Source: Phyllosticta citribraziliensis (lineage: Eukaryota). Taken from it: DNA of 64,000 bases. The notes below the pieces were generated by a model. That model worked only from the letters and a program-made list of their open reading frames with translations, was not told the origin of the DNA and made no database searches. The translations under genes were made by a program, and so were the position numbers. Where the stretch lies: NCBI RefSeq assembly GCF_038025025.1, contig NW_027117344.1, forward strand, positions 558,001 to 622,000, given 5' to 3'. Shown here piece after piece: positions 1 through 64,000 of the stretch. Numbering within the stretch: the first letter of the stretch is position 1; each line of letters starts with the position of its first letter.

Positions 1-289
1 TCGGAAGATTGCAATCTTAGTAGAGACTCCATGTGCTTGTTTCAGTCGTCAAGTTGCAAGCGGTGACGTACTTCGAAGCAGTAGGTAGTTGGCGGCCAAG
101 CGCCCATCCTACCACGAGAGACAATGGGCTCATGTCGAAAACAGGATCAGTGTCCCAAAATTGCAATCCACTGACAGACAATCGCATCTTTTCCAAATTA
201 TTCGTGCGCGTAGTAACTACGAGTTTAAGTCATTGAGGTTAGGCGCTGGATAGGGATGGATATGTACCACTCGGACCGAACACTTTACA

Positions 290-488
290 TCGCCCCCCTC
301 CGCGCACCGGCTCGCTGGTGCAATGGGAGGGGGGCAAATTGACGGGGTCAGCGGCCAGTAGTGCGAGGGTGCCGCCAGTTCGAGTCTGGTCCGCGCCGCT
401 GACTTTCCGATCGTGTACTATAAAACCTACCCGCGGGGAAAGGTTTGATATATCCCACGGACCGCCGTGGGTGAAGTTTTGCTCTTTT
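290..488 (+). ncRNA. Putative RNA polymerase III-transcribed structured ncRNA of unknown family (four hairpins)
   Basis: A-box TGGTGCAATGG at 316-326. B-box inside a T-arm-like hairpin GCCAG-TTCGAGT-CTGGT at 374-390. Stems at 292-301/326-335, 347-355/395-403, 423-428/441-446 and 454-460/465-471. T-runs at 477-480 and 485-488. The ends are approximate. Confidence 0.65.
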
Positions 489-939
489 GTACTTTGCTGG
501 CTCTAACCTATGTTTTCCTCGTTCGGCGACTTTTCTATGACTATCTTTCTTAGAGCAGCCGCAATCAACCCAATTCACGGTGTTGACTTGAGAGGACAAA
601 CCTGAACAGCTGATGGCAATGCATTACCCTCATCTGCAATCAACGCACCAGATCATGAACAAGTCGGTCCGAGGCTTGGTAGCAAAGGTCACGGCATACA
701 TATTCCCGATGTTCTGCGAGTTGCGGCTCGAATCTCGAATGCTCCCTAGCACTCTTCTTGTAGATGCTTCGATGCTCCTGGGTACATACTTTAGTCTAAG
801 GTGGCTTCCATGCTCCCTTTAAGTTGCCTGTTGAAGCGTATGAATACTTCCAGTCTACAATAGTGTGTACCATAGCTTTAGCAAACAAGTCATGGTCCTG
901 GAAGCAGTCCAAGTCAAAAGCACAATCTTCCAACAAGTC

Positions 940-3534
940 CTACCAATGCCTAACAACATACAAGACATTCCTCTCCCTCAACGCATTCAACACACCCCAA
1001 ACCCTCTTCCTCTTCACGCCCTCACGCCCCGCAATATCATCAAGTGCGTGCGCACCGTCGAAGTATTTTTGCAAGACGGGAAAAAGCTGGCGCACCTCGT
1101 CGTCGACCAAGCCGCGGCGGATGTGGTCGATCCAACGCGCCTCGAGCGAGTTTGCCTTCTGCGGGCTGTAAATCATGCGCGGTGTGTAGTCAGCCGGATC
1201 GTTGGATGCGTGCGAGTGCTGGTGGTGCGCGTGATGCGGGTGCGGCTGGAAGCCGGGCCGCAGCACCCCATTGCGCTGCGGTGTTGAGGGCGTGCCGTGC
1301 GGGTGGGAGAAGTCGGAGAGGGCTGTGAGCGAGGCGACGGAGTGCGATGCTTGGAGTGGTGAGTGGCGAAGGGCGGTTGGGGAGGTGTTGGTGGTGAGTG
1401 TCCCTCCCATGCCCGTCGTTTTTGTGCTGCGGTTGCTCTCGGAGTCGCTGTTGCGCGGCGACCGTCGATGCTGCGGCGTCGAGGGCGCGTCTTCACTGGC
1501 TATGGTTGCCCGGTCTGACGCGTCGTCTTGGTGGTCGAGTGCGGCGTGTCGTTCACGCGCGGCTGCCACGGCGGCTCTGGCTGCATCCTTGGCTTCGCGT
1601 TCCATGATTGCGGCGACGTCTGCTTGCACTTCTGCTGACACGCGGATCCAGGCAAAAGTACGGAGCTGTGTTACCCAGCCACCGCGCATGAGCCAGGCTA
1701 ATATGTCCATGTATGCGGAGCGGTGGTCTTTACTGGGAATGAGGGATCCATAGGTCCGTGGGGATTGATTCGAAAGGAGGCTGAGCATCTTTGGTAAAGA
1801 CGGAAGTGTTGGGAACCGGGAGGCATAGGTAGGAATGGCCTGAGGGAGCTTGCGCATGTCAGCGTTGGGAGAGACGATATAAGTGTCTCGCTGATGCAGT
1901 GGAGGTATTGCTCGAGCCCGTCTCCAGTATATCAAGTGCGCAGCGATGAACTCGAGATCTGCCAGTGGTATCTTATGTGCCAGAGCAGTCTTGTGGAGCG
2001 ACTTGGTCGGGTTGAGGCTGCTTATGTAGTAAGCGATTTGCGCCGAGTAGTCTTTTGCGGCACTTTCAATCTCTTTGAGGATTGTCTCCTTGTCCTCGAG
2101 GAAAAGCAAGGCAGAATGAGGAGTTAGCGGAAGCTGGGGCCCCGAATCTATTCGATCTCCATCTGGAAGATTGGCGGTTGTCAACCACAGGCCTGGCATC
2201 TGAGGATCCGTTGGCCTTGGTAAATAGTGAAGCGAGGGAGGCTGAGGGATCTGATACGATGCGTCGGCGAGCATCTCGAAATGGATGTGGGCAATTTTGG
2301 AATTCGAAATACTGTCAAAGAGAATTGCAATCGACTTTGCCAGAGGGGACACATGGATGATGCTGCTCCACAAATTCGGAATCGACTCTCCTAGCAAGCC
2401 ATCAACAACGATCTTCAAGTGCTGTTGGGGAAACTCACGGTTTTCTTTTGCCTTGTTCTTTATTTCCAAAATGACCTTTGATTGCCGGGACACGTAGCCT
2501 GTTTTGGCCTGCTCGTATTTCAGGTCTCTTGAAAATTTTCGAATGACATTGTCATACATTTCCTCGGTTCGTAGTTGATACTCCAGGGCTGGCGGGTTCA
2601 AAACGAAAACGACATTGAACATGGTCATCTCTTCTTCCCCGCCGGCCGTGGAAGCGCTTTTGGCATCTGAAGCTGCGTCGGACATGGCACCGTCCGATGC
2701 CTCATCAGAGAGCTCGTGTCCATATCCAGGTTCGAAGCCAGCGGGCATCTCATCCAGCCCACTCCCTCTGTCCCTATCATTCAAGTCCACTCCCTCGTCT
2801 TCATGAACCGGATTTGCCTTTTCATTGCCATCGTTCTGTGCGCCGTTGACCGCGGCTTCTTCGCTGGATTTCCTTTTTTTCATCATTCCTCTCCTCCTCC
2901 AGCCGCCCTTCTCCTTTGCAAACGTGGGGTATCCAATGAAGCTCAAGCCCTCCATTCCAACTTCGAACTTTCGCTTGTTGAATCCCCTTCCAGGACACAA
3001 TAGCTTCTCCAAACCCTCGCTCTTGAAGCCCATCAAGCTGTCCCATTCTGGCGCTCCGTCGGCGGATACGGCAGCACCCTTCCTCCCTGACCCACCATGC
3101 CCGCTTTTGCCATCCTCATCCCCAGTGCCAGTCAAGCCGTCGTCTTCGTCTTCATCTTCCGTCAGGTCCTCCGAGGCTGATCGCATGCTCCGCTGCCCTC
3201 GGCTTCGACCTTCCCTCAAGCCTCCGCGACTCGTGCCTCGGCTATCTGCCCGGCTTCCGGCGCGACTTCCTGGATCTCCATTCTCAGCCGCGCTGCTAGT
3301 ACCACTGCTGTCGGTGTCGCTGCTCCATCCGCTGCTCGAAGAGCTGGTCGATTCGTCGTCTGTGTTGTTGGACGCGGTGGTCCCGTACCATTGCGGGTGC
3401 GTGGGCTGATTGCTCAATGACCCAGCAGGATGCGGCGGGTAGTGGAAGACCAGGCGAGGACCAGAAAGCGACTTGATTACGAGGAGGATGGCGACCAGTG
3501 AGGGGTTCGGCGGGAGGATGTTTGGCGGGGCCAT
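940..3534 (-). CDS. NPR3: Nitrogen permease regulator 3 (SEACIT/GATOR1 subunit)
   Basis: N-terminal LVAILLVIKS..GPRLVFHYP, MFNVVFVLNP, LKYEQAK, HLIYWRRARAIPPL and C-terminal KYFDG...REGVKRKRVW...VVRHW motifs match Npr3/Rmd11. Start placed at MAPPN (3534). One in-frame intron at 2391-2438 (GTGAGT...CTAG). Confidence 0.9.
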   Translation of the reverse strand: MAPPNILPPNPSLVAILLVIKSLSGPRLVFHYPPHPAGSLSNQPTHPQWYGTTASNNTDDESTSSSSSGWSSDTDSSGTSSAAENGDPGSRAGSRADSRGTSRGGLREGRSRGQRSMRSASEDLTEDEDEDDGLTGTGDEDGKSGHGGSGRKGAAVSADGAPEWDSLMGFKSEGLEKLLCPGRGFNKRKFEVGMEGLSFIGYPTFAKEKGGWRRRGMMKKRKSSEEAAVNGAQNDGNEKANPVHEDEGVDLNDRDRGSGLDEMPAGFEPGYGHELSDEASDGAMSDAASDAKSASTAGGEEEMTMFNVVFVLNPPALEYQLRTEEMYDNVIRKFSRDLKYEQAKTGYVSRQSKVILEIKNKAKENREFPQQHLKIVVDGLLGESIPNLWSSIIHVSPLAKSIAILFDSISNSKIAHIHFEMLADASYQIPQPPSLHYLPRPTDPQMPGLWLTTANLPDGDRIDSGPQLPLTPHSALLFLEDKETILKEIESAAKDYSAQIAYYISSLNPTKSLHKTALAHKIPLADLEFIAAHLIYWRRARAIPPLHQRDTYIVSPNADMRKLPQAIPTYASRFPTLPSLPKMLSLLSNQSPRTYGSLIPSKDHRSAYMDILAWLMRGGWVTQLRTFAWIRVSAEVQADVAAIMEREAKDAARAAVAAARERHAALDHQDDASDRATIASEDAPSTPQHRRSPRNSDSESNRSTKTTGMGGTLTTNTSPTALRHSPLQASHSVASLTALSDFSHPHGTPSTPQRNGVLRPGFQPHPHHAHHQHSHASNDPADYTPRMIYSPQKANSLEARWIDHIRRGLVDDEVRQLFPVLQKYFDGAHALDDIAGREGVKRKRVWGVLNALRERNVLYVVRHW

Positions 3535-4046
3535 TATGCGCGTCGTTGTGGAATAGCGCGATTGAAACGAAACTCGAGTTTCTGGGAAATCATTCGAATG
3601 AGCATTTGCGAAGCGCGTCCCAAGAGGGAGTAGGTCGATCACGTTCGACGCATGTCGTGGAGTTTGGGGGCTGGGGCGGTAGCGGTTGGTCAAGTCAAGC
3701 AATGACGCGCGGGGAAAGATGCGCTGATCGGTTACCACGCGAGTCTGGACGCAGTGCAAAAGCGGCTGCTCATCTATGACGCAAAACCCCATCCTGTCCC
3801 TTGTTTCACGTTTCTGGTCTGCGCCTTGATATGAAATTTTCATTCGTTGCTATGTGCAATGTTTGTTTTGCTGCTAGTGAAGCCCTAGCCTCTGGCCAGG
3901 CACAAAGCTTTGCATCCATGTTGCCCAACCTTGACCGCTCTAAACGCTAGAATCCTTGCAAACTTGCCCGCCTCTGAGCATGTCTATTCTTGAAATCTAG
4001 ACAGATCCTGCCGCTGCGCCGTTGTGCTTGGTGATGTTGGAAAGGC

Positions 4047-5265
4047 TTACTCCTGCTTCATCTTCCTGAAGAAGTCCATGACGCCGGTGAAGACGACGAG
4101 CAAGATACCTCCTCCAGGTCCCAGACGGAGCACCTTGGGCAAGAAGCCCTTGTAGAGAGCGGCGAACCCCTCCTCCTTCATGACCGTACCAAGCGCAGGC
4201 CATGCCCAGTTGTACTTGGGAGTCTGACCAGGGACCTTGGGCGAGTTTTGAATGCGCGACTTGACGACGTCCATGGGCGTGTTGATAATGGTACCAATAG
4301 TTCCGCCAATGGCACCAGAGAGAAGGTCATTCCAGACCTGAGAAGACTTGTCCTTGGCCGCAGGCATCAGAGACCTGACCTGGAAGATGGAGCCAAAGTA
4401 ACCAGCGTTCCACAGAATGTGCCTCCACATGGTGCTCTCGAGACCCTGGTAGAGGGTAAGGGGACCCTCGTGCTTGATAATCTTGCTAACGCAGTCAAGC
4501 ATGCCGTTGTACTTGGAGGCCTGGGCTTTGTCTTGAAGACGGATCTTGACGAGCTCGAAGGGAACGACGACAAAGGACTCGGTGGCACCAGCCGTTGCGC
4601 CAGTCAAGACGGAAAGGCTCTGGGTCATCTTCTCCTGGCCGAATGCCTTGCGGTAGAACTTGCCCCACTCGTCGTTGGCAGCGAACTTTGTAGCTCTGAT
4701 CCAGGTTAGAAATTTCGGCGGCGCTGTCAAGAAGCTGCGCAACATACCTCTTGGGAGCCTCCATCAGGATGGGAGCGGTGATACCACGGTAAAGGCGGGA
4801 GAAGCTGCCCAAGTGTCAGAGTAGCCCTCATATCCACGCATTGGCTTTTTGTTACCCTTCATTCTTGATGATCTTGCTGAAGCAGTCGAACATGCCGTTG
4901 TAGGCATCCTGTCCAGTGGCCGACGCCGTCTGCAGCTGCCTGTATTCGTTTAACGGTCGTCCGGGCTTGAGGGTTCTCTGGAGCTTACACGCGGGTCTTG
5001 ACGACGTCGAGCGGGTACCTAAGAAAAGTTAGTCCCGCCAGAATTGAAAGAAATGGCGTGTGGATCTTACATGACCAGAATCTAATAGGGCATTAGATAT
5101 CATTCAACTTGTTCCCCCAGCTACGCGCAAAGACTCACCTCGGAAACACCAGCCACCGCACCTACGAGTCGGTCAGTCGATGCATGTTGGGCGCTTGAGA
5201 GCAATTGGGCTCGACTCACCAGCGGCGAACTGGTAGATGAAGGGGAGGGGCTTCGGGTCAGACAT
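4047..5265 (-). CDS. ODC1: Mitochondrial 2-oxodicarboxylate carrier (SLC25)
   Basis: Spliced protein starts MSDPKPLPFIYQFAAGAVAGVSEILVMYPLDVVKTR. Three carrier signatures: PLDVVK, PFELVK, PMDVVK. Introns at 5162-5219, 5082-5138, 5019-5070, 4940-4988, 4805-4855 and 4696-4747. Includes an 11-nt exon (5071-5081). Confidence 0.9.
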
Positions 5266-5658
5266 GATGACTTTGACTACTCTGGCGACTAATCAGGCAA
5301 GGTGCAGATTGTGCGTAGAGCGACGACGGCGTGGTGCTGGAGCTTTGACCGAATTTGATAAGGGATTGATCTCGCGTGATTTGGAGTGCGAGAATCAGGC
5401 GGCGCGGTATCCCTGGAAAGCGAACGGGCAGCGGCAAGAGGCTCAGCAGGATGCGGACTGTGGAATATTGGCGGTCGTCCGAGGCAATTGAAGCTGTGGA
5501 GTGAGGGTGGGATTGTTTTCGACCCTCGCACGCTCCATGACCCGACTGCGAATCGCGGACCGGAGGCCGGCCGATGGGGACAGGGTCTGCACGTGATGAG
5601 TGGTTGTTGCGGCCACGACTTGTTGCGCGTGTCACTTCCGCCCGAGTAGCGCGACCCG

Positions 5659-5735
5659 ACGCGTCCACGTCCCAATCAGAACTGAACGGAAGCTCACCCA
5701 CCGCTTGTCCGCGCGCTCCCGCCTCCACAACGCGT
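5659..5735. promoter_or_regulatory. Two MCB (ACGCGT) elements upstream of DNA2
   Basis: ACGCGT at 5659-5664 and 5730-5735 in the divergent ODC/DNA2 intergenic region. Confidence 0.5.
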
Positions 5736-5959
5736 CCTCCACACCCATCCGGCCCACCTACTTTGCCTTTGCCGCGTTGATGGCCTCTCGCCAGAAATCA
5801 TTCTTCGACCAAGACCACGGAAACAAGGTACTCATCCTGCTCTCCATCTTCGTACATCGGCTCACCCGCGCCTAGCCCAAACCAAGACCAAACCAATGGC
5901 CGCGTCCTCGCCCTGGTGACTTCCCAAAGAGACAGAACCAAGACAAACGGGAGCCCATC

Positions 5960-8900
5960 ATGGGTGGACCTCCCATCACCCCCTCGACCCAATCAAAGTC
6001 CAAATTGAAGGCTTTCCAATTCATCGAGGGCCGACCAGAACATGACCCGGAGAAAGAGAATCAAGGCACGCATGTTGGGACCAAGGACTCCATCAATTCG
6101 CCCACAAAGCCCAAGCCGCCGACCTTAGTACAATCCAATACTGATCCCACGACTCCTGCACCCAACCGACCACCACTCGTCGACTTGCTCGATGGCGGAG
6201 ATCTCCCGTCGGCCTCGAAACGCGAGTCGCTCTCGCCAGACGAGCAGATATACTGGCACATACCCGCCAGCTCTCAAATGGATACAACACCAGCGCGGAG
6301 GAAGAGGGCTCGAAGCTCGTCTCCGCCATCCGCTTCCCAAACTAGAGCTAGGAATGCCAAAAAGAGGCGTCAGGGAACTCCAAACATGAAGACGCCCAAA
6401 GCAGACCCTGCAGCAGACTTGTGGAATCGCTATTCGGTCCACACCTCGAACGCAGAATCAACTTCGAATCCGTCCGCTTTTGCCCATTTGATGGCCGAAG
6501 CCTCTCCTCGATCTTCTGCTACTGCGGGGAGCGTCGGCGGTCTTCGACGATGGGCAAGCTGTGGTGCAGAGTGGCCAGCCTCCAAGACAAAGAAGCGACG
6601 CACAGCAGGCACTTTCAGAGAACAGTTAGAGCCAATTGGCGACAAGGAACACGGCGACACGTCGGAACTTCCCCAGGCCAAGGTCTCCAAAGTCGGCGCG
6701 CTTGTCGAGAAGATACAAAAAAGTCTTGCCGAGAAGCCGACTCACTACTCAGATAACGGACCCTCAAGCTCATCGCCGTTGCCGGGCACGGTCGGACTCG
6801 GTGACGACGTCCCTGGATCCCCTTTGCAGCGCCTTGCTCCTATCCAGGAAGGCGCTGAGGCATCAGAATCAGACACCATAGATGCGGAGCCAGAGACGAG
6901 ACGAGAGGACCCAGCTGATCCTTCGAGCTCATCAGAATTCGGAGATGACGACCTCGATGAGGAATTCCTCGAAGCGGCCGCCGAGTCTACGGGTGTGACT
7001 GTTCCTGGTATTGAGGGCGGTTCTGAACATCCACGGAAAGCACCAGTCGCCTCCGAGCCACAGGTTCAACAATCTCATGAGGCAGTCGATGAACGAAGCC
7101 AGGACCAAGCACCCTCAGATAGTGAAGATGAGTTTGGCCTCGGTGACGGCGATGATTTTGGAGAAGATCTCGAAACGGCTGTTTCCCAGTACGATATCAG
7201 ACCCAGCCACCCAGCGCAACCAAAAAAGCCAGATCCAGCTGCGACACTGAATGACAAACATTCGGCTGCTCATGGCAGCAGTAATGTTGTCAATGTCGAC
7301 AACGATTCTGACGATGAATTTGGTGATGATGACATTGATGAAGAGCAATTTGCAGCGGCAGAGGTCGCCGCTACGCAAGGTTATAAGCCGAGTACCTTTT
7401 CTGTACGTACCTGAAGCCTTTGTGCATGCATGTAATTAGCTTACTGAGTAATCGGAGAGTGAGAGTGACAGGATCGCCCGCACTATTCAACGCTACCAAG
7501 TTATCAATGTGGTGGACGGTCAATTTAAGACTGACAAGGGCTACATGATGCCTGAGAAGGCAAGTTGCCCCAAATGCCAAGTATCCCCAATATTCTGACT
7601 CCCGTGCAGGTCTTGCTTGTCGAAGAGGAAAAGAGCAAGAAAATAAAAGCAATCACCCTTCGCCAGTCGTGGTATGACACTCGTTGCACGCCCGGCTCGT
7701 ACGTACATGTCATCGGCCAATTCTCATCGACCGGAGAATGCACCATAGACAACGACAACAACATGCTCATTCTCCATCCGGACCATCTCATTTCTGCAAC
7801 CACCGTCGGCGATTCGTTCAGCTGCATGCGCAAGGCTGTATTGCAAGATCGTGTCAAAGCAACCAGCGACGCCAACGAGGCTGCCATGATCGGTACGATG
7901 CTGCACGAAATATTTCAGGAAGCCTTGAAGTCCAACCGATGGGACCATGAATGGCTGGTCTGGCTGATTAAGAAGATCATTCCGCGCAAGTTCGAGACGA
8001 TCTTGGAGATTGGCCTGACTGTCGACCATGTCATTGATCGGTTGGTAAGTAAACTGCCGCAGCTGCAAGGCTGGGCGAAAATCTTTGTCAAGGCAAAACC
8101 TGGGGTAAGTCGAGGTTCCAATATTGATGAAGTCTTGCTGACCATGCCCCAGCAAGATGCCGTCGTCAAGGATCGGAATGCCAAAAACCTGCAGATGAGC
8201 ATTAACAAGCTTCTGGAGGTCGAGGAACACATCTGGTCGCCCATGTACGGCTTGAAGGGCAACATCGATGCCTCCATCCAAGCTGTGATGCATGACGAGC
8301 ATGGGGAAAAGATCGTGACTGCTCCCTTCGAACTGAAGACCGGTAGAGCTGTCAACATATCTCATCAGGCGCAAACAGCACTCTACACCTTGCTGATGTC
8401 TGATCGATATGGTAAGTTCCCCTTCAACTTTACAGAGTCTCAAGCTGAAGTGGGGTTCCAGACGTCGAAATCGCGTACGGGATTCTTTACTACTTGGACA
8501 GTTCTGAGATCAGTCGCATCCCCGCAATCCGCCACGAAATCCGCCAAATGATCATCCAGCGAAACGAACTCGCCTGCTACGTTCGCGAAAGACTTCAACT
8601 GCCTCCAATGCTCAAAAACTCCCATGCCTGCAACAAATGCTATGCACAAGAGACGTGCTTCATCTATCACAGGCTCGCAGAATATGGAGAGGCCGAGACG
8701 CTTAGCGGACCGGCTAAGCAAAAGTTTCAAGAATTGGTGCGCAACCTGACAGTGCCGCACCAAGACTTTTTCAAGAAATGGGACCTTCTCATGACCCAGG
8801 AGGAATCTGATGTGAAGAAATTCCATCGTGAGCTTTGGACGATGCTCAGCCACGAGAGAGAAAAGCTTGGACGGTGCTTTGCCAATGTCGTCGTCGAACC

Positions 8901-11121
8901 CGACTCTTTCATCGATAAGAACGACGGCGAAAAGATTAACAGGTTTCAGTACACTCTGACCAAGCACGAAGCACCTGCCAGTTTCTCCTTCACCGAGTCC
9001 CAAATCACCGTTGGCGAGCCCATCGTCATCTCGGACGAACAAGGGCATTTTGCACTAGCGAACGGTTATGTCACGCTGGTACGAAGGCGGTCCATCACGG
9101 TGTCTGTCGACAGAAGACTTCACAATGCTCGCATCAGGGAGCCCGATTTCCACCCGGTGAACAAACAGAAATTTGCTGGGCTGATGGACGTTACAACCGG
9201 GCCTGTGAAATCGACCGAGTACGCACACAGCGATGGAAAGCCGATCCTCTACCGTCTTGACAAGGACGAGTTCAGCAATGGGATGGCCATGGTCCGAAAC
9301 AACCTGATTCAGCTCATGAATGATGGTGACTTTCGGGCGATCAAATTGCGTTCTCTGATTATAGAAGGGAAATCACCAGAGTTCAAGCCCGGCCCTAGCT
9401 CGTGCTCTATTCGGACTCAGTCTCAAGCAGCAATGAACTCGGACCAGCAAGCTGCGGTTGAAAAGGTCTTTTCTGCACAAGACTACGCTCTCGTTCTCGG
9501 AATGCCCGGCACTGGCAAAACAACGACGATTGCACACATCATTAGGTCACTCGTTGCCAAAGGAAAGAGCGTGCTCTTGACGTCGTACACTCATACTGCT
9601 GTCGACAACATTCTCCTCAAGATTCGCAATGACGGCATCGGCATCTTGCGGTTAGGAGCAGCGGCGAAAATCCATCCGGAGGTTCAGGAATTTGCCACGA
9701 TTGCCGCTCACACGGTAAACTCTATCGAGGAGCTCGAGCAGTCCTGGAAGGATCCTCCTGTCGTGGCGACGACCTGCCTGACCATCAATCATCCCATCTT
9801 CAGGCGTCGTCTGTTTGATTACTGCATTGTGGATGAAGCGTCGCAGATCACGTTGCCCGTCTGTCTGGGGCCCATCCGTATGGCAAAGCGCTTCATCTTG
9901 GTCGGAGACCACTTCCAACTCCCACCGCTCGTCCAGAACAAGGATGCTCAAGAGGGCGGTCTGGATGTCAGTCTGTTCAAGCTACTCTCGGAAAAACAAC
10001 CGGACGCAGTCGTCAACCTCGAACATCAGTATCGCATGTGTGCCGACATTATGCTGCTTTCCAACACGCTCATCTACAATGGGCGCCTCAAATGCGGCAA
10101 CCAAGCAGTGGCTGATCGGTCTCTCGAAGTTCCCTCGTTATCGGCCCTCCAACGCTTCCACGAGTGCAGGTCTAGTATGTTTTCCTGTACATCTAGCTCC
10201 TCAAAGTCTTCGTGTCCTAGCCCGGATGCGCCAAGTTGCTGGCTCCACCACACAGTCCGACCCTCCAACAAAGTCGTCTTTCTCAACACGGATCCCCTTT
10301 TGCCCTCCTCTCTCGAGACCATGACCGGCTCTCGCATGGTCAACCCCCTGGAAGCCACCCTGACAGTCCAAGCCGTCGAATCGTTCCTCGCAGCCGGCAT
10401 CGACGCCGCCAACATCGGCGTCATCACCTTCTACCGCTCCCAACTGTCCCTCCTCCGACAGAGCCTCCGCCACCGTCCCGGCCTCGAGCTGCACACGGCC
10501 GACAAGTTCCAAGGGCGCGACAAGGAAGTCGTGATCGTCAGCTGCGTGCGCAGCAACGAGGCCAGCGCCGTCGGCGAGCTGCTCAAGGACTGGCGGCGTG
10601 TCAACGTCGCCGTGACGCGCGCCCGCAGCAAGCTCGTCCTCCTCGGCAGCAAGAAGACGCTGGTCGGCTCCGCCAATGAGACGCTCAAGGGCCTCGTCGA
10701 CGTGTGCGAGCGCCAGGGCTGGGTTCTGGACCTCCCGGCTGATGCGGCGCGCGACCACGCTTTCGACGAGGCGGGCCCCAGCCAGACGCAGGGCGATGCG
10801 GAAAAGGCGGACGTCTGCTCCGGCGTCGAGAAGAAGCTGCGCGATGCTCGGCTCAGGAGTCCGAAGAGGAGCCCGATGAAGAAGTTTTTGGCGCCAAAGG
10901 ACGCCAATGCTGGTGCCAGAGGGGGCAGGGGGACGTGCGGCATGCGCGGCAGCCAGAGCCCGACGAAAAAGGGCTGCGTCAAGCCGGCGGGCCAGGGGGT
11001 CAAGAAGGCGGGATCGCGCGTGCCGGAGAAGAAGGGCGTGGTAAGTGAGAAGGCCTTGTTGAGCGGGAGGCCGGTGTTGCGGGACATTGTCAATGACGCC
11101 CGCGGATGGGAATGGGAGTGA
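5960..11121 (+). CDS. DNA2: DNA replication helicase/nuclease Dna2
   Basis: Nuclease motifs LILHPD, IWSPMYGLKGNIDA, ELKTG and Fe-S cysteines (CNKCYAQETC). SF1 helicase motifs GMPGTGKT, DEASQ, GDHFQLPP, DKFQG and RRVNVAVTRA. Introns at 7403-~7457, 7560-7609 (GC-AG), 8105-8152 and 8412-8461. Confidence 0.95.
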
Positions 11122-11573
11122 TTCTTGGGTACGGTAGTGCAGTTGGATTCTGTTTCCTTCTCTTCTTCTTTCTCTTCTGTTTCTTTGTCTCTTTGGAAAG
11201 ACTGGGGAGACTTGGTGTCTGTTGAGGGCCGGCCGGTCCTCGCTTGGTGATTTCTTTTGGCCAACGAAACGAACGCTCTTGGGTACGCGTAGCTTTATGA
11301 CTTTGTCCTCCTCTCGGTATTGGGATCAATTGGATTGGGAGTTTCTGCTTGAACCGCGGATTTCGTGTCGTGTGTGAATCACTGCCTGCCATGCGGTCGA
11401 CATGTCATACGAACGTATTTAAAATGCCATGAAGAGGTGATAATGCTCATATGTACTAGAAGTAAGAAGTAACCACTATCAACTGCCGGAACCGCTCGCT
11501 CCACCCGCTCAAAAATGCCTGGCAAGTGCCATGAAGCCCCTGAACCAACCCCCGGTCCTCACGTCCGCGATCA

Positions 11574-12442
11574 CTAGACGCAAGAGCCCTCGACCGAGCT
11601 CGTCGAGTTGGAGACGTACTGCGCCAGGTCATTGTCTGCGCACAGCACAGCCTTGACGAACGCCTTCGCGACGTGGTCGGCGCCCTCAGGGCTGGTATGT
11701 GTGTGGTCGTTGGGGAAGAAGGCGTCGACCTCATCCTTTCCGAGGCTCTCAAAGATGTTGGCGACGTACTGGCCGTGGTCGACATAAAAGGCGCCGTCGC
11801 CAATGTTTGTGGCGGCGGTTTCGGCGTAGCCAACGAAGCGAGTGCCGGTGTAGGCGAAGTCGCCCTCCTCCCACGGGTTGTTGGGCGTCTGCGACGACAC
11901 GATGACGGTGGCGCCCTTGTCGACGAAGGTCTTGCCGGCGTTGGTCACGTATGTGACGAACGTCTGCACCGTCAGGCCGTCGGGCGTCGTGCACGTCTCG
12001 TCGCCGTCGCCGGCGCAGTCGGTGCGCCCGTTGTCCGTCGTCGAGAGGGAGCCGCCGTCGTTGTGGCCGAACTCGATGACGACGATGTCGCCCGAGCTGA
12101 CTTGGTCCGCGATGTCGTCGAAGCGGCCTTCGTCGGTGTAGGAGCGCGCGGAGCGGCCGCCTCGCGCTTCGTTTTCTACCGTTGCGCCGCTGAGCGAGTA
12201 TTGGAGGTATTCGCCCCAGCCTGGGAGGAACTCTCGTGAGCTTGGAGGTGGAAGCAGGGAGGTGGGCGTGTTGGCTTACCTTGAGTTCCGGAACCGCCGC
12301 CGCCGGAAGCCATGGTCGAGTCGCCAGCAAGCCAGACCTTGGGAGAGGCCCGTTTGGCATGTTTTTGGTGTTGTTTGTTCGCAGGCAGGGCCGTGGTAGA
12401 CGCGGCCAGGGCCAGAACAGATGCTGAGATGCTGTACTTCAT
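11574..12442 (-). CDS. rgaeA: Secreted rhamnogalacturonan acetylesterase (CE12, SGNH hydrolase)
   Basis: Signal peptide followed by a KR site. SGNH blocks [23 protein letters not shown] and [10 protein letters not shown]. Intron at 12221-12279 joins TQG-WGEYL. TATATAA at 12609-12615 on the minus strand. Confidence 0.92.
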
Positions 12443-13646
12443 TTTGACGGTTTTCCTTAGGGAGAAGAAGGGTACGTAGAGATGTTAATTTGAAGAACTC
12501 GATCACCAGGACGAGGAAGAGAGAGAGAAAGGCAGTATTAAAAGGTTGCTATTCTTTCTTGGCTGCAAGAAGAGAAGAGTGGAATTTTGGGGGTACCTGA
12601 AGTAAATGTTTATATACGTCTGTGGCACATGGCATCCTTACCGTCGACCTGAGCAGGGGAAGGAGCTCGTGGCTCTGGAGTGGTTGTGTTACCAGATGCA
12701 GCAAAATGCTCCACGTACGCCGGGCGGCTTTGAAACGAGATCCACCTATGGAAGAGCCAGGATGCATGACAAGCACCTACCTTTATGGACCAAAGGCGTA
12801 GACAGGCGCTCAGCTAGCCGACGGCTTGCAGCACAAATGTGGCCGGCTCCTCTCTCCCTGCTCTTCTTCCATTGCTGGACGCCAGGCTCATATGTCCGGC
12901 AATATAGGCCCGTGAGAAGAGAGCATAGGCGAGCGACGCGCAAAAGTGGTGAGCAGTAGCGGAGGCCTTCCGCAGGCCCGACCACCTTACTTTTCGGGCA
13001 ACCTCCTCCTCAATTCGGACGGCGCTAGCAGGACGAGACTGCGAGATGGGATAAAATAAGGAACTTTGGAGACGGTCGCCAAGACGTGATTCGTCAACAC
13101 CCACCCAAGCGACATCTGCGCTCGGTACTCTTTTCAAAGGGCTTGAAGCTGAAACGGAGACGGAGTATTTTGGTGCGTGATCGTCGACCTCGAGGACACG
13201 CCACTTTTAGGCTGATAAAACGGGCAAAGAGATGGCCGGATTGATAGCATGTTGGAAATGGAAGCTGGAATACCTCGGAGCTGCAAACCTGTGCCCGACG
13301 TGCAGATGTGAAGGAGTGGGATGAAGACGAAGACCCAGGAGACGCAAAGCCAGGGGACTGGAATGGAGTGCCTGACCTCCATTGTAGATGGATCACCCGA
13401 TATCCGAGCATCTGGTACGACATGGAATCGAGGTACCGAGTACAAAACAGTTGAGCCTCGAGGTTGACGATCTCACCCACGCGCTTGCCAACAGCGCAGA
13501 GGAAGGAACGGAAGCAAGCCCAGGCCTGGTGGTGACCAAAACAGGACGGCGCCCGAGACAAGCCGACAAGCAGCCGCAAGCGAGATCTCGGCGGCTACTA
13601 AGCGAGGATGGAAGGAAAAGAATGGTGAGGAAGACGACAAAAGAGC

Positions 13647-13918
13647 AAAAAGAATACCTGGTTGATTCATCAGTCGATGACGCCTGTCCCAAACCCCCGA
13701 GCAAGTTATCCAGCACCGCCATCCAATGGTGAAGCCTAGTCTGCGGAATTGCTTCCCTCGACTGGTAGACTTCATTGCTTAAGCCCGCCTTCGTCACGAG
13801 TTACCTGCGCGAGTCGGTCGGGCACCACCGGATTCGAACTGGGCCTGCTCGAGAGCATTTGATAGGGAAAGATGCCACTGTTTCAATGCACCTTTCAGGA
13901 CTTGTGACCATTACAGCC
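13647..13918 (-). ncRNA. SCR1: Signal recognition particle RNA (fungal type)
   Basis: 5' GGCTGTAATGG fungal Alu-domain motif. 12-bp helix-5 segment CTCTCGAGCAGG/CTTGCTCGGGGG. Internal B-box GTTCGAATCC. GUAA tetraloop (helix 6). Helix 8 GTCGAGG-GAA-GCAA-TTC-CGCAGAC. TATATAAA ~25-30 nt upstream and a T5 terminator. About 270 nt. Confidence 0.9.
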
Positions 13919-14489
13919 AAGAATTTGAAAATTATTGCAATTTATATACTGCATATTTCTTTAGCACCCCACCCATGCAGCGCTTTGCTCGACACGTGGT
14001 GATCCCTTCAGGTTCCATCTCTACACGTGATACTCCATGTACCTGTCCAACTAATCCAAGGTACTTGGACACGACGCCATCAATCTCTTACCACTCAGTA
14101 AAAAGCCCTGCCTCGCAATCGCAAGAGCTACTTCATGTGCCTACTACAGGTCCTCGAAACTATAGTACAGTTCGTGTATCGCGAAAATCAACCAAATCCA
14201 TGCGCCATCCACAACCCATGCACAGGCCGCCTCTCCCACCATCAACCGCTTAGGGAAAGCGAGCCTGATAATACGCCGCTGCCAGTTGCAATCACCACAA
14301 TCGCGTCTCTGCATGCCGCCAAAGACCGTCGCCAGCGTCTTCCAAACCATCTGGTCGCTACCGATTGCCACTTGAAAATAATGCGCGGGGGGTCGTCTCT
14401 TTCTACCCTGTAACCTAAAAGTCGATAAAGTCCGGATATCAAGCAGAGGAAAGACGTTTCTCGTATGCACAGCTGGATTTCGTCCAATT

Positions 14490-16012
14490 CTATAGGAAAT
14501 ACTCGCCACGGGTGCCTCTTCCAGCCGGCACTGCCCGCCGGTTGTCAGGGACGGCGCTGAAGATGGTGAACCTAGGATTTAGGTCTTCGGCGAGGCTCAT
14601 GATTGACGCTACGTTGCCGCACCGGTAGCAGTAGTTGGGTGCTGACCACACCGTGACGACGTCTTTGTCTTTGAAATGGTACTGTGTCTGCGTTAGCCGC
14701 CGCCCACGTCATCTTGTCTTGTTGCTCTCACCTTGTAGCCTTCGTTGACCAGTTGGTGCGCCCTTGCAATCAACTGCAGGCCGTTTACGTGATTGAACTG
14801 CAGCAAACTGTCAGCAGACCCGTCGTAAAACATCTCCGACCAATGCTGACCTCTGATGACACTTTGTCGCCGAACAGCCATCCAGCACCTCTTGGCGAAA
14901 CTGCCCAGGTGTCGACGTCTTCTGGATCGCTCCATACGAGGTCGCAGAATGCTCCTTCGTGAGGAATCTCTTGTGCACGTGCAACGACCCGAATCTGATC
15001 CAACGTTCTGATTTCAGGACTCAATCCTCCATGCACGCACAAGACCTTGCCGTCGACGATGGCCGCGAGCGCTAGAAAATCGAAGACTTGGCAACATGCC
15101 TTCCACACAGACGCATTGCCGTACTTGGTCTGGCACTCCTCGTAGAATCCGTACACCTGGGTAATTTGCCGCGATTCGTGGTTGCCGCGGACCAGAGTGA
15201 CGCGGTCGGGATATCTGCCGTTGAGGTTAGGTTGAGAAGTGGTTGCCTTATCCCAACAGCACCGGCTACTTACTTGGCTTTCAGGCACATGAGCAGCGTG
15301 AACGTTTCCAAGCTGAAGTAGCCTCGATCCACAAAGTCCCCGAGGAAGATGTAGTTTTGCAGCCCATTGCCGCCAGAGCTTGAAACGTTCCGATTCACAC
15401 TGCCACTACCCGCATCCGATGACGCATCACCGAAGCTTCCTCTGTGGCTGGTGCTTCTACTTCGACCTCGGTGTTCCTCTTCGTCATCCTCAGCCGCGTC
15501 TTCCTCGATGTCTTCGTTGGGGCTTGATGGGCCAGTATAGTTGGCGTCTCTTTGAAACCTCCTCTTCATCTTCCGCTTCGCCTTGGGGTCGGTGATGGTG
15601 CTTGGTGGCTCAATATCAGCCGCGCTTATCGTCTTGGTCGGCACAGTTGGCGCTGCGGTCGCCGTGTCGTTGGGCATACCGCCCGCAACGCGAAAAAGCT
15701 CCAACAGGTCGTAGAACTGGCCGTGTATATCGCCGCACACTGTCACGGGCGTCCGAACGGGCTGGATGTTGGATTCTGTGGGGAAGCGAGCACTGGTTAG
15801 CGCACGGTCCGCAGAACCAGAGCTGCGCGTGAGTCGCAGTGGGGAAATGGCTAACCTTCCATCAAACACTCTTTGACAATCTCGCAGAGGCGCTTCATGT
15901 CGGCTTCGGGCAGATGCTTGCATTGCTTCGCGGCCTCCAACCACTCGTCGGGTCCAGCGCCGGGGCTGAGCCGGGCAGGGCCAGGCTGGGGGACATCGCT
16001 TTCCTTGGTCAT
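14490..16012 (-). CDS. SIT4: PP6-type Ser/Thr protein phosphatase catalytic subunit (Sit4/Ppe1)
   Basis: [54 protein letters not shown] and C-terminal YFL. Introns at 15776-15855, 15215-15273, 14798-14850 and 14682-14731. Confidence 0.93.
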
Positions 16013-16432
16013 GTTGCGAGTCGAGGTCGGGGTTGCGGAGGTGGGTAGTCGTGTATGGATATTCACGTAGGCGAACCGCGGCTGCGCAGACGCTTAGAAA
16101 TGGCTATCTGTCGTGTGACTGGGACGGCGGAGAATGATGCGAATGTCGAAACAGCAGTGTGGCGATTTGCGGGAATCATGCGTAGAGGGCAGCGGTCGGC
16201 ATGGCGGCGCGAGAGAGCAGACGATGAGGTGGTGCTGGGCGATCGGAGGGAGTGTTGTTGGTAGCACGTCTGGGCCCTGAAAGCGACGACAGTAGTGGGT
16301 GCCAGTGCCATCGGACGCTGCCGCGCCGCCGACGCCGCCGCCGGGGAACCTCTCGCCGCGGCAGGCGTCATAACTTGGACTCAACCCGATCCTAGCTCCT
16401 CCATCCCACAAATTCCAACCCCTCACCTCCCC

Positions 16433-18365
16433 ATGGCGCCGCCCGCAGCCCCCGCTGCTGCTGGTACTAATGGCGTCCTGCCTGTGCCGGCCACCGTCTT
16501 GCAAAAGACAAACAACAAGTCTTCAGACAACCCTGCCCGCGGCTCCTCCAACAGATCCAATGCCCCGCGTCTCAAGGTCGTTGTGCGCCGCCTGCCCCCT
16601 GGATTGACCCAGACCGAGTTCGAAGTGGCTCTGGGCGAAGAGTGGAAGCTCGGTGCCGGCAAGGTAGACTGGTTCAGCTACAAGCCTGGCAAGATCTCGA
16701 AAGAGTGCGGAGCTCCAATCCGCGCAATTTGTCTTGGGCAAAAATGCTGACGCGCTCCCAAACAGCCTGGCAAAGCCATCCAAACCTTCCCGCGCCTATC
16801 TTCACATCACAGATCAAGCCAGCCTAGCTATCTTGGCTGACAAGGTCCGTAAAACCGCATTCCACGACGCGAAGAATACGACCAAAGATCCTGCTCTGGT
16901 CGGACCGCCTTCTCTCGAATTTGCACCTTATACGCGCATTCCAGCGGGCAGACGTCGCAACGATGCCCGTCAGGGTCTCATCGACCAGGATCCCGAATTC
17001 AAAGACTTTTTGGAAAGCTTGACAAACCCCGTCACCAAGCCAACACCCACAGATGTTACCTCTGAGGGTCCAGATCACAAGGAGGATATCAAGACTACCC
17101 CGCTGATTGAGCATTTGAAGGAGAAGAAGGCCGCCAAGGAGAAACCGCAGACAAGCAAGAGTCAGGGAAAGAAGGCGGAATCGAAGGATGACAAGGCAGT
17201 CGCCAAAACCTCAGACAAGAAAGGCGGTCGCAAGGGCGGCAAGGAAGTTGTTACCAGTTCCGAAAAGCCGGCAAAGCAGAGCAAAACCGAAAAGGGGGCC
17301 AAGGAGGCCGCGCCAAAAGAGCCTGTCAAAATACTCAACAAGGACTCCAAGGCAGCTCCATCTCCGGCCCCTGCTTCTTCCTCGGACAATGCAAAGCCAT
17401 CTGGCGCTCCGCTCGCAGAGCGAAAGCGGGAGAGGGGAAACGCGAACTTGGTTAAGCAAATGTTGCAGCGGGACTTGGGCATTGGACCCGCAGCTGGTGG
17501 ACGCCGCTCCAAGCGCGAAGCCGGCCAGGAAGCAGCAAAGCCTTCTGAGACAGCTTCACCGGCCGAATCCGCAACCCCACCCGCAGCACCTTCGACTCCA
17601 GTCTCGGGGAAAAACAGTCCTGATACTCGTTCGCCAAAGAAGGATAGCCGTCCAACGCGCGCAGAACGTCGGGCTCAAAAGGCCGCCAAGTCAGGCACGG
17701 AAACGCCTGCCGAACAACCCAAGAATGGAACCTCGACGCCACCCGCTGGCCCCAAGATCCTCAAGAAGCCCGCCGCATCTTCTCAGCAACAGCAGAAGCC
17801 CGCGCCAGCTACATCGGCCCCTGCTCCGACGAATCAGGTCTCTGAAGGCGGCAACGCTTCAAGCAAGGCCACGACCAACTCTCAGCAGCAGCCAGCCACC
17901 CAAGGTCGCCAACAAAATTCCCGCAACTCCCCTACGTCTCCTGTTCCAGCTCCGACGTCCAAGCAGGCATTCCTCAAGCATGCGAATGCCTCCCAGGGAA
18001 TCACTGAACCGCTCATCGAGACGGCCCTTGGCGCCTATGGTACTGTCGTCCGCGTCGAAATCGACAAACGCAAAGGCTTCGCCTACGTCGACTTTGCTGA
18101 ACCGAGTGGCCTCCACAAAGCCGTCGCCGCTAGTCCTATCAAAATTGCTGAGGGTGCTGTCCAAGTCCTTGAACGCAAAGACAGACCACAACAGCGGGTA
18201 GCAGCCAAGGGCGGCGCTCCGGCCGCGCCTCCAACAGGCCCTGCACAAGGAAGCGGACGTTCCGGTGGGCTCAGGGGCGGAAGAGGTGGAAGGGGAAGAG
18301 GAAACGGTGCCAACGCTACCCCTGCCGCGAAGACTGCTGCTCCAGCGGCCGACACGCCATCGTAG
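16433..18365 (+). CDS. UPF3: Nonsense-mediated decay factor Upf3 (Smg4_UPF3 domain plus C-terminal RRM)
   Basis: KVVVRRLPPGLT, SRAYL, EFAPY and GLIDQDPEFKDFLESL motifs. Intron at 16705-16765. C-terminal RRM with KGFAYVDF. Confidence 0.88.
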
Positions 18366-20834
18366 AGCTCGCCAGAGTTGTGTTCAAGTGTGGAGGCAGT
18401 TTCCGAAAGCACTCGGTACGGGATTCAAAGGTCGACGCAGGCGATGACCAAGCAAGCCTTGCTTTGCGCTGTCAATGCTTGTTCAAGTCTACGCCCCGTC
18501 TCCGTTGTGCGGTTGCGGTCTCGCCGTCGGCTCCGAGCATCTCTTCAGCCTCCTCAAAGCAAAAGACAGCGTTGTTCTCGCAGCAAACAGGTTTATCGCT
18601 GGCCGGGCTGACAGACCATCCTACCATACACGGACCGTCAGCATCTTTTGCGCAGAAGCATTCACGCAGTGACAACTTTACCCCGCGAGCCACCCGAGTT
18701 TATTAAAACTAGTCAGCATGAAGTATGAGGCCTACGATCTGGCTTTTGGCCTGCGACGCTTAATTCGGACATGACCCACTTCTTGTAGCCAGTACATGAC
18801 AGACACATCATCGACGACGACGACGACGACGACGGAGATGGATGGCGTGCCTCGAGACAATAGGTTCTCTCTTGTCATGGAGAGATGAGATGAGATGGAT
18901 GCGGTGCGGTGCAAGCTTGTCGACGCTAAGTGGAGGCGAGATGTTGCTAGAAGCGGCCGACACTGGTTGCAGCATGAGCATGAGCAAGAGCAAGGTCTTT
19001 TCTATCTGGTTGCCCCGTCGTTCGTTGCTGCTGCCGGTCAACACGGACGGTGGCAGTGAAGAGCTTGTGCTGGGTACGACTGCGACAGTGATGAGTTAAT
19101 ATTGCTGCTGTTGGTACAAAGGCGTCTAGATAGCTTTATGGCCGGATCGGACGACTGTGGGCATGGCACGTAGGTATGTGGGTTGGGTTGGGTAGGAGAC
19201 GAGCGTGTGCTGCGGTAGGGCATTGCTGCTCAGCTCTGCCCTGCTCTGCTCTGAAAAGTCAACCTACCTACCTACCTACCTACCCACCTGCTTACCAGTC
19301 ACTCAGTCGGCCGCTCTTCGACTCGATACAATCAATCCACGCACTCGTTTACTCTCTTTCCTCTTCTGCGCTTTGATATATGTGCGCCTGTCCCCTGTTG
19401 CCCCCATCCCGTGCTGCTTGCGTGCGCAGTCGCAAAGCGCGGAAGGCACTTGCGCATCTTGCGCTGAAAGTCACTACGTACTTTGTCACATCTACCACAC
19501 CGTCCCTGCTGTTGTTCATCTGTGATGTTGTCCTGTCGCAAATCTTCTGTCGCCTGTCGTCTGTCGTCTCCCACACGTACGCGCCCGCCCGCGTGGGATG
19601 GCATGGCATGCCATGGGATGCGCATCCCACGCGGGCTGTTCATGCGCACGGTTGAGTTTCGTACATAGGCAGCCACCACGCGCGGGATGCGCGAGATGCG
19701 TGGGGTGCGTGGGGTGTGTGAGTGCATGGGTGCATGGGTGTTTGGGTGATCTGGTCTAGTCTCTTCGTTCTGTTTCTTGATGGTACGGGCACTGATGGCG
19801 CGTGGACGCAACGTGGGGATGCAACAGGGCCGTGGAGAGTGATTTTGGCAGGCAGGAAAGTACATAGGCAGCCAGGTACAGCGCGCCATGCCCACCACAA
19901 CCTTCTTTGACTAACGCCTCAAGAAGCACACCCTCCACACTCCAAAGTCCACCCCATCAGCCGACCCTGCCACAAGACCTTACAAGAAGAACTCCCTGGA
20001 GTAAGCCACAGACAGGCAGACGAAGCCAGACGACAGCAGCAGCAATATCAATATTACTACCACTGTTCCACTTCTTATAGCACGGCAATGCAATGCAATG
20101 GCAGAGTGGCAGAGGTAGAGAGAAAGGCAAAGCGCGGATGTAATGTATTGTAATGGAAGATAGGTACCGTACAGTATATATACTATGTATGTAGCAAGCG
20201 CGCGAGCAAGACAAAGAGAGAGAGGCAAGGGGGCGGGATGAAGTGGCGTATATTGTATTGTACTGGGTTGTGTTGCTCTTGCGCGCACCGGCGGCATGGG
20301 AAGTGGGAAGTGGCTTCGCAAAACGAGGCGTCCGCGTGTCGGAGCGAGTGTCGGAGTAAAGGGATGAATGATTACAAGCGGCGGGAGCGGGGAATGCGGG
20401 CGCGGTACATGAAGATGAGGAGATGAGGAAAGATAGATGCAAAAGGAGTCATGTTTCGAGATGCTCAGGAGGGCACTTTGGCTGAACCGAAGTACATCTC
20501 TCATGCATGAGCGAGCTTCGATGGAGGATGGGGGTGAAAAGTCAACTTGCTGATTTGAGCCACGGACAGCAGAAGAGAAGGAGAAGGATGCAGTGGCGAC
20601 AGCGACAGCGACAGCGACAGAGACAGAAGAAGAAACCCAAGGAACAAAAGCAAGCGGTTCGTGGTATCGAATGCGAGGAGAACAGAACAGCAAACAGAAC
20701 AAAAAAGACGGAGGCGATTAAATGGCCAGCAGAGAAGCAAATGAACAGTACCAAAAGAAAAAGAAGGAAAGAAAGGATGCAAGAGAACGAAAGAAGAAGT
20801 AAAACACCAGACATGCGCAGAATAGCGACACAGG

Positions 20835-23800
20835 CTAAATCATACCACTCTCACCTATCCCTCCCATATTTGCAACGCCCATCTGCAAGCTCTCGGGCGG
20901 CATGTTTGCGCGAATCTCTCGCGGATGCCGCATATACCCCTGTCCGCGCGCGTCCTTTCTGCTACCAGCATTGTCGCCGCTGCCAACGACGACCTCGACC
21001 CGCGACACCTCGCCCCTCTCGGGCGGAATGACTTGCTCCATGTGCGTCGGGCTGCCCATGCCCGGCGGCGGCGGCGGCGGCGGCGGCAGCTGCTCGACCG
21101 ATGCGTTCTTCGACTCGGACAGCGGCGAGCGCGCGTAGAGACCGGGATTGATGCCGTCGTTGTCTCGGACGCTGCCTCCGCCGCCGCCACTGCCGCCGCT
21201 GTGGTACGGCTTGAAGGCCGGAAAGGGGGGAAGCACGCTTTCGTAGGGCGAGGGCGTGAAGTTGGAGGGGTCGGGCTGCGGGGGGGATTTGGCGCGTTGG
21301 CGCGAGGTGGAGCGCATGCGTTCCGTCACGCCGCGGAGGCGCGAGCCGATGGACTCGGAGACGGAGCCGCGGCCGCGGCGGTGCAGTTGCGGCGAGCCGC
21401 GGGAGCTGCTGGGTGGGCTGGACGCGAACGGGTCGGCGTGGGGGAAGTCGTTTGGAGGAGCCATGGATGGCGTCGTGGTGCGAGAGATGTTGGTCTGGTT
21501 TGGGCTCTCGTCGATGGCGATGTGGATTGTGCCACTCCCGTTTCGTTCCTGGGGCGCGCCGAAAGGGCCAGGTGGCGGAGGGGGAGGGGGAGGTGTTGCG
21601 AGATGTTGCAGCTCGGCGAGCAGCGGCGGTTGGCTTTGGGGCTCTCCAACAACTATGATCTGATCGTTGGAGCCAAGAAGCGTCTCGTCGATACTAGCAG
21701 TGACTGGTGGAGGACTGATGCGCTTGTTGCTGTTGCCGCGGCCAGAGAGGGAGCCGTGTCTCTGGTGTCCAAACGCGTGCTCAGGGGGCGCTGAGACGGA
21801 ACGACGTAGGTCCTGAGAGCCGCCGTAGACCGTCGATGGCAGCAGTGGTGCAATCTCGTCTTGCATCTCGCCATGCACCCTCTTGCCACCGTCCACATTC
21901 ACCTCCACGACGTTCTCAGGAATCTCGGGAACGGCGGGAACTGGATCGCGCTCGTGAGGGTCAGCGCTCATGTATCTAGGATGACGCAGTGCACGCGGAG
22001 TTGCTGGAAGACCAATGGGGATTGACTTCGTGGAGATACCGGAAGTGCTCTTGAGAGGGTAGCGCATCATGTTGTCGGGGTCTACGGTTTGACTTCGCTG
22101 GATTGCCTTGTCGCTGTGCGAGGACAAGGGAGGGAGGTACGAGAGCGGCGAGTTACTCAAATCTGTAAGAGAGCGGCCCGACATCTGAGGCCTTGTCAGT
22201 TCCTGTGGGTGAGGAATGACGGGAGCAGAAGGTCGTCTGGCCAAGGACAGCCGACGCTCCTCCAGCTCTCGAGCAGCGCGCGCTTTCTGAGACAGCTTCT
22301 CCTGGCTGCTCACGCCCGAAAAGTCCGTCTGCAACCTAGGCATGCGTTGACGAGGGCCGCGTCTACTAGGAACCGAGTCTGGAGATTCTGGGCGGTCATC
22401 GGATTGGTTCTGGCTCAGCTTGCGGCTATGCGAGTATTCACGGGGCTGGAGTCGCTCTGGTGACCCCTGACGGGAGCCAGCCCGGCTTCCATGCGGTCGG
22501 CGACTTGAACTTCTTTGGCGCACCCTCAAAGGCGAAGTGAGTTCGGCAGCATCATCGCCGTCGCTGGTGTAGAATTTCGGGTCCGAAGTCATTGGGGCAG
22601 GCGAAGCCGGGGACTGCACGTTGGCAATGAAACTAGGCTCCTTCCCTTGGCTTGTCCTGCGGCCCTCGGGGGTCCTTTGGCGGCTAGGATTCCGACTGCC
22701 GGCGCGACTGGTCTTTCCGACGCGTGTCCTGCGATCAGAAGAGTCTGCTCTTCGGGACATTTTGGACGTGGATCTGACTTTTGAGCCTGCACGGAGACGG
22801 CTACGGCTGCGACTGCGAGGGGCTCTCGATTCAACAGGCGAAGTCACTTTGTAGTAACGCTCATCGTCGTACGTGTCATTCTCGTTGCTGCTGCTGTTGT
22901 ACAAAGCAGCATCTTCCGGTGACATTGGGACAGGCGAAGAGGGAGACCGCTTGGCAGGTCTGATGTAGCGGACGCCAGACCGACCACGAGTCTGAGAACG
23001 CTCGCGGGAACGCTCATTCCTGCTGGCGCGTCCACTGCGTTCGCCGCTAGCACCTCGAACCCTGCTCGCTTTGCGAACGTGGTAGTTGGCCTCTTCCAGG
23101 CTGCTAATGTACTGGTCGATGCTGCGAACCTTTGCGCTCTTGACACTGTTGCTTGTGAGGGGTGGGCTCAACTCGGCCCCACGGCTGGTTACATATCCAG
23201 ATTGTGAGGTGGTTGAGGAAGGTGCGCCATTATCCACGACTGTCTCCATGACATCCAGGAATAGTCCGTCGGGCTTCCTGTCTCTGGATCCGTTGCGTGA
23301 GCGCGACTCTTGCTTCAAATGTTCAAAAATACCGCGCGCAGGCGAAGGCAACGCAGCTTCTTTCCGTACGCTTTCATTTGGATCATACGCGACGGCACTG
23401 AGCAGTTGAGGTTCGGAATCCATCCTCTCCGACTTTTGACTTTCAACCTCGCTGGCCTCGTTTTCGCTGACAGACGGCAAACTCTCGGTTTCGAACTCCA
23501 TGTCGAACCTGGGCTCCTTCACGGCGCTGCGAGGAATTGGTGTTTCGTCATCAATGGTGACTATTGGTGTTGCATCGGCCATGTTGCCGCGCCCAAAGTC
23601 TTCTCTTGATGGTCCTCGCTGCCTCCTATATGCAGATGGTGTAGCCGTCCTCGCGGAGGATGGCTCTCTCATACCCCTGGTGCCTGGACGCAGCCATGGA
23701 TTGTTACCGCCGGTGGGAGATAGCGCGGACTGGGCAATTGGCGTCACGCCCATGGCTGTATGTTCATCAGCCGAGGGCATTAGAGAGCTCGAACTGCCAA

Positions 23801-26303
23801 ACGTCGTAAACAGCTTGAGGCCCGAGGTTTTGACTCTGTTCGGTCCAGCAGAAGGAGGCGATAGTGGCGGGCTAAGCTGAGACTCTGCAAACTTGGTCTG
23901 GCTCTGCTGTACGGCTTCCTGAGCTCGAGGCGATGACCATGGATCCGCTGCTGCCATGCTCGTACAGTAAAAGCACCTGACGGCAAGTTCTGGCTGACCG
24001 CTCGTCACTGCGACCTCGCCCCACTTGCGAACGAGGAACGATATCCGCTGCCAGTCGTCGGGGAAAAGCAGACAGGTGAGAAGAGTGGCCTCCAGGTAAT
24101 GTTTGCGGGCGACGTAGGCCTCCACAGCCTCGTTTGGCTCTCCAAGGCCGAGGAGGATGGCGGCGGCCGGATGAACGTCTCCCTTTTCAAGCAAGCGCTG
24201 AACAAACGCTTGCCCAACCTTCTTTTGCGAGTCATGGCCCATTGAGCTCAAAGCTAGCAACATCCAGTCGGATGAAGACATCGATTCAGATCCAATCATG
24301 GACGCCATCAAGTCAGAGCCAGAGTCACCAAGCCATTTCGACAGCAGGACACCGCTTGCCGAACCGGTTTGATGATTATTCACTACGCATCATGTCAGGA
24401 CCAGCGGGGAAGATAATACCAAAGACGACTCACACTCTTCGCGGACGAGCAGCTCAATGTCGTCATCCCAGCCGAAAACAACACTGAGCATTTGCTGGCG
24501 GAGCTCGTCGGCAGACTTGGCGGCCCCTGGCTGAGGCATCCTAAACGGGACATCGTGAAGACGGGCTTTTGTGAACGGGAAAAGATCTTGGCTGGACTCG
24601 CCATTTTCGTCTGGATCACGAAGCAGCTCCTTCCGTAACGAGGACGATTTGGTCGATCGGTGTTTTGAAGATGCAAACGACGTTGTTGACCGAGTAGACA
24701 TGCTCTCACGGCCTCGCCACGACGACCCCGAGCGGTAAGAGGAGCCAGAAGAGAAGACTGTGCCGTCGGATTCTTCATACATGCGGGGTGAGGGTTTGTC
24801 ATAGCGGTACTGCTTCCTCGACCCGCCTCCAGACGAGCGGGAACTGGTCGAGCCTCTGCTCGACACGGGGCTGAGAGGTCCGACGCGGTCGCGCCTCTCT
24901 TCTTCAAGCTGATCCATTTCCTGAGCAATCTTTTGCAGCGGCGACATGGTCGACCCCTCTCCTTCGCTGCTCTGAGCATCGAGGTATACAGGGAGGACAG
25001 GGTTGACCTCTGAACGAACTTCATCCTGCCTCTTCTGCCTCTCCTCTTCGATCGAGTTGGGCGGCGAAGGCGGCAAGGGCCCCGGCATGTGTTGGACATT
25101 GGCAACCAACATGGGGGTGTTGGTGGGGTTGATGTCATACTGCTGGACGGTATGGTTCCTCCCGATGGTGAAGAGCACGGCACCAGGTCCATAGTTTGAA
25201 AGACCAACGACTCCATCGATAGTTGGTACAACGTCAGAAGTCACCTTTTTGGTGCGCACATCCCAGGAACATGTCGATCTACACGTGAGTGTCAGTGTAT
25301 GCGGGACGAAAATAGGGCATGCAGGCTGTCACGTGTTACCCTTCTGAATACTGCACGATTCTGCCGTTTTTGGACCATCCGAACCAGCATGGCCCGCCGT
25401 CTCGGTTTTCTGGGCGACCGAGAATCCGAATCACGCAAGGGGGCTCGCTGCTGGGGGGTTTGGGCACGCTCCAAACGCGAAGATCGCCGTCGGCCGACTG
25501 CGTGGCAAGCATGTCCGACTTTTGCTTTGAAGATGAGCCATGCCACGCCAGATTGACGATTGGCGACGGCAGCCGCGGCGTGTTGAGGGTGTGCAAAATG
25601 GTAAAGGATGGCTGGAGCGACGCAATGAGGATGGAGCCGTTGAGGTAACTGTCTCATGGTCAGCGCAGGCGTGAGCATCACGCGAAGAGCGAAACACACC
25701 CAATGGCAAAAGTCCTGCAGTCGGACGCGGGCGCAAGGGCGGTGATTGGGTCGAAGATTGTTTTTGACGAAATGTGTTCCGATGTCGAAGGTTCGAAGAG
25801 AATGACGTTGCCCTGCGAGTTTCCTACACCATGCGTCAGTCCCAATGCTCCGACCCGCGGCGCTGCAACCTACCGAAAGCAACGTTTCCATTGCGCATGA
25901 ACGTAGCGGTTGTGATTTGCTCAAAGGCAGCAAACCGCGAAACCTCGTCGCCGGTGAGCAAGTCCCATACGATGGTCGTGTTGCCGACATCGTAGCTGAC
26001 GACCAGGCGGCCGGCACCCCTCTCGCTCACATTGTCGACGGTGATTCTCGACACATCCTCGCGATGCCTGGTGAAGCGGCGCTCAATTGCGAGCGTGTCG
26101 TGGTGGAGGCACAGGATGGCGTTTCTTTGGGCGTAGAGAAAGTATGAGGCGGTGGCGGCGCATGGATCCAGTTCGGCGGCCTTTGGCGTTATACTAGGCG
26201 CAGGGGGCGGCAACGGCGAGGCATTGCTCTCGCTGCGCTTAGTGGAAGAAGTGCTGCGCGAGGTCGACGGGCGGCGCTGCAATTGACGTCTGCCGGTCGA
26301 CAT
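20835..26303 (-). CDS. Large WD40-repeat protein with a central helical (Gemin5 TPR-like) region and a long disordered Ser/Arg/Pro-rich C-terminus
   Basis: WD-type motifs (TIVWD, LRVWS, CSWD, VQQYD). Helical segment GDVHPAAAILLGLGEPNEAVEAY. Introns at 25824-25873, 25649-25699, 25279-25339 and 24383-24433 join the ORF pieces in frame. Confidence 0.8.
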
Positions 26304-27247
26304 GGCGCGCGGTCGTCGTCTGCGGAGGCAGCAGGGGGGTGGTTAGCTTTGTCGGAGGATGGGCAGATGGGTCGACCATGGATGTTGGCGGTGGTGGGAA
26401 GAAGCCGGGAATAGGAGGGGATTTTGGAGGGAGCAGCGGGCGCTATGTATACCAGTATGTATCGGGGAAATGGACTTGGTGGGACAGGGGTGGTGTAGCG
26501 GTAAAGGCAAATGGAAGGAAGGTCAAGTGAAGCCCACGCTTCGGTGAGTGGGCTTGTGTTGCGTGTACGCGGTGGGATGCATGCGCCCGCTCTGGGATGG
26601 TGGTGCGAGCAGGTACAGCAGGAGTGAGTTGGGAGAGGATTGATTATGTGGAAAAGCAGCAGCAGCAGCAGCAGCAGCAGAAAGGGGGGGCTGCAGGCTC
26701 TCAGGCAGTGGATGGAGCGTTGGAGTCGGCGCTTGGAGGGGATGGGATGGGGGTCAGTAGCCACTCTCGTGACTGGGCGACAGATGGGCGAGGCGTCTAA
26801 TCAGTGATGATGATGGCGGTGGTGGTGACGATGACGACGGTCGCCGGCGAACAGAAGGTGAAGCTGGCGGCTGTCTTGGGCCTCATGCTCATGGGATGGG
26901 ATGGGATGGGATGGATGAGGATCCGATGGCGAGGGCGGCCAGCCAGTCGGCCAGGTCGGCATGAGTGTGACTGCGAGCTTCATGTTCCACGCGCCGTGTC
27001 TGCGTCCAGTCAAGGCAGAGTGTAGATGCTTGGCGCCAGCTCCGTCGACGAGTGGTTTGCCCGTCACGCCCACCAGGCCAATCAGCGCCCGAGGCTCCTC
27101 CCGCCGCTTGGAAAATAAGCGCTGCACAGGCCGCAGATCCCGGCCACCGCACCAGACCCGACCAGGCAGAGCAGAGCAGAGCAGAGCCACCAGCCAACAC
27201 CATCCATCCACTGATGCTGCTGTATTTAACCATCTCCATGCCATGTG

Positions 27248-27321
27248 CTGCCCTGCCCTGCCCTGCCCTGCCCTGCCCTGCCCTGCCCTGCCCTGCCCTG
27301 CCCTGCCCTGCCCTGCCCTGC
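27248..27321. repeat. (CCCTG)14 microsatellite
   Basis: Perfect pentanucleotide tandem array read directly from the sequence. Confidence 0.95.
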
Positions 27322-27924
27322 GTCGGACGGGGTTGGGCTGGGCTGGGCTGAGCTGGCTTGCAGCCATCTCGCCGCTCGTCCAAGTCGCGTCGAGTCGCGT
27401 CGCCATGCATCAAAACACCCATATACGCCGGCCTTGGTTGCACAAAACGATCGTGCCTGACCCGCAAGCAGACCGCCGCAGACGCCTCGTTTTCCCTCTC
27501 CGCGCCCATGTGCATCTGCGTCGCCCCTTTTCTTCCAGCTCGCGTCACCGCAGACGCGAAAAAAACACCACGCTCTTGCTTTTTTCCTTCGTCTTCTCCC
27601 TTCATCTCCCCGGCCCGGCCGCTTTTTGGCCCGCCTCCTGCTGCTACTGCTGCACCGTTGCAGGAAAACCAAGACCTGCCTTGGTTGGGAACCCACCACA
27701 GTGCAGTGCAGCCCAGGTCTCAACGGCCGACCGCCCGGCCAGCCAGCGAAACGACGCACGACGCAGCAGCCTGCGGACATGAAGGCCAGGAAGAGGAAGC
27801 CAGCGCCGGCATGCGAATGCCCACCTCTCGCCAAAATCCATCCATCACGCATATCCAATCCTGCCACCTGTAATTGCCCTGCGTGCGATGAGCTGGCCGC
27901 CTCGCCTTGTGCTGTTTTCTCCTT

Positions 27925-27944
27925 CCCCCCCCCCCCCCCCCCCC
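27925..27944. repeat. Poly-C tract (C20)
   Basis: Homopolymer run read directly. Confidence 0.9.
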
Positions 27945-29896
27945 AGTCCAGTGCCGTTGCACTTCTCCTGTTTGGAATAGAATGTCGTAGGTTGACAATT
28001 GGCGAGCGAGCCCCTTGGGCCGTTGTGCTGGCTGCTTGCTTGCGTGCATGTACATACACACAGCCAGTACATACGTAGGTTGTATGGATGCTCGTCCAGC
28101 TGTCGCCAGCCTGTCGCCGGCCCCTGGAAGCTCGTCAAACCTGGCCCGATCCTAGTGGTAGTATCCATAGTCTTGCCCCATCATCATCAATACTCGTCCT
28201 TGCCCATCCATGCGCGGCGCCGCGGCCGTCTCTCGCTACCACATCACCGCCTGTGTGACTTGGGGCCATGCAATCTGCCTCCAATCCCGACACGACCCTC
28301 GCCGGTTAGGTTGGGTTTGGACGACGTCTGGCTGCGGGGAAACGAGACGACGACGACGACAATAATGCCATTGAGACAGCCGGTCCTGGGCCAAGCAAGC
28401 AAGCCCCCCCCGGTCCTTTCACGAGCCACGGCACCGCACCGTATCACAATCACAAATGAGACTGTGACGCTGCAGCTTTCGCACGTCGTATGGGATGGAT
28501 GGATCGATGGATGCTGCCTCATGATGAAAAATCTTTCGTGTCTTGTCTTGGGCGTTTCCTCGTCGTCGCTGCTGCCGCCGCCGCCGCCGCCGCGGCGCCT
28601 TGTTTGCGACGGCCAACTTTTTTGCTGCCTTTTCTTCGCCCCCCGGCGCCTCCGTCGCGCCAAGGCTGCCATCACGCAGCAAGGATGTCAAGGGGCATCG
28701 CGACATTTTGCCTGCTCTGCAAAAGGTGGTTATGTGTCCTGGCACCAAGCCTCGCGAGGCAGCGAACACTTCCCCCCATCGCCGCCCTACTGCTCGGCCC
28801 TGGTTTCATCCCGCTTCCCCTCCTCGCTTCCGTCGCCGGGCTGGCGACCTTCCTTGGGTCTTCTGGAACGGCCCCGGCCAGTCCTGAGCGAACGCAGATA
28901 AGGCGTTCCACCTAGGCCGGGGCAGGCAGGCAGGCAACTCAGCAGTCACAATGCAAGCATGTGGTAGCAGCAGCCAGATTTTTGGAAAAAAATAAAAAAT
29001 TAGAAATTGTCTTAATGCTACCTAAGACTGGAACGGCGCCCATTTCGGAGTCGCCGGTCCTTTCACGTTCCTCTGCCGTCGCGTGGCACACCCATCCCCC
29101 CCTCCAAGTCCAGGCAGTCGTGTGCCAAGGGCACGAGGGGGAGGGCGGCGGCTTCGTGCTTCCACTCCCTTTCCTCCGCTCCGGGCCTCTGCAGACCGCC
29201 GCGTCCATTTTCGCGAGTTGCATTGACAATGCCCGCCTCGCGGAAAGGGAAGGATGCGACTCGAGATCCGAGGCCGTTCCTCCAAACAGATAGTTCGGCA
29301 CGTCGTAGCCGAGCCGGGGTTCACAGCCAGTGATGAAGCCTAGGCAACACCGCAGCGACACGTCTCATCCATGCGGTGATGGCGGCGTGTGCGTGGCTTG
29401 TGGAACAGTCGCGTGGCTGTGAGTGGCAGCCCGACAGTTCAGACACAGCTCGGGGTGCGCGTGTGGTTGATTCGATTCGAAGTGGTGAAATCGCAACCGA
29501 TGGCGGGCGCCGTTGCGCCGGATGATGTGCCGCCCCGTCAACGACGTGGGTGACGTGCGGGTGTTGATCACAATCATCTGCCCCGGGCGGGTTGCTGGCT
29601 GCCGTGCGGCGTTGCGTCGCCCACCACTGCCAGCAATGGTAAAGGGAATGCATTCTCCCGACAAAAGGGTTGGGCTCGCGATTCGCGGGGGCCCTGGCCT
29701 GGGTGGCTCGGTTGAGCTGCAGGCGAAAAATTGGGGGTGAAACTAGGGTATCTCTTGAATGGGCCAAATTTGGCGAGCCGAAAGGACATAATAGTCTGGG
29801 AGCGCATGAGTCAGCTTGATAGCCCTATGGATGCAAGCCGACGATCAAGTACTTACGTTGATAAAAAAGGGTCTGGTGCTAGGTAAGACGCGTCGC

Positions 29897-30316
29897 TCAC
29901 TCCGGGGCCTTGGAAGGAGACTCGGCAATGGGAGTCATGGGCTTGGACGGCCTCCTCTGCTTCTTGGAGCTAGACCGCCTCTTCTTGGGTGATGCGTAGA
30001 GTGGGAGCAGAGGCATCTGAGCGGGCTCAGGCATGGGAGGCATGCGAGGAGGAGCAGGGGCCTTTTCGAGGATGGGAGCACTGTCCAGCAGGTCGTCCGG
30101 AAAGAGATCGGCGTCGCTAATGTAGGAGCTCGGCGTGTTGTTGCGATAGCTGCCGGTGCTGAACGAGTTGCCCGTGGGCCACGAAGGGTAGGCGCAGGAG
30201 TAGCCCTTGGGAGAGGCCGACATGTCGCGCGGCGACGACGAGTAGAAGCTGCTCGAGGACGAAGAAGAAGACGAGGCGGAAGACGGGATGCGGACGGGCG
30301 ACGAGCTCGTATGCAT
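29897..30316 (-). CDS. Small (139 aa) Ser/Pro-rich protein of unknown function
   Basis: ATG in ATCATC context. Strong C/G-ending codon usage. Motifs SCAYPSWP and SSYISDADLF, a basic PKKRR patch, and TATTAAAA ~70 nt upstream. Canonical intron in the 3'UTR (29796-29856). Confidence 0.75.
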   Translation of the reverse strand: MHTSSSPVRIPSSASSSSSSSSSFYSSSPRDMSASPKGYSCAYPSWPTGNSFSTGSYRNNTPSSYISDADLFPDDLLDSAPILEKAPAPPRMPPMPEPAQMPLLPLYASPKKRRSSSKKQRRPSKPMTPIAESPSKAPE

Positions 30317-33300
30317 GATGGGTGAAGGTGTGGTTGGTATCTTGGTGGTCGAGTGAAAAAGTCGAAGTCGAAGAGGTCCGAGTGTTTTAATAGGGAGTGG
30401 TGTCTGAGGATTTGTTGGAGGGTGTGAAGGCAGGTGGTTCTGGGGTACCATCATCTGGATGGGATGGGGGCGCGTGGATGGGATATATGACCGACGCAGG
30501 TGTTTGCTTTGGTCTCCGCCGCCACACGCCCAAACCCCCCCACGACGACGGACGGACGGACCATCCCTGCTGCAGATGGAGCGACAAGGGTGCCGCGATT
30601 AGGCCAGGGCACCCAGGGATCCAAACAAACGAGTCCTGTGCAAGCTGATTCGTGAGAGCGGCGACTCACCGCCGCGCCGATGACCGGCCGCACCGACCGC
30701 CTTTTTCACTTTCAGATGACGGATGAGCAGAGCAGCGCAACAGTCCACACCGGCGCTGATGCCGCTGCTGCTGCTGCTGATGCTGCTGATGGATGGCTGA
30801 TGCTGATGGATGGGTGCGGTGCGGTGCGGTGCTGATCCTGCGCGGCCCGCCCTGCCTTGCCCTGCCACGCCTCTCCCTCCCTCCTCTCCGCTGCCTCTGC
30901 CTTCCGTCGTTTGTTCTGACCGCTTGAAGCGCCTGCGACGTCTGCAGCAGCCTGACAGCTCTTCACGCACCGACGCGTCGCAAAACTGCCCAGGACTCCA
31001 GGCAGCCCATCCCGTACGTACCGAGGTGCCCAGCTGGGCTCCACCCCAAGGCCCGAATGCACCCCCCGCCATGACGACTTTTTGCAAGATCTCATCTCGG
31101 GAGCGAACGGACTGTGTCGCATCCTGTCACCCTGTGTTGGGTGCGTTTGCCGACGCCCTGCCCTGCCTGCGTGCCGAGGACCACCACTCTTGTCGTCTTC
31201 CACTCGCAACCCAACCCAACCACGCCGGCTGGGGTACAGTAGCGCAGACCCTGATCTGTCTTTCCGGATCTTCTTCTAGGTCGCTGCCCACGGCGGCTGG
31301 CAACCACGGCAACACAAACCGCCCCGTCAGCTGTCAAGAGTAGCTCCCATGACGCCCGCCCTGCCCTCGACTTGTGTTGCTGTTGGCTGCTACGCGTCGC
31401 GCAACGTGTCCATCTGCCGCGCCCGTGGAAACACAAAGCCCCCATATCACCGCCGCCGCCGACATGCTGCCTGGGATTGCCGGTGGGGAACCTGCACCGA
31501 GTGGGCGTGGCATCCTTGAAACGCGGCGTGCCCTCTGGTCGCTGCAAATCGCCCTGCCCTGCCCGCCGCGGCTTTCCAAAAGGCGATAATTGGATAGCGA
31601 GCCCGGTGTTTGACGGCTAGGCCGGCCATCCAGACTCCTGCCCCTTTCACCGCACCGCCACTTTTTGTTGTTGCGCGCGCTCGCCGCCGGCCCAGTCTTG
31701 CTTTGGTACGGCCTTCAGCGCGGTCCTGGTGGTTGATGATGATGGTGATGACGATGATGGTGCGCCGTTTTTCTTTACCAAATGCCGGCAGGGAAAATGT
31801 TCGCCGGTTTTGCGGGACTTGTCCGAAACGAGCGACTTTGCACACACGCTCGGCCCCCTCAAGCACTCCGTATTGCTGATTTACTGCAACGTCACTGCGC
31901 TTTGTTCGATATCATTAGCTAAATACGGTAATGTCGCAACGACGGCAAAACCGCGGACGTGTCCACAACGTCGACTGCGCCCACCAAGCGCCGCACCAGG
32001 ATCAACATGTGCAGCTTTGGACGGAGATAACGACATGCATTCGTACTGGACGGAGAAACCTGCTGCTTGCATTGTCGTCCCCAGGCTGTGCAGCTTCCGC
32101 TGGTGGTGGTTTGGCGACAACTGCCCCTTTTGACTGACCCCTTCCGACCGCCAACGAACATGGCAGTCCTGCGTCGTGAAACGAGTCTTACAAGTCGCTT
32201 CAAACAGGTGCCGGGAAAAGTGTGCGGGCATGAAACGGCCGCCATGACGCCATGGTGCAGCCTGAAGCCCCTCTGCGCTTCATTAGAATCCACCAGGGCC
32301 CCGCTGCTCCTGAAGCGAAGGGGACAGAGTCGGGCGATTCCGGGCGGCATTTTCCCCTCGAGTCAAGAATGCGCCGTATGATGGCACTCGCAGCTGCAAC
32401 ATGATTATTCCGCTCGTCCTTGTGAGTAGGGTCCTCGTGGTGGACCCTTCGCAAAATTCTCGGTGACGGCCACAATGACCAAAATGCAGGGGGTAGGAGA
32501 AAATTCCTCAGCAATGACTTCATGCATCGCCAATGACCATGAAGATGTGAAGGTGCTTGGTTTCATTGGCCAGCCGGCCCTTGCCACAATCAGTCCAGCA
32601 GTCTTTTTCAAGGAGTGGCTGACCGGCGACGCGGGACCGGCGGACAGATCCCTTTTTCCTGTCCATGTTCCAAGGTTGTCGCTTGCAGCGCCATGCGACG
32701 GAAAAGAATTTTGCAGCGGAGGCGCCAAAAAGACGCGAAAATCTTCAAGGGACAGGACAAGATTGACACAGTTGACAGGCCAGGATGACGTCGACCACGA
32801 CGACTAGTCAAACAAGCGGCGGTAGGCAAGCCGACATTGCACCGTCTCGAAGACGATTAGAGACGACGTTAGCCGAAGGTCGAGTCACGGCCCAACGAGG
32901 TTTATTTGGCGGCTGGGCAGCGCGCAAGCTTTGGCGAGCGGACGACGTGAACCAGACTCTGACTTCAGACGATTGAAGTTGTGCAAGTCCATGAGTCGGC
33001 TCGACGCGCGCGAAGGAAGGGTGCATTGCCCGTGACGGCTGCGAGGAAATGGTCGGCGGGAGCGAATGCGGACGATGGCAACAGGGTTTGGTCGAGTCAC
33101 GGATAGGGCTGATGGCCACTTGTTCCACGTGGTGCCCAGTCCAGCTCAGGTTAGCAGCCCTGTGCTCTTTCACATGTCCTCTTTTGGTTGTCGTCATGAC
33201 TGATACACGCTGTACAATTCGACGGTCCGCTGCAGATGGTCCCAACGCCATGCAAACTCGGCGCTCACGACACGATCCGTTTCGCCAAAACCCAAACGGG

Positions 33301-36300
33301 ACACGCGTTGAGTCATCTGTTGGACACTGTCAACATTGTCGAGAATTCACCGGACACAGCTGTGCAACCCAGAGGCGGAATCGACAAGTCATCTGTCACG
33401 ACACGGCCGTCGAGTCATGTGCTGCTCGCGGGGGCAAAGTGGAATGTAGCATCAACAAGCTGCACGTGTTTGCTCAGTTCCGCGAAGCAACCTCCGACGA
33501 CACAGGCCAAAGACGGTAACCCGGCGCGGTGGCGGAAAAAGCTGGAGTGGTGAAGAAGGAAGCTTTGCGCGGTCCCGTCCGTCCTGTTGCCGGAACTGGT
33601 TCCCCGCGGCCGCAACGCCCAGACGGCGGGGTGCGGGGAAGACGACGCCCCACCACGTCCAGAACTTGGTCGACCCCAGTCCCAAAGGTTACCTGCTCGA
33701 AATTCTTCCGTCAACAAAGACCTGTCCGACATCGCAAACGCCAACAACCTCACCGGTCGCTGGCGCGCGCTGTCTCCGACCATTTTTCGTGCAACCGCCC
33801 GTCTGCGTCGACGCATCCCTTTCTTCCTCCCGTCTCACCCCCACCATCCCCACCATCTGCGATCGGGGTGGGGGAGGCAAGAGGCAAGATTGCCTGCTTG
33901 TTCCCTCACTGCCTCAACACGACCCTCAGCCAACGTCAGCGCTGCTTCAACACCATTTGACAAAGTCGATACACGGTGTGCTCTCCCCGTACACGAGCGC
34001 AGTGCTATAATGGGAATCCATGCCCCTAGCCCGCGCCGTCACCGCCCGGTCCATGCTCGGGTTTCTCAGAAGATCCATCACCAGCCACATCCATTCCCTG
34101 CAATGTCCACCAATCGCACCAAAGAACCAAGAAGGCCAGCCCTGTGCTCTTCCTGGCTTCGACCTTCCTTCGCTCAGGCTTCCAGACCGCACTGATGCGT
34201 CTCCAGCCAGCCTCAGCACCAGCCCACACCTGCCGCTTCAAGCGCTGCAACACTGAGAATCATCACCACCAATCGCCATCGCAAGCCTGGCTCTACCGCT
34301 ACTGGCCTTGCAACTTTCCTTTGCTCACTTCCGATACAGTACGGTGGCGGACGCCGTCTCGAATACGACGTGCCGCTCCCACAATCCGGATCGCTACGTG
34401 CCTAACAGCCCAGCAACAGCCACTGCCGTCGTTACCTTCCGACTGGTACGTACACAAGAGCTGGTTCACCGGCTCACTGACCGACAGCGCCGGCGACGGG
34501 CTAGGCTCTCAGCTCAACTGCCGACCGCGTCTGGCCATCTCAAACATGCCGCGCGCGGCGCGGCCGGCATAACGTTTTCCGCCGTCCGCTTCTCGAATCC
34601 TTCCTTGGTTCCGGTGTGTCGGCATCGGCGTTCCCGCCTTGGACCGCTGTCGCGATGAACAACGGAGCGACTGCAATGGTGGTGAGGCGAGCACAGTACG
34701 CACGTTGGCACACAGCACGCCCTGCCCAAGATGCTCGTGCCTCGGCCTCGGCTCGTCTCGCGTCCTCTTGCGACTCGAGACGAGCCGAGGCGCGCAAGTC
34801 GACCTGTGGCGCTGCTGCACGAGTTGCTGCCTTTTGGTTGGTCTGGCGCGATGACCGTTAGATGTGTCCGTGTGCGTGCATTGGGCCAGGAATAGCTCCA
34901 GCGCAGGCTTTCCGATATAGTTGGCCCTGACGTCACGTCTACTAGGACACCGCGACAGGCTGCACGAGGGTTTCGGACCGCGACCCTTGGCCACGAGCTC
35001 TGCGCTCATGACGTCTGTCATGTCGACTTGCTTCACACCTGCGCGACGGATCAGTCTGCTGTCTAGCGGGATGCGCAGGCAGAGCGCGCCATGCGTCAAG
35101 CGTCCCACCAAAGCGACGATGCCTGGAGCAAGCAGTACAGCGCAGAACAAGTCTTTTCCAGGCCGCGGGTGTTGGACAGGCATCCATGGCTCAAACACTC
35201 CCGCATCCGTTACGTCACGCATCGAATTCCGCTGCCATCATCTCCACCGAATAACCTCAGTGCTCCACGTGGAGGAAGTCCGCATCGGAGCGATCGCCCG
35301 GTGGAGAGCCGTTGGGAGCTGGAGAGGTTCAGGCGTCCTGTCCCGACAACACGCACGGCGTCCTCTCCACTGTTACCCTTCTTTGCGCTCTTCTTGCCTT
35401 TCTGCATCCTGGCCGCTGCGAGCATGTTATGCGTTGACATCTCATCATCCCTCCCTCTTTCGGTCATCGTTTTCCCCCTTTTCCAACTGACCTGCAGGGC
35501 TGGCTCTGCCGCTCAACCCCCGTCCATGATGCATCCTTGTCTTGAAGAGGGAGGAGAAAAGACAAAGCCTGATGGCCACGTTGATGTTGTATCTTCTTCC
35601 TTGCTCCGATCTGTCTTTGCCCCATATTGGTTCTCAGAGTCATGCCCCTTGACAGATGACGTTGATACTTCGTCGCCATGTTCGAAATCCTCATCCCGGT
35701 CCATCCACCTCTCGCTCATTCCATCATCATCGCCATCGTCATCATCGTTCAGTTGTCGTCACCGCCGCTCAGAATACTCGGCGACGACGTGGATCATACG
35801 GGGATGGGGACGGGGACCGACAGACAGGTTAAGCATGGCCGCTGATCTCAGCTTGGCCTGCTCATCTTGCCAAATCTTCTCAATCACGGACATGATTGGC
35901 TGCACGGCCATTGAGAAAGGTCGTAGGGCTGGCTGGCTGGCTGGCTTACAGGCCGATCTGACGTATGCACGCCATCCTATGGCACAGTGCCGACTTTCTC
36001 ACCCACTCAACTCTCTATCTGCGTGTACCATACGTGCGCGTGCCCTTGCCACTCTCTGCAAGCCGAGCTTACCTGTCTCCCTATCGCGCAGACCCACACC
36101 CAACCTGCGTCGCCTAAGGTTGTGCGATCGTGGGTCAGCGCGGATCAGGGTAATGGTAGGGCTGGCCAGTCCAGCGTCAGCGAGCGTCAGCCAGTCGTCT
36201 ACGGTGCCGTGGAGCAGAGCAACGGTGGAGGTGGGCGTGCCGCATGAGATTACAGGTCCGGGCATAGGGCATGAGGCAGGTAAGGCGGAGCAGGTAGGCA

Positions 36301-36960
36301 CACAGATGGAAGGTAGGTGAAGAGGTGGGTGTGCTTGCACGGCGCTTCGTCGAGTCCGACATCGCATTGCGCTTCCATCGCATCACAGTGCGTGCATAGC
36401 ATCGTTTTGCAAATTGACCTTGATTGCTACACATCACACACACAGGCGCGCAGCGAGCGAGCTCATCCAACCAACCCATCTAATCACTTGCTCGCTCATT
36501 CGCGCTCCGCATCCAAACAGGCAAGTTGGCAGACACGCGGGTTGATAGTGGTGATGGTGGTGGTGGTGGGTGTCTCAACCGCCTAACTGCCCAACAGCCC
36601 ACGGTCTCACACTCGGCGTGGGGGGACACTACGGTACTGACAGCTGTGGAGCTGGGTAAGTCAGTGGGTGGGCTCGGGGCATTTAGCCCGGCGGTGGGGG
36701 ACAGGGGAGAGAGAGGCACCCCAGCTCAACTCGGTCTACAGCGTCGCGAAGCCAATCCCGACGGCGATCATCTGTCGGCGTGGAGGCGCCCGAAGAGTGA
36801 GTGGGTGTGTGGATGGGCTGTCTTGTCCTGCTTCCCTTGTCCGTATTTTCCGTTCGTCCTCTACTTACTTGCCCTCGCGGCCACGATTACTTACGTACTG
36901 TAGGAGCAGAGGCGCCCGCGGCCTGTCCGGAGCGAAGTACGGTAGGGTAGGAGGGTGTGG

Positions 36961-36983
36961 TTTTTTTTTTTTTTTTTTTTTTT
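36961..36983. repeat. Poly-T tract (T23)
   Basis: Homopolymer run read directly. Confidence 0.9.
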
Positions 36984-39900
36984 GGTTTTTTCGGGTTGCT
37001 CTTTGCGAGGCGGAGGTGGCAATGAGCGAGCGAGGCGCGCGCAAACGAGCTGCTTCCGGTTCGCGCTCGCTTCATCAGCTGGCGAGGCGCTTGACTTGCC
37101 TTCCGACTTGCCCACCTACCGGAAGGCGTTGAATGTTGATGCCTTCGGATCCGCCTCAGAGAATGACGCTGATGATGGAGGCGCAGCGCGAGGGCCGCGG
37201 CGAAGCAGTTCGGGTCGGCCCCAGAAGTTGGCATCTGGCGAGCAGCATGGGGTAGGTATGGGGCGGATCCGCGAGGGGTGTGGGTAAGCGGGCAACGTCA
37301 ACACTAACAACATCGACGCGAGCTGATGGGTTGAAGCTCAATTTGGCCATTAGCAGCGAGCTGGATGACGGCGGCCCGTTGCCTGGCGGCGGGTGACGGG
37401 AAACAGACAAGCAATGAGCCCGCTTCTCCGCAAAACCGTGTTTTCCGCGCGCATACTCTACCTTGGACGGAGCTGCGACAACCTTGGAAAGCTTCATCGC
37501 CACGCGCTCTGGCTGAGCATCAACAAACAGTTGGACGAGACGAGCCAGGCAGTCGGTCGGGCGGCTAGAATCCTTCACCTCTACCCTATCGCTACCCAAG
37601 GTACCAAATCGCAGGGATCGGAACCATCTAGAACGGGGGGCGGGCGGGCGGTACGGGTTTCTTCACTGGGAAGCCCGCTCGGCCAGGGCGGCAAACCAAA
37701 ACACCACGGCATCAAAGCCAAGAGCATGGAATGGCGAAACTCGACACGGCAAGCACCGTTGGTTGTCCCTGTTGATTTTGTCGTCGAAGTCGTCCTCGTC
37801 GACAGCCCTGTCGCTCGGAATGTCCCAAAAGCGAAGCTGTTTGCGTGGTTTTGGCTTTTCTCCCGCCTTGTTTTCCTTATTTTCCCTTCTCCCGACCGAC
37901 CAACAAGACGAGACGCGGAGAAACGCCAGGAGGACGTGTATCCCCGTCACCAAAGCGGCCGCCAGGAACCTGTTCCCCAAAGCACACTTACCTTGCGGCA
38001 CCTTGCCCCGCCCCCGCAATCCCTACCTCTCACCCCCACACGCGGCGGCGGACACTTCCCGTCCACTACTTTCTCTCTCCGGTGAGTTGCTTTGTCCAGT
38101 CACACACCGTCTTTTCGACTCTTGGAGTTATCAGTCCCGCCCCGTATCCGCCCTCTCCTTTTCCCCGTAACATCCCGATGACGCGCCCCGGGCGGGTCCA
38201 GGGTCTTCTGGCCCAGGTTTCTTGGACCTGCCTTGACGGGAAGAACAGTCGTATCCGTTGGTTGGCAAACCATGCTCCTTTTTCTGGCGGGGTAGAGCGG
38301 TTATCGGCAAATGCCCTGGCCTGCCCTGACCTGCCCTGCTACAAGTAAGGCCCGGCAGCTTGGGTCGTAGTCGTTCGCGGCGCCCCGTGAGCTTCGTGTT
38401 GACCTTGGACCGAGGGTGAATCGTGGTGGCTCTACAGGAACTTGCTTTGGCATGCGAGTATCTTGGTTGCCGACTGTGTTTGAAGAATGGGCCGACGTCG
38501 CTCGTATACGCGCATGGCGTATTCTTTGATAGATTGATGTTGTAGGGGCTTGGTATCAATGGCATCAGCAATCCAACAGTGTGACAACGCGAAGCGCTGA
38601 ACAACGAGACCGAAAAAGTCTACTTTTCTAATCAAGAAGTCGAAACTGGCCATCCTGCTCCCGCCTCCAACAGCAGACAGCGAACCAACCCACGAGAACA
38701 CAGCGATATCACAACCATGACCATGCCCGTGCCGCCGCCCGAACCGCTCGTCTTCATTAGTATAGTATGTACACTACCATGTACATCACAGAACCAACGC
38801 ACCGGGTCTGACATCCCGCCCACGCTGTCTCCCTTCTACAAGTGTCTCCAACCAATCACATCCGGCCGCCCAACAAGCCCGCCCCTGGAAGTCTCTTCTC
38901 TTCCCTTCCCTTCCCCTTCCAGCTTACCGGTCGCGTCTATCGACAGCGCCCGATGCACGCGTAGCAAGCTCCTCCATGGATAGGCACTTCAGCCTGTCTG
39001 CGCATGGCACCACGCGCTGCTACTCCGTATAGTGCCTCTACCTCTGTCTCTCCATCGCGTTCTAGAACTGTTGCGTCGATGACTCCTGCGCCTGTTGACT
39101 TGATGCTGTGCATTACGACTCGGCCAAATTCATCTCTCTCACTCACCTCATCTCATCTCCTTTCCACGCAGTAGATTCATCAGCTCGCCAGCGCTAAACC
39201 ACAGTCCCTCTCCCCCTCCTCCTGGTCCCGCTTTCTCCGCGACTCCGCTGAAAAGCGCAGCAGCGACACCGGAGAGCCGCGACGACGCCGGCAGGCGGGA
39301 TGTGCTTGCATGCTTGCATCCCTGCTGCATACATACATACATACATCCATCTGTCGATACGCTGCAAAAGTTGGATGGCGTGTTGCGTGATTTATGGCTT
39401 TGCCTGTTGACCAGCTGGCCGGCACCGCGCGGCGGAGCATTTGTCTGTCTGTCTGCTTTTTATTTTATTTTTTGAGCTGAGCTGGGCTGAGCTGAGCGAC
39501 GTGGTGGGGTTGACTCGCTGTGCTTGCTGTACAGCGCAGCGCAGCGCAGCCCGCGCGGGCCGTGGATGCGTGCGTACAGATACAAGGAATGGGCGTGGTT
39601 TGTAGGGCGGCATTGGGTGGGATGGGGGGAGTGGCTGCTTTGACTGTGATGATATACATGGAAAGATGGGGATATGTTAGTGCATTGGCTAGGAAGTGGT
39701 CAGTGGAGAAGCACGGTAGGAAAGAGACTGTGAGCACTGAGACCAAGTGCTTCGAGGCAGCGGTTCCGTGGACAGGAAGTTTATCAGCTCAATCTGTCTT
39801 TAGTGACTAAACCCCTGAGATGACGACGGCGTGGAATTTGCTCATTTAGAGCCCGTTTGCATGGAGTAATTTGTTTATCTAGTTATGGACTAATTAGCAG

Positions 39901-40503
39901 TAGTCGTGAGAGGGTTTCAATAAATCGTGCCCTATTCAGTACGCTTCGATAATCGAATTTCTTCTCAAGTTAAACTAGAAAATCAGTGCGCTTCACTACC
40001 TCCAAAAGCGACATACACAACTTAAGCTTCTCACCATATGACTTAAAACCAAAGCAATCGCTTCAGCAGTTCAAATGGCTCTCATCTCTTCCGTCTCCGG
40101 AGCTTCAATGTTCTTTAATTGGTACCCCGTAATGCCGCACAGACGTCTCTTTCTCTTCACCATGCAGTTGGGTGGGCACTCCTACTCCCCTTCTGAATTA
40201 CTCCTGCTATTCAGCTCACGCAAAATGAAGAACCTGCGCGGCCTCGTCACCTCGACCTCACCATCCACATCCCTTTCCCGTCCTCCCCTTACCGCGCACA
40301 GCCTAACTAAAACTCTCCCCAGCAACCCTCTAAACACCATACAGAGCGCACCCAACCATTAACTAAGCTGAACCAAGCACCAAATCACATTTCCCGCAGC
40401 AGCAGCAGCGACCACTCCTACTCCACCTTCCGCACCGCACCGCCCTGCCCCCCAACCTTCCTTTCAACACAATACATAATCTTTGCAAGCGAGTCAATCC
40501 AGT

Positions 40504-40622
40504 ACGTACGACCATAGCACGCAGAGAATTCGGAACCCCGTCCGCTCTTCCATAGACAAGCTGCGTTGCGGGCGATTAGTAGTTGCGTGGGTGACCAGCA
40601 GCGAATCCCGTCTGTTGTACGT
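40504..40622 (+). rRNA. Dispersed 5S rRNA gene
   Basis: 119 nt: ACGTACGACCATA...CCCGTCCGCTCT...TAGTAGTTG...GGTGAC...GCGAATC...TGTTGTACGT. Helix I ACGTACGAC pairs with GTTGTACGT. T-run terminator follows. AT-rich element ~30 nt upstream. Confidence 0.95.
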
Positions 40623-41271
40623 TTTGACCTTTTTTCTTTTCTTCGTCTTTTTTTTTGTGGGGCTGGTAGTTAGGCGCGCGGTTGGTATGTGCCCACAGTC
40701 GTAGAACCGAGAAACGGTCTCTTTGTATGCCCGACACTGAGCTCATGGACGACCAACGGGACGTGATAATCGAGGGATTTATTTTCAGTTTGCTGGGTTG
40801 GAGTCGAGTACATCGGCACTGCTTCTGCGTGGCTGTCGTATGGTGGATGATGCTACCTGTAGCTATGTACCTCAACGTGGTGATAATATCTTGCTATGCA
40901 GTCGTTCGTCTTCTCAGGAACCGAAAGGGTCGATAAATAGACGCATGGTTGGTTGTACATGAGGAAGAAGAAGAAAAAATAGCAATAGCGATGGAAGTGG
41001 CGGTGGTCAACACAACAATTTGCCCACCACCATGGTAGTCGTTGTCTTCCTTGGAAGTGCCACACGCTTTGGAATAATCTCGATAATGCTGTCCGACATG
41101 CACATCTTGTTCCCACATCCTGTACACTGTTTATCTGCCCTGATGCTGCTGCCGCCGTCTTTTGCACAGTAGTACTGTTGTATGTGTCGCTTCGCTTTTC
41201 GTGCCACTTTCTCGCGCCATCAGTCGCCTGGGTATTCACCTTTCATAATATATCCTGTGTCGAGTCTCTGT

Positions 41272-44200
41272 CTAACTCATGTTGCGCAACTTCTCCCTCT
41301 CCGTTTCGGTCAGGGCGTTGAACATTTCTTCAAAGCCGGGCTTCTGCGCCGCCTCGTGGAAAAAGTTGGTGAGGTACGCTTGCGTCTCGTCGTCACGCTG
41401 GCGCGAGCCGTGCGCATCCAGTTCGCCCAATGCCATGAGTTCTGAGATGGACGCGGAGGTCCCGTTGTCAGCTGTCTGTTAAGCGGCGAGATTTCCACGG
41501 CTGAATAGAAGTGGAAGAGTGCAAGGGGACGAATATCCACATACCAGCCTTCGAAGCGCCCAGTCCCAGATCCACGACACCGTCATCATCCTCCCACTCC
41601 TCATCAGTGTCGTCCTCATCCGCCTCCTGTGATGCTCCGGCAGCCGATCCAGGATTGACGTTTTGCATGTTTCCGCTCGCCGAAAGGAGCTCCTCAATCA
41701 AGACCTTGAGAATCTTGAGAGTAGCAGGGACCATTGTGAACTGGTCGGGATCTAGTCGAGATTGCGAGTTAGAGCGCCAGTGAACCGATGCTGTTGGTGC
41801 GAAACCCGTGTTGGTGAGGGGAGAACTACTTTGCTTGGCTCTCGACCGCGTCATGATGCGGCTGGACTGCGGAACGATCAGGTCACCCTTGACCATTATT
41901 TGGGACAGGCGGGGGTCGTTGAGGTCGTAAAGCTTGGATAGGGCAATGACGCTTTTGATGTATCAGTAAACAGTCACAAAAAAGAACGGGGACAACTTGC
42001 TTTTGGCGAATCTCGTCGTATCCAACAAAGTTGATGGAGTTTTCCAACCACTTGGCCATGACGACCTGAAGAGCGTTACTCTGGCCAATTTCAGTTTGAA
42101 CGAGAAAGTCGACCACCTCGCGGGCATTGACAAGAGATAGACGAGCAAAGACCAGGGTTAAGCTCTGGATGAACTGCGCCTGTGTGGCGCTGCCCAAACG
42201 GACAGCCACAGCGCGGAGGAGCGTCATCAGGTAAGGACCTAACCTCTCGGAACCAGCCTTTTCGACGAGCTCAGCAGCGAGTTGACCGACCTCGGCGGCA
42301 GCATTGTCATCAACCGAGGGGCTGAGCAGACGGTCGATGATGAGGAGCACAACCTCCAGGCCGCCCTTGCCCGTGTGGTCTCGCCACTCGAACAGCTGCT
42401 GGTGGTCGTGTTGCAAAATGTTCTTGACGGAAGCCGTAGCCGGCTTGATGAGTTCCTCGTCGTTTGATTCGATCAAGACGCGGTTGAGCTTGGGCATCAC
42501 GGTAGAAACGAATCCAGGAGGAAGTGGTTCGGAACCAAACTCGGTCAGTACAGCGAGCAGCTCAGCAGCCAGGTTAGTCAATGAATTCTCCTCGGTCAGG
42601 GTTCCCACATCAAAGGCTCCAGTCAGGGAAGGGAGGACCTTTTGGCAGAGACGAGTGTAAATTTCAGGACCGGCAGAGGCCAGGGCCGACACAATCTCCT
42701 CAAAGGTCTCGGCGACAAGCATGGTGATTTGGAAGTTGGCCGCGCCGTGGCTGGCGATCGTGAAGAGAAGGTCAAGACCAGCGCCGTCGAGGCATACTCG
42801 AGTGTCGAGGAGGATGGCATCCCTCAGGGTCTCGACAAGAGTCATCATGAGGTCGTCGCTGTCCGCAAACTCGGAGAGATCTTGGCCAGAGAGATAGGAG
42901 GAGATGGCGTCGATGGTAGCACCCTGCAGGGGCAAGGTGATGGCCGGAGGCAAGGCAGAGAGATAATGCTGTATGGCGCGAATGCAGGCGACCTTGACAA
43001 TGTCGGACGAGTCATTGGTGATGGCCTGCAGAGAAGTCTCCATAAAGGAGGCGGCAACAGGCTGGAGAGCATCTCCAGAGGTCATGGTAAGGCTGCCGGC
43101 CACCAAGTAACCACGAGCACGGAGGAATTCTTCCTCTTGCTGCATGGCGTACCTGACAAAGTCGACGAATCCAGTGGCAGCCTCGGGGCTGATTTGACGG
43201 TCCTCGTCAGAAAAGTCGCTGAGCATCTGGTTGAGAATGTACAGCGCGGCTTCCTTGGCCTTCCAAGTCTGGTTCGTCGAGTACAGCGAGCGGGTGTACG
43301 ATAGAAGGCCGTCGACGGTTGCAGAGCTGAGCCATTCACCGAGCTTGATGACGAGATCTCCACAGGCAGTACGAGGGGTGTAGTTGGCAGTGACGCTAGT
43401 CTCCTCAGACAAGAACACATTGACGTCCAAGTTCCAGAGGCCCTCTTCCTCGTTTGTGATTTGCGCGTATGCCACAGCAAGCTTCATGACTTCGGTCACC
43501 CAAGTGTTTCCACCTGCAGCCTGGGCTTGAAGTTGCTGCTCCAGCTCCTTGCGGACCGGAGGTGCCTTGAGGCATGCCTGCATAAAGTCGAGCTCTTCCA
43601 GAACAAGGAAATCGAGCGTGTAAGGGAGTCCGTCGGCGTCTTCCAATCGGCTCTGTCTTTCGTCCTCAATGTACATGCTGTGGAATGCAACCTGGAGAGA
43701 GGAGAGTTCATCCCAGGTCGAGGAAAAGAGGACGGGGCTATGCGGAGAAAGAGTCGAAGGGAATACGGAACGTATTCTCACCAGGGCCTGTCTCTTGTTA
43801 TCTTGTGCGTCCGCGGGGCGAGGGCAATCTTCATACCTTGACGACTTGCAGCTTCAGGGCCACCAGACCCCTCCAAATCTCCGCTGCCTCAGCGTTCTGA
43901 CGCTGCTCCTCCTCGGTCGGGGCACTGGGAAGTTTGCTCTTCAAAATCTCGATAAAGAATGGCAGCCAGACGCTCAAAGTCTCCTCGGCAAAGCCCTTGA
44001 CCTCGGCCTTGTGGTCCTCCATGACCATTTCCAGGGTACCGAAGCAAGCGCGGAAAACAGAGACGGCCAATGCGCGCAAAGTGGGCTTTCTCTGGTCATT
44101 TGCAGCCACGTCGTACATGGTCTTGACCATGTCCCGCGCGCAGCTGAAGAATTGCTGCTCCTGTAGCGAGTCCTCGACCAATTCACTCAGCACCTTGAGC

Positions 44201-44646
44201 GCGCCGTGAAGCTGGCCGTCCTGGGCAGTGGGTATCATGTGGAGGAGGCCGGGCAGGAGTTCGGGCCATTGCTCTGGGTAGTCTGCAGAAGCAATCTTGG
44301 AGACGGCATAGCTGGCAGCCGTCTTGATCTTGCGTTCGGCGGTTGCACTCGTGGCGAGCTCGAGAAGAGAGTGACGCAGCTGGCGCTTCAGCTCCTCGCT
44401 CAGCACAATCTGGCCGCGGAATTCGTCGAACTGGGGCGTCCAAGTGGAAAGGATGTATTTGCGGAGGTACAGCAGCGAGCATTGCCGTATCTCAAGCGGT
44501 ACCGAGTCGTGCGAAGCCACGGTGACCAGGCCGGCAGGGAAGGCCTCGTTGCCGTATAGCTGCTCGAGTTGCAGCTCTGCCTGCTTACGCGGAGCTTCGG
44601 CGTTGGCCTGGGTGTCGGCGAGGAGGCGGACGAGTTGCTCCTCCAT
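41272..44646 (-). CDS. KAP114: Importin-beta family karyopherin (importin-9/Kap114)
   Basis: IBN_N-like N-terminus (RKQAELQL, IASADYPEQWPELL), WKAKEAALY, and C-terminal VKGDLI...RIMTRSRAK with an acidic loop. Introns at 43788-43836, 41952-42000 (GC-AG), 41752-41829 and 41442-41544. Confidence 0.88.
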
Positions 44647-45024
44647 GGCTGTAGAGCGTCTTGAGCGTACAGAGGGCAGAGGCGCGTCGTTGTGGCGTGG
44701 GCTACTGCAAGTAAGGACGCGTGACGTGAGTCGAGGACAAAATTCGTGGGGTCGAGTGGTCGGTGGAGCTCTCACCGCCCGGGCGTGTTGAGGTGAGACG
44801 GCGAGGGACCTGTCCTGGTGGGCGGGGAAAGATGTTGGAGGAGCCTGGGTTCCAGCGAAAGGCAGAAGGCGCTCCTGGAGAGATTGTGGGCGTCACCAAG
44901 CACTCGCGTCCGCTCGGAGCAAATTGGGTTTATGGTGGAGTTGAGCGGTGACGACCAAAGAGGTCCAATTTGCAAAGCGCCGCGCCGCGTCTTCGTTATC
45001 GATAGCCGCGGTTTTCCATCACTT

Positions 45025-45118
45025 ACGCGTCGACGTCAAGTGTCCAACCTGACAACACCACAACTACGCATTGCCCACTCCCTCTCTCTCGCAGGCCAGT
45101 CCTTGACTTCCAACGCGT
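45025..45118. promoter_or_regulatory. Two MCB (ACGCGT) elements upstream of REV7
   Basis: ACGCGT at 45025-45030 and 45113-45118. Confidence 0.45.
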
Positions 45119-45286
45119 CCGCCCCAATCCGATCGAGTCCTGCTCTGCCATCCTTCGGCGTCCACTACACAGAATGGAGCCACGCTGAACCTCATCGACG
45201 GCGCCTGTATCTCCACCGACCAACGACCAGGGTACACTCCGGCTAAGCCCTACGGATACAAGCTCACCATCCGGCGCACCGGCAGC

Positions 45287-46096
45287 ATGGCATCCCCGTC
45301 GCCGCAAGACCAATCGCGCGTCCAAGCCGGACAGCCTTCAGCACCGGCGACCTTCACCGCCCTCATCAGCGCCTTCACCTCCTTCCTGACCGTCTCTCTG
45401 CACACCATCCTCTACCATCGCGCCATCTATCCGCGCGCCACGTTCCTCACCTCGCGCGCCTACAACTATCCCGTCGCCCAGTCGCGCCATCCGGCTGTCT
45501 GCACCTGGATCACCGATGCCGTCGCCGCCGTCGAAGCAGAACTGCTGCGCAACCGCGCCCGCTCCGTCGCCCTCGTCGTCTACAGCCGCGACGCCCGTCC
45601 GCTCGAGCGCTTCGTCTGGGATGTGAGCCGCTTCCCGCACGTCGAGGCGGCCGAACGCGAGCTGGTCATGGAGCGGCTGGATGACGCGGGCGCTGCCACT
45701 ACAACCGAAGGAGTTGCCGCTTTGGGTGCCGTGCAGGTCGACATGGAAGAGCAGTTTAGGGCTGTGCTTGCGAGGCTTAGCACTTGTGACACGCGCTTGA
45801 AACCGCTGCCCGAGGGTTGCACGTTTACAATGGCTATAGAGATCAAGGAACAGGCAGAGCCGCCGTTGGGACACCCACAGCCGTGGATACCGGCGCAGCC
45901 ATCACTGCAGGCCAGCAAGAAAAGAGCTGGCTGGGAGGAGGAAGCCGGGGCGGAAAAACGGCGCAAGGGAGAAGACGTGGGTGGAGTCAAGACGACTCCT
46001 ATCAGAGCCGTCGAGGCTGGTGAGATGATGTTTGAGATGTGGATTGAAGAAGCAAAGGCAAAGATGGACTTTACACAAGGAGGGAGCTCTGCATAA
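45287..46096 (+). CDS. REV7: HORMA-domain DNA polymerase zeta subunit Rev7
   Basis: FLTVSLHTILYHRAIYP..TF...RAYN.PV.QSRHP, PLERFVWD, LPEGCTFTMAIE and PIRAVEAGEMMFEMWIEE. Single exon. Confidence 0.9.
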   Translation: MASPSPQDQSRVQAGQPSAPATFTALISAFTSFLTVSLHTILYHRAIYPRATFLTSRAYNYPVAQSRHPAVCTWITDAVAAVEAELLRNRARSVALVVYSRDARPLERFVWDVSRFPHVEAAERELVMERLDDAGAATTTEGVAALGAVQVDMEEQFRAVLARLSTCDTRLKPLPEGCTFTMAIEIKEQAEPPLGHPQPWIPAQPSLQASKKRAGWEEEAGAEKRRKGEDVGGVKTTPIRAVEAGEMMFEMWIEEAKAKMDFTQGGSSA

Positions 46097-46628
46097 TGAA
46101 TGTAGTCCGTTGAATTGCCCTGAATAAGATAGCCCAGTAAAGCTTGCCATTCTAGAGAAAGCCCTTGTAATCCCGTCCATTGAAGCCAAAATAGAGCCTG
46201 TCATTAACCATTTTCCCCGTCCACGCCATAGTCGATAGGCAAAGAAAAGCTAGTTCAGTTAAAGAAAATCAATCCCATCCCCATTGTCCTGACGTCTCTG
46301 TTCCATCATTCGTAGCCGCCTTCCGAGCATTCTGGTCGCGGTGTCGGTCGATGGATGTTGTCGGGCTCTGATGGCCGAGACAAAGCCTTACAAGGCTAGT
46401 GCGTTGATATGGCGCCTTTGATGCTTTCGCTCCTTTGCCAGGATATTATCTTTACGCTCCTTACGCCGTGTCCAGTGACCCTGTGAAACTGCTCTCGTAG
46501 GATAATTTTGGGGGAGAGGGAAAGAAGGAGAAAAGACCAAAGTCAAAAGGGAAAAGTGTCGTTCAGGGGAGAAATTTGCTGATCGCATCCACAGGCGACG
46601 GGCTCCGGATCGGACGCTGTGGATGGTA

Positions 46629-49248
46629 TCACCGAGGGCGATGGCGCCTCGCCGCCATGAGCTCCCGTGCATCTAACATGGCCTGATTCGCCTGACGGTT
46701 GATTTGTGCCCAGCCTTGCGGGTCTCTGGCCGCCTGGTGAGCATTGTGCGGTGGTCTTTCAAAACCAGGCATATTGTTCGGCGCTAAACCGAAAAGAATA
46801 CGGTTCCGCGCCTCCAATTCTCGCATCCTCAGTTGCGGGTCTGGGAACACGGGCTCCCGTCCCCGTCGCTCGGGCTCGACCTCTGGAGGAATGTCTTGAG
46901 CGAGTTGGGGAGGCACTCCATGATGCATACGGAGCGCAGGATCAGGACCGAGTCTACCGGCCCGCCACTCTCGAAATCGCTGAAGGACCGGATTCGCTTG
47001 CGGCTGGACTTGGACCGCTGGTGCTACCATGTAAGGACCAGGAGCCGCGGGAGGTGGTCTGTTTGCGGGAGCTTGGTCGCCAAATCGTCCACAGTGACAA
47101 ACAGCACGAAGGTAGTCATGGGGTAACCAATCATGCCGTGGCGCCCTAATGCCGTCGAGCATCCTGAGCAGTCTTTCACAGGGACAAGGTGGACCATTGG
47201 GTATTCGGGCGCGAGGGTTTTCAGGGAGGGGAATCTGCGGGGGATTGCCGGGCACGCCAAAGTGCGGAGCGTATACATCTCCGGGGTAGCCTTGTGCACC
47301 AGGATGGTGGGCCCCTCTTTCAACGCGTTCTTTGTCCGCCTTCTTGACTGCCTCGGACACCTGAATCTTGAGGTCTTCCTCGGCCATGTTGGGGTTTTCT
47401 TTTTTCAGTTCCTCAAACGCAGCCTTTTCGGCCTTTTGAACTTCTTCCTCATGGCGTTGCTCTGTATTTTCATACAGCGGGCATTGGCCTGGTTTAGCGC
47501 CGAAATGGTTATAGTCTTTGACGTTTTTGGAGCAGACATAGCTAGATGGCAGTCAGCATATGATGATTGCAAGGGACTGAAGAATTCCTACCATTGAAGG
47601 TTTCTGCAAGAAGTGCAGGTCATCTTGTTGCAACCATAGTCCTTGATGAATTTGTTCTTGCAGTTGCTGCAGGACAGGTTAGCCAAATTCCACATTACGG
47701 TGGATCAAACTTACTTGCACTCGCGAATGAGTGCAGCGGTCATTGCCTCTTCGACTTTGTGACGCACGTCTATTTTCTTGTCCTTGGATGCTTGTTCGCA
47801 AGTAAAGGGAACATGTGTTTCTTGTCTGCACAGCCTGCAGCTGACCACGGCACAGTCTTCGTTGAGGCATCGAAACTCGCGATCGACTAGCTTGGGAGCG
47901 CAGATCATCTTGAAATCGCAGAATGGACACTCGTCGAGGTCTTCTATACCAGCATTGCGCAAGTCCTCTTGCTGTTGCAGGCGTTCCAGAGTTTCGAAAA
48001 CTTTGTCGTCGAGGAATGCCTTGAGTTGGCTGCGGGAGAATTCTGCATCGCAGCCTCCAGTGTCCATGCATTTTGGTCGGCACTTGCGCTGGCCTATCTC
48101 GTTGCTGACATACATGTTGGCGCAACCATGACAGAAGAAGTGAAGCTGTTCGCCATTGCAAAAGGTCATTCTGTTGGTGGGATACTCCGCGAAGCAGCAC
48201 CCGCACTCGGTCATGTCGTTGTTGGCACGAGCAGCGGCTTCATTACGCTCTTCTGCAAGTGCTTTGAGGTGCTCCTCCTCGCGCTTCCCTGTGGAACTGT
48301 CAGCTCATGAAGCCCAAGTCCTCGATTATAAACTCACGAGTATCTTTTTCGACCTTTTTCTTTGCCCCGGCCATTTCCCTTTTGACACTGCACACAGTCG
48401 TGTCTGTCTGAGGGGCGCAAATGTGTTGCTCTTTGCGGAGCTTGGCGACTCTGCGGTACGGCCTGTCTTTGCGATCGGTAGCAGAATATTGGCGCTCGGC
48501 TTCCTCGATGGCAAGGTAAGCTTGGAAGACGGACTTTTTGTCCGCGAGAGTTGTAGTGACGAATCTTTTGGGGACGTATGGGAATTCTCGAAGTAGAAAG
48601 TGATTACTGGGAGTGTGATTAGCAGTTTGTGCGTCAATGAAGCGCGTGGTTGGCCCTCGTGTCAAGAAACCAGCAGCATAGTGTCCAATGGCCCAACGAC
48701 ACCTCGAGTCACGTGTAGCAAGTTTGGTCGACTTACCCCAATTCTTTGTATCTGGAGCCTTGAGCATTGTCCTCGGAGGGCCCATTGTAGTTGGATTCTT
48801 CACTACTGGCACGGTATTTGCGCTTGAGATTTTCACGCCGCGCTTGTCTCTGCTTGGGATAGTCGTTGGCGTCGAGAATTTCGACGATTAGCTCATCGCA
48901 CAATGAGGCATTGGCTTCCTTGCCGGCTTCTCTTTTTGCTCGAAACAATTCCAGGACGTGCTCATGGGAAATGTCGGGGTAGATCTCGAGGATGCGTGCA
49001 AGGCAGTCGTCTTCGGTAATCTCGGTTGTTCTGTGTAGTTGGGCGTCTTCGGTGGTCTCTAACTCGCGAGCGAGGTTCAAAACGGCTCTCCAATCACTGT
49101 CATCATCCAACACCAGCGTGTCGAGGCGGCCGCGAGTGGGCAATTGCGGGGCTTGATGGCCATTGAGAAGTTGTAGTCCAGCCATGTCGTCGTCATCGTC
49201 GGAGGAGATCTCAATGGTTTCTACGTGTGCGGGAGGGCGCGGCGGCAT
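46629..49248 (-). CDS. RBR-type E3 ubiquitin ligase (RNF216/TRIAD3-like)
   Basis: RING1 (ECGCC...HFFCHGC...CMDTGGC), IBR (CPFC...CLNEDC...CRLC...H...C) and RING2 (C..C...IKDYGCNKMTC..C....CYVC). Introns at 48607-48736, 48289-48337, 47667-47714 and 47542-47591. Confidence 0.88.
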
Positions 49249-50338
49249 AATGGTTGAGCCCCCAACGCTAGGGGGAGACGGTCCAAACTGCGTAGGTTCC
49301 TGTGGAGAGAAAGGGCTCTGGCGGATCGTTCCGTGGGACTTTGCAACGGGCGGAGGGATGAAGCTGTAGAGATGGGTAGCAAACGAGAGGCGCCGGAGCG
49401 CAGGTCGCAGAGGCAGCGACGCTGCGAAACATGTAGGTCTCGCAGTGAAGCTGAATGTCTTGGTGACGGAAGGCTATTGTAGTTGAGAAGCGTCAGGTCG
49501 GCTAGGCCTACGGCGGTCTGCAACGTAGTGGTCGAGGTGAATGGGCCCGTAGATCACGCGTTTGCTGCAGACGATGGACTCGACCAGCAGTGAGGTGGTC
49601 TGTTTGCTGCTGACAGCAACCTCGAAGACGGCGCTCGACGACCAGACGTTCAAGACCGACGCCAGACGTGCCTGGCTCGAGAGATGGGCGAGCGCCGTTC
49701 CAGTTGTCTACAGGCAGGTTGGCGGGAGTCGACCGAGACGGGTCTTTTGGCGCGGTCTCGCCGCCATCCGACGCGATGCCTCACAGGAGGTGACTGTGCC
49801 TGCCTGAGGTTGTGGAGACCCCGCGTCGGCCTTTTGTGCCTGGCAGCTCCTCCCTCCCCAGCTCATTGCCTCGACACCACAACCACCTCACGGCCCTTTT
49901 GGCCGATACAGGCCTGGCTACATATCAGATGGCGTCGTCGCTCGCCTGGACGTGGATCCGGCCATCTCTCCAAACACCGTCATTCCCAGCTTCCGATCCA
50001 GTGCCGCTCCACAATCCACGCCCTACGCCCACGCCCTCCGCATGTCTCTGGCAGCAATGCCCAATCAGCACGCGCGGTTTGACTCGGTTCGCATCGGGAC
50101 GCCCCGAAACCCTCACCGTCCGCACGCAGTGTCTCGGTCCTGCCAAGAGCAGTCAGTTGCCTCTGCCAGTTCCACGACGACTCTGTTGTCGACACTAGCT
50201 GCGCCCCGTCCCAGAAAGCACCGGCTTAAATATCCCTTGGCTGCCCCTCTGCATCTGCTCCGCCTTTGCCGACATTCTTAGCCCTACGCTATCTGCATAT
50301 CTTATTCAACTCGTTCAATACCCTATACCGGCTTGATC

Positions 50339-51579
50339 ATGAACGGACTTGCCAACGGCCACACCAACGGCCATGTCGATGCTCTTCCCCCAAGCGACGC
50401 CCCATCTATCGCCCTTGTAGAGCCGACGGAAGAAGAGAAATGGGCTCAATGGACTCTTAATGGCAACAGCTGGAAGGGCGCCCTATCCCTCGAAGGCTAT
50501 TGCCGCCGCGAACAACATTTGGCCAACCAAGATTGCACAAAAAATGGAGGTCAGAGTTGGTGGGTCCTCGTTGACACCGCCTGCCAAGGGCCTCGACGCC
50601 GCGTACTTTCTGGCTGCGAGACCTTTTGCAAACCAGCCGTTGTTGCTCAGAATGGAAAAACAACCGACGTGATTGTACACGGCGTTGGGAGCGTTTTTTG
50701 TCCCCCAGAACACCGGGGACGAGGATACGCTGGACGGATGTTGGAAGAGCTTGGAAAGAGGCTTCCAACCTGGCAGACCTCGGAAAAACGCAAGTGTCTG
50801 TTCTCCATCTTGTACTCTGACATTGGCAAGGTGAGTAGATGAGCATGTGAATGGTCTGCGTTGCGCCTTCTGACGTTCAATGCAAGAAATTCTATGCGTC
50901 TCATGGCTGGGAACCATTTCCCTCTTCCCACATTTCTTTGCCGCCTGTCGAGGAGTCGGCCAACTCGAGCAAGCTGCCGGGACTGAAGGAGTTGCAAGCA
51001 GAAGATCTGGCTCCACTATGTGCAGCCGATGAAGCGCTCTTGCGGAAAAACCTGGTCGACGCTGCAAATGGCAAAACCAGGGTCGCCTTGATTCCTAACG
51101 TTGAAACAATCCGGTGGCACCACGCGCGTGAGCAATTCGTCGGGACGGAGCTCTACGGCAGATTCCCATCCATCAAGGGCGGCGTCGTCGGCGACAAGGA
51201 AGGCCAGCGGATATGGTGCTACTGGACCAGGATGTGGTCCAACCCCAACAAAGGCGAAAGCAAAGGCAACACGCTGCACATTCTCCGCATCGTAATCGAG
51301 CCCAACGTCGTGCCGGGTTCGGTTGTCCCCGCGATTGCTGCGCTGCTGGCTAGAGCGCAGCGCGAGGCCGCCGAGTGGCACATGGAACAGGTGGATTACT
51401 GGAATCCGTCGCCAGAGGTTGTTGCTGCCGCGCAGCTGCTGGACCCAAAGGCCGAGGTTGTTGACCGCGACTCGGAGAGCATCGCGAGTTTGCGGTGGTT
51501 TGGTGAGTCTCCATCGGACGGGGGCAGCATTGCCGACTCGATTGAGTGGGTGGCCAATGAGAAGTACGGGTGGTGTTGA
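50339..51579 (+). CDS. GNAT-family acetyltransferase (LYC1-like lysine acetyltransferase)
   Basis: Acetyl-CoA motif A GVGSVFCPPEHRGRGYA, LYSDIGK|KFY and C-terminal WVANEKYGWC. Intron at 50831-50886. Confidence 0.85.
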
Positions 51580-52254
51580 GCTGGCACTACTTGTAGCATT
51601 GCTCGAGTGTATTTCTGGTCTTTTGGCCACTTTTGCAATCCTGCTGCTATGAAGTACCTGTCTTTGAAGCAACTGATTCTCATTCAACTGCCTCGAGAAT
51701 AAATGTTTACCGTCCTATCTTCTGGTCCTCATCTTGAACCAAAAATGCTACGCTATCTACAACTGTTTCTCAGCTTATCGCAAGTGCTTGGGTACACAAC
51801 GTCAGCCACATTCATCCTTGAAACATCTGACCGTTAATCTTGGCGATGAACAATGTGACTGGTCTGATTTGATCACACGGAGAGCCGCGAAGCTTGAGTT
51901 GTGCGGATGACAGCCAGGACGCTGGTCTTGGGACCGAAATGGTTAGCTTGGCTTTGTCCGGCTTACCTAACAAAATGGCCCGTGCATTCGCCTCCTCAAC
52001 TTTTACGACGGAACCCCATCGTCGCATCCATCGACGTCGTCACCCCCACACCGTCATCCAACCACCCACCCACCCACCGTGTCGATCATCGCAGCCGGCA
52101 TCGGTACGTGTATCGGCGCTTTCTCATCTGTTGAGGTTTCGTTCTCTTCCATCATGACTTGAGCTGAGCAGGGCACGCGTCCACGTCGCGTCGGGCGATC
52201 ACCTTCAGCCAGATCTCAGGCCGACCGGCACCATCACCTTGCGGCAGACAGTCA

Positions 52255-52841
52255 ACGCCCGTTACTTCTCTCAGCAGTCGAGATTCGAGCGTGACCCGCC
52301 TGGCTATGACACTCTCGTGCATTGCTGGGCTCGTCCGCTCTACTCGCTGTTGTGAGAAGCCAACTCGCGCGGTCGGAATGTTGCAGGGCTTGATGCTTGT
52401 CGCCTCTTCAAGCTGAGCTGTTTCCTTGACTCTTGTGTCTTTGCTCACTCAATTTTCATGTAGGTCCGGCTCGCACCGTCGCTTTGCAACAGCCATGACG
52501 CGCCCGACTATTCTCGCTCCAGCAGGGGTTCGGGGTTGACCCGCCTAGTTGTGCCTCTTCGGGAGTACTTTTACGGCTCGTCTCCTCTCCCTGCTGTTGT
52601 GTTCAAAGGCGGACTTGCACATTTGGCTTGCGTGGAGTTTCGGGGCGTGTCGTTCCAGCTTGGTGACATCATTCCCATTGTCTACCCCAGCATGTACATA
52701 GCAGCCCTCCACGCCCGTCCCTTCTCACTTCAGTTGAGATTCGAGGGTGACCCGCCGACAGACTTTTTCGGAATCTCCGTTGTGCTCGTCCTCTCTACTC
52801 ACTGTTGTGTACGAAGTGGACTCGCGGGTTGGACTGAGTTG
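52255..52841. repeat. Degenerate ~130-bp direct repeat (copies at 52255-52383 and 52711-52841)
   Basis: Collinear shared blocks ACGCCCGT, GAGATTCGAGSGTGACCCGCC, GCTCGTCC, CTCTACTCRCTGTTGTG and ACTCGCG. Confidence 0.75.
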
Positions 52842-53172
52842 AGAAGCCACGGACTCCTTGCCTCTAGTGACCAAATCAGATCCCCTGTCTTGTACTTATC
52901 GAGAATTTTGGGTCGGGACGGACTGAAGGAGAGGCGTTTAAATCCCATCACGCCAGACACTTTTTCAAATTTCAGGCAGAGAGGATGTCATATTTGGAGC
53001 TCTTCATCTTGTTGAATAAATACATTGTTCTTGTCGTCACATCAAAGCATCTGTTAACAGAGTGTTTCTTGGTACAGGCCCAGCTCCGCATGATCTTTCT
53101 CATGACCCTCCAACCCTGAATACTCCCACGCCGCCTCGTAACCGCTCCTCGACCCGAACGCTCCCGGGCATC

Positions 53173-55134
53173 ATGGCGACGCCAACCGAGCACCAGCGAC
53201 CCATCCACCTCACCAACGGGCCACTCCCCGTCGCCCTCTCCCTCGACCGCTTCCTCGTAACTTGGCGCGATGCCGATACGCAGCAGGACCTTGCGCTGGG
53301 CAACCCAGGAGCTGGGGTCTCTCCCGCAGTCGTCGACGCAGCAGATTCCGGGACGCGCAAACCGGAGCTGCTTTTCCGCCTGGCATGGGATGCGGCGAGC
53401 CGCGGCCTCCTGCTCTATTTTTACCTGCCGCTGAAGATGCGTGCGGCGGCTAGAGGGAGACGGGACGTATATCTGGTCGTGCCGGCGGAGGGGATAGAGG
53501 GGATGGATGTGAACGAGGAGCATCCAGGAGCGACTTCTCATGATGGAGACGGCGGGGACGACGAGAAGAGCGGGGGTGGGAGGGAGAACGCCAAATTCCT
53601 CCGCCTCCGCATCTCTCTATCTCGTCCCAGCAGTGTCATCATGCCCACGGCCGGCGCCAAACGGCCCCTGAGCACGCAATCCCGCGGGCTGCTTCTCAGC
53701 CTCAAGTCGCTGGCGCAGGCGCGCGGATTTGAGGTCGAACTGCCGCACTCCCCTCAGCTGGAAGACGTGTTGGGAGACGTGGCGAAACGCGTGGATGGAG
53801 CTGGGGATCAGTTGCACACGCCGGATATCGATCACGAGAAGACATTCAGCGGCCGCGCGTGGGCTGTCGGGCCGTGGGAGCAGTATTTGTTAAGAGAAGG
53901 AGAGAGGTTGGAGGTCCCTTGGAATCCGGTCTTGGATGAGGCGCCGCCCGCTTATGAGGACGTTGTTGGCAGTGCTGACGACGCTCGAGGTGGGCTTGAA
54001 TTGATAGAAGCAGTAGGAGAGGAGGAGGACGATGGAGGCAGAGATGGAGGGTTCAAAGATGTGGTGCTTGGGTCGACTGGAGAAGAGCCAGGACATGAAC
54101 GAGGACAAGGAGGACTCCCACTCGAAGCGTACAAGGTCTATGACCACGGCACGCAGCAGACCACAAGGAGCACTCGTCCAGCTTCCCACTACGGTAAAGC
54201 AACAACAGCAGCAGCAGCAGCAGTCCAAGGCAATGCTCAGCAGACGACGTGGAGCATTCCGACTCTCAAGCGCAAAGCCGCATCACCACCACCAACAGCC
54301 CCCATCCCCACGCAGCAGACCACAGGCCCCATTCGTCCAGCCGTCCCCATCACCACATCAGCCCTCCTGCACACCCTCCACGCCTACCTCTCGCCCTCCT
54401 CGCCCCCAGGAGCCCTAGCATCACAACTCCCGCTACCGCCGCACTCACAATCAGTCCTCCACCTCGGCCGCTCGCGCGCCCTCTTCAGCGACGCACAATA
54501 CGCGCGCTTCTTCAACGGCGTGGCATGGCTCGCGACGCTGTGGCCGCGCCGTCCCGCCGCCCATCTCGCGCTGCTGCCGCACTGTGGGCGCATGATGCAG
54601 TGCGTGCGGCGCGACGACGCGGCGCGCTTCGTCCAGCAGCGCGTCGAGGCCATGGCAGCGACGCTCACCCTGTCTGGCGCGCAAGACGAAGACGAGCGGA
54701 CGATGAGACGCGACGAGAAGAGGCAGCGGAGGAGCGCGCGGCTGGGCACGCGCAACCCCTTTGACGGACCGCCCACGCAGGCGGGCGCGCGGCTCGTTGA
54801 GTTTGTCTACGTGTGCATAGGCGAGGGCGTCGACAACTTCATCGTCGACGACCTACTGGCGCTGCAGGAGGTTGCCGTGTTGCTGGAGCGAGCGGCGGCC
54901 GTGGCGGGCTTGTGTGGTGGTGTTGTTGGTGGCGAGAAGGGGGGACTGCATGTGGCCTTGGAGCATGCGAGCGACGATGCTGTTTTTGAGTTAGAGAGGC
55001 AGGCGGTTGCGTTTACGTTCCAGATGGCGGCGTGCGTTATGCTGGCGTTGTTCAAGGCGCATGAGAGGGACTGGTTTGGAGAGTGTGGTGTTGGACAGAA
55101 GGGAGGCACTGTGAACGCCCAAAATGTCACCTAG
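53173..55134 (+). CDS. Hypothetical protein (~653 aa) with a PPxY motif
   Basis: Long uninterrupted ORF. ATG in ATCATGG context. Beta-rich N-terminal segment, PPAY motif, disordered linker and helical C-terminus. No family recognised. Confidence 0.7.
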   Translation: MATPTEHQRPIHLTNGPLPVALSLDRFLVTWRDADTQQDLALGNPGAGVSPAVVDAADSGTRKPELLFRLAWDAASRGLLLYFYLPLKMRAAARGRRDVYLVVPAEGIEGMDVNEEHPGATSHDGDGGDDEKSGGGRENAKFLRLRISLSRPSSVIMPTAGAKRPLSTQSRGLLLSLKSLAQARGFEVELPHSPQLEDVLGDVAKRVDGAGDQLHTPDIDHEKTFSGRAWAVGPWEQYLLREGERLEVPWNPVLDEAPPAYEDVVGSADDARGGLELIEAVGEEEDDGGRDGGFKDVVLGSTGEEPGHERGQGGLPLEAYKVYDHGTQQTTRSTRPASHYGKATTAAAAAVQGNAQQTTWSIPTLKRKAASPPPTAPIPTQQTTGPIRPAVPITTSALLHTLHAYLSPSSPPGALASQLPLPPHSQSVLHLGRSRALFSDAQYARFFNGVAWLATLWPRRPAAHLALLPHCGRMMQCVRRDDAARFVQQRVEAMAATLTLSGAQDEDERTMRRDEKRQRRSARLGTRNPFDGPPTQAGARLVEFVYVCIGEGVDNFIVDDLLALQEVAVLLERAAAVAGLCGGVVGGEKGGLHVALEHASDDAVFELERQAVAFTFQMAACVMLALFKAHERDWFGECGVGQKGGTVNAQNVT

Positions 55135-55523
55135 CACTGCGACTGCATGGGAGGCAGTCATTGCGTGCGCACTGTGGATGGATCTAGGGAACTGAAAAAT
55201 TTGATACCCATCATGGAGAGAGCAAACGGCTTCAACGCACGGTGATGAAGACTGTTGGACACGGATGTTGAATTAGACGAAATTCGGATAGCGGCGTTGT
55301 CCAGCAGTCGTTCAAGCATTCTCCTGTGGAGTTCGGAAGTTTGAATTGGCAAGTTAGCCGTCACATCAACAAGCAAATCACACAAGCAGAGAAAGTCCAA
55401 AATTAAGCGAGAAAATTTCTTCATTCATGCTACCCGCCAACTCCCCTCGCGCTCCTCAGCAGCCGTGCCAGAACACTCCTCCCATGCATCCATACCCTCA
55501 AACATCAAAGAGTATTGACCAGG

Positions 55524-55825
55524 ACCGATCAGACGTCCACCAGCGCCCACTCAAGCCAGGCTGACGCGAAGTCAAAGAACCAGCCGAGTCGAGATCATTT
55601 CCACCGCAGCCGAAGCCAAGCGGTAAGTACCATCACTCTCGGGCGCCGGGGATAGCAGTCATCAGCTCGGTTGGAGATTCTGTGGCTCTTGTAAGGAGCT
55701 CAGAAGAAGGCGTTTACTATAGAAATGATTCCATCTGCGAGGCGTTGTTAGCATTGCTGTTGTTTCGGTCGTTCGCATCCTTCGTAAAGGGTAGGGGGGA
55801 GGGACGTACGAAGTAAAATCGCTAA
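55524..55825 (-). ncRNA. U3: U3 snoRNA with a spliceosomal intron (55735-55809)
   Basis: Box A' TACTTC, then intron GTACGT...GCTAAC...CAG. Box A ATCATTTCTATAG (55717-55729). Hinge AGAGCCACAGAATC (55676-55689). Box C' TGATGA (55659-55664), box B GAGAGTGA (55633-55640), box C-like GAAATGA (55595-55601), box D CTGA (55529-55532). Terminal stem ACCGA/TCGGT. TATAAA at 55855-55860. Confidence 0.92.
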
Positions 55826-56919
55826 CGAGGTTATGAGAGCCCGGCGCTCTCTCATTTATACTTGAGCCGTGTGGCCCGCGCGGCGGGCGCTCGTAAGCGA
55901 AGCGCCTGTTGAGCTCAGGGCGCCCGCGTGCCCGTTTGGGGCGCGGGCGCTGTCTGAATTTTTGTGGTGGCCGGTTTTTTTTTCATTTCTTTTTTCGGTG
56001 GTGTTGATGTTGTATGCAAACAAGAGCATCACTTCTGGCGTGCATTCTGCCTGCTTGTTGAAGGAAGGCACGACCAGAGGAAGCGCTCTTGCCAGCTGAG
56101 CCAGTGCAGTACCTAAGGCAAACGCTGACGTCATGCCGCCCTTCGTTGCCGTCCAGTCCATCTTCGTGGGCGAGGGACACCTGGACGGCATGCACTGGAA
56201 CTCGAGTAAGCGCTCATCATCACCGAGAAGCCCATTTTCAAGAGTGTATGATTACGGGGATTCTCCAAATGTCCACTTAGCTCCACGGCGCTTTCTTTGG
56301 CTTGCATCTTCGTTGATGCCGCTTCCTGTAGAATTCCAAAATTCCACCAAGACGCGTCCACCTGCGAGTGATTCCTTCTCATGACGCTTGACCTAATACC
56401 ACAGAGATGCGAATCAGCATCCATGATGCAAAATTTGATGTAGCAACCAGCACGACAACCTTCAGCAAAAGATTCTAGTATTTGTTGTGACCAAAGCAGC
56501 AAACACGAAAGCCAAAGATTTAAACCATCATGAGCAACCGTTTGCTTGCTTGCCTGCTTGCTTACTTTTGTCTCCATCCATCAGCACTCAAATGGCAATC
56601 CGTCCCAAACGCCCGACTTTGAAAGACCCGTCCGTCCGTCACCCCTCCCCGCCGGCCATGGTTGCTGGCTCGCAATATGGCGGCATGGCGCCCACGTACG
56701 TCAAAGGAACGAAGAAAAGACCTAGCTACTGCTGATGCTGCTACCGCTGCCGCTGCATCAGGGAAAAGACACTGCAGCCAACTCCCATAACTCCCAAGAC
56801 GCCTCCCATTTCTTAGCATCGTGAAAAGAAACCCAGCGTCCCGTGATCCCTTATTTCCTTCCATGTTTCCCCGTGTCAAAACCACAACTACACCCAAAGA
56901 CAAGAAGCTTCCTCTCTCC

Positions 56920-59900
56920 TCACCTCTGTACCTTCTTCACAGCCGCGGCGGCTGTCGACACCGCCGAATCGCTGCACCCGCTCCAGATGGCGCTCAGCCA
57001 GCCTGCCTGCTCAACCACTGGGTAAAACGGACTCGAAACGTGGCCTCCATTGTGACCAACGCCCGCGCTGCTGCTTGCAACGCTACCACTGGCCCAGCTC
57101 TCCCAGCTCGTGCCGGCAACAAACGCCGCAAGGTCGTCTCCGCCGAATGACGTTTCCAGGCCGTCCAGCCACGCATCGTGCTGCCGCTGCTGCTGACGCT
57201 GCGTCGGCGGAGGCGGCGCGGAAGGAGATCCCCACGCCGGTGGCGGTACGAAGCGCTGTTGGGGGGACAGGCTAGTGGCTGACGGAAGCTGCTGGTTTGG
57301 CGCCGGATACGGTTGAGTCAGCTGTTGGATCGGGGCAAAGCCGCCCGTCGATGTCGAGGGGCGCTCGTATAGGGGAGGCGCCCCGGTTGACGCCGAGCTG
57401 GACGCGGGCGGGGAGATGATGGGCGACTGGCCCGTCGTGGGTGGGGGCTGTTGGTGGGACAGCTCGGGCGAGGGGTTGGAGATGGGGATGCCACCCGGCC
57501 CGAAGGCAGCCGTCGGAGTTTGTTGCTTTTGCTGCGTGACAGCCGCGGCCGCGACGGTATTGATGGCGTTCCAGCGCTCGTGGCGGATCGAGTCGGGGGC
57601 CGAGGTGTTGGCGTCGACAGAATCCCGATGCGCATACGAGGTGCTGTCGCCACTGTCTCGACGGTTGCCGTCGGTGTCTGGGGCGTCGAGCATGTCCAGG
57701 TCTTGATCGGTGTCTTCGGAGCCCACGATTGAGCGCAGGTATGCTTCAAACTGCTTGCAGTCCTCTCGAGCCGACGAACTCGTCCATGCAGAGCTGGGCG
57801 GTGATGGAGCCGCCATTGCCTTGGTGTTCCGCTCATGTTCCTTTTTGATTCGCATGTAGTAGATGTGCACACGCTTCAACGTTCTAAACCATCCTTCGGC
57901 CATTTGGAGCGTTTTCCGCATTTGGCTAGTAAGTTCCAAGCCTTTGCGAGAAGCCTCGGCCCCCGGGGAAATGTCGACTTCGGGCTTGACAAGATCGCGG
58001 AACTGTGTGCCCTTGCTCATGTAGCCGTGAGGGTCCATCCACGGAAAGTTTATTGCGTAGACACCTTCCAGAGTGTAAGCACACGAGCAAAACTCGACTT
58101 TACAATACATACCTGCAAGTGCAGCTGAATAGGTTGCAAACCCCACGACGGGTGATTCCACCAAAACCCCCCAGTCCTGACACATTCGGAGGAGATCAAT
58201 GACATCGCGAGCGGTTTTGAAGAGCTCACGAGCGCTCTGTTCCCAAAACCCGTCTGGTGTTTGGTATTCCTCGGGTGAAAATGTCGGTGCATCGAGTGGC
58301 CCCTGAGGTCTGGTGCTTTTCAACGGTATGAAAGGAATGTAGTCGCGATGGAGAATGATGCCGCAAACGAGGTGCACGATGTGCATAAGCACAAACGGCG
58401 TCGACGTTCGGGATGTGATGTGCGCCGAAACGTTTCCCATGGTGAGGGTCATGTCGCGGGGTAGCGAATCCCTGAAGCTCGCGTGAAGCTTTTGCAAGGA
58501 GCTCCATGTTGAACGTTCATCCCACGGAGGGAATTGCTCCCGCCTGCCGACCGGTCAGTCTGAGTGGTGTGGCTAAATTAGGAACAGACGTACCTTCTGC
58601 CTCCGCTGCAAGACCACTTGACTATGCGGCCGTAGAGGTCTAGAATCTTGATGTACCGACTGAGGATTCCTTCGTCTCCTCCGACTTCCCACCTACTGTC
58701 TTCATCCTCGTCCTTGCCAAACGCGGAACGGTCACTACTAACGGGCGTTCCACCATTTGGAGACCCGTGTTTCGAGCCCAGGATCGTCGACGCTTTTCTC
58801 TGGGTCTGCAGTTGGACTCGGCTTGCGACGTCTTGAGCTTCTTCCCCCAGCATTAAAGTCTTGACCTTTTCGCCAAACAGGAAGGCTCGCTCGCTGCAAG
58901 GCAGCTGAATCCGAAGATCGCTCACGTTGAGCATCTGGGGCCGATACTTTCCGCTGCTGAGGAACCTATCCAGAATGAAGCAGCTCCAGAACGTTCGCCT
59001 CTTTGTTTCTTGTTCGATAAAGGCGTCAGCCTTGCTGCCAGACATGGTATCCCGGTTGAATTGGCCGGGACCTGAGGATCTCGCTGGTAGCATGTCGTCG
59101 AGTTCCGTATCGTACTGAAGGCCCAAGAGTTGTGCAGAGCGTATAGCAGTTCCGACGGCTATCCATGCCTTGGAACCGCGACACATGCCCCACTCGTGCA
59201 GCCCCAGCATGAGTAGGGCTTGCACGCGCTGGAGGTCCGGACTGCCCTCATCTTTGCGGTCTAGGTTTGCTCGGCATGCAGAAGCGTAGTACTCGGCAGC
59301 AACAAGTGGGTTCTGTTTGGCGCTTGACGGCGAGTGATGCGCGACAAGCTGGGGGTAAAATCGAGCTGTCAACGCCAAGAATGCTAGCAATAAGGGGGGC
59401 GACAGCGCCGGGAGAGAAGCGCTGTTGCTTTCGCCAAAGCCCGGAGGAGTCGCGCCTTGCAAGGACGATTGCCTGAGAGATTTCAGGAATGTCGGAGGGT
59501 GAAGAAATGGCAGATCAGTTGAATGATGGGCCTGGAAGATGTCAAACTGCAGCGGGTCAGCCAGGTTGGTAGCATACGCAAGTGCAGATCTTACCAGATC
59601 AGTCCACACTTTGGGCGTCAGGACATTCGAATCCAACGCGTCGACGAGAGCGTGTGGGCTTTCGCGCGTTGAAAGCACTGGAGCTCCTACCGAAGCCGAG
59701 CTTTTTTTCGGCCGCGGTTGGCGCCGGGGAGTCTGCAATCACACGAATAAGCGGTCTGAGGCCATCACGTCCAAAGCACGTGCGCAGAGTGTTGACAGTA
59801 AAGAGTAGATTGCGAGGAGCTCATCTACAGCGACCAGGAACAGGCACATTTTTCTCCAACGACACAATTCATGACTGGGAAAGCTGGGAATGGAAAGCAA

Positions 59901-60179
59901 ACAATGGCGCGCAGCAAACGACGGGACAGGAGGGCGGTTTGGAGGCGAAAACGGACATACCTCGCCAGCCGTGACTCTATCCAGAGCAGGGTTCCCTGCG
60001 TGGGTGTTGGTTTCGCGCTTGGCTATGGCGACTGCTGCGCCGGCACCTGCAGCGGCAGGCGAAGGATAGGTGCATTCTCTGCCGGTGGTTTCACAAGCTC
60101 TACACGTCGTGCCGACGCCATTGTTGACGCATTTTACTTTGCTTCTTCTGCAGCGGGCGCAGGCTATGGAGGACCTCAT
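56920..60179 (-). CDS. Zn(II)2Cys6 transcription factor with fungal-specific TF middle domain (AUG-initiated form)
   Basis: CARCRRSKVKC......CRAC......C cluster, PFLHPPTF and RRTFWSCFILDR. Introns at 59733-59960, 59547-59594, 58544-58593 and 58065-58112. Confidence 0.92.
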
Positions 60180-63173
60180 TCGAGGTTGCTCCGAGCGCCG
60201 CGCGCCCGCTTCAGGCACGGGGCGCTGGGTTTCTTGATGCACCGGAGGCAGCGGCGGCGGGCCCGCGGTGGTCGGAAGGGCTGGCAGGGCCGGAGTGGAG
60301 AGAGGCTGCGCCGGATAAGCCGGAAGATGAGCAGCGGCAGGGCTGGTGGTGGTTTTGCCGGCGGGGGAACTCGTGGTAGTAGGCCCGGGAGAGAGGAGGG
60401 ACGAGATGGGCGCGGCCGCGGAAATCTTGACGACGGGAATGGCGACGGCCAGACGCGAGAAGGGGCAGACGCAAAGACGGGCTGGGCTGGCTGAGGGCAA
60501 TTCGGAGAGAGCCAAAGCCAGGAGACGCGTCGATTCTGGCGGAATGGATAGACGGGTGGTAGAGTAGGTAGAGTACAGTAGGTCCGGGTCTGACGTATGC
60601 CGGGTTCGGAAGGGTGAACCTCGGAGCAGGAACTGAAGGGCAGCGCAGCGCAGCGCGACGGAAGCGGAATGGAAGCCAGACACGAACGACGAGAGGGAGA
60701 TGGGGAGAAGCGGAGAGGAACGAGAGCGGCTCAGCACCAAGTCAAAAAGAAGTCAGGTCGGCGGGAAAGAAGGGGAGGCGGGAGGGAGAGTCGAGGAGAG
60801 GAGAGGAGAGTCGAGGAGAGGAAGAAGAGGCGGCTCCGAGAACGAGCAAAGGGTCCGGCAGGTCCAAGGCAAGGCCAGGGTCTGTCTCTTTTGGACGAAA
60901 GGTCCGTAGGCTTTTGTAATAACATGGCCACGCGCGTTTGGCCGTCCGTCGCCCGGCGTAATCGGCACAGGCGATCCCTTCCGCGGGTCCCGTGGGCCGT
61001 GTCGCCCTAGATGGATGGGGTGGCCGCTCTCATCTCAGGCTGGCTGGGCTGGCGTGCAATGCCGAGTTGCTTTTTCACCTCTCTACGTACTGTATGTACC
61101 CTACGTCTTGCTGGCTGCTGTCTACGGCCGCACTGTGCCGCATCAAACGCCGTCGACGACCATGCCATGTTCACGCTTCTTGCCGGCCCGAGCTGCCCTG
61201 GATGCCCACAATTTCGGGTCAAGTTGTGGAATGCCGGCGGATGGAGGCCGTCCGTCGGCCTTGCAGCAGTCATCTCGGTATGGATGGGTGGATGGTGGAT
61301 GGACGGATACATGAGCAACCCAACACGTTCCAACATCCACCATCACCTTGATCGGAGAAGAGCACCACCCCTGTCGACGCCTGCTTCGGCTCGCCCGAGT
61401 AGCCTGGCTTGGCTGACGCGATCAGCCCGCCTGTCGGACAAGAACATGGCTCTACAAGTCATGGTGCCTTCGGCAACGAGCCGCGCCAGAGTCGCACTGC
61501 GGGGTTTCTCGTCGGCCCTCCTCAGACTCGGGATCGGGTGCGAGACTCTTGGTTGGAGCTTGCTCGTGCGTCAAGTGGCTTGCCTCTTCCGCCTCAGCTC
61601 CGTTCCTTCACTACATGGCCTTCTGGACATGGTTTTGGTCGGGCCTTTCCTTGACCCTCTGAAGCATCCAAGCGAAGTCTGCCTCATCCGAGGTCATCCT
61701 CCGGGGCCGACCTGACGGAGCGTCACCCGAGCCCAACAGAGGCTCTAGCAGCTGCGTGCCACAGTCCCGATCAAGGTGCCACGGCTGCGTTTTGACCTCG
61801 TCTCCGTCCTCGCTCCTCAGCCCTCGGAGCCTCGCGGGAGAGTGGCCGTGCAGCGAGTGTTCCTGACTACTCGTCTTAGCTACGCTGCTACGCTAGCCAG
61901 TGATGTACGAATACGTCTCGTCACTTTGCAATTCCCCGGGTAGTGGAAAGCTCATTGACTCGTTACGTCGGCCGGCGACGCCCTGCCGCGCCGCCCCGCC
62001 GAAGCATATCTGTCCCGTCGGCCTGGATGGCAAGCAATGCACCTAGCAAATCAAATGCTCCCAGCCTGCGGTGCAAGGTCGCGCAGGCCTGGCAGGACAA
62101 GCAATGCAGTCGATAAGCCCGCTCAACGCCATGAGCGCTGAAGAAGCGCGTGGTAGACACAATCAGAATGTACTTGGGCCGGCGCCTGTCTTTTGCCATG
62201 TGACGCGGGCGGTATCTAAGGAAGGTAGGTACGTAGTGGTCTCGAAGCCGCCCATGGGCTTGTGATGCACACCCAGCTCTAGCAAACAAGCCAGGTGCGC
62301 GCTTGTGGCCGCCCTTATGTCCAGCAGCGAGCGAGTCCTTCGAGGCGTGCGCATAGTCCAGGAGACGACCTAGCCCATTACATGTAGGAGGGGCTCGCTG
62401 CCCAACGTTGACGTCGACGACCACAGGACATGGTGGACGACGCTGCTGGGGGCGAGGGACAGGAGAGAAAGCTGCAGACGTCGGGCGGGAGTGCAGCGTC
62501 GCAGTGCTGCGGGCCTGAGGATGCTGTGTCCATGATGATGATGTTGTTGTTATTGTTGTTCCTGTCGCCGTCGCTGTCGCTGTCGTTCCTTGCCAGATGG
62601 ACAGACAGAGGGCGCCAAGAGTGGTCGGGCCAAACCTCCCCACTGCCTACAGAATACCACACCCCTCTTTCAAAGTTCACGCTGTCCTCGCCCACCAGTG
62701 ATCCCGCCTCCCACCCCCAGGCAAAAACGCCCTCCCCTCCCGGCCTGCTCGTCCACACAGACTCGTCGACCGCCAGTCGCCCGTGCGAATCCTCGCTTCC
62801 ATTCCACGTCTGCACGCTCGGGCGGACGGGCGCCAATCAGGCATTAAGCTCGCTCCCGAGAGACGGACGCTGAGCCACAGTCCGGCGGAGCTTGGGGTGA
62901 CAATTGACATCACCCAACAAACATCACCTCCACGGCCTGACGAGACCCTGACATCGTCTTTGCCCTCCTCGTCGCGACGACTGCCGCTGCCCCAGCCTCC
63001 GCTACACCTTTTCTTGGCACACGGCCACGCGTGGGTGCATCGGCCAAACCGCATGCTTTCCCCTGCGTCATCGCACGAGGCCTGATCTTGTACGCGACTC
63101 TGCCTCAGGGACCGCGCGAATAGCTCGACCGGCCCATTAACCTCTCCATCGACACAGGGACACGACCGCCAAA

Positions 63174-64000
63174 ATGAACGAGGACGATGCCATCAAGTCC
63201 GTTTACGGCAAGATCGAGCGTGAAAAAGCGCTCATCAACGCCGCAAATGCCATGCGCCAGTCCACCAACAACCCCGCCGTGCTTTCCCGTCTAGATGGCC
63301 AGATTCGCGAGGGCCGTCGCAACATTGAGTACCTCGAAGGCCGCGCGAGGGAGCTGCAGCTGCGCCGGGTAGGCACCGACATTGACAACATGCACCTGGG
63401 CTCCAGCAGCAACGGCTCGTCATCTCCCGAGCAGAGACGCAACAACCCTCTGCCTCCTCCTCCCAAAGATCCCTCTGGTGACTATTCGGACGCTGGCGCC
63501 TACGGTCAACCGCCCCCAGGAGGATACAGCCAGCAGCTGAGCGGCGGGCAAATTTTGATGCCTCCCAAGGCACCATACGCGGCCCCCGGGCCTGGCCAGC
63601 CTCGCAACAGGCCAAACTATAGTAAACTTGGTACGTTTGCTCATGCCAACAAGCGTGAGTAGCAGCTAACCGTCGTCAGACTTGATCAAGTATGACACGC
63701 CCCACCTCGGCCCTCGCATCCAATTGATGCTGTCCCAGCTTGAGTTCAAGCTCAGCGTCGAAAAGCAATACAAGGATGGCATAGAAAAAATGGTTCGCCT
63801 CTATCAAATGGAAGGAGACAGGAAGAGCAAGGCCGACGCCGAAGCTCGTCGTATTGAGAGCAATCAAAAGATTCAGCTGCTCAAGCAGGCCCTCAAACGC
63901 TACGAAGACTTGCATGTGGACATTGAGGGCGGCGATGGTCCCGACGGTTTGTCTGAGGCTTTTGGGGTCTTGAACACGGCTAATCCTGTGCAGATGACAG
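63174..64000 (+). CDS. PKC1: Protein kinase C, 5' part (HR1 domains); runs off the window
   Basis: [19 protein letters not shown], and [37 protein letters not shown]. Introns at 63631-63679 and 63947-63993. Confidence 0.95.

Follow-up and report, generated by a model that had tools for sequence, protein, structure and literature searches.

A putative tRNA-derived Pol III-type element beside NPR3 in a Phyllosticta-like fungus and the recurrence of its parts in close relatives

Results

A hairpin-rich element between converging transcripts

The element described here occupies positions 290-488 on the plus strand of the window, by which we mean the whole 64,000-nt stretch of DNA that was analysed, and it lies between NPR3, on the minus strand with its end at 940, and a spliced plus-strand unit that converges on it (Table 1). 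The DNA belongs to a Phyllosticta-like Dothideomycete: the closest named NPR3 proteins are those of Phyllosticta (93% and 77%), followed by those of other Botryosphaeriales. The best start of the NPR3-like open reading frame (940-3843, minus) is probably the Met at residue 104 (~3534); in alignment A1 the homologues start from the LPPNPSL motif, and the first 103 residues of the long frame are likely upstream sequence. On the other side of the element, a contig of public run X1 joins position 80 to 145, and the skipped segment (81-144, 64 nt, plus strand) has GT..AG ends (GTAGGT...ACAG), which points to a spliced plus-strand transcript that enters the window from the left and runs toward the element. 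An open frame on the same strand, upstream of the element, stops at 231-233 and encodes a peptide of weakly coding appearance, and the transcript could either belong to the end of a gene or be a non-coding host RNA. The GC content reaches 68-72% at 301-400, forming an island in surroundings of 40-54%.

Elsewhere in the window Rfam models at gathering score identify an SRP RNA gene (13653-13919, minus, 133.6 bits), a U3 snoRNA gene (55524-55746, minus) and a 5S rRNA gene only, and give nothing at the element. The SRP RNA gene has TATATAAA about 28 nt upstream and an internal B-box-like AGTTCGAATCC at 13830-13840 (region 13637-13946, minus). The 5S rRNA gene, a dispersed one at 40504-40623 (plus), terminates in T4-GACC-T6 and has an A/T patch ahead of it. 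ARAGORN finds no tRNA gene in the whole 64-kb window, and a scan for bacterial-type promoters and terminators, which is not relevant to a fungus, returned no sites.

An earlier sequence-only reading had described 290-488 as an unassigned structured RNA with four hairpins and a tRNA-like internal promoter, and direct reading of the sequence confirms all of its letters and coordinates. The 199 nt of the plus strand fold to -89.4 kcal/mol (z -2.6), an energy reached by 1 of 200 shuffles, and the minimum free energy (MFE) fold recovers HP1, HP2, HP3 and HP4. The minus strand also folds well, at -86.4 kcal/mol (z -3.5). About five G-U pairs (309-316, 346-404, 362-371, 363-370 and 374-390) are present on the plus strand only and favour that strand, as had been proposed. 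The hairpins differ in how far their energies depart from those of shuffled sequence. HP1 is exactly as it had been drawn and its stability is beyond chance (z -4.70; 0 of 200 shuffles as good), and HP4, likewise described accurately down to its perfect 7 bp and ACCG loop, also beats chance (z -2.90; 2 of 200). The pairing assigned to HP2 is correct and the T-arm within it is exceptional as a motif, but its energy is not (z -0.96; 31 of 200 shuffles as good); for HP3 only the letters stand, since the energy of the region is at chance level (z -0.26; 75 of 200). Above chance are thus HP1 and HP4, by energy, and the T-arm/B-box hairpin, by motif.

Table 1. Features of the element and of the recurring or conserved segments around it (window coordinates)
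Feature	Position	Strand	Description
HP1	292-335	+	lower stem perfect 10 bp, 292-301 GCCCCCCTCC / 326-335 GGAGGGGGGC
HP1 upper stem	304-310/315-321	+	7 bp including G309-U316, loop CTCG
HP2, tRNA-like module	343-409	+	closing helix encloses small hairpin and T-arm
HP2 closing helix	347-355 GTCAGCGGC / 395-403 GCCGCTGAC	+	perfect 9 bp; extension 343-346/404-409
Variable-arm-like hairpin	361-372	+	one base ahead of T-arm (MFE fold)
T-arm	374-390	+	GCCAG-TTCGAGT-CTGGT, 5 bp, loop of TTCGANT type; B-box core GTTCGAGTC at 378-386
HP3	423-428/441-446	+	AAACCT/AGGTTT; weak, competes with 403-408/437-442
HP4	454-460/465-471	+	perfect 7 bp, loop ACCG
A/T-containing patch	258-267	+	GGATATGTAC; about 30 nt upstream of HP1
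A-box-like word	316-326	+	TGGTGCAATGG; 2 mismatches to consensus TRGCNNAGTGG
Putative Pol III terminator	477-490	+	TTTTGCTCTTTTGT; TTTT at 477-480 and 485-488
38-nt core	362-399	+	recurs in other contigs of X1, X2 and X3; in some twice
Linker	415-427	+	GTACTATAAAACC; GTACTATA also after core in other copies
Block	255-507	+	nearly unchanged in organism C, as inferred; limits set by deletion at 254 and replaced 508-580

Comparison with known RNA families argues that the element belongs to none of them. At E<=10 the Rfam library gives no match on 150-700, and on 1-300 only a meaningless one to mir-2217 (E 9.8). The library performs on DNA of this kind, as it found Afu_455, Afu_294 and snR51 in other fungal loci. 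For RNase P/MRP, U6, 7SK, SRP, snoRNAs and the Afu_ families there is no covariance-model match, and the claim of no known family is borne out. That it is not a tRNA is likewise upheld: a canonical tRNA gene is rejected by ARAGORN, which reports 0 genes in the window with or without introns, and by Rfam. Only at a 50% threshold does ARAGORN draw a forced 83-nt cloverleaf over 317-399, in which the variable arm is long and 5 of 7 acceptor pairs form, and this span folds worse than its shuffles (z +1.6). A permuted tRNA gene is rejected because the A-box precedes the B-box and, by eye, no 5' acceptor strand follows the core. A C/D or H/ACA snoRNA in 404-476 is rejected too, the boxes being absent by eye and Rfam giving no match there. 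The suggestion of a La/LARP7-family partner would draw solely on the 3' hairpin and U tail, features generic for Pol III products, and 7SK in particular has no Rfam match on 150-700 (E<=10).

A T-arm and its Pol III-like surroundings

The most distinctive part of the element is the T-arm with its B-box core, whose presence at 374-390 agrees with the sequence-only reading. The 5-bp hairpin around GTTCGANTC was searched for in the window (64,000 nt) and in 80 fungal loci (563,528 nt), and in these 627,528 nt, on both strands, it has a single site, which is the T-arm of the element. The 11-nt consensus of the B-box is GGTTCGANTCC; the element departs from it by 2 mismatches and hence falls outside a list of sites with at most 1 mismatch. 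In the MFE fold the small hairpin ahead of the T-arm may sit where a class II (Ser/Leu-type) tRNA would carry its long variable arm. The T-arm is followed by CCGCGCC-G, where such a tRNA would have its 3' acceptor strand and discriminator, the order there being variable arm, T-arm, 3' acceptor strand and discriminator. The element contains no matching 5' acceptor strand; a 9-bp helix closes the module instead, set off from the T stem by four bases. HP2 resembles the 3' portion of what was once a long-variable-arm tRNA, with a new 9-bp helix to close it. The proposed tRNA-derived origin is in this way supported by three adjoining parts, namely the T-arm with its B-box core, the variable-arm-like hairpin before it and the acceptor-like strand after it.

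The upstream promoter signals are weaker. With TRGCNNAGTGG as the A-box consensus, the window holds 313 matches with 2 mismatches where 318 are expected, so the A-box carries no weight alone; the letters and position reported for it are correct, and it occurs at chance level. The A-box and the B-box start 61 nt apart, a spacing within the range of long-arm or intron-bearing tRNA genes. The A-box lies 24 nt past the start of HP1, further from the predicted transcription start than in tRNA genes, and a TFIIIC-placed start could therefore fall inside HP1. The A/T-containing patch upstream of HP1 is a possible weak TATA-like element, by analogy with TATATAAA ahead of the SRP RNA gene and with the A/T patch ahead of the 5S gene.

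At the 3' end, the TTTT that had been noted after HP4 is present and is repeated a few letters on, while no run of T5 or longer occurs within 280-700. T4-GCTC-T4 at 477-488 is likely to be a Pol III terminator, judged from its letters and from their recurrence at the SRP RNA gene. The SRP RNA gene of the window terminates in T5-GCTC-T4, and a 14-mer within this context (13650-13637, minus), starting 2 nt past the 3' end of the Rfam match to SRP RNA, is identical to TTTTGCTCTTTTGT. The common terminator context is a point for Pol III and for the plus strand, and with it the Pol III-like layout of the element gains support. The two loci have in common an upstream A/T element, a B-box-like hairpin and this identical 14-nt T-run context; beyond the terminator they have no similarity. 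When the T runs are left out, the comparison of element and SRP RNA gives z 0.39; 101 of 300 shuffles score as well, as do 29 of 200 random pieces of the window. With flanks and T runs included, 7 of 300 shuffles reach the global score and the best local alignment is the 14-mer by itself. An SRP-derived element is accordingly rejected, the likeness being limited to the 14-nt terminator.

Parts of the element in related fungi

Contigs of three public runs (X1, X2 and X3) were compared with window positions 1-1500, of which X1 covers the stretch completely. No run matching the stretch was recorded as RNA, and contig depth in X1 and X2 is not read as expression. The sequence-only reading had taken the element for a single RNA; this part of it does not hold, as further contigs, both from the same organism and from related ones, contain the core and the 3' end. 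In X1 a contig with a depth of 1205, where the locus contig has 524, matches 362-399 and returns to 362, and also joins 399 to 469-489. Joints from 399 back to 362, which double the core, are found in both X1 and X3. Positions 450-490 recur with 5 differences in a 4570-nt X1 contig and a 1161-nt X3 contig. Short contigs of X2, from organism B, cover 347-393, 364-409 and 364-408 with 1-2 differences, so that 1-2 of 45-47 core letters differ in this organism, against 67 of 560 in its NPR3 coding sequence. One X2 contig carries two cores 21 letters apart with GTACTATAG in the spacer, and another runs on with letters resembling 409-438. A loose end at 394 in X3 also contains GTACTATAG, and a loose end at 408 in X2 contains GTACAATAAAACCTACCC.

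The recurrence of the core, of the GTACTATA linker and of the 3' hairpin with its terminator indicates a small family, found in at least three related organisms, of which these are the modules. In X1 the core is about 2.3 times as deep as the locus contig, an excess that suggests few copies rather than hundreds. Within the 64-kb window BLASTN and a model built from HP2 (R1) reveal no second copy; the model scores 106 bits on HP2 itself and 17.9 bits on the next best site of the window. By eye, another copy can form a different perfect 9-bp closing helix, in which GGGCGGGCG (X1) would pair with 392-394 plus CCGCCC (X3), and from the loose ends a second helix could form below it. This comparison, which joins fragments from two different runs, suggests that the closing helix is kept while its letters change.

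The locus itself can be followed into two further organisms represented in X3. For organism C, one contig follows 1-507 collinearly with 28 mismatches, has lost 4 nt at 254 and carries other sequence in place of 508-580. X3 contains 18 of 38 sampled 31-mers of 230-600. In simulations with mismatches spread evenly, at least 18 are recovered with a probability of about 0.001, and the best fit places 1-5 mismatches in 255-507. Judged from these 38 sampled words, 255-507 seems to be kept about ten times better than the left flank in organism C. The block takes in some 35 nt ahead of HP1 and some 20 nt past the T runs. A contig of the second organism matches 1-258, with 38 mismatches, and 464-499 but leaves 259-463 unaligned, so that HP1-HP3 are not kept in every relative; conservation of the block appears to hold for organism C. 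The contig of the latter spans about 604 letters where the window has 672, and for this reason need not represent an empty site.

In more distant fungi nothing comparable was found beside NPR3. An alignment of NPR3 yielded 80 fungal NPR3 loci from metagenomes (563,528 nt), whose best aligned protein segments show 59% identity or less. The 80 loci contain no similar DNA and no T-arm hairpin of this kind, and the HP2 model reaches 13.5 bits (E 4) at best among them. A search for tRNA genes beside NPR3 gave 0 at default settings and, when introns were allowed, 1 doubtful candidate with a 386-nt intron. The exact 24-mer 371-394 has 0 matches in the metagenome collection. A counterpart 3' of NPR3, which the sequence-only reading had proposed to look for in related genomes, is missing from these loci. 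They come from distant fungi and so show only the absence of deep conserved synteny. At most, the family is lineage-restricted.

Discussion

The reading that we tentatively favour, with a confidence slightly short of even, is that 290-488 on the plus strand is a member of a small family of putative tRNA-derived Pol III-type RNA genes that is restricted to a Phyllosticta-like fungus together with its close relatives. The B-box in the T-arm (374-390) would serve as the TFIIIC site, aided by the weak A-box (316-326), and TFIIIB would sit over the A/T patch near 258-267. Pol III would then initiate near 290-305 and stop at T4-GCTC-T4 (477-488), releasing a predicted RNA of about 175-195 nt that ends in a hairpin and a U tail. 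The long new helix would close the module such that a tRNA-like elbow is displayed by an RNA that is no tRNA. The likeliest role of such an RNA would be that of a tRNA mimic engaging tRNA-binding or tRNA-processing factors.

Several lines of evidence favour the Pol III-gene interpretation. The T-arm/B-box hairpin is unique in 627,528 nt, a variable-arm-like hairpin precedes it, and ARAGORN under relaxed settings draws the same layout. The SRP RNA gene of the window has the identical terminator 14-mer, and the 5S gene also has T4 before a longer T run. The G-U pairs of the plus strand and the GC island at 301-400 point in the same direction, as do the recurrence of the family in three runs, the constraint on 255-507 in organism C and the alternative closing helix in another copy. 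The interpretation is weakened by an A-box at chance level and by the ordinary energies of HP2 and HP3. The T runs are only T4, while the yeasts that have been studied require longer runs for Pol III termination. It is weakened as well by the failure of 259-463 to align in the second X3 organism and by the absence of anything similar near NPR3 in the 80 loci. Measured against the original proposal of a tRNA-derived Pol III non-coding RNA of about 190 nt, the tRNA origin and the Pol III-like layout are retained; the element is not single, and its A-box and HP3 are at chance. A bolder proposal, which we regard as speculative and improbable, is that the family represents an undescribed class of fungal Pol III RNAs. 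These would be tRNA mimics, single or in tandem, in which an elbow of variable arm and T-arm is held by a compensatorily evolving helix, and which in one lineage of plant-associated Dothideomycetes would either form their own RNP or titrate tRNA-handling factors.

The alternative that deserves most attention, unlikely though we hold it to be, is that the element is a low-copy tRNA-related SINE-like retroposon, made by Pol III and reinserted, with no function at this locus. Its parts do recur elsewhere in the same and in related organisms, and low-copy tRNA-related SINEs are described in Aspergillus fumigatus (PMC5063351). The parts seen in other contigs are 362-399, 450-490 and 469-489 only, at low multiples of depth, and a core depth of about 2.3 times the locus contig makes for an apparently low copy number. 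An imperfect direct repeat (13/17, at 262-278 and 448-464) brackets HP1-HP3, and its limits nearly match the 259-463 gap in the X3 contig; by eye, ACTTTAC (282-288) and ACTTTGC (491-497) also flank the predicted transcript. By our estimate about one 13/17 repeat is expected by chance in 421 nt, the 6/7 repeat is weak too, and the contig that skips 259-463 (about 604 versus 672 letters) need not be an empty site. The element ends in a hairpin and T4-GCTC-T4, with no A-rich, simple-repeat or LINE-like tail, and its orthologous copy seems better kept than the flanks, which would be unexpected for a neutral insertion. We consider it more improbable still that the locus is a decayed tRNA gene or a TFIIIC site of the 'extra TFIIIC' or B-box-cluster kind, acting on DNA, for example as a boundary between converging genes, and giving little or no stable RNA. 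The B-box/T-arm as the best-kept and most significant part, the weak A-box and the location between a plus-strand spliced transcript and minus-strand NPR3 would all suit such a site. Fission yeast has B-box clusters, which the tandem core of the other copies recalls. Such a site would leave unexplained the perfect HP1 and HP4, the kept-looking closing helix and the Pol III-style terminator, and a tRNA ancestor at this position would be at odds with the near absence of tRNA genes beside NPR3 in the 80 fungal loci (0 by default, 1 doubtful).

The element could, with a probability that we put lower again, be the 3' end of the upstream plus-strand Pol II transcript, on which RNase P and RNase Z would act as in MALAT1/mascRNA, cutting the module and leaving an upstream RNA that ends in HP1. 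A spliced transcript (X1, 80 to 145) does run toward the element, the upstream frame is weakly coding and stops at 231-233, and HP1 (z -4.7) lies 11 nt ahead of the tRNA-like helix. The four bases between the T stem and the helix leave no contiguous acceptor/T-arm stack, which makes recognition by RNase P or RNase Z uncertain, and independent Pol III units would better account for the shared T-run terminator and for the recurrence of parts elsewhere. Cleavage of this type is, moreover, a mechanism that we know of from animals only. If GC-rich hairpins and promoter-like words had merely come together by chance in an intergenic spacer, this would account for an A-box, an HP2 energy and an HP3 at chance level and for a minus strand that folds about equally well. 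Such an origin is nonetheless very unlikely, as HP1 beats 200 of 200 shuffles and HP4 198 of 200, the T-arm has no second site in 627 kb, other contigs and organisms contain parts of the element, and the block seems conserved in organism C.

Among described systems, the nearest in kind is the low-copy tRNA-related SINE of Aspergillus fumigatus, with lengths of 140-493 bp and target duplications of 4-14 bp (PMC5063351). The size is comparable, at about 190-205 in the element against the 140-493 bp range there for AfuSINE2, and SINEs of the AfuSINE2 type and the element both combine a tRNA-related part with Pol III boxes and a tRNA-unrelated part, low copy number and a gene-rich setting (PMC5063351). 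Compared by description only, the element differs from AfuSINE2 in having no clear target duplication and no repeat or LINE-like tail, its end being a hairpin and T runs. It differs further in containing only the 3' piece of a tRNA with a new closing helix, and in an orthologue seemingly better kept than its flanks. We file the element under the known kind 'tRNA-derived Pol III-type element'.

Other likenesses are architectural. The budding yeast RPR1 and SNR52 genes carry A and B boxes in the transcribed leader of a Pol III unit. As in those genes, tRNA-type boxes in the element precede a part unrelated to tRNA, in a single putative Pol III unit ending in T runs; it differs in that 404-476 matches neither RNase P RNA nor a snoRNA family and shows no C/D or H/ACA boxes by eye. 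Among tRNA-mimic RNAs, mascRNA (from MALAT1) and the bacterial Y RNA-like YrlA have RNase P/Z and Ro60 as partners. In these, as in the element, a T-arm-bearing part of a longer RNA is closed by a long helix formed from both sides. The acceptor/T-arm stack is interrupted in the element, and the likeness is one of architecture in which homology is not expected.

A literature search, conducted short of full texts, found no published description of such an element in Phyllosticta or other Dothideomycetes. We know of very few Pol III products in filamentous fungi beyond tRNA, 5S, U6, SRP and RNase P/MRP RNAs. If the favoured interpretation is right, a young lineage-restricted family made from part of a tRNA and showing signs of constraint would illustrate the origin of new Pol III genes from tRNA debris or SINE-like elements, and it would provide a compact natural Pol III promoter-terminator unit for Dothideomycetes. 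If the element is a decaying repeat instead, it would be an ordinary footnote to genome annotation.

Small RNA genes of another kind lie close to NPR3 in some of the distant fungi. Positions 1-700 of the window contain no snoRNA of the Afu_455, snR51 or Afu_294 type. In one locus (L070, 7378-8345, minus) Afu_455 and Afu_294 lie downstream of NPR3 on the opposite strand, on the same side as the element. Between Afu_294 and NPR3 in that locus nothing resembles the element except the 11-nt word CCCCCTCCGCG of the HP1 5' strand (window 292-305), which is found at 7296-7310 (minus), about 70 nt after Afu_294; its recurrence there is probably due to chance (BLAST E 49). A second locus (L057, 740-1602, plus) has the C/D snoRNAs Afu_455, snR51 and Afu_294, and a third (L041, 147-232, plus) has Afu_294 only; in all three loci the snoRNAs lie within a few kb of NPR3.

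Follow-up and report, generated by a model that had tools for sequence, protein, structure and literature searches.

We analyzed a 64,000-nt stretch of DNA from a Phyllosticta species (the window) whose minus strand encodes a transcription factor of the Zn2Cys6/Fungal_trans type. The zinc cluster (PF00172, Zn_clus, E 5.3e-06) lies near the N-terminus, and the PF04082 domain (Fungal_trans, E 4.9e-26) follows downstream. RNA contigs were available from four runs (X1, X2, X4 and X9) representing three organisms, with X1 derived from the same species. The annotated AUG, which opens the sequence MRSSIAC and the 961-aa model P0003, occupies 60177-60179 of the minus strand, six codons ahead of the first zinc cysteine. 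The remainder of exon 1 (59961-60176, minus strand) encodes the binuclear cluster, and its end is set by an RNA joint at 59732/59961. Intron 1 (59733-59960, minus strand, 228 nt) is absent from the contigs of X1 and X9, and intron 2 (59547-59594, minus strand, 48 nt) from those of X1, X2 and X4, such that each contig is spliced at one or both introns but not at both in every run. An earlier, sequence-only reading of this gene placed the MRSSIAC start at 60180, which we correct to 60179-60177. Annotated orthologues of many other fungi begin exactly at MRSSIAC, and the Met beside the cluster is kept in 24 of 24 aligned sequences, despite a shift of one residue in its position between classes. 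That reading had also called the AUG context weak, with C at -3, which holds for the window (CCTCGA-ATG-A) and for some lineages only, as A occupies -3 of the zinc-cluster AUG in L004, L005, L007, L011 and the Leotiomycete loci. We therefore do not count the weak context among the conserved features of this gene.

Upstream of the annotated AUG lies a long leader that lacks ATG codons. The absence of ATG for approximately 740 nt, as first proposed from the letters alone, was borne out by our scan, in which the nearest upstream minus-strand ATG in any frame is at 60925, leaving a gap of 746 nt that is the longest on either strand of the whole window. Among 5000 mononucleotide shuffles of the leader, ATG was absent from 0.7%. 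The claim of a frame open for at least 187 codons was likewise correct, with an in-frame stop at 60755 resulting in 191 open codons. This leader is C/T-rich, with 43% C and 12% A. Over the same approximately 780 nt, the other two frames contain just two stops and one stop, and an open frame of equal length appeared in 5% of the shuffles. Because an equally long frame arises this often in so C-rich a leader, the open frame alone is no more than expected by chance, and the case for an N-terminal extension is made by the comparative evidence described below and not by the open frame. No stop interrupts the 82 codons from 60425 to 60180, which share the frame of the annotated AUG; the same holds in 34 related loci, and this segment is continuous with the main ORF rather than forming a separate or overlapping uORF.

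The RNA contigs place this segment within the mature message. They remain colinear with the genome to 60751 (X9), 60858 (X4), 60909 (X2) and 61450 (X1), and in all four runs the spliced contigs pass through an ATT at 60423-60425 (minus strand) unspliced to at least 60751, which locates this codon inside the mature mRNA. We delimit an unspliced, ATG-free leader ahead of the ATT at 60426-60909 (minus strand). The contig ends differ from run to run (60751, 60858, 60909 and 61450) and were set aside as transcription start sites. These data bear on whether a long form of the protein could instead begin at the AUG of an upstream exon, or of an alternative transcript outside the RNA contigs. The public P. 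citricarpa model P0001 (1238 aa) joins upstream exons to the frame, and the X1 contig extends to 61450, which would put five ATGs (60925-61168) in some transcripts. However, no splice joint occurs within the leader in any of the four runs, which speaks against a spliced-in upstream AUG exon, and any colinear upstream AUG would be blocked by the in-frame stop at 60755. In locus L047, a stop lies three codons before the homologous ATT, and the nine bases between them contain no AG dinucleotide. Furthermore, the frame of P0001 shifts relative to the window upstream of approximately 60480, which fits a 5-nt indel and is typical of non-coding sequence. We consider an upstream AUG start highly improbable.

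To evaluate coding potential, we aligned the nucleotides of 16 locus pairs without regard to frame and compared the extension with the 240 nt upstream. Among these pairs, which are not phylogenetically independent, gap lengths were multiples of three in 26 of 26 cases within the extension vs 12 of 76 in the upstream segment. Substitutions at codon positions 1, 2 and 3 of the extension numbered 153, 141 and 370, which is an excess at the third position, and dN/dS ranged from 0.06 to 0.46 (22 pairs, likewise not independent). The extension is under purifying selection wherever we examined it, and the 81 codons that follow the ATT (SAAAPISSLLSPGP...EAGARRSEQPR; 60180-60422, minus strand) show evolution of the coding type. 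Frameshifts in close relatives had been named as a hazard for the extension, and two Phyllosticta relatives proved to be free of indels across 60180-60458. Immediately upstream, RNA contigs of the relatives define a zone of frame-breaking indels (60459-60486, minus strand), including deletions of 28 nt at 60459 (X9) and 5 nt at 60479 (X4), and further indels of 1, 3 and 7 nt occur farther upstream. Judged from these alignments, the 5' boundary of coding-type conservation is the ATT itself. An untranslated leader conserved as an RNA or DNA regulatory element, with the open frame a by-product of C/T-rich composition, would account for three nearly stop-free frames and for the 5% of shuffles that match the open frame in length. 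In contrast, it would not predict the gap lengths, the third-position excess or the dN/dS values, and we found no conserved secondary structure, while amino-acid motifs of the extension are retained over three fungal classes despite divergence of the nucleotides. We give this explanation almost no weight.

We examined the ATT at 60425, the proposed AUU initiation codon of a long isoform, in a comparison set consisting of the window and the 34 motif-bearing loci among 48 related metagenome loci, which together provide 24 distinct contexts, each of them from a Dothideomycete- or Leotiomycete-like locus. The window and 34 of 34 motif-bearing loci have ATT at the homologous position, and hence so do all 24 distinct contexts. 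For comparison, the Ile of RSSIAC, an invariant residue in the same loci, is encoded by ATA in 11 cases, ATC in 7 and ATT in 6, and control Ile codons elsewhere in these loci are ATT in 26 cases (44%), ATC in 24 and ATA in 9. The ATT is thus conserved beyond the amino-acid requirement and, among the loci compared, unchanged over at least two fungal classes. The preceding nine nucleotides (60426-60434, minus strand; GTCGTCAAG, spanning -9 to -1, in which -3 is A and -6 is G) conform to a Kozak-like consensus, A/G-C-C-G-C/T-N-purine-N-N-ATT. Within the 24 contexts, C at -7 and G at -6 are invariant, C occupies -8 in 23, -5 is split between C (20) and T (4), and every -3 is a purine (A in 21); this block is contiguous at the nucleotide level without 3-nt periodicity. 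The +4 position is never G (A in 11, C in 11 and T in 2). An RNAalifold analysis of 20 sequences from -9 to +70 returned 0 pairs, which ruled out a conserved downstream hairpin that could boost AUU initiation.

The upstream stop and the ATT lie close together in several lineages. The distance is 3 codons in L047, 6 codons in L004, L005, L042, L044 and L045, 7 codons in L018, and 10 codons in L010, L012 and L013, and in all 34 motif-bearing loci this interval is free of in-frame ATGs. Some lineages do have annotated models with an in-frame AUG 4-22 codons ahead of the Ile. In the Venturia nashicola model P0012, the first Met falls under the Ile column of alignment A1, which is short and weak there and consists of protein only; this might be an AUG-for-AUU swap, and we did not use it as evidence.

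Two in-frame ATT codons had been put forward as candidate starts, at 60440 (GTCGCC-ATT) and 60425 (GTCAAG-ATT), and we found them as described, preceding the ATG by 87 and 82 codons, respectively. The comparison favors the second, which is ATT in 24 of 24 contexts, and speaks against the first (60438-60440, minus strand), whose surroundings are unconserved outside Phyllosticta. As sequence upstream of -9 relative to 60425 is unconserved among the loci and the orthologous proteins, we rejected ATT 60440 as the conserved start. AUU ranks among the weaker near-cognate codons and is generally outperformed by CUG, and a CTG lies at 60452. A translated extension could begin in Phyllosticta at CTG 60452, at ATT 60440 or at several codons together, as both codons are in frame and fall within the zone (60180-60458) that is indel-free in two relatives. 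However, neither is conserved beyond the genus, the 24 contexts show no conservation past -9, and the orthologous proteins are wholly divergent upstream of the V/A-K-I position. L004 and L005 contain no other near-cognate codon between the stop and the ATT, which leaves the ATT as the sole one available. We regard these alternative starts as quite unlikely to be the explanation, and they could serve as added minor starts within Phyllosticta. Based on the cross-species coding signatures and the strictly conserved ATT in a Kozak-like context, translation very probably starts at AUU 60425, 82 codons upstream of the annotated AUG. A conserved frame, a conserved ATT codon and the motif considered next, which the sequence-only reading had proposed to look for, were all found when the leaders were aligned across loci.

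The extension includes SAAAPISSLLSPGPTTTSSPAGK and contains an ISSLL-SP motif at 60387-60407 (minus strand), with the form I/M-x-S-x3-5-Φ-x-S/A-Φ-L-S/A-P and the window version ISAAAPISSLLSP. An S/T-P-K-R site often comes after it, and the DNA-binding domain is adjoined by a basic patch (ARRSEQPR). The ISSLL motif, initially noticed in the window only, recurs in named proteins of Dothideomycetes, Leotiomycetes and Sordariomycetes: the carriers include Eremomyces, Pseudovirgaria, Lophium and Aureobasidium, as well as Diplocarpon, Lachnellula, Botrytis, Sclerotinia, Monilinia, Paramyrothecium and Colletotrichum. Among 40 matches chosen from the 110 matches listed because they start at profile positions 1-5, position 1 is Ile in 35, and of the five exceptions, two are displaced by two residues. 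AlphaFold2 modeling on a 24-sequence alignment yielded a mean pLDDT of 57.9 and a single 3-residue helix, and the extension is predicted to be intrinsically disordered and without a fold. The most likely role of the motif would be docking or phospho-regulation, at a site that only the long form has.

We propose two isoforms, a long form started at AUU 60425 and a short form started at AUG 60179, and we consider this explanation likely. In the proposed mechanism, 40S subunits would scan the long, unspliced, AUG-less leader, and a fraction of them would initiate with Met-tRNAi at AUU 60425, aided by the conserved purine at -3 and the CCG(C/T) block at -8 to -5, to produce a protein with 82 additional N-terminal residues. 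The remaining subunits would scan on, meet no AUG, and start at AUG 60179 to produce the annotated short form. We infer that the two isoforms coexist and that their ratio is set by start-codon stringency. In the window, the interval from 60425 to 60179 lacks ATG in all frames, and the corresponding interval is ATG-free in 8 other distinct core Dothideomycete loci, where the chance of finding none, P(0), is 0.10-0.30 per locus by mononucleotide shuffle. Out-of-frame ATGs do occur between the ATT and the zinc-cluster AUG in Dothideales (L018-L023) and Leotiomycete (L035-L048) loci, which indicates that simple leaky scanning to the short isoform is not general. These ATGs, which would intercept scanning ribosomes, together with purifying selection on the extension everywhere it was examined, are consistent with the AUU-started long protein being the only functional product, with the zinc-cluster Met internal and the short form translational noise. 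Several observations argue against this possibility: the ATG-free interval in the window and core Dothideomycetes, the Met maintained beside the cluster even as its position shifts, and the many orthologues annotated from MRSSIAC. Ribosomes that skip a weak AUU must also start at the next AUG. We view a sole long product as unlikely and favor the two-isoform explanation.

A further and more tentative suggestion, which we regard as possible but doubtful, is that the AUU is a deliberately weak, selected start kept since before the split of Dothideomycetes and Leotiomycetes, making the family a translationally tuned two-isoform regulator. The start codon is never ATG, ATC or ATA in the 24 contexts. 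If this suggestion is true, start-codon stringency (the eIF1/eIF5 balance or stress) would govern what fraction of the product is the long form, and the I-x-S...Φ-L-S-P motif would be a phosphorylation-dependent docking site or degron, such that the long form differs in stability or partners.

Natural AUU, UUG or ACG starts are known from cellular genes such as mammalian TEAD1/TEF-1 and yeast GRS1/ALA1; TEAD1 is said to have AUU as its sole start, and the GRS1 and ALA1 extensions are mitochondrial presequences. In the Neurospora crassa gene cpc-1 (CPC1), near-cognate-initiated N-terminal extensions are reported as experimentally proven (Ivanov et al., 2017, mBio, PMC5487733). According to that report, cpc-1 shares with the present gene its identity as a fungal transcription factor, a long leader and a conserved in-frame AUU in near-optimal context, and its extension is also conserved at the amino-acid level, across Pezizomycotina (PMC5487733). 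As described there, cpc-1 encodes a bZIP protein, carries two regulatory uORFs and has three near-cognate codons that are conserved (ACG, AUU and CUG); 64 of 100 species retain the AUU (PMC5487733). In contrast, the gene examined here encodes a Zn2Cys6 protein, has no uORF in its mapped leader, keeps a single ATT in 24 of 24 contexts, and is known from sequence comparison and RNA contigs. An AUU-initiated extended proteoform of human PTEN was detected because its 5' leader bears phylogenetic signatures of coding (Tzani et al., 2016, Open Biol, PMC4892431), and this case resembles ours in the AUU start, the N-terminal extension and the kind of detection. As presented in that account, PTEN is a mammalian phosphatase, which is an unrelated protein with an unrelated extension function (PMC4892431). 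Fungal 6-phosphogluconate dehydrogenase is described as forming peroxisomal isoforms via non-AUG initiation, with an extension that lies in the annotated 5' UTR and is conserved among fungi, similar to the one examined here (PMC7214817). Whereas that extension supplies a metabolic enzyme with a peroxisomal targeting signal (PMC7214817), the segment described here is a predicted disordered, regulatory one on a nuclear DNA-binding protein, and we recognized no targeting signal in it. The literature searched, with supplements outside its scope, contained no description of a non-AUG start for this gene, and we consider the gene a new, well-supported case of a known phenomenon, the near-cognate-initiated extension.

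With its invariant codon (24 of 24), nucleotide-level Kozak block and in-frame stops few codons upstream, the gene represents an unusually clean natural case of probable AUU initiation. It could be used as a benchmark when near-cognate starts are predicted in filamentous fungi, and also to report on the stringency of start-codon choice. The result further draws attention to an uncharacterised regulator, with activity that may be controlled at translation. Public models of this widespread factor are inconsistent, showing an internal AUG start, a 'partial' flag or spurious upstream exons, as in the 1238-aa P. citricarpa model, and as a result a conserved N-terminal segment of 80-120 residues is usually missed. 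Several of the NCBI models flagged 'partial' start a few residues ahead of the motif.

The Zn2Cys6 transcription factor gene lies on the minus strand at 56.9-60.2 kb of the window, and the encoded protein contains Zn_clus (E 5.3e-06) and Fungal_trans (E 4.9e-26) domains from Pfam. A 961-aa protein model labelled Phyllosticta citribraziliensis (P0003) is 100% identical to exon 1, and identity to P. citricarpa and P. capitalensis models is 89-91% over this exon. The sequence-only reading had placed the MRSSIAC start of the annotated protein at 60180; the gene start is correct, and the exact base is off by one, with the ATG at 60179-60177. The same reading had described the minus strand above this start as free of ATG codons, and indeed the next one in any frame is at 60925, which leaves a 746-nt gap that is the longest in the window with both strands counted; an ATG-free leader occurred in only 0.7% of leader shuffles. 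The upstream frame, proposed to be open for at least 187 codons, runs over 191 before it meets a stop at 60755, and ATT 60440 and ATT 60425 lie 87 and 82 codons before the ATG within the contexts originally described. The base composition of the leader (43% C, just 12% A) leaves the other two frames nearly without stops as well, and an open frame of equal length appeared in 5% of leader shuffles. The openness of the frame alone is no proof of coding.

To place the leader in transcripts, RNA contigs were compared over 59500-61900 in four runs: X1 and X2, which bear the organism label of the window, X4 from a relative, and X9, a true RNA-Seq library of a plant sample containing a relative. These contigs represent RNA because introns are skipped (59547-59594 in X1, X2 and X4; 59733-59960 in X1 and X9). 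In all four runs they continue unspliced past 60179 and 60425 and reach 60751 (X9), 60858 (X4), 60909 (X2) and 61450 (X1), extents that give no transcription start site, as contig ends are not transcription starts. A transcription start downstream of 60425 and a spliced-in upstream AUG exon had been named as findings that would contradict the extension; neither is borne out, as the contigs extend past 60425 in 4/4 runs and no splice joint was found in the leader in any of them, where the sole event is that X9 diverges over a block at 60530-60582. The X1 contig ends in adapter sequence at 61450, and a separate X2 contig of low depth lies at 61034-61313. An upstream or alternative transcript may cover 60925-61450 on the minus strand; if this longer transcript exists, the leader would gain ATGs at 60925, 61033, 61143, 61163 and 61168. 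Intron 1 is partly covered (59835-59960) and contiguous with exon 1 in X2 record 8 and X4 record 12, which suggests intron retention or pre-mRNA in these libraries. In addition, part of the leader or promoter (60785-60860, minus strand) is a C/T-rich tract with partial repeats (CTCCTCTCCTCTCCTCGACTCTCC and similar). It draws large numbers of short RNA contigs that have high depth and originate elsewhere (up to ~46000 in X4), which makes RNA depth there meaningless.

Evolution of the coding type begins sharply at the ATT. When 16 locus pairs were aligned as nucleotides with MAFFT, blind to the reading frame, 26/26 gaps between ATT and AUG are multiples of three, whereas only 12/76 are in the 240 nt upstream of the ATT, and substitutions at codon positions 1, 2 and 3 number 153, 141 and 370, counts that are not independent because the pairs share ancestry. 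The dN/dS of the extension is 0.06-0.46 (Nei-Gojobori, 22 pairs). Frameshifts in close relatives, another finding that would have opposed the extension, are absent: X4 and X9 have no indel in 60180-60458. Indels start directly upstream, with 28 nt absent at 60459 in X9, 5 nt absent at 60479 in X4, and others further up the leader (1, 3, 3, 1, +7, +1 and -1 nt in X4/X9). Among the substitutions listed inside 60180-60440, at least eight fall at third, at least three at first and none at second codon positions, a bias that is no more than indicative. In P. citricarpa, the public 1238-aa model P0001 includes the extension with 4 changes in 87 residues and lies in another window frame above ~60480, which agrees with the 5-nt indel. 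Its upstream exons match window frames around 61343-61570 (minus strand; region 60480-61620), and this lengthening of the gene resembles an annotation artefact imposed by the missing AUG. We consider 60180-60425 almost certainly translated coding sequence.

Same-frame extensions were also found in orthologue models with a chance upstream in-frame ATG and in ORF-style contig calls. One conserved block is V/A-K-I-(S/T/N)-S-x3-5-(I/L)-x-(S/A/N)-(I/L)-L-(S/A/D)-x-P (VVKISAAAPISSLLSPGP in the window), and a second, EAG(A/P)RRxEQPRM, directly precedes RSSIAC; no conservation was found upstream of the V/A-K-I position among the orthologous proteins compared. Scanning metagenome contigs with alignment A1 gave 48 loci, and the motif is present in 34; L016 and L017 are cut before it by the contig end, and L024-L034 and L043, in which the motif is lacking and a stop occurs 8-170 codons upstream, look like other lineages without the extension. 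The motif Ile codon is ATT in 34/34 loci and the window, across 24/24 distinct 39-nt contexts. As controls drawn from these 24 sequences, the invariant RSSIAC Ile is ATA in 11, ATC in 7 and ATT in 6, and all other nearby Ile codons are ATT 26, ATC 24 and ATA 9. The bases ahead of the ATT are kept at the nucleotide rather than the codon level in the 24 contexts (-9, A 19, G 5; -8, C 23; -7, C 24; -6, G 24; -5, C 20, T 4; -3, A 21, G 3), as in ACCGCCAAA-ATT, ACCGCCACC-ATT and, in the window, GTCGTCAAG-ATT. Positions -24 to -13 showed no conservation across these contexts, and downstream of the ATT conservation takes on a 3-nt period, in which the second codon position is fixed and the third varies freely. 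In none of the 34 loci does an in-frame ATG separate the upstream stop from the ATT. This stop is three codons before the ATT in L047 (TAA ACC GCC ACG ATT), six in L004, L005, L042, L044 and L045, seven in L018, and ten in L010, L012 and L013; in L004 and L005 the interval from this stop to the ATT contains no other near-cognate codon. We consider it very likely that translation starts at AUU 60425. An ACG abuts the ATT at codon -1 in the Leotiomycete loci L039, L042 and L044-L048, and this second near-cognate could share initiation.

In the simplest reading, ribosomes would scan from the cap along a leader without AUG as far as mapped, a minority would start at AUU 60425, aided by its context, and the others would continue to AUG 60179. 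In the window and in 8 further distinct core Dothideomycete loci, the interval between the two starts is free of ATG in all frames (per-locus probability of none, 0.10-0.30 under mononucleotide shuffling and 0.11-0.66 under codon shuffling), which fits selection for leaky scanning. The Met beside the zinc cluster is kept in 24/24 sequences, and in Leotiomycetes it lies one residue further from RSSIAC (K-M-V-R-S-S versus P-R-M-R-S-S); a Met that shifts yet is retained suggests that the start codon, rather than the residue, is what is conserved. Coexistence of the long and short isoforms in the species of the window is somewhat favored. Out-of-frame ATGs occur between the starts in Dothideales and Leotiomycete loci; the ratio of isoforms is probably not the same in every lineage, and some may make mostly the long form. 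No conserved hairpin was found after the ATT.

This architecture matches accepted criteria for non-AUG N-terminal extensions. The closest known system is N. crassa cpc-1, in which ACG, AUU and CUG in good context start conserved extensions and the AUU is retained in 64/100 species (PMC5487733). The gene studied here belongs to another gene family, its leader as far as mapped has no uORFs, and it relies on a single candidate start codon, an invariant ATT. Our literature search found no account of a non-AUG start in any zinc-cluster factor.

We also investigated how widely the extension occurs. Dothideomycete carriers include Eremomyces, Pseudovirgaria, Lophium and Aureobasidium. A search with profile A3, built from 24 extension peptides, matched 110 representative proteins at E 0.001 or better; among the 40 whose match starts at profile position 1-5, the first residue is Ile in 35, two matches are displaced by two residues, and the remaining three have N, H or A. 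These 40 include three Sordariomycete proteins, with a clear motif in Paramyrothecium and Colletotrichum and Ala at the first position in Fusarium. A Mycosphaerellales-like subgroup (P0017, P0025-P0028, P0033, P0051, P0076, P0079 and P0105) has the variant R-L-A-D-S-L-L-Q/H-S followed by P-E-S-P, often with an ATG seven codons ahead, and in this lineage the extension may have become AUG-initiated. MRSSIAC is the start in many Eurotiomycete protein models. The extension is predicted to be disordered (mean pLDDT 57.9), and its conserved pieces would therefore be short linear motifs; the L-L-S-P motif, together with S/T-P-K-R in Leotiomycete, Sordariomycete and Dothideales sequences, leads us to infer a putative docking or phospho-regulated role. 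The Leotiomycete loci L035-L048 carry T-A-T-I-P-S-P-H-S-L-A-A-I-L-S-P and match proteins of Diplocarpon, Lachnellula, Glarea, Sclerotinia, Botrytis, Monilinia and Hymenoscyphus. Several NCBI models in this group are 'partial' and start a few residues ahead of the motif, and models from Sclerotiniaceae, Diplocarpon and Hyphodiscus have an ATG 4-22 codons upstream. Most of L035-L048 also appear to have an intron that interrupts the zinc-cluster codons immediately downstream of RRSKVKC (K-V-K-C). It is absent from L035, whose frame continues uninterrupted, and from the Dothideomycete loci and the window, and some public models there, such as P0126 and P0128, appear mis-spliced.
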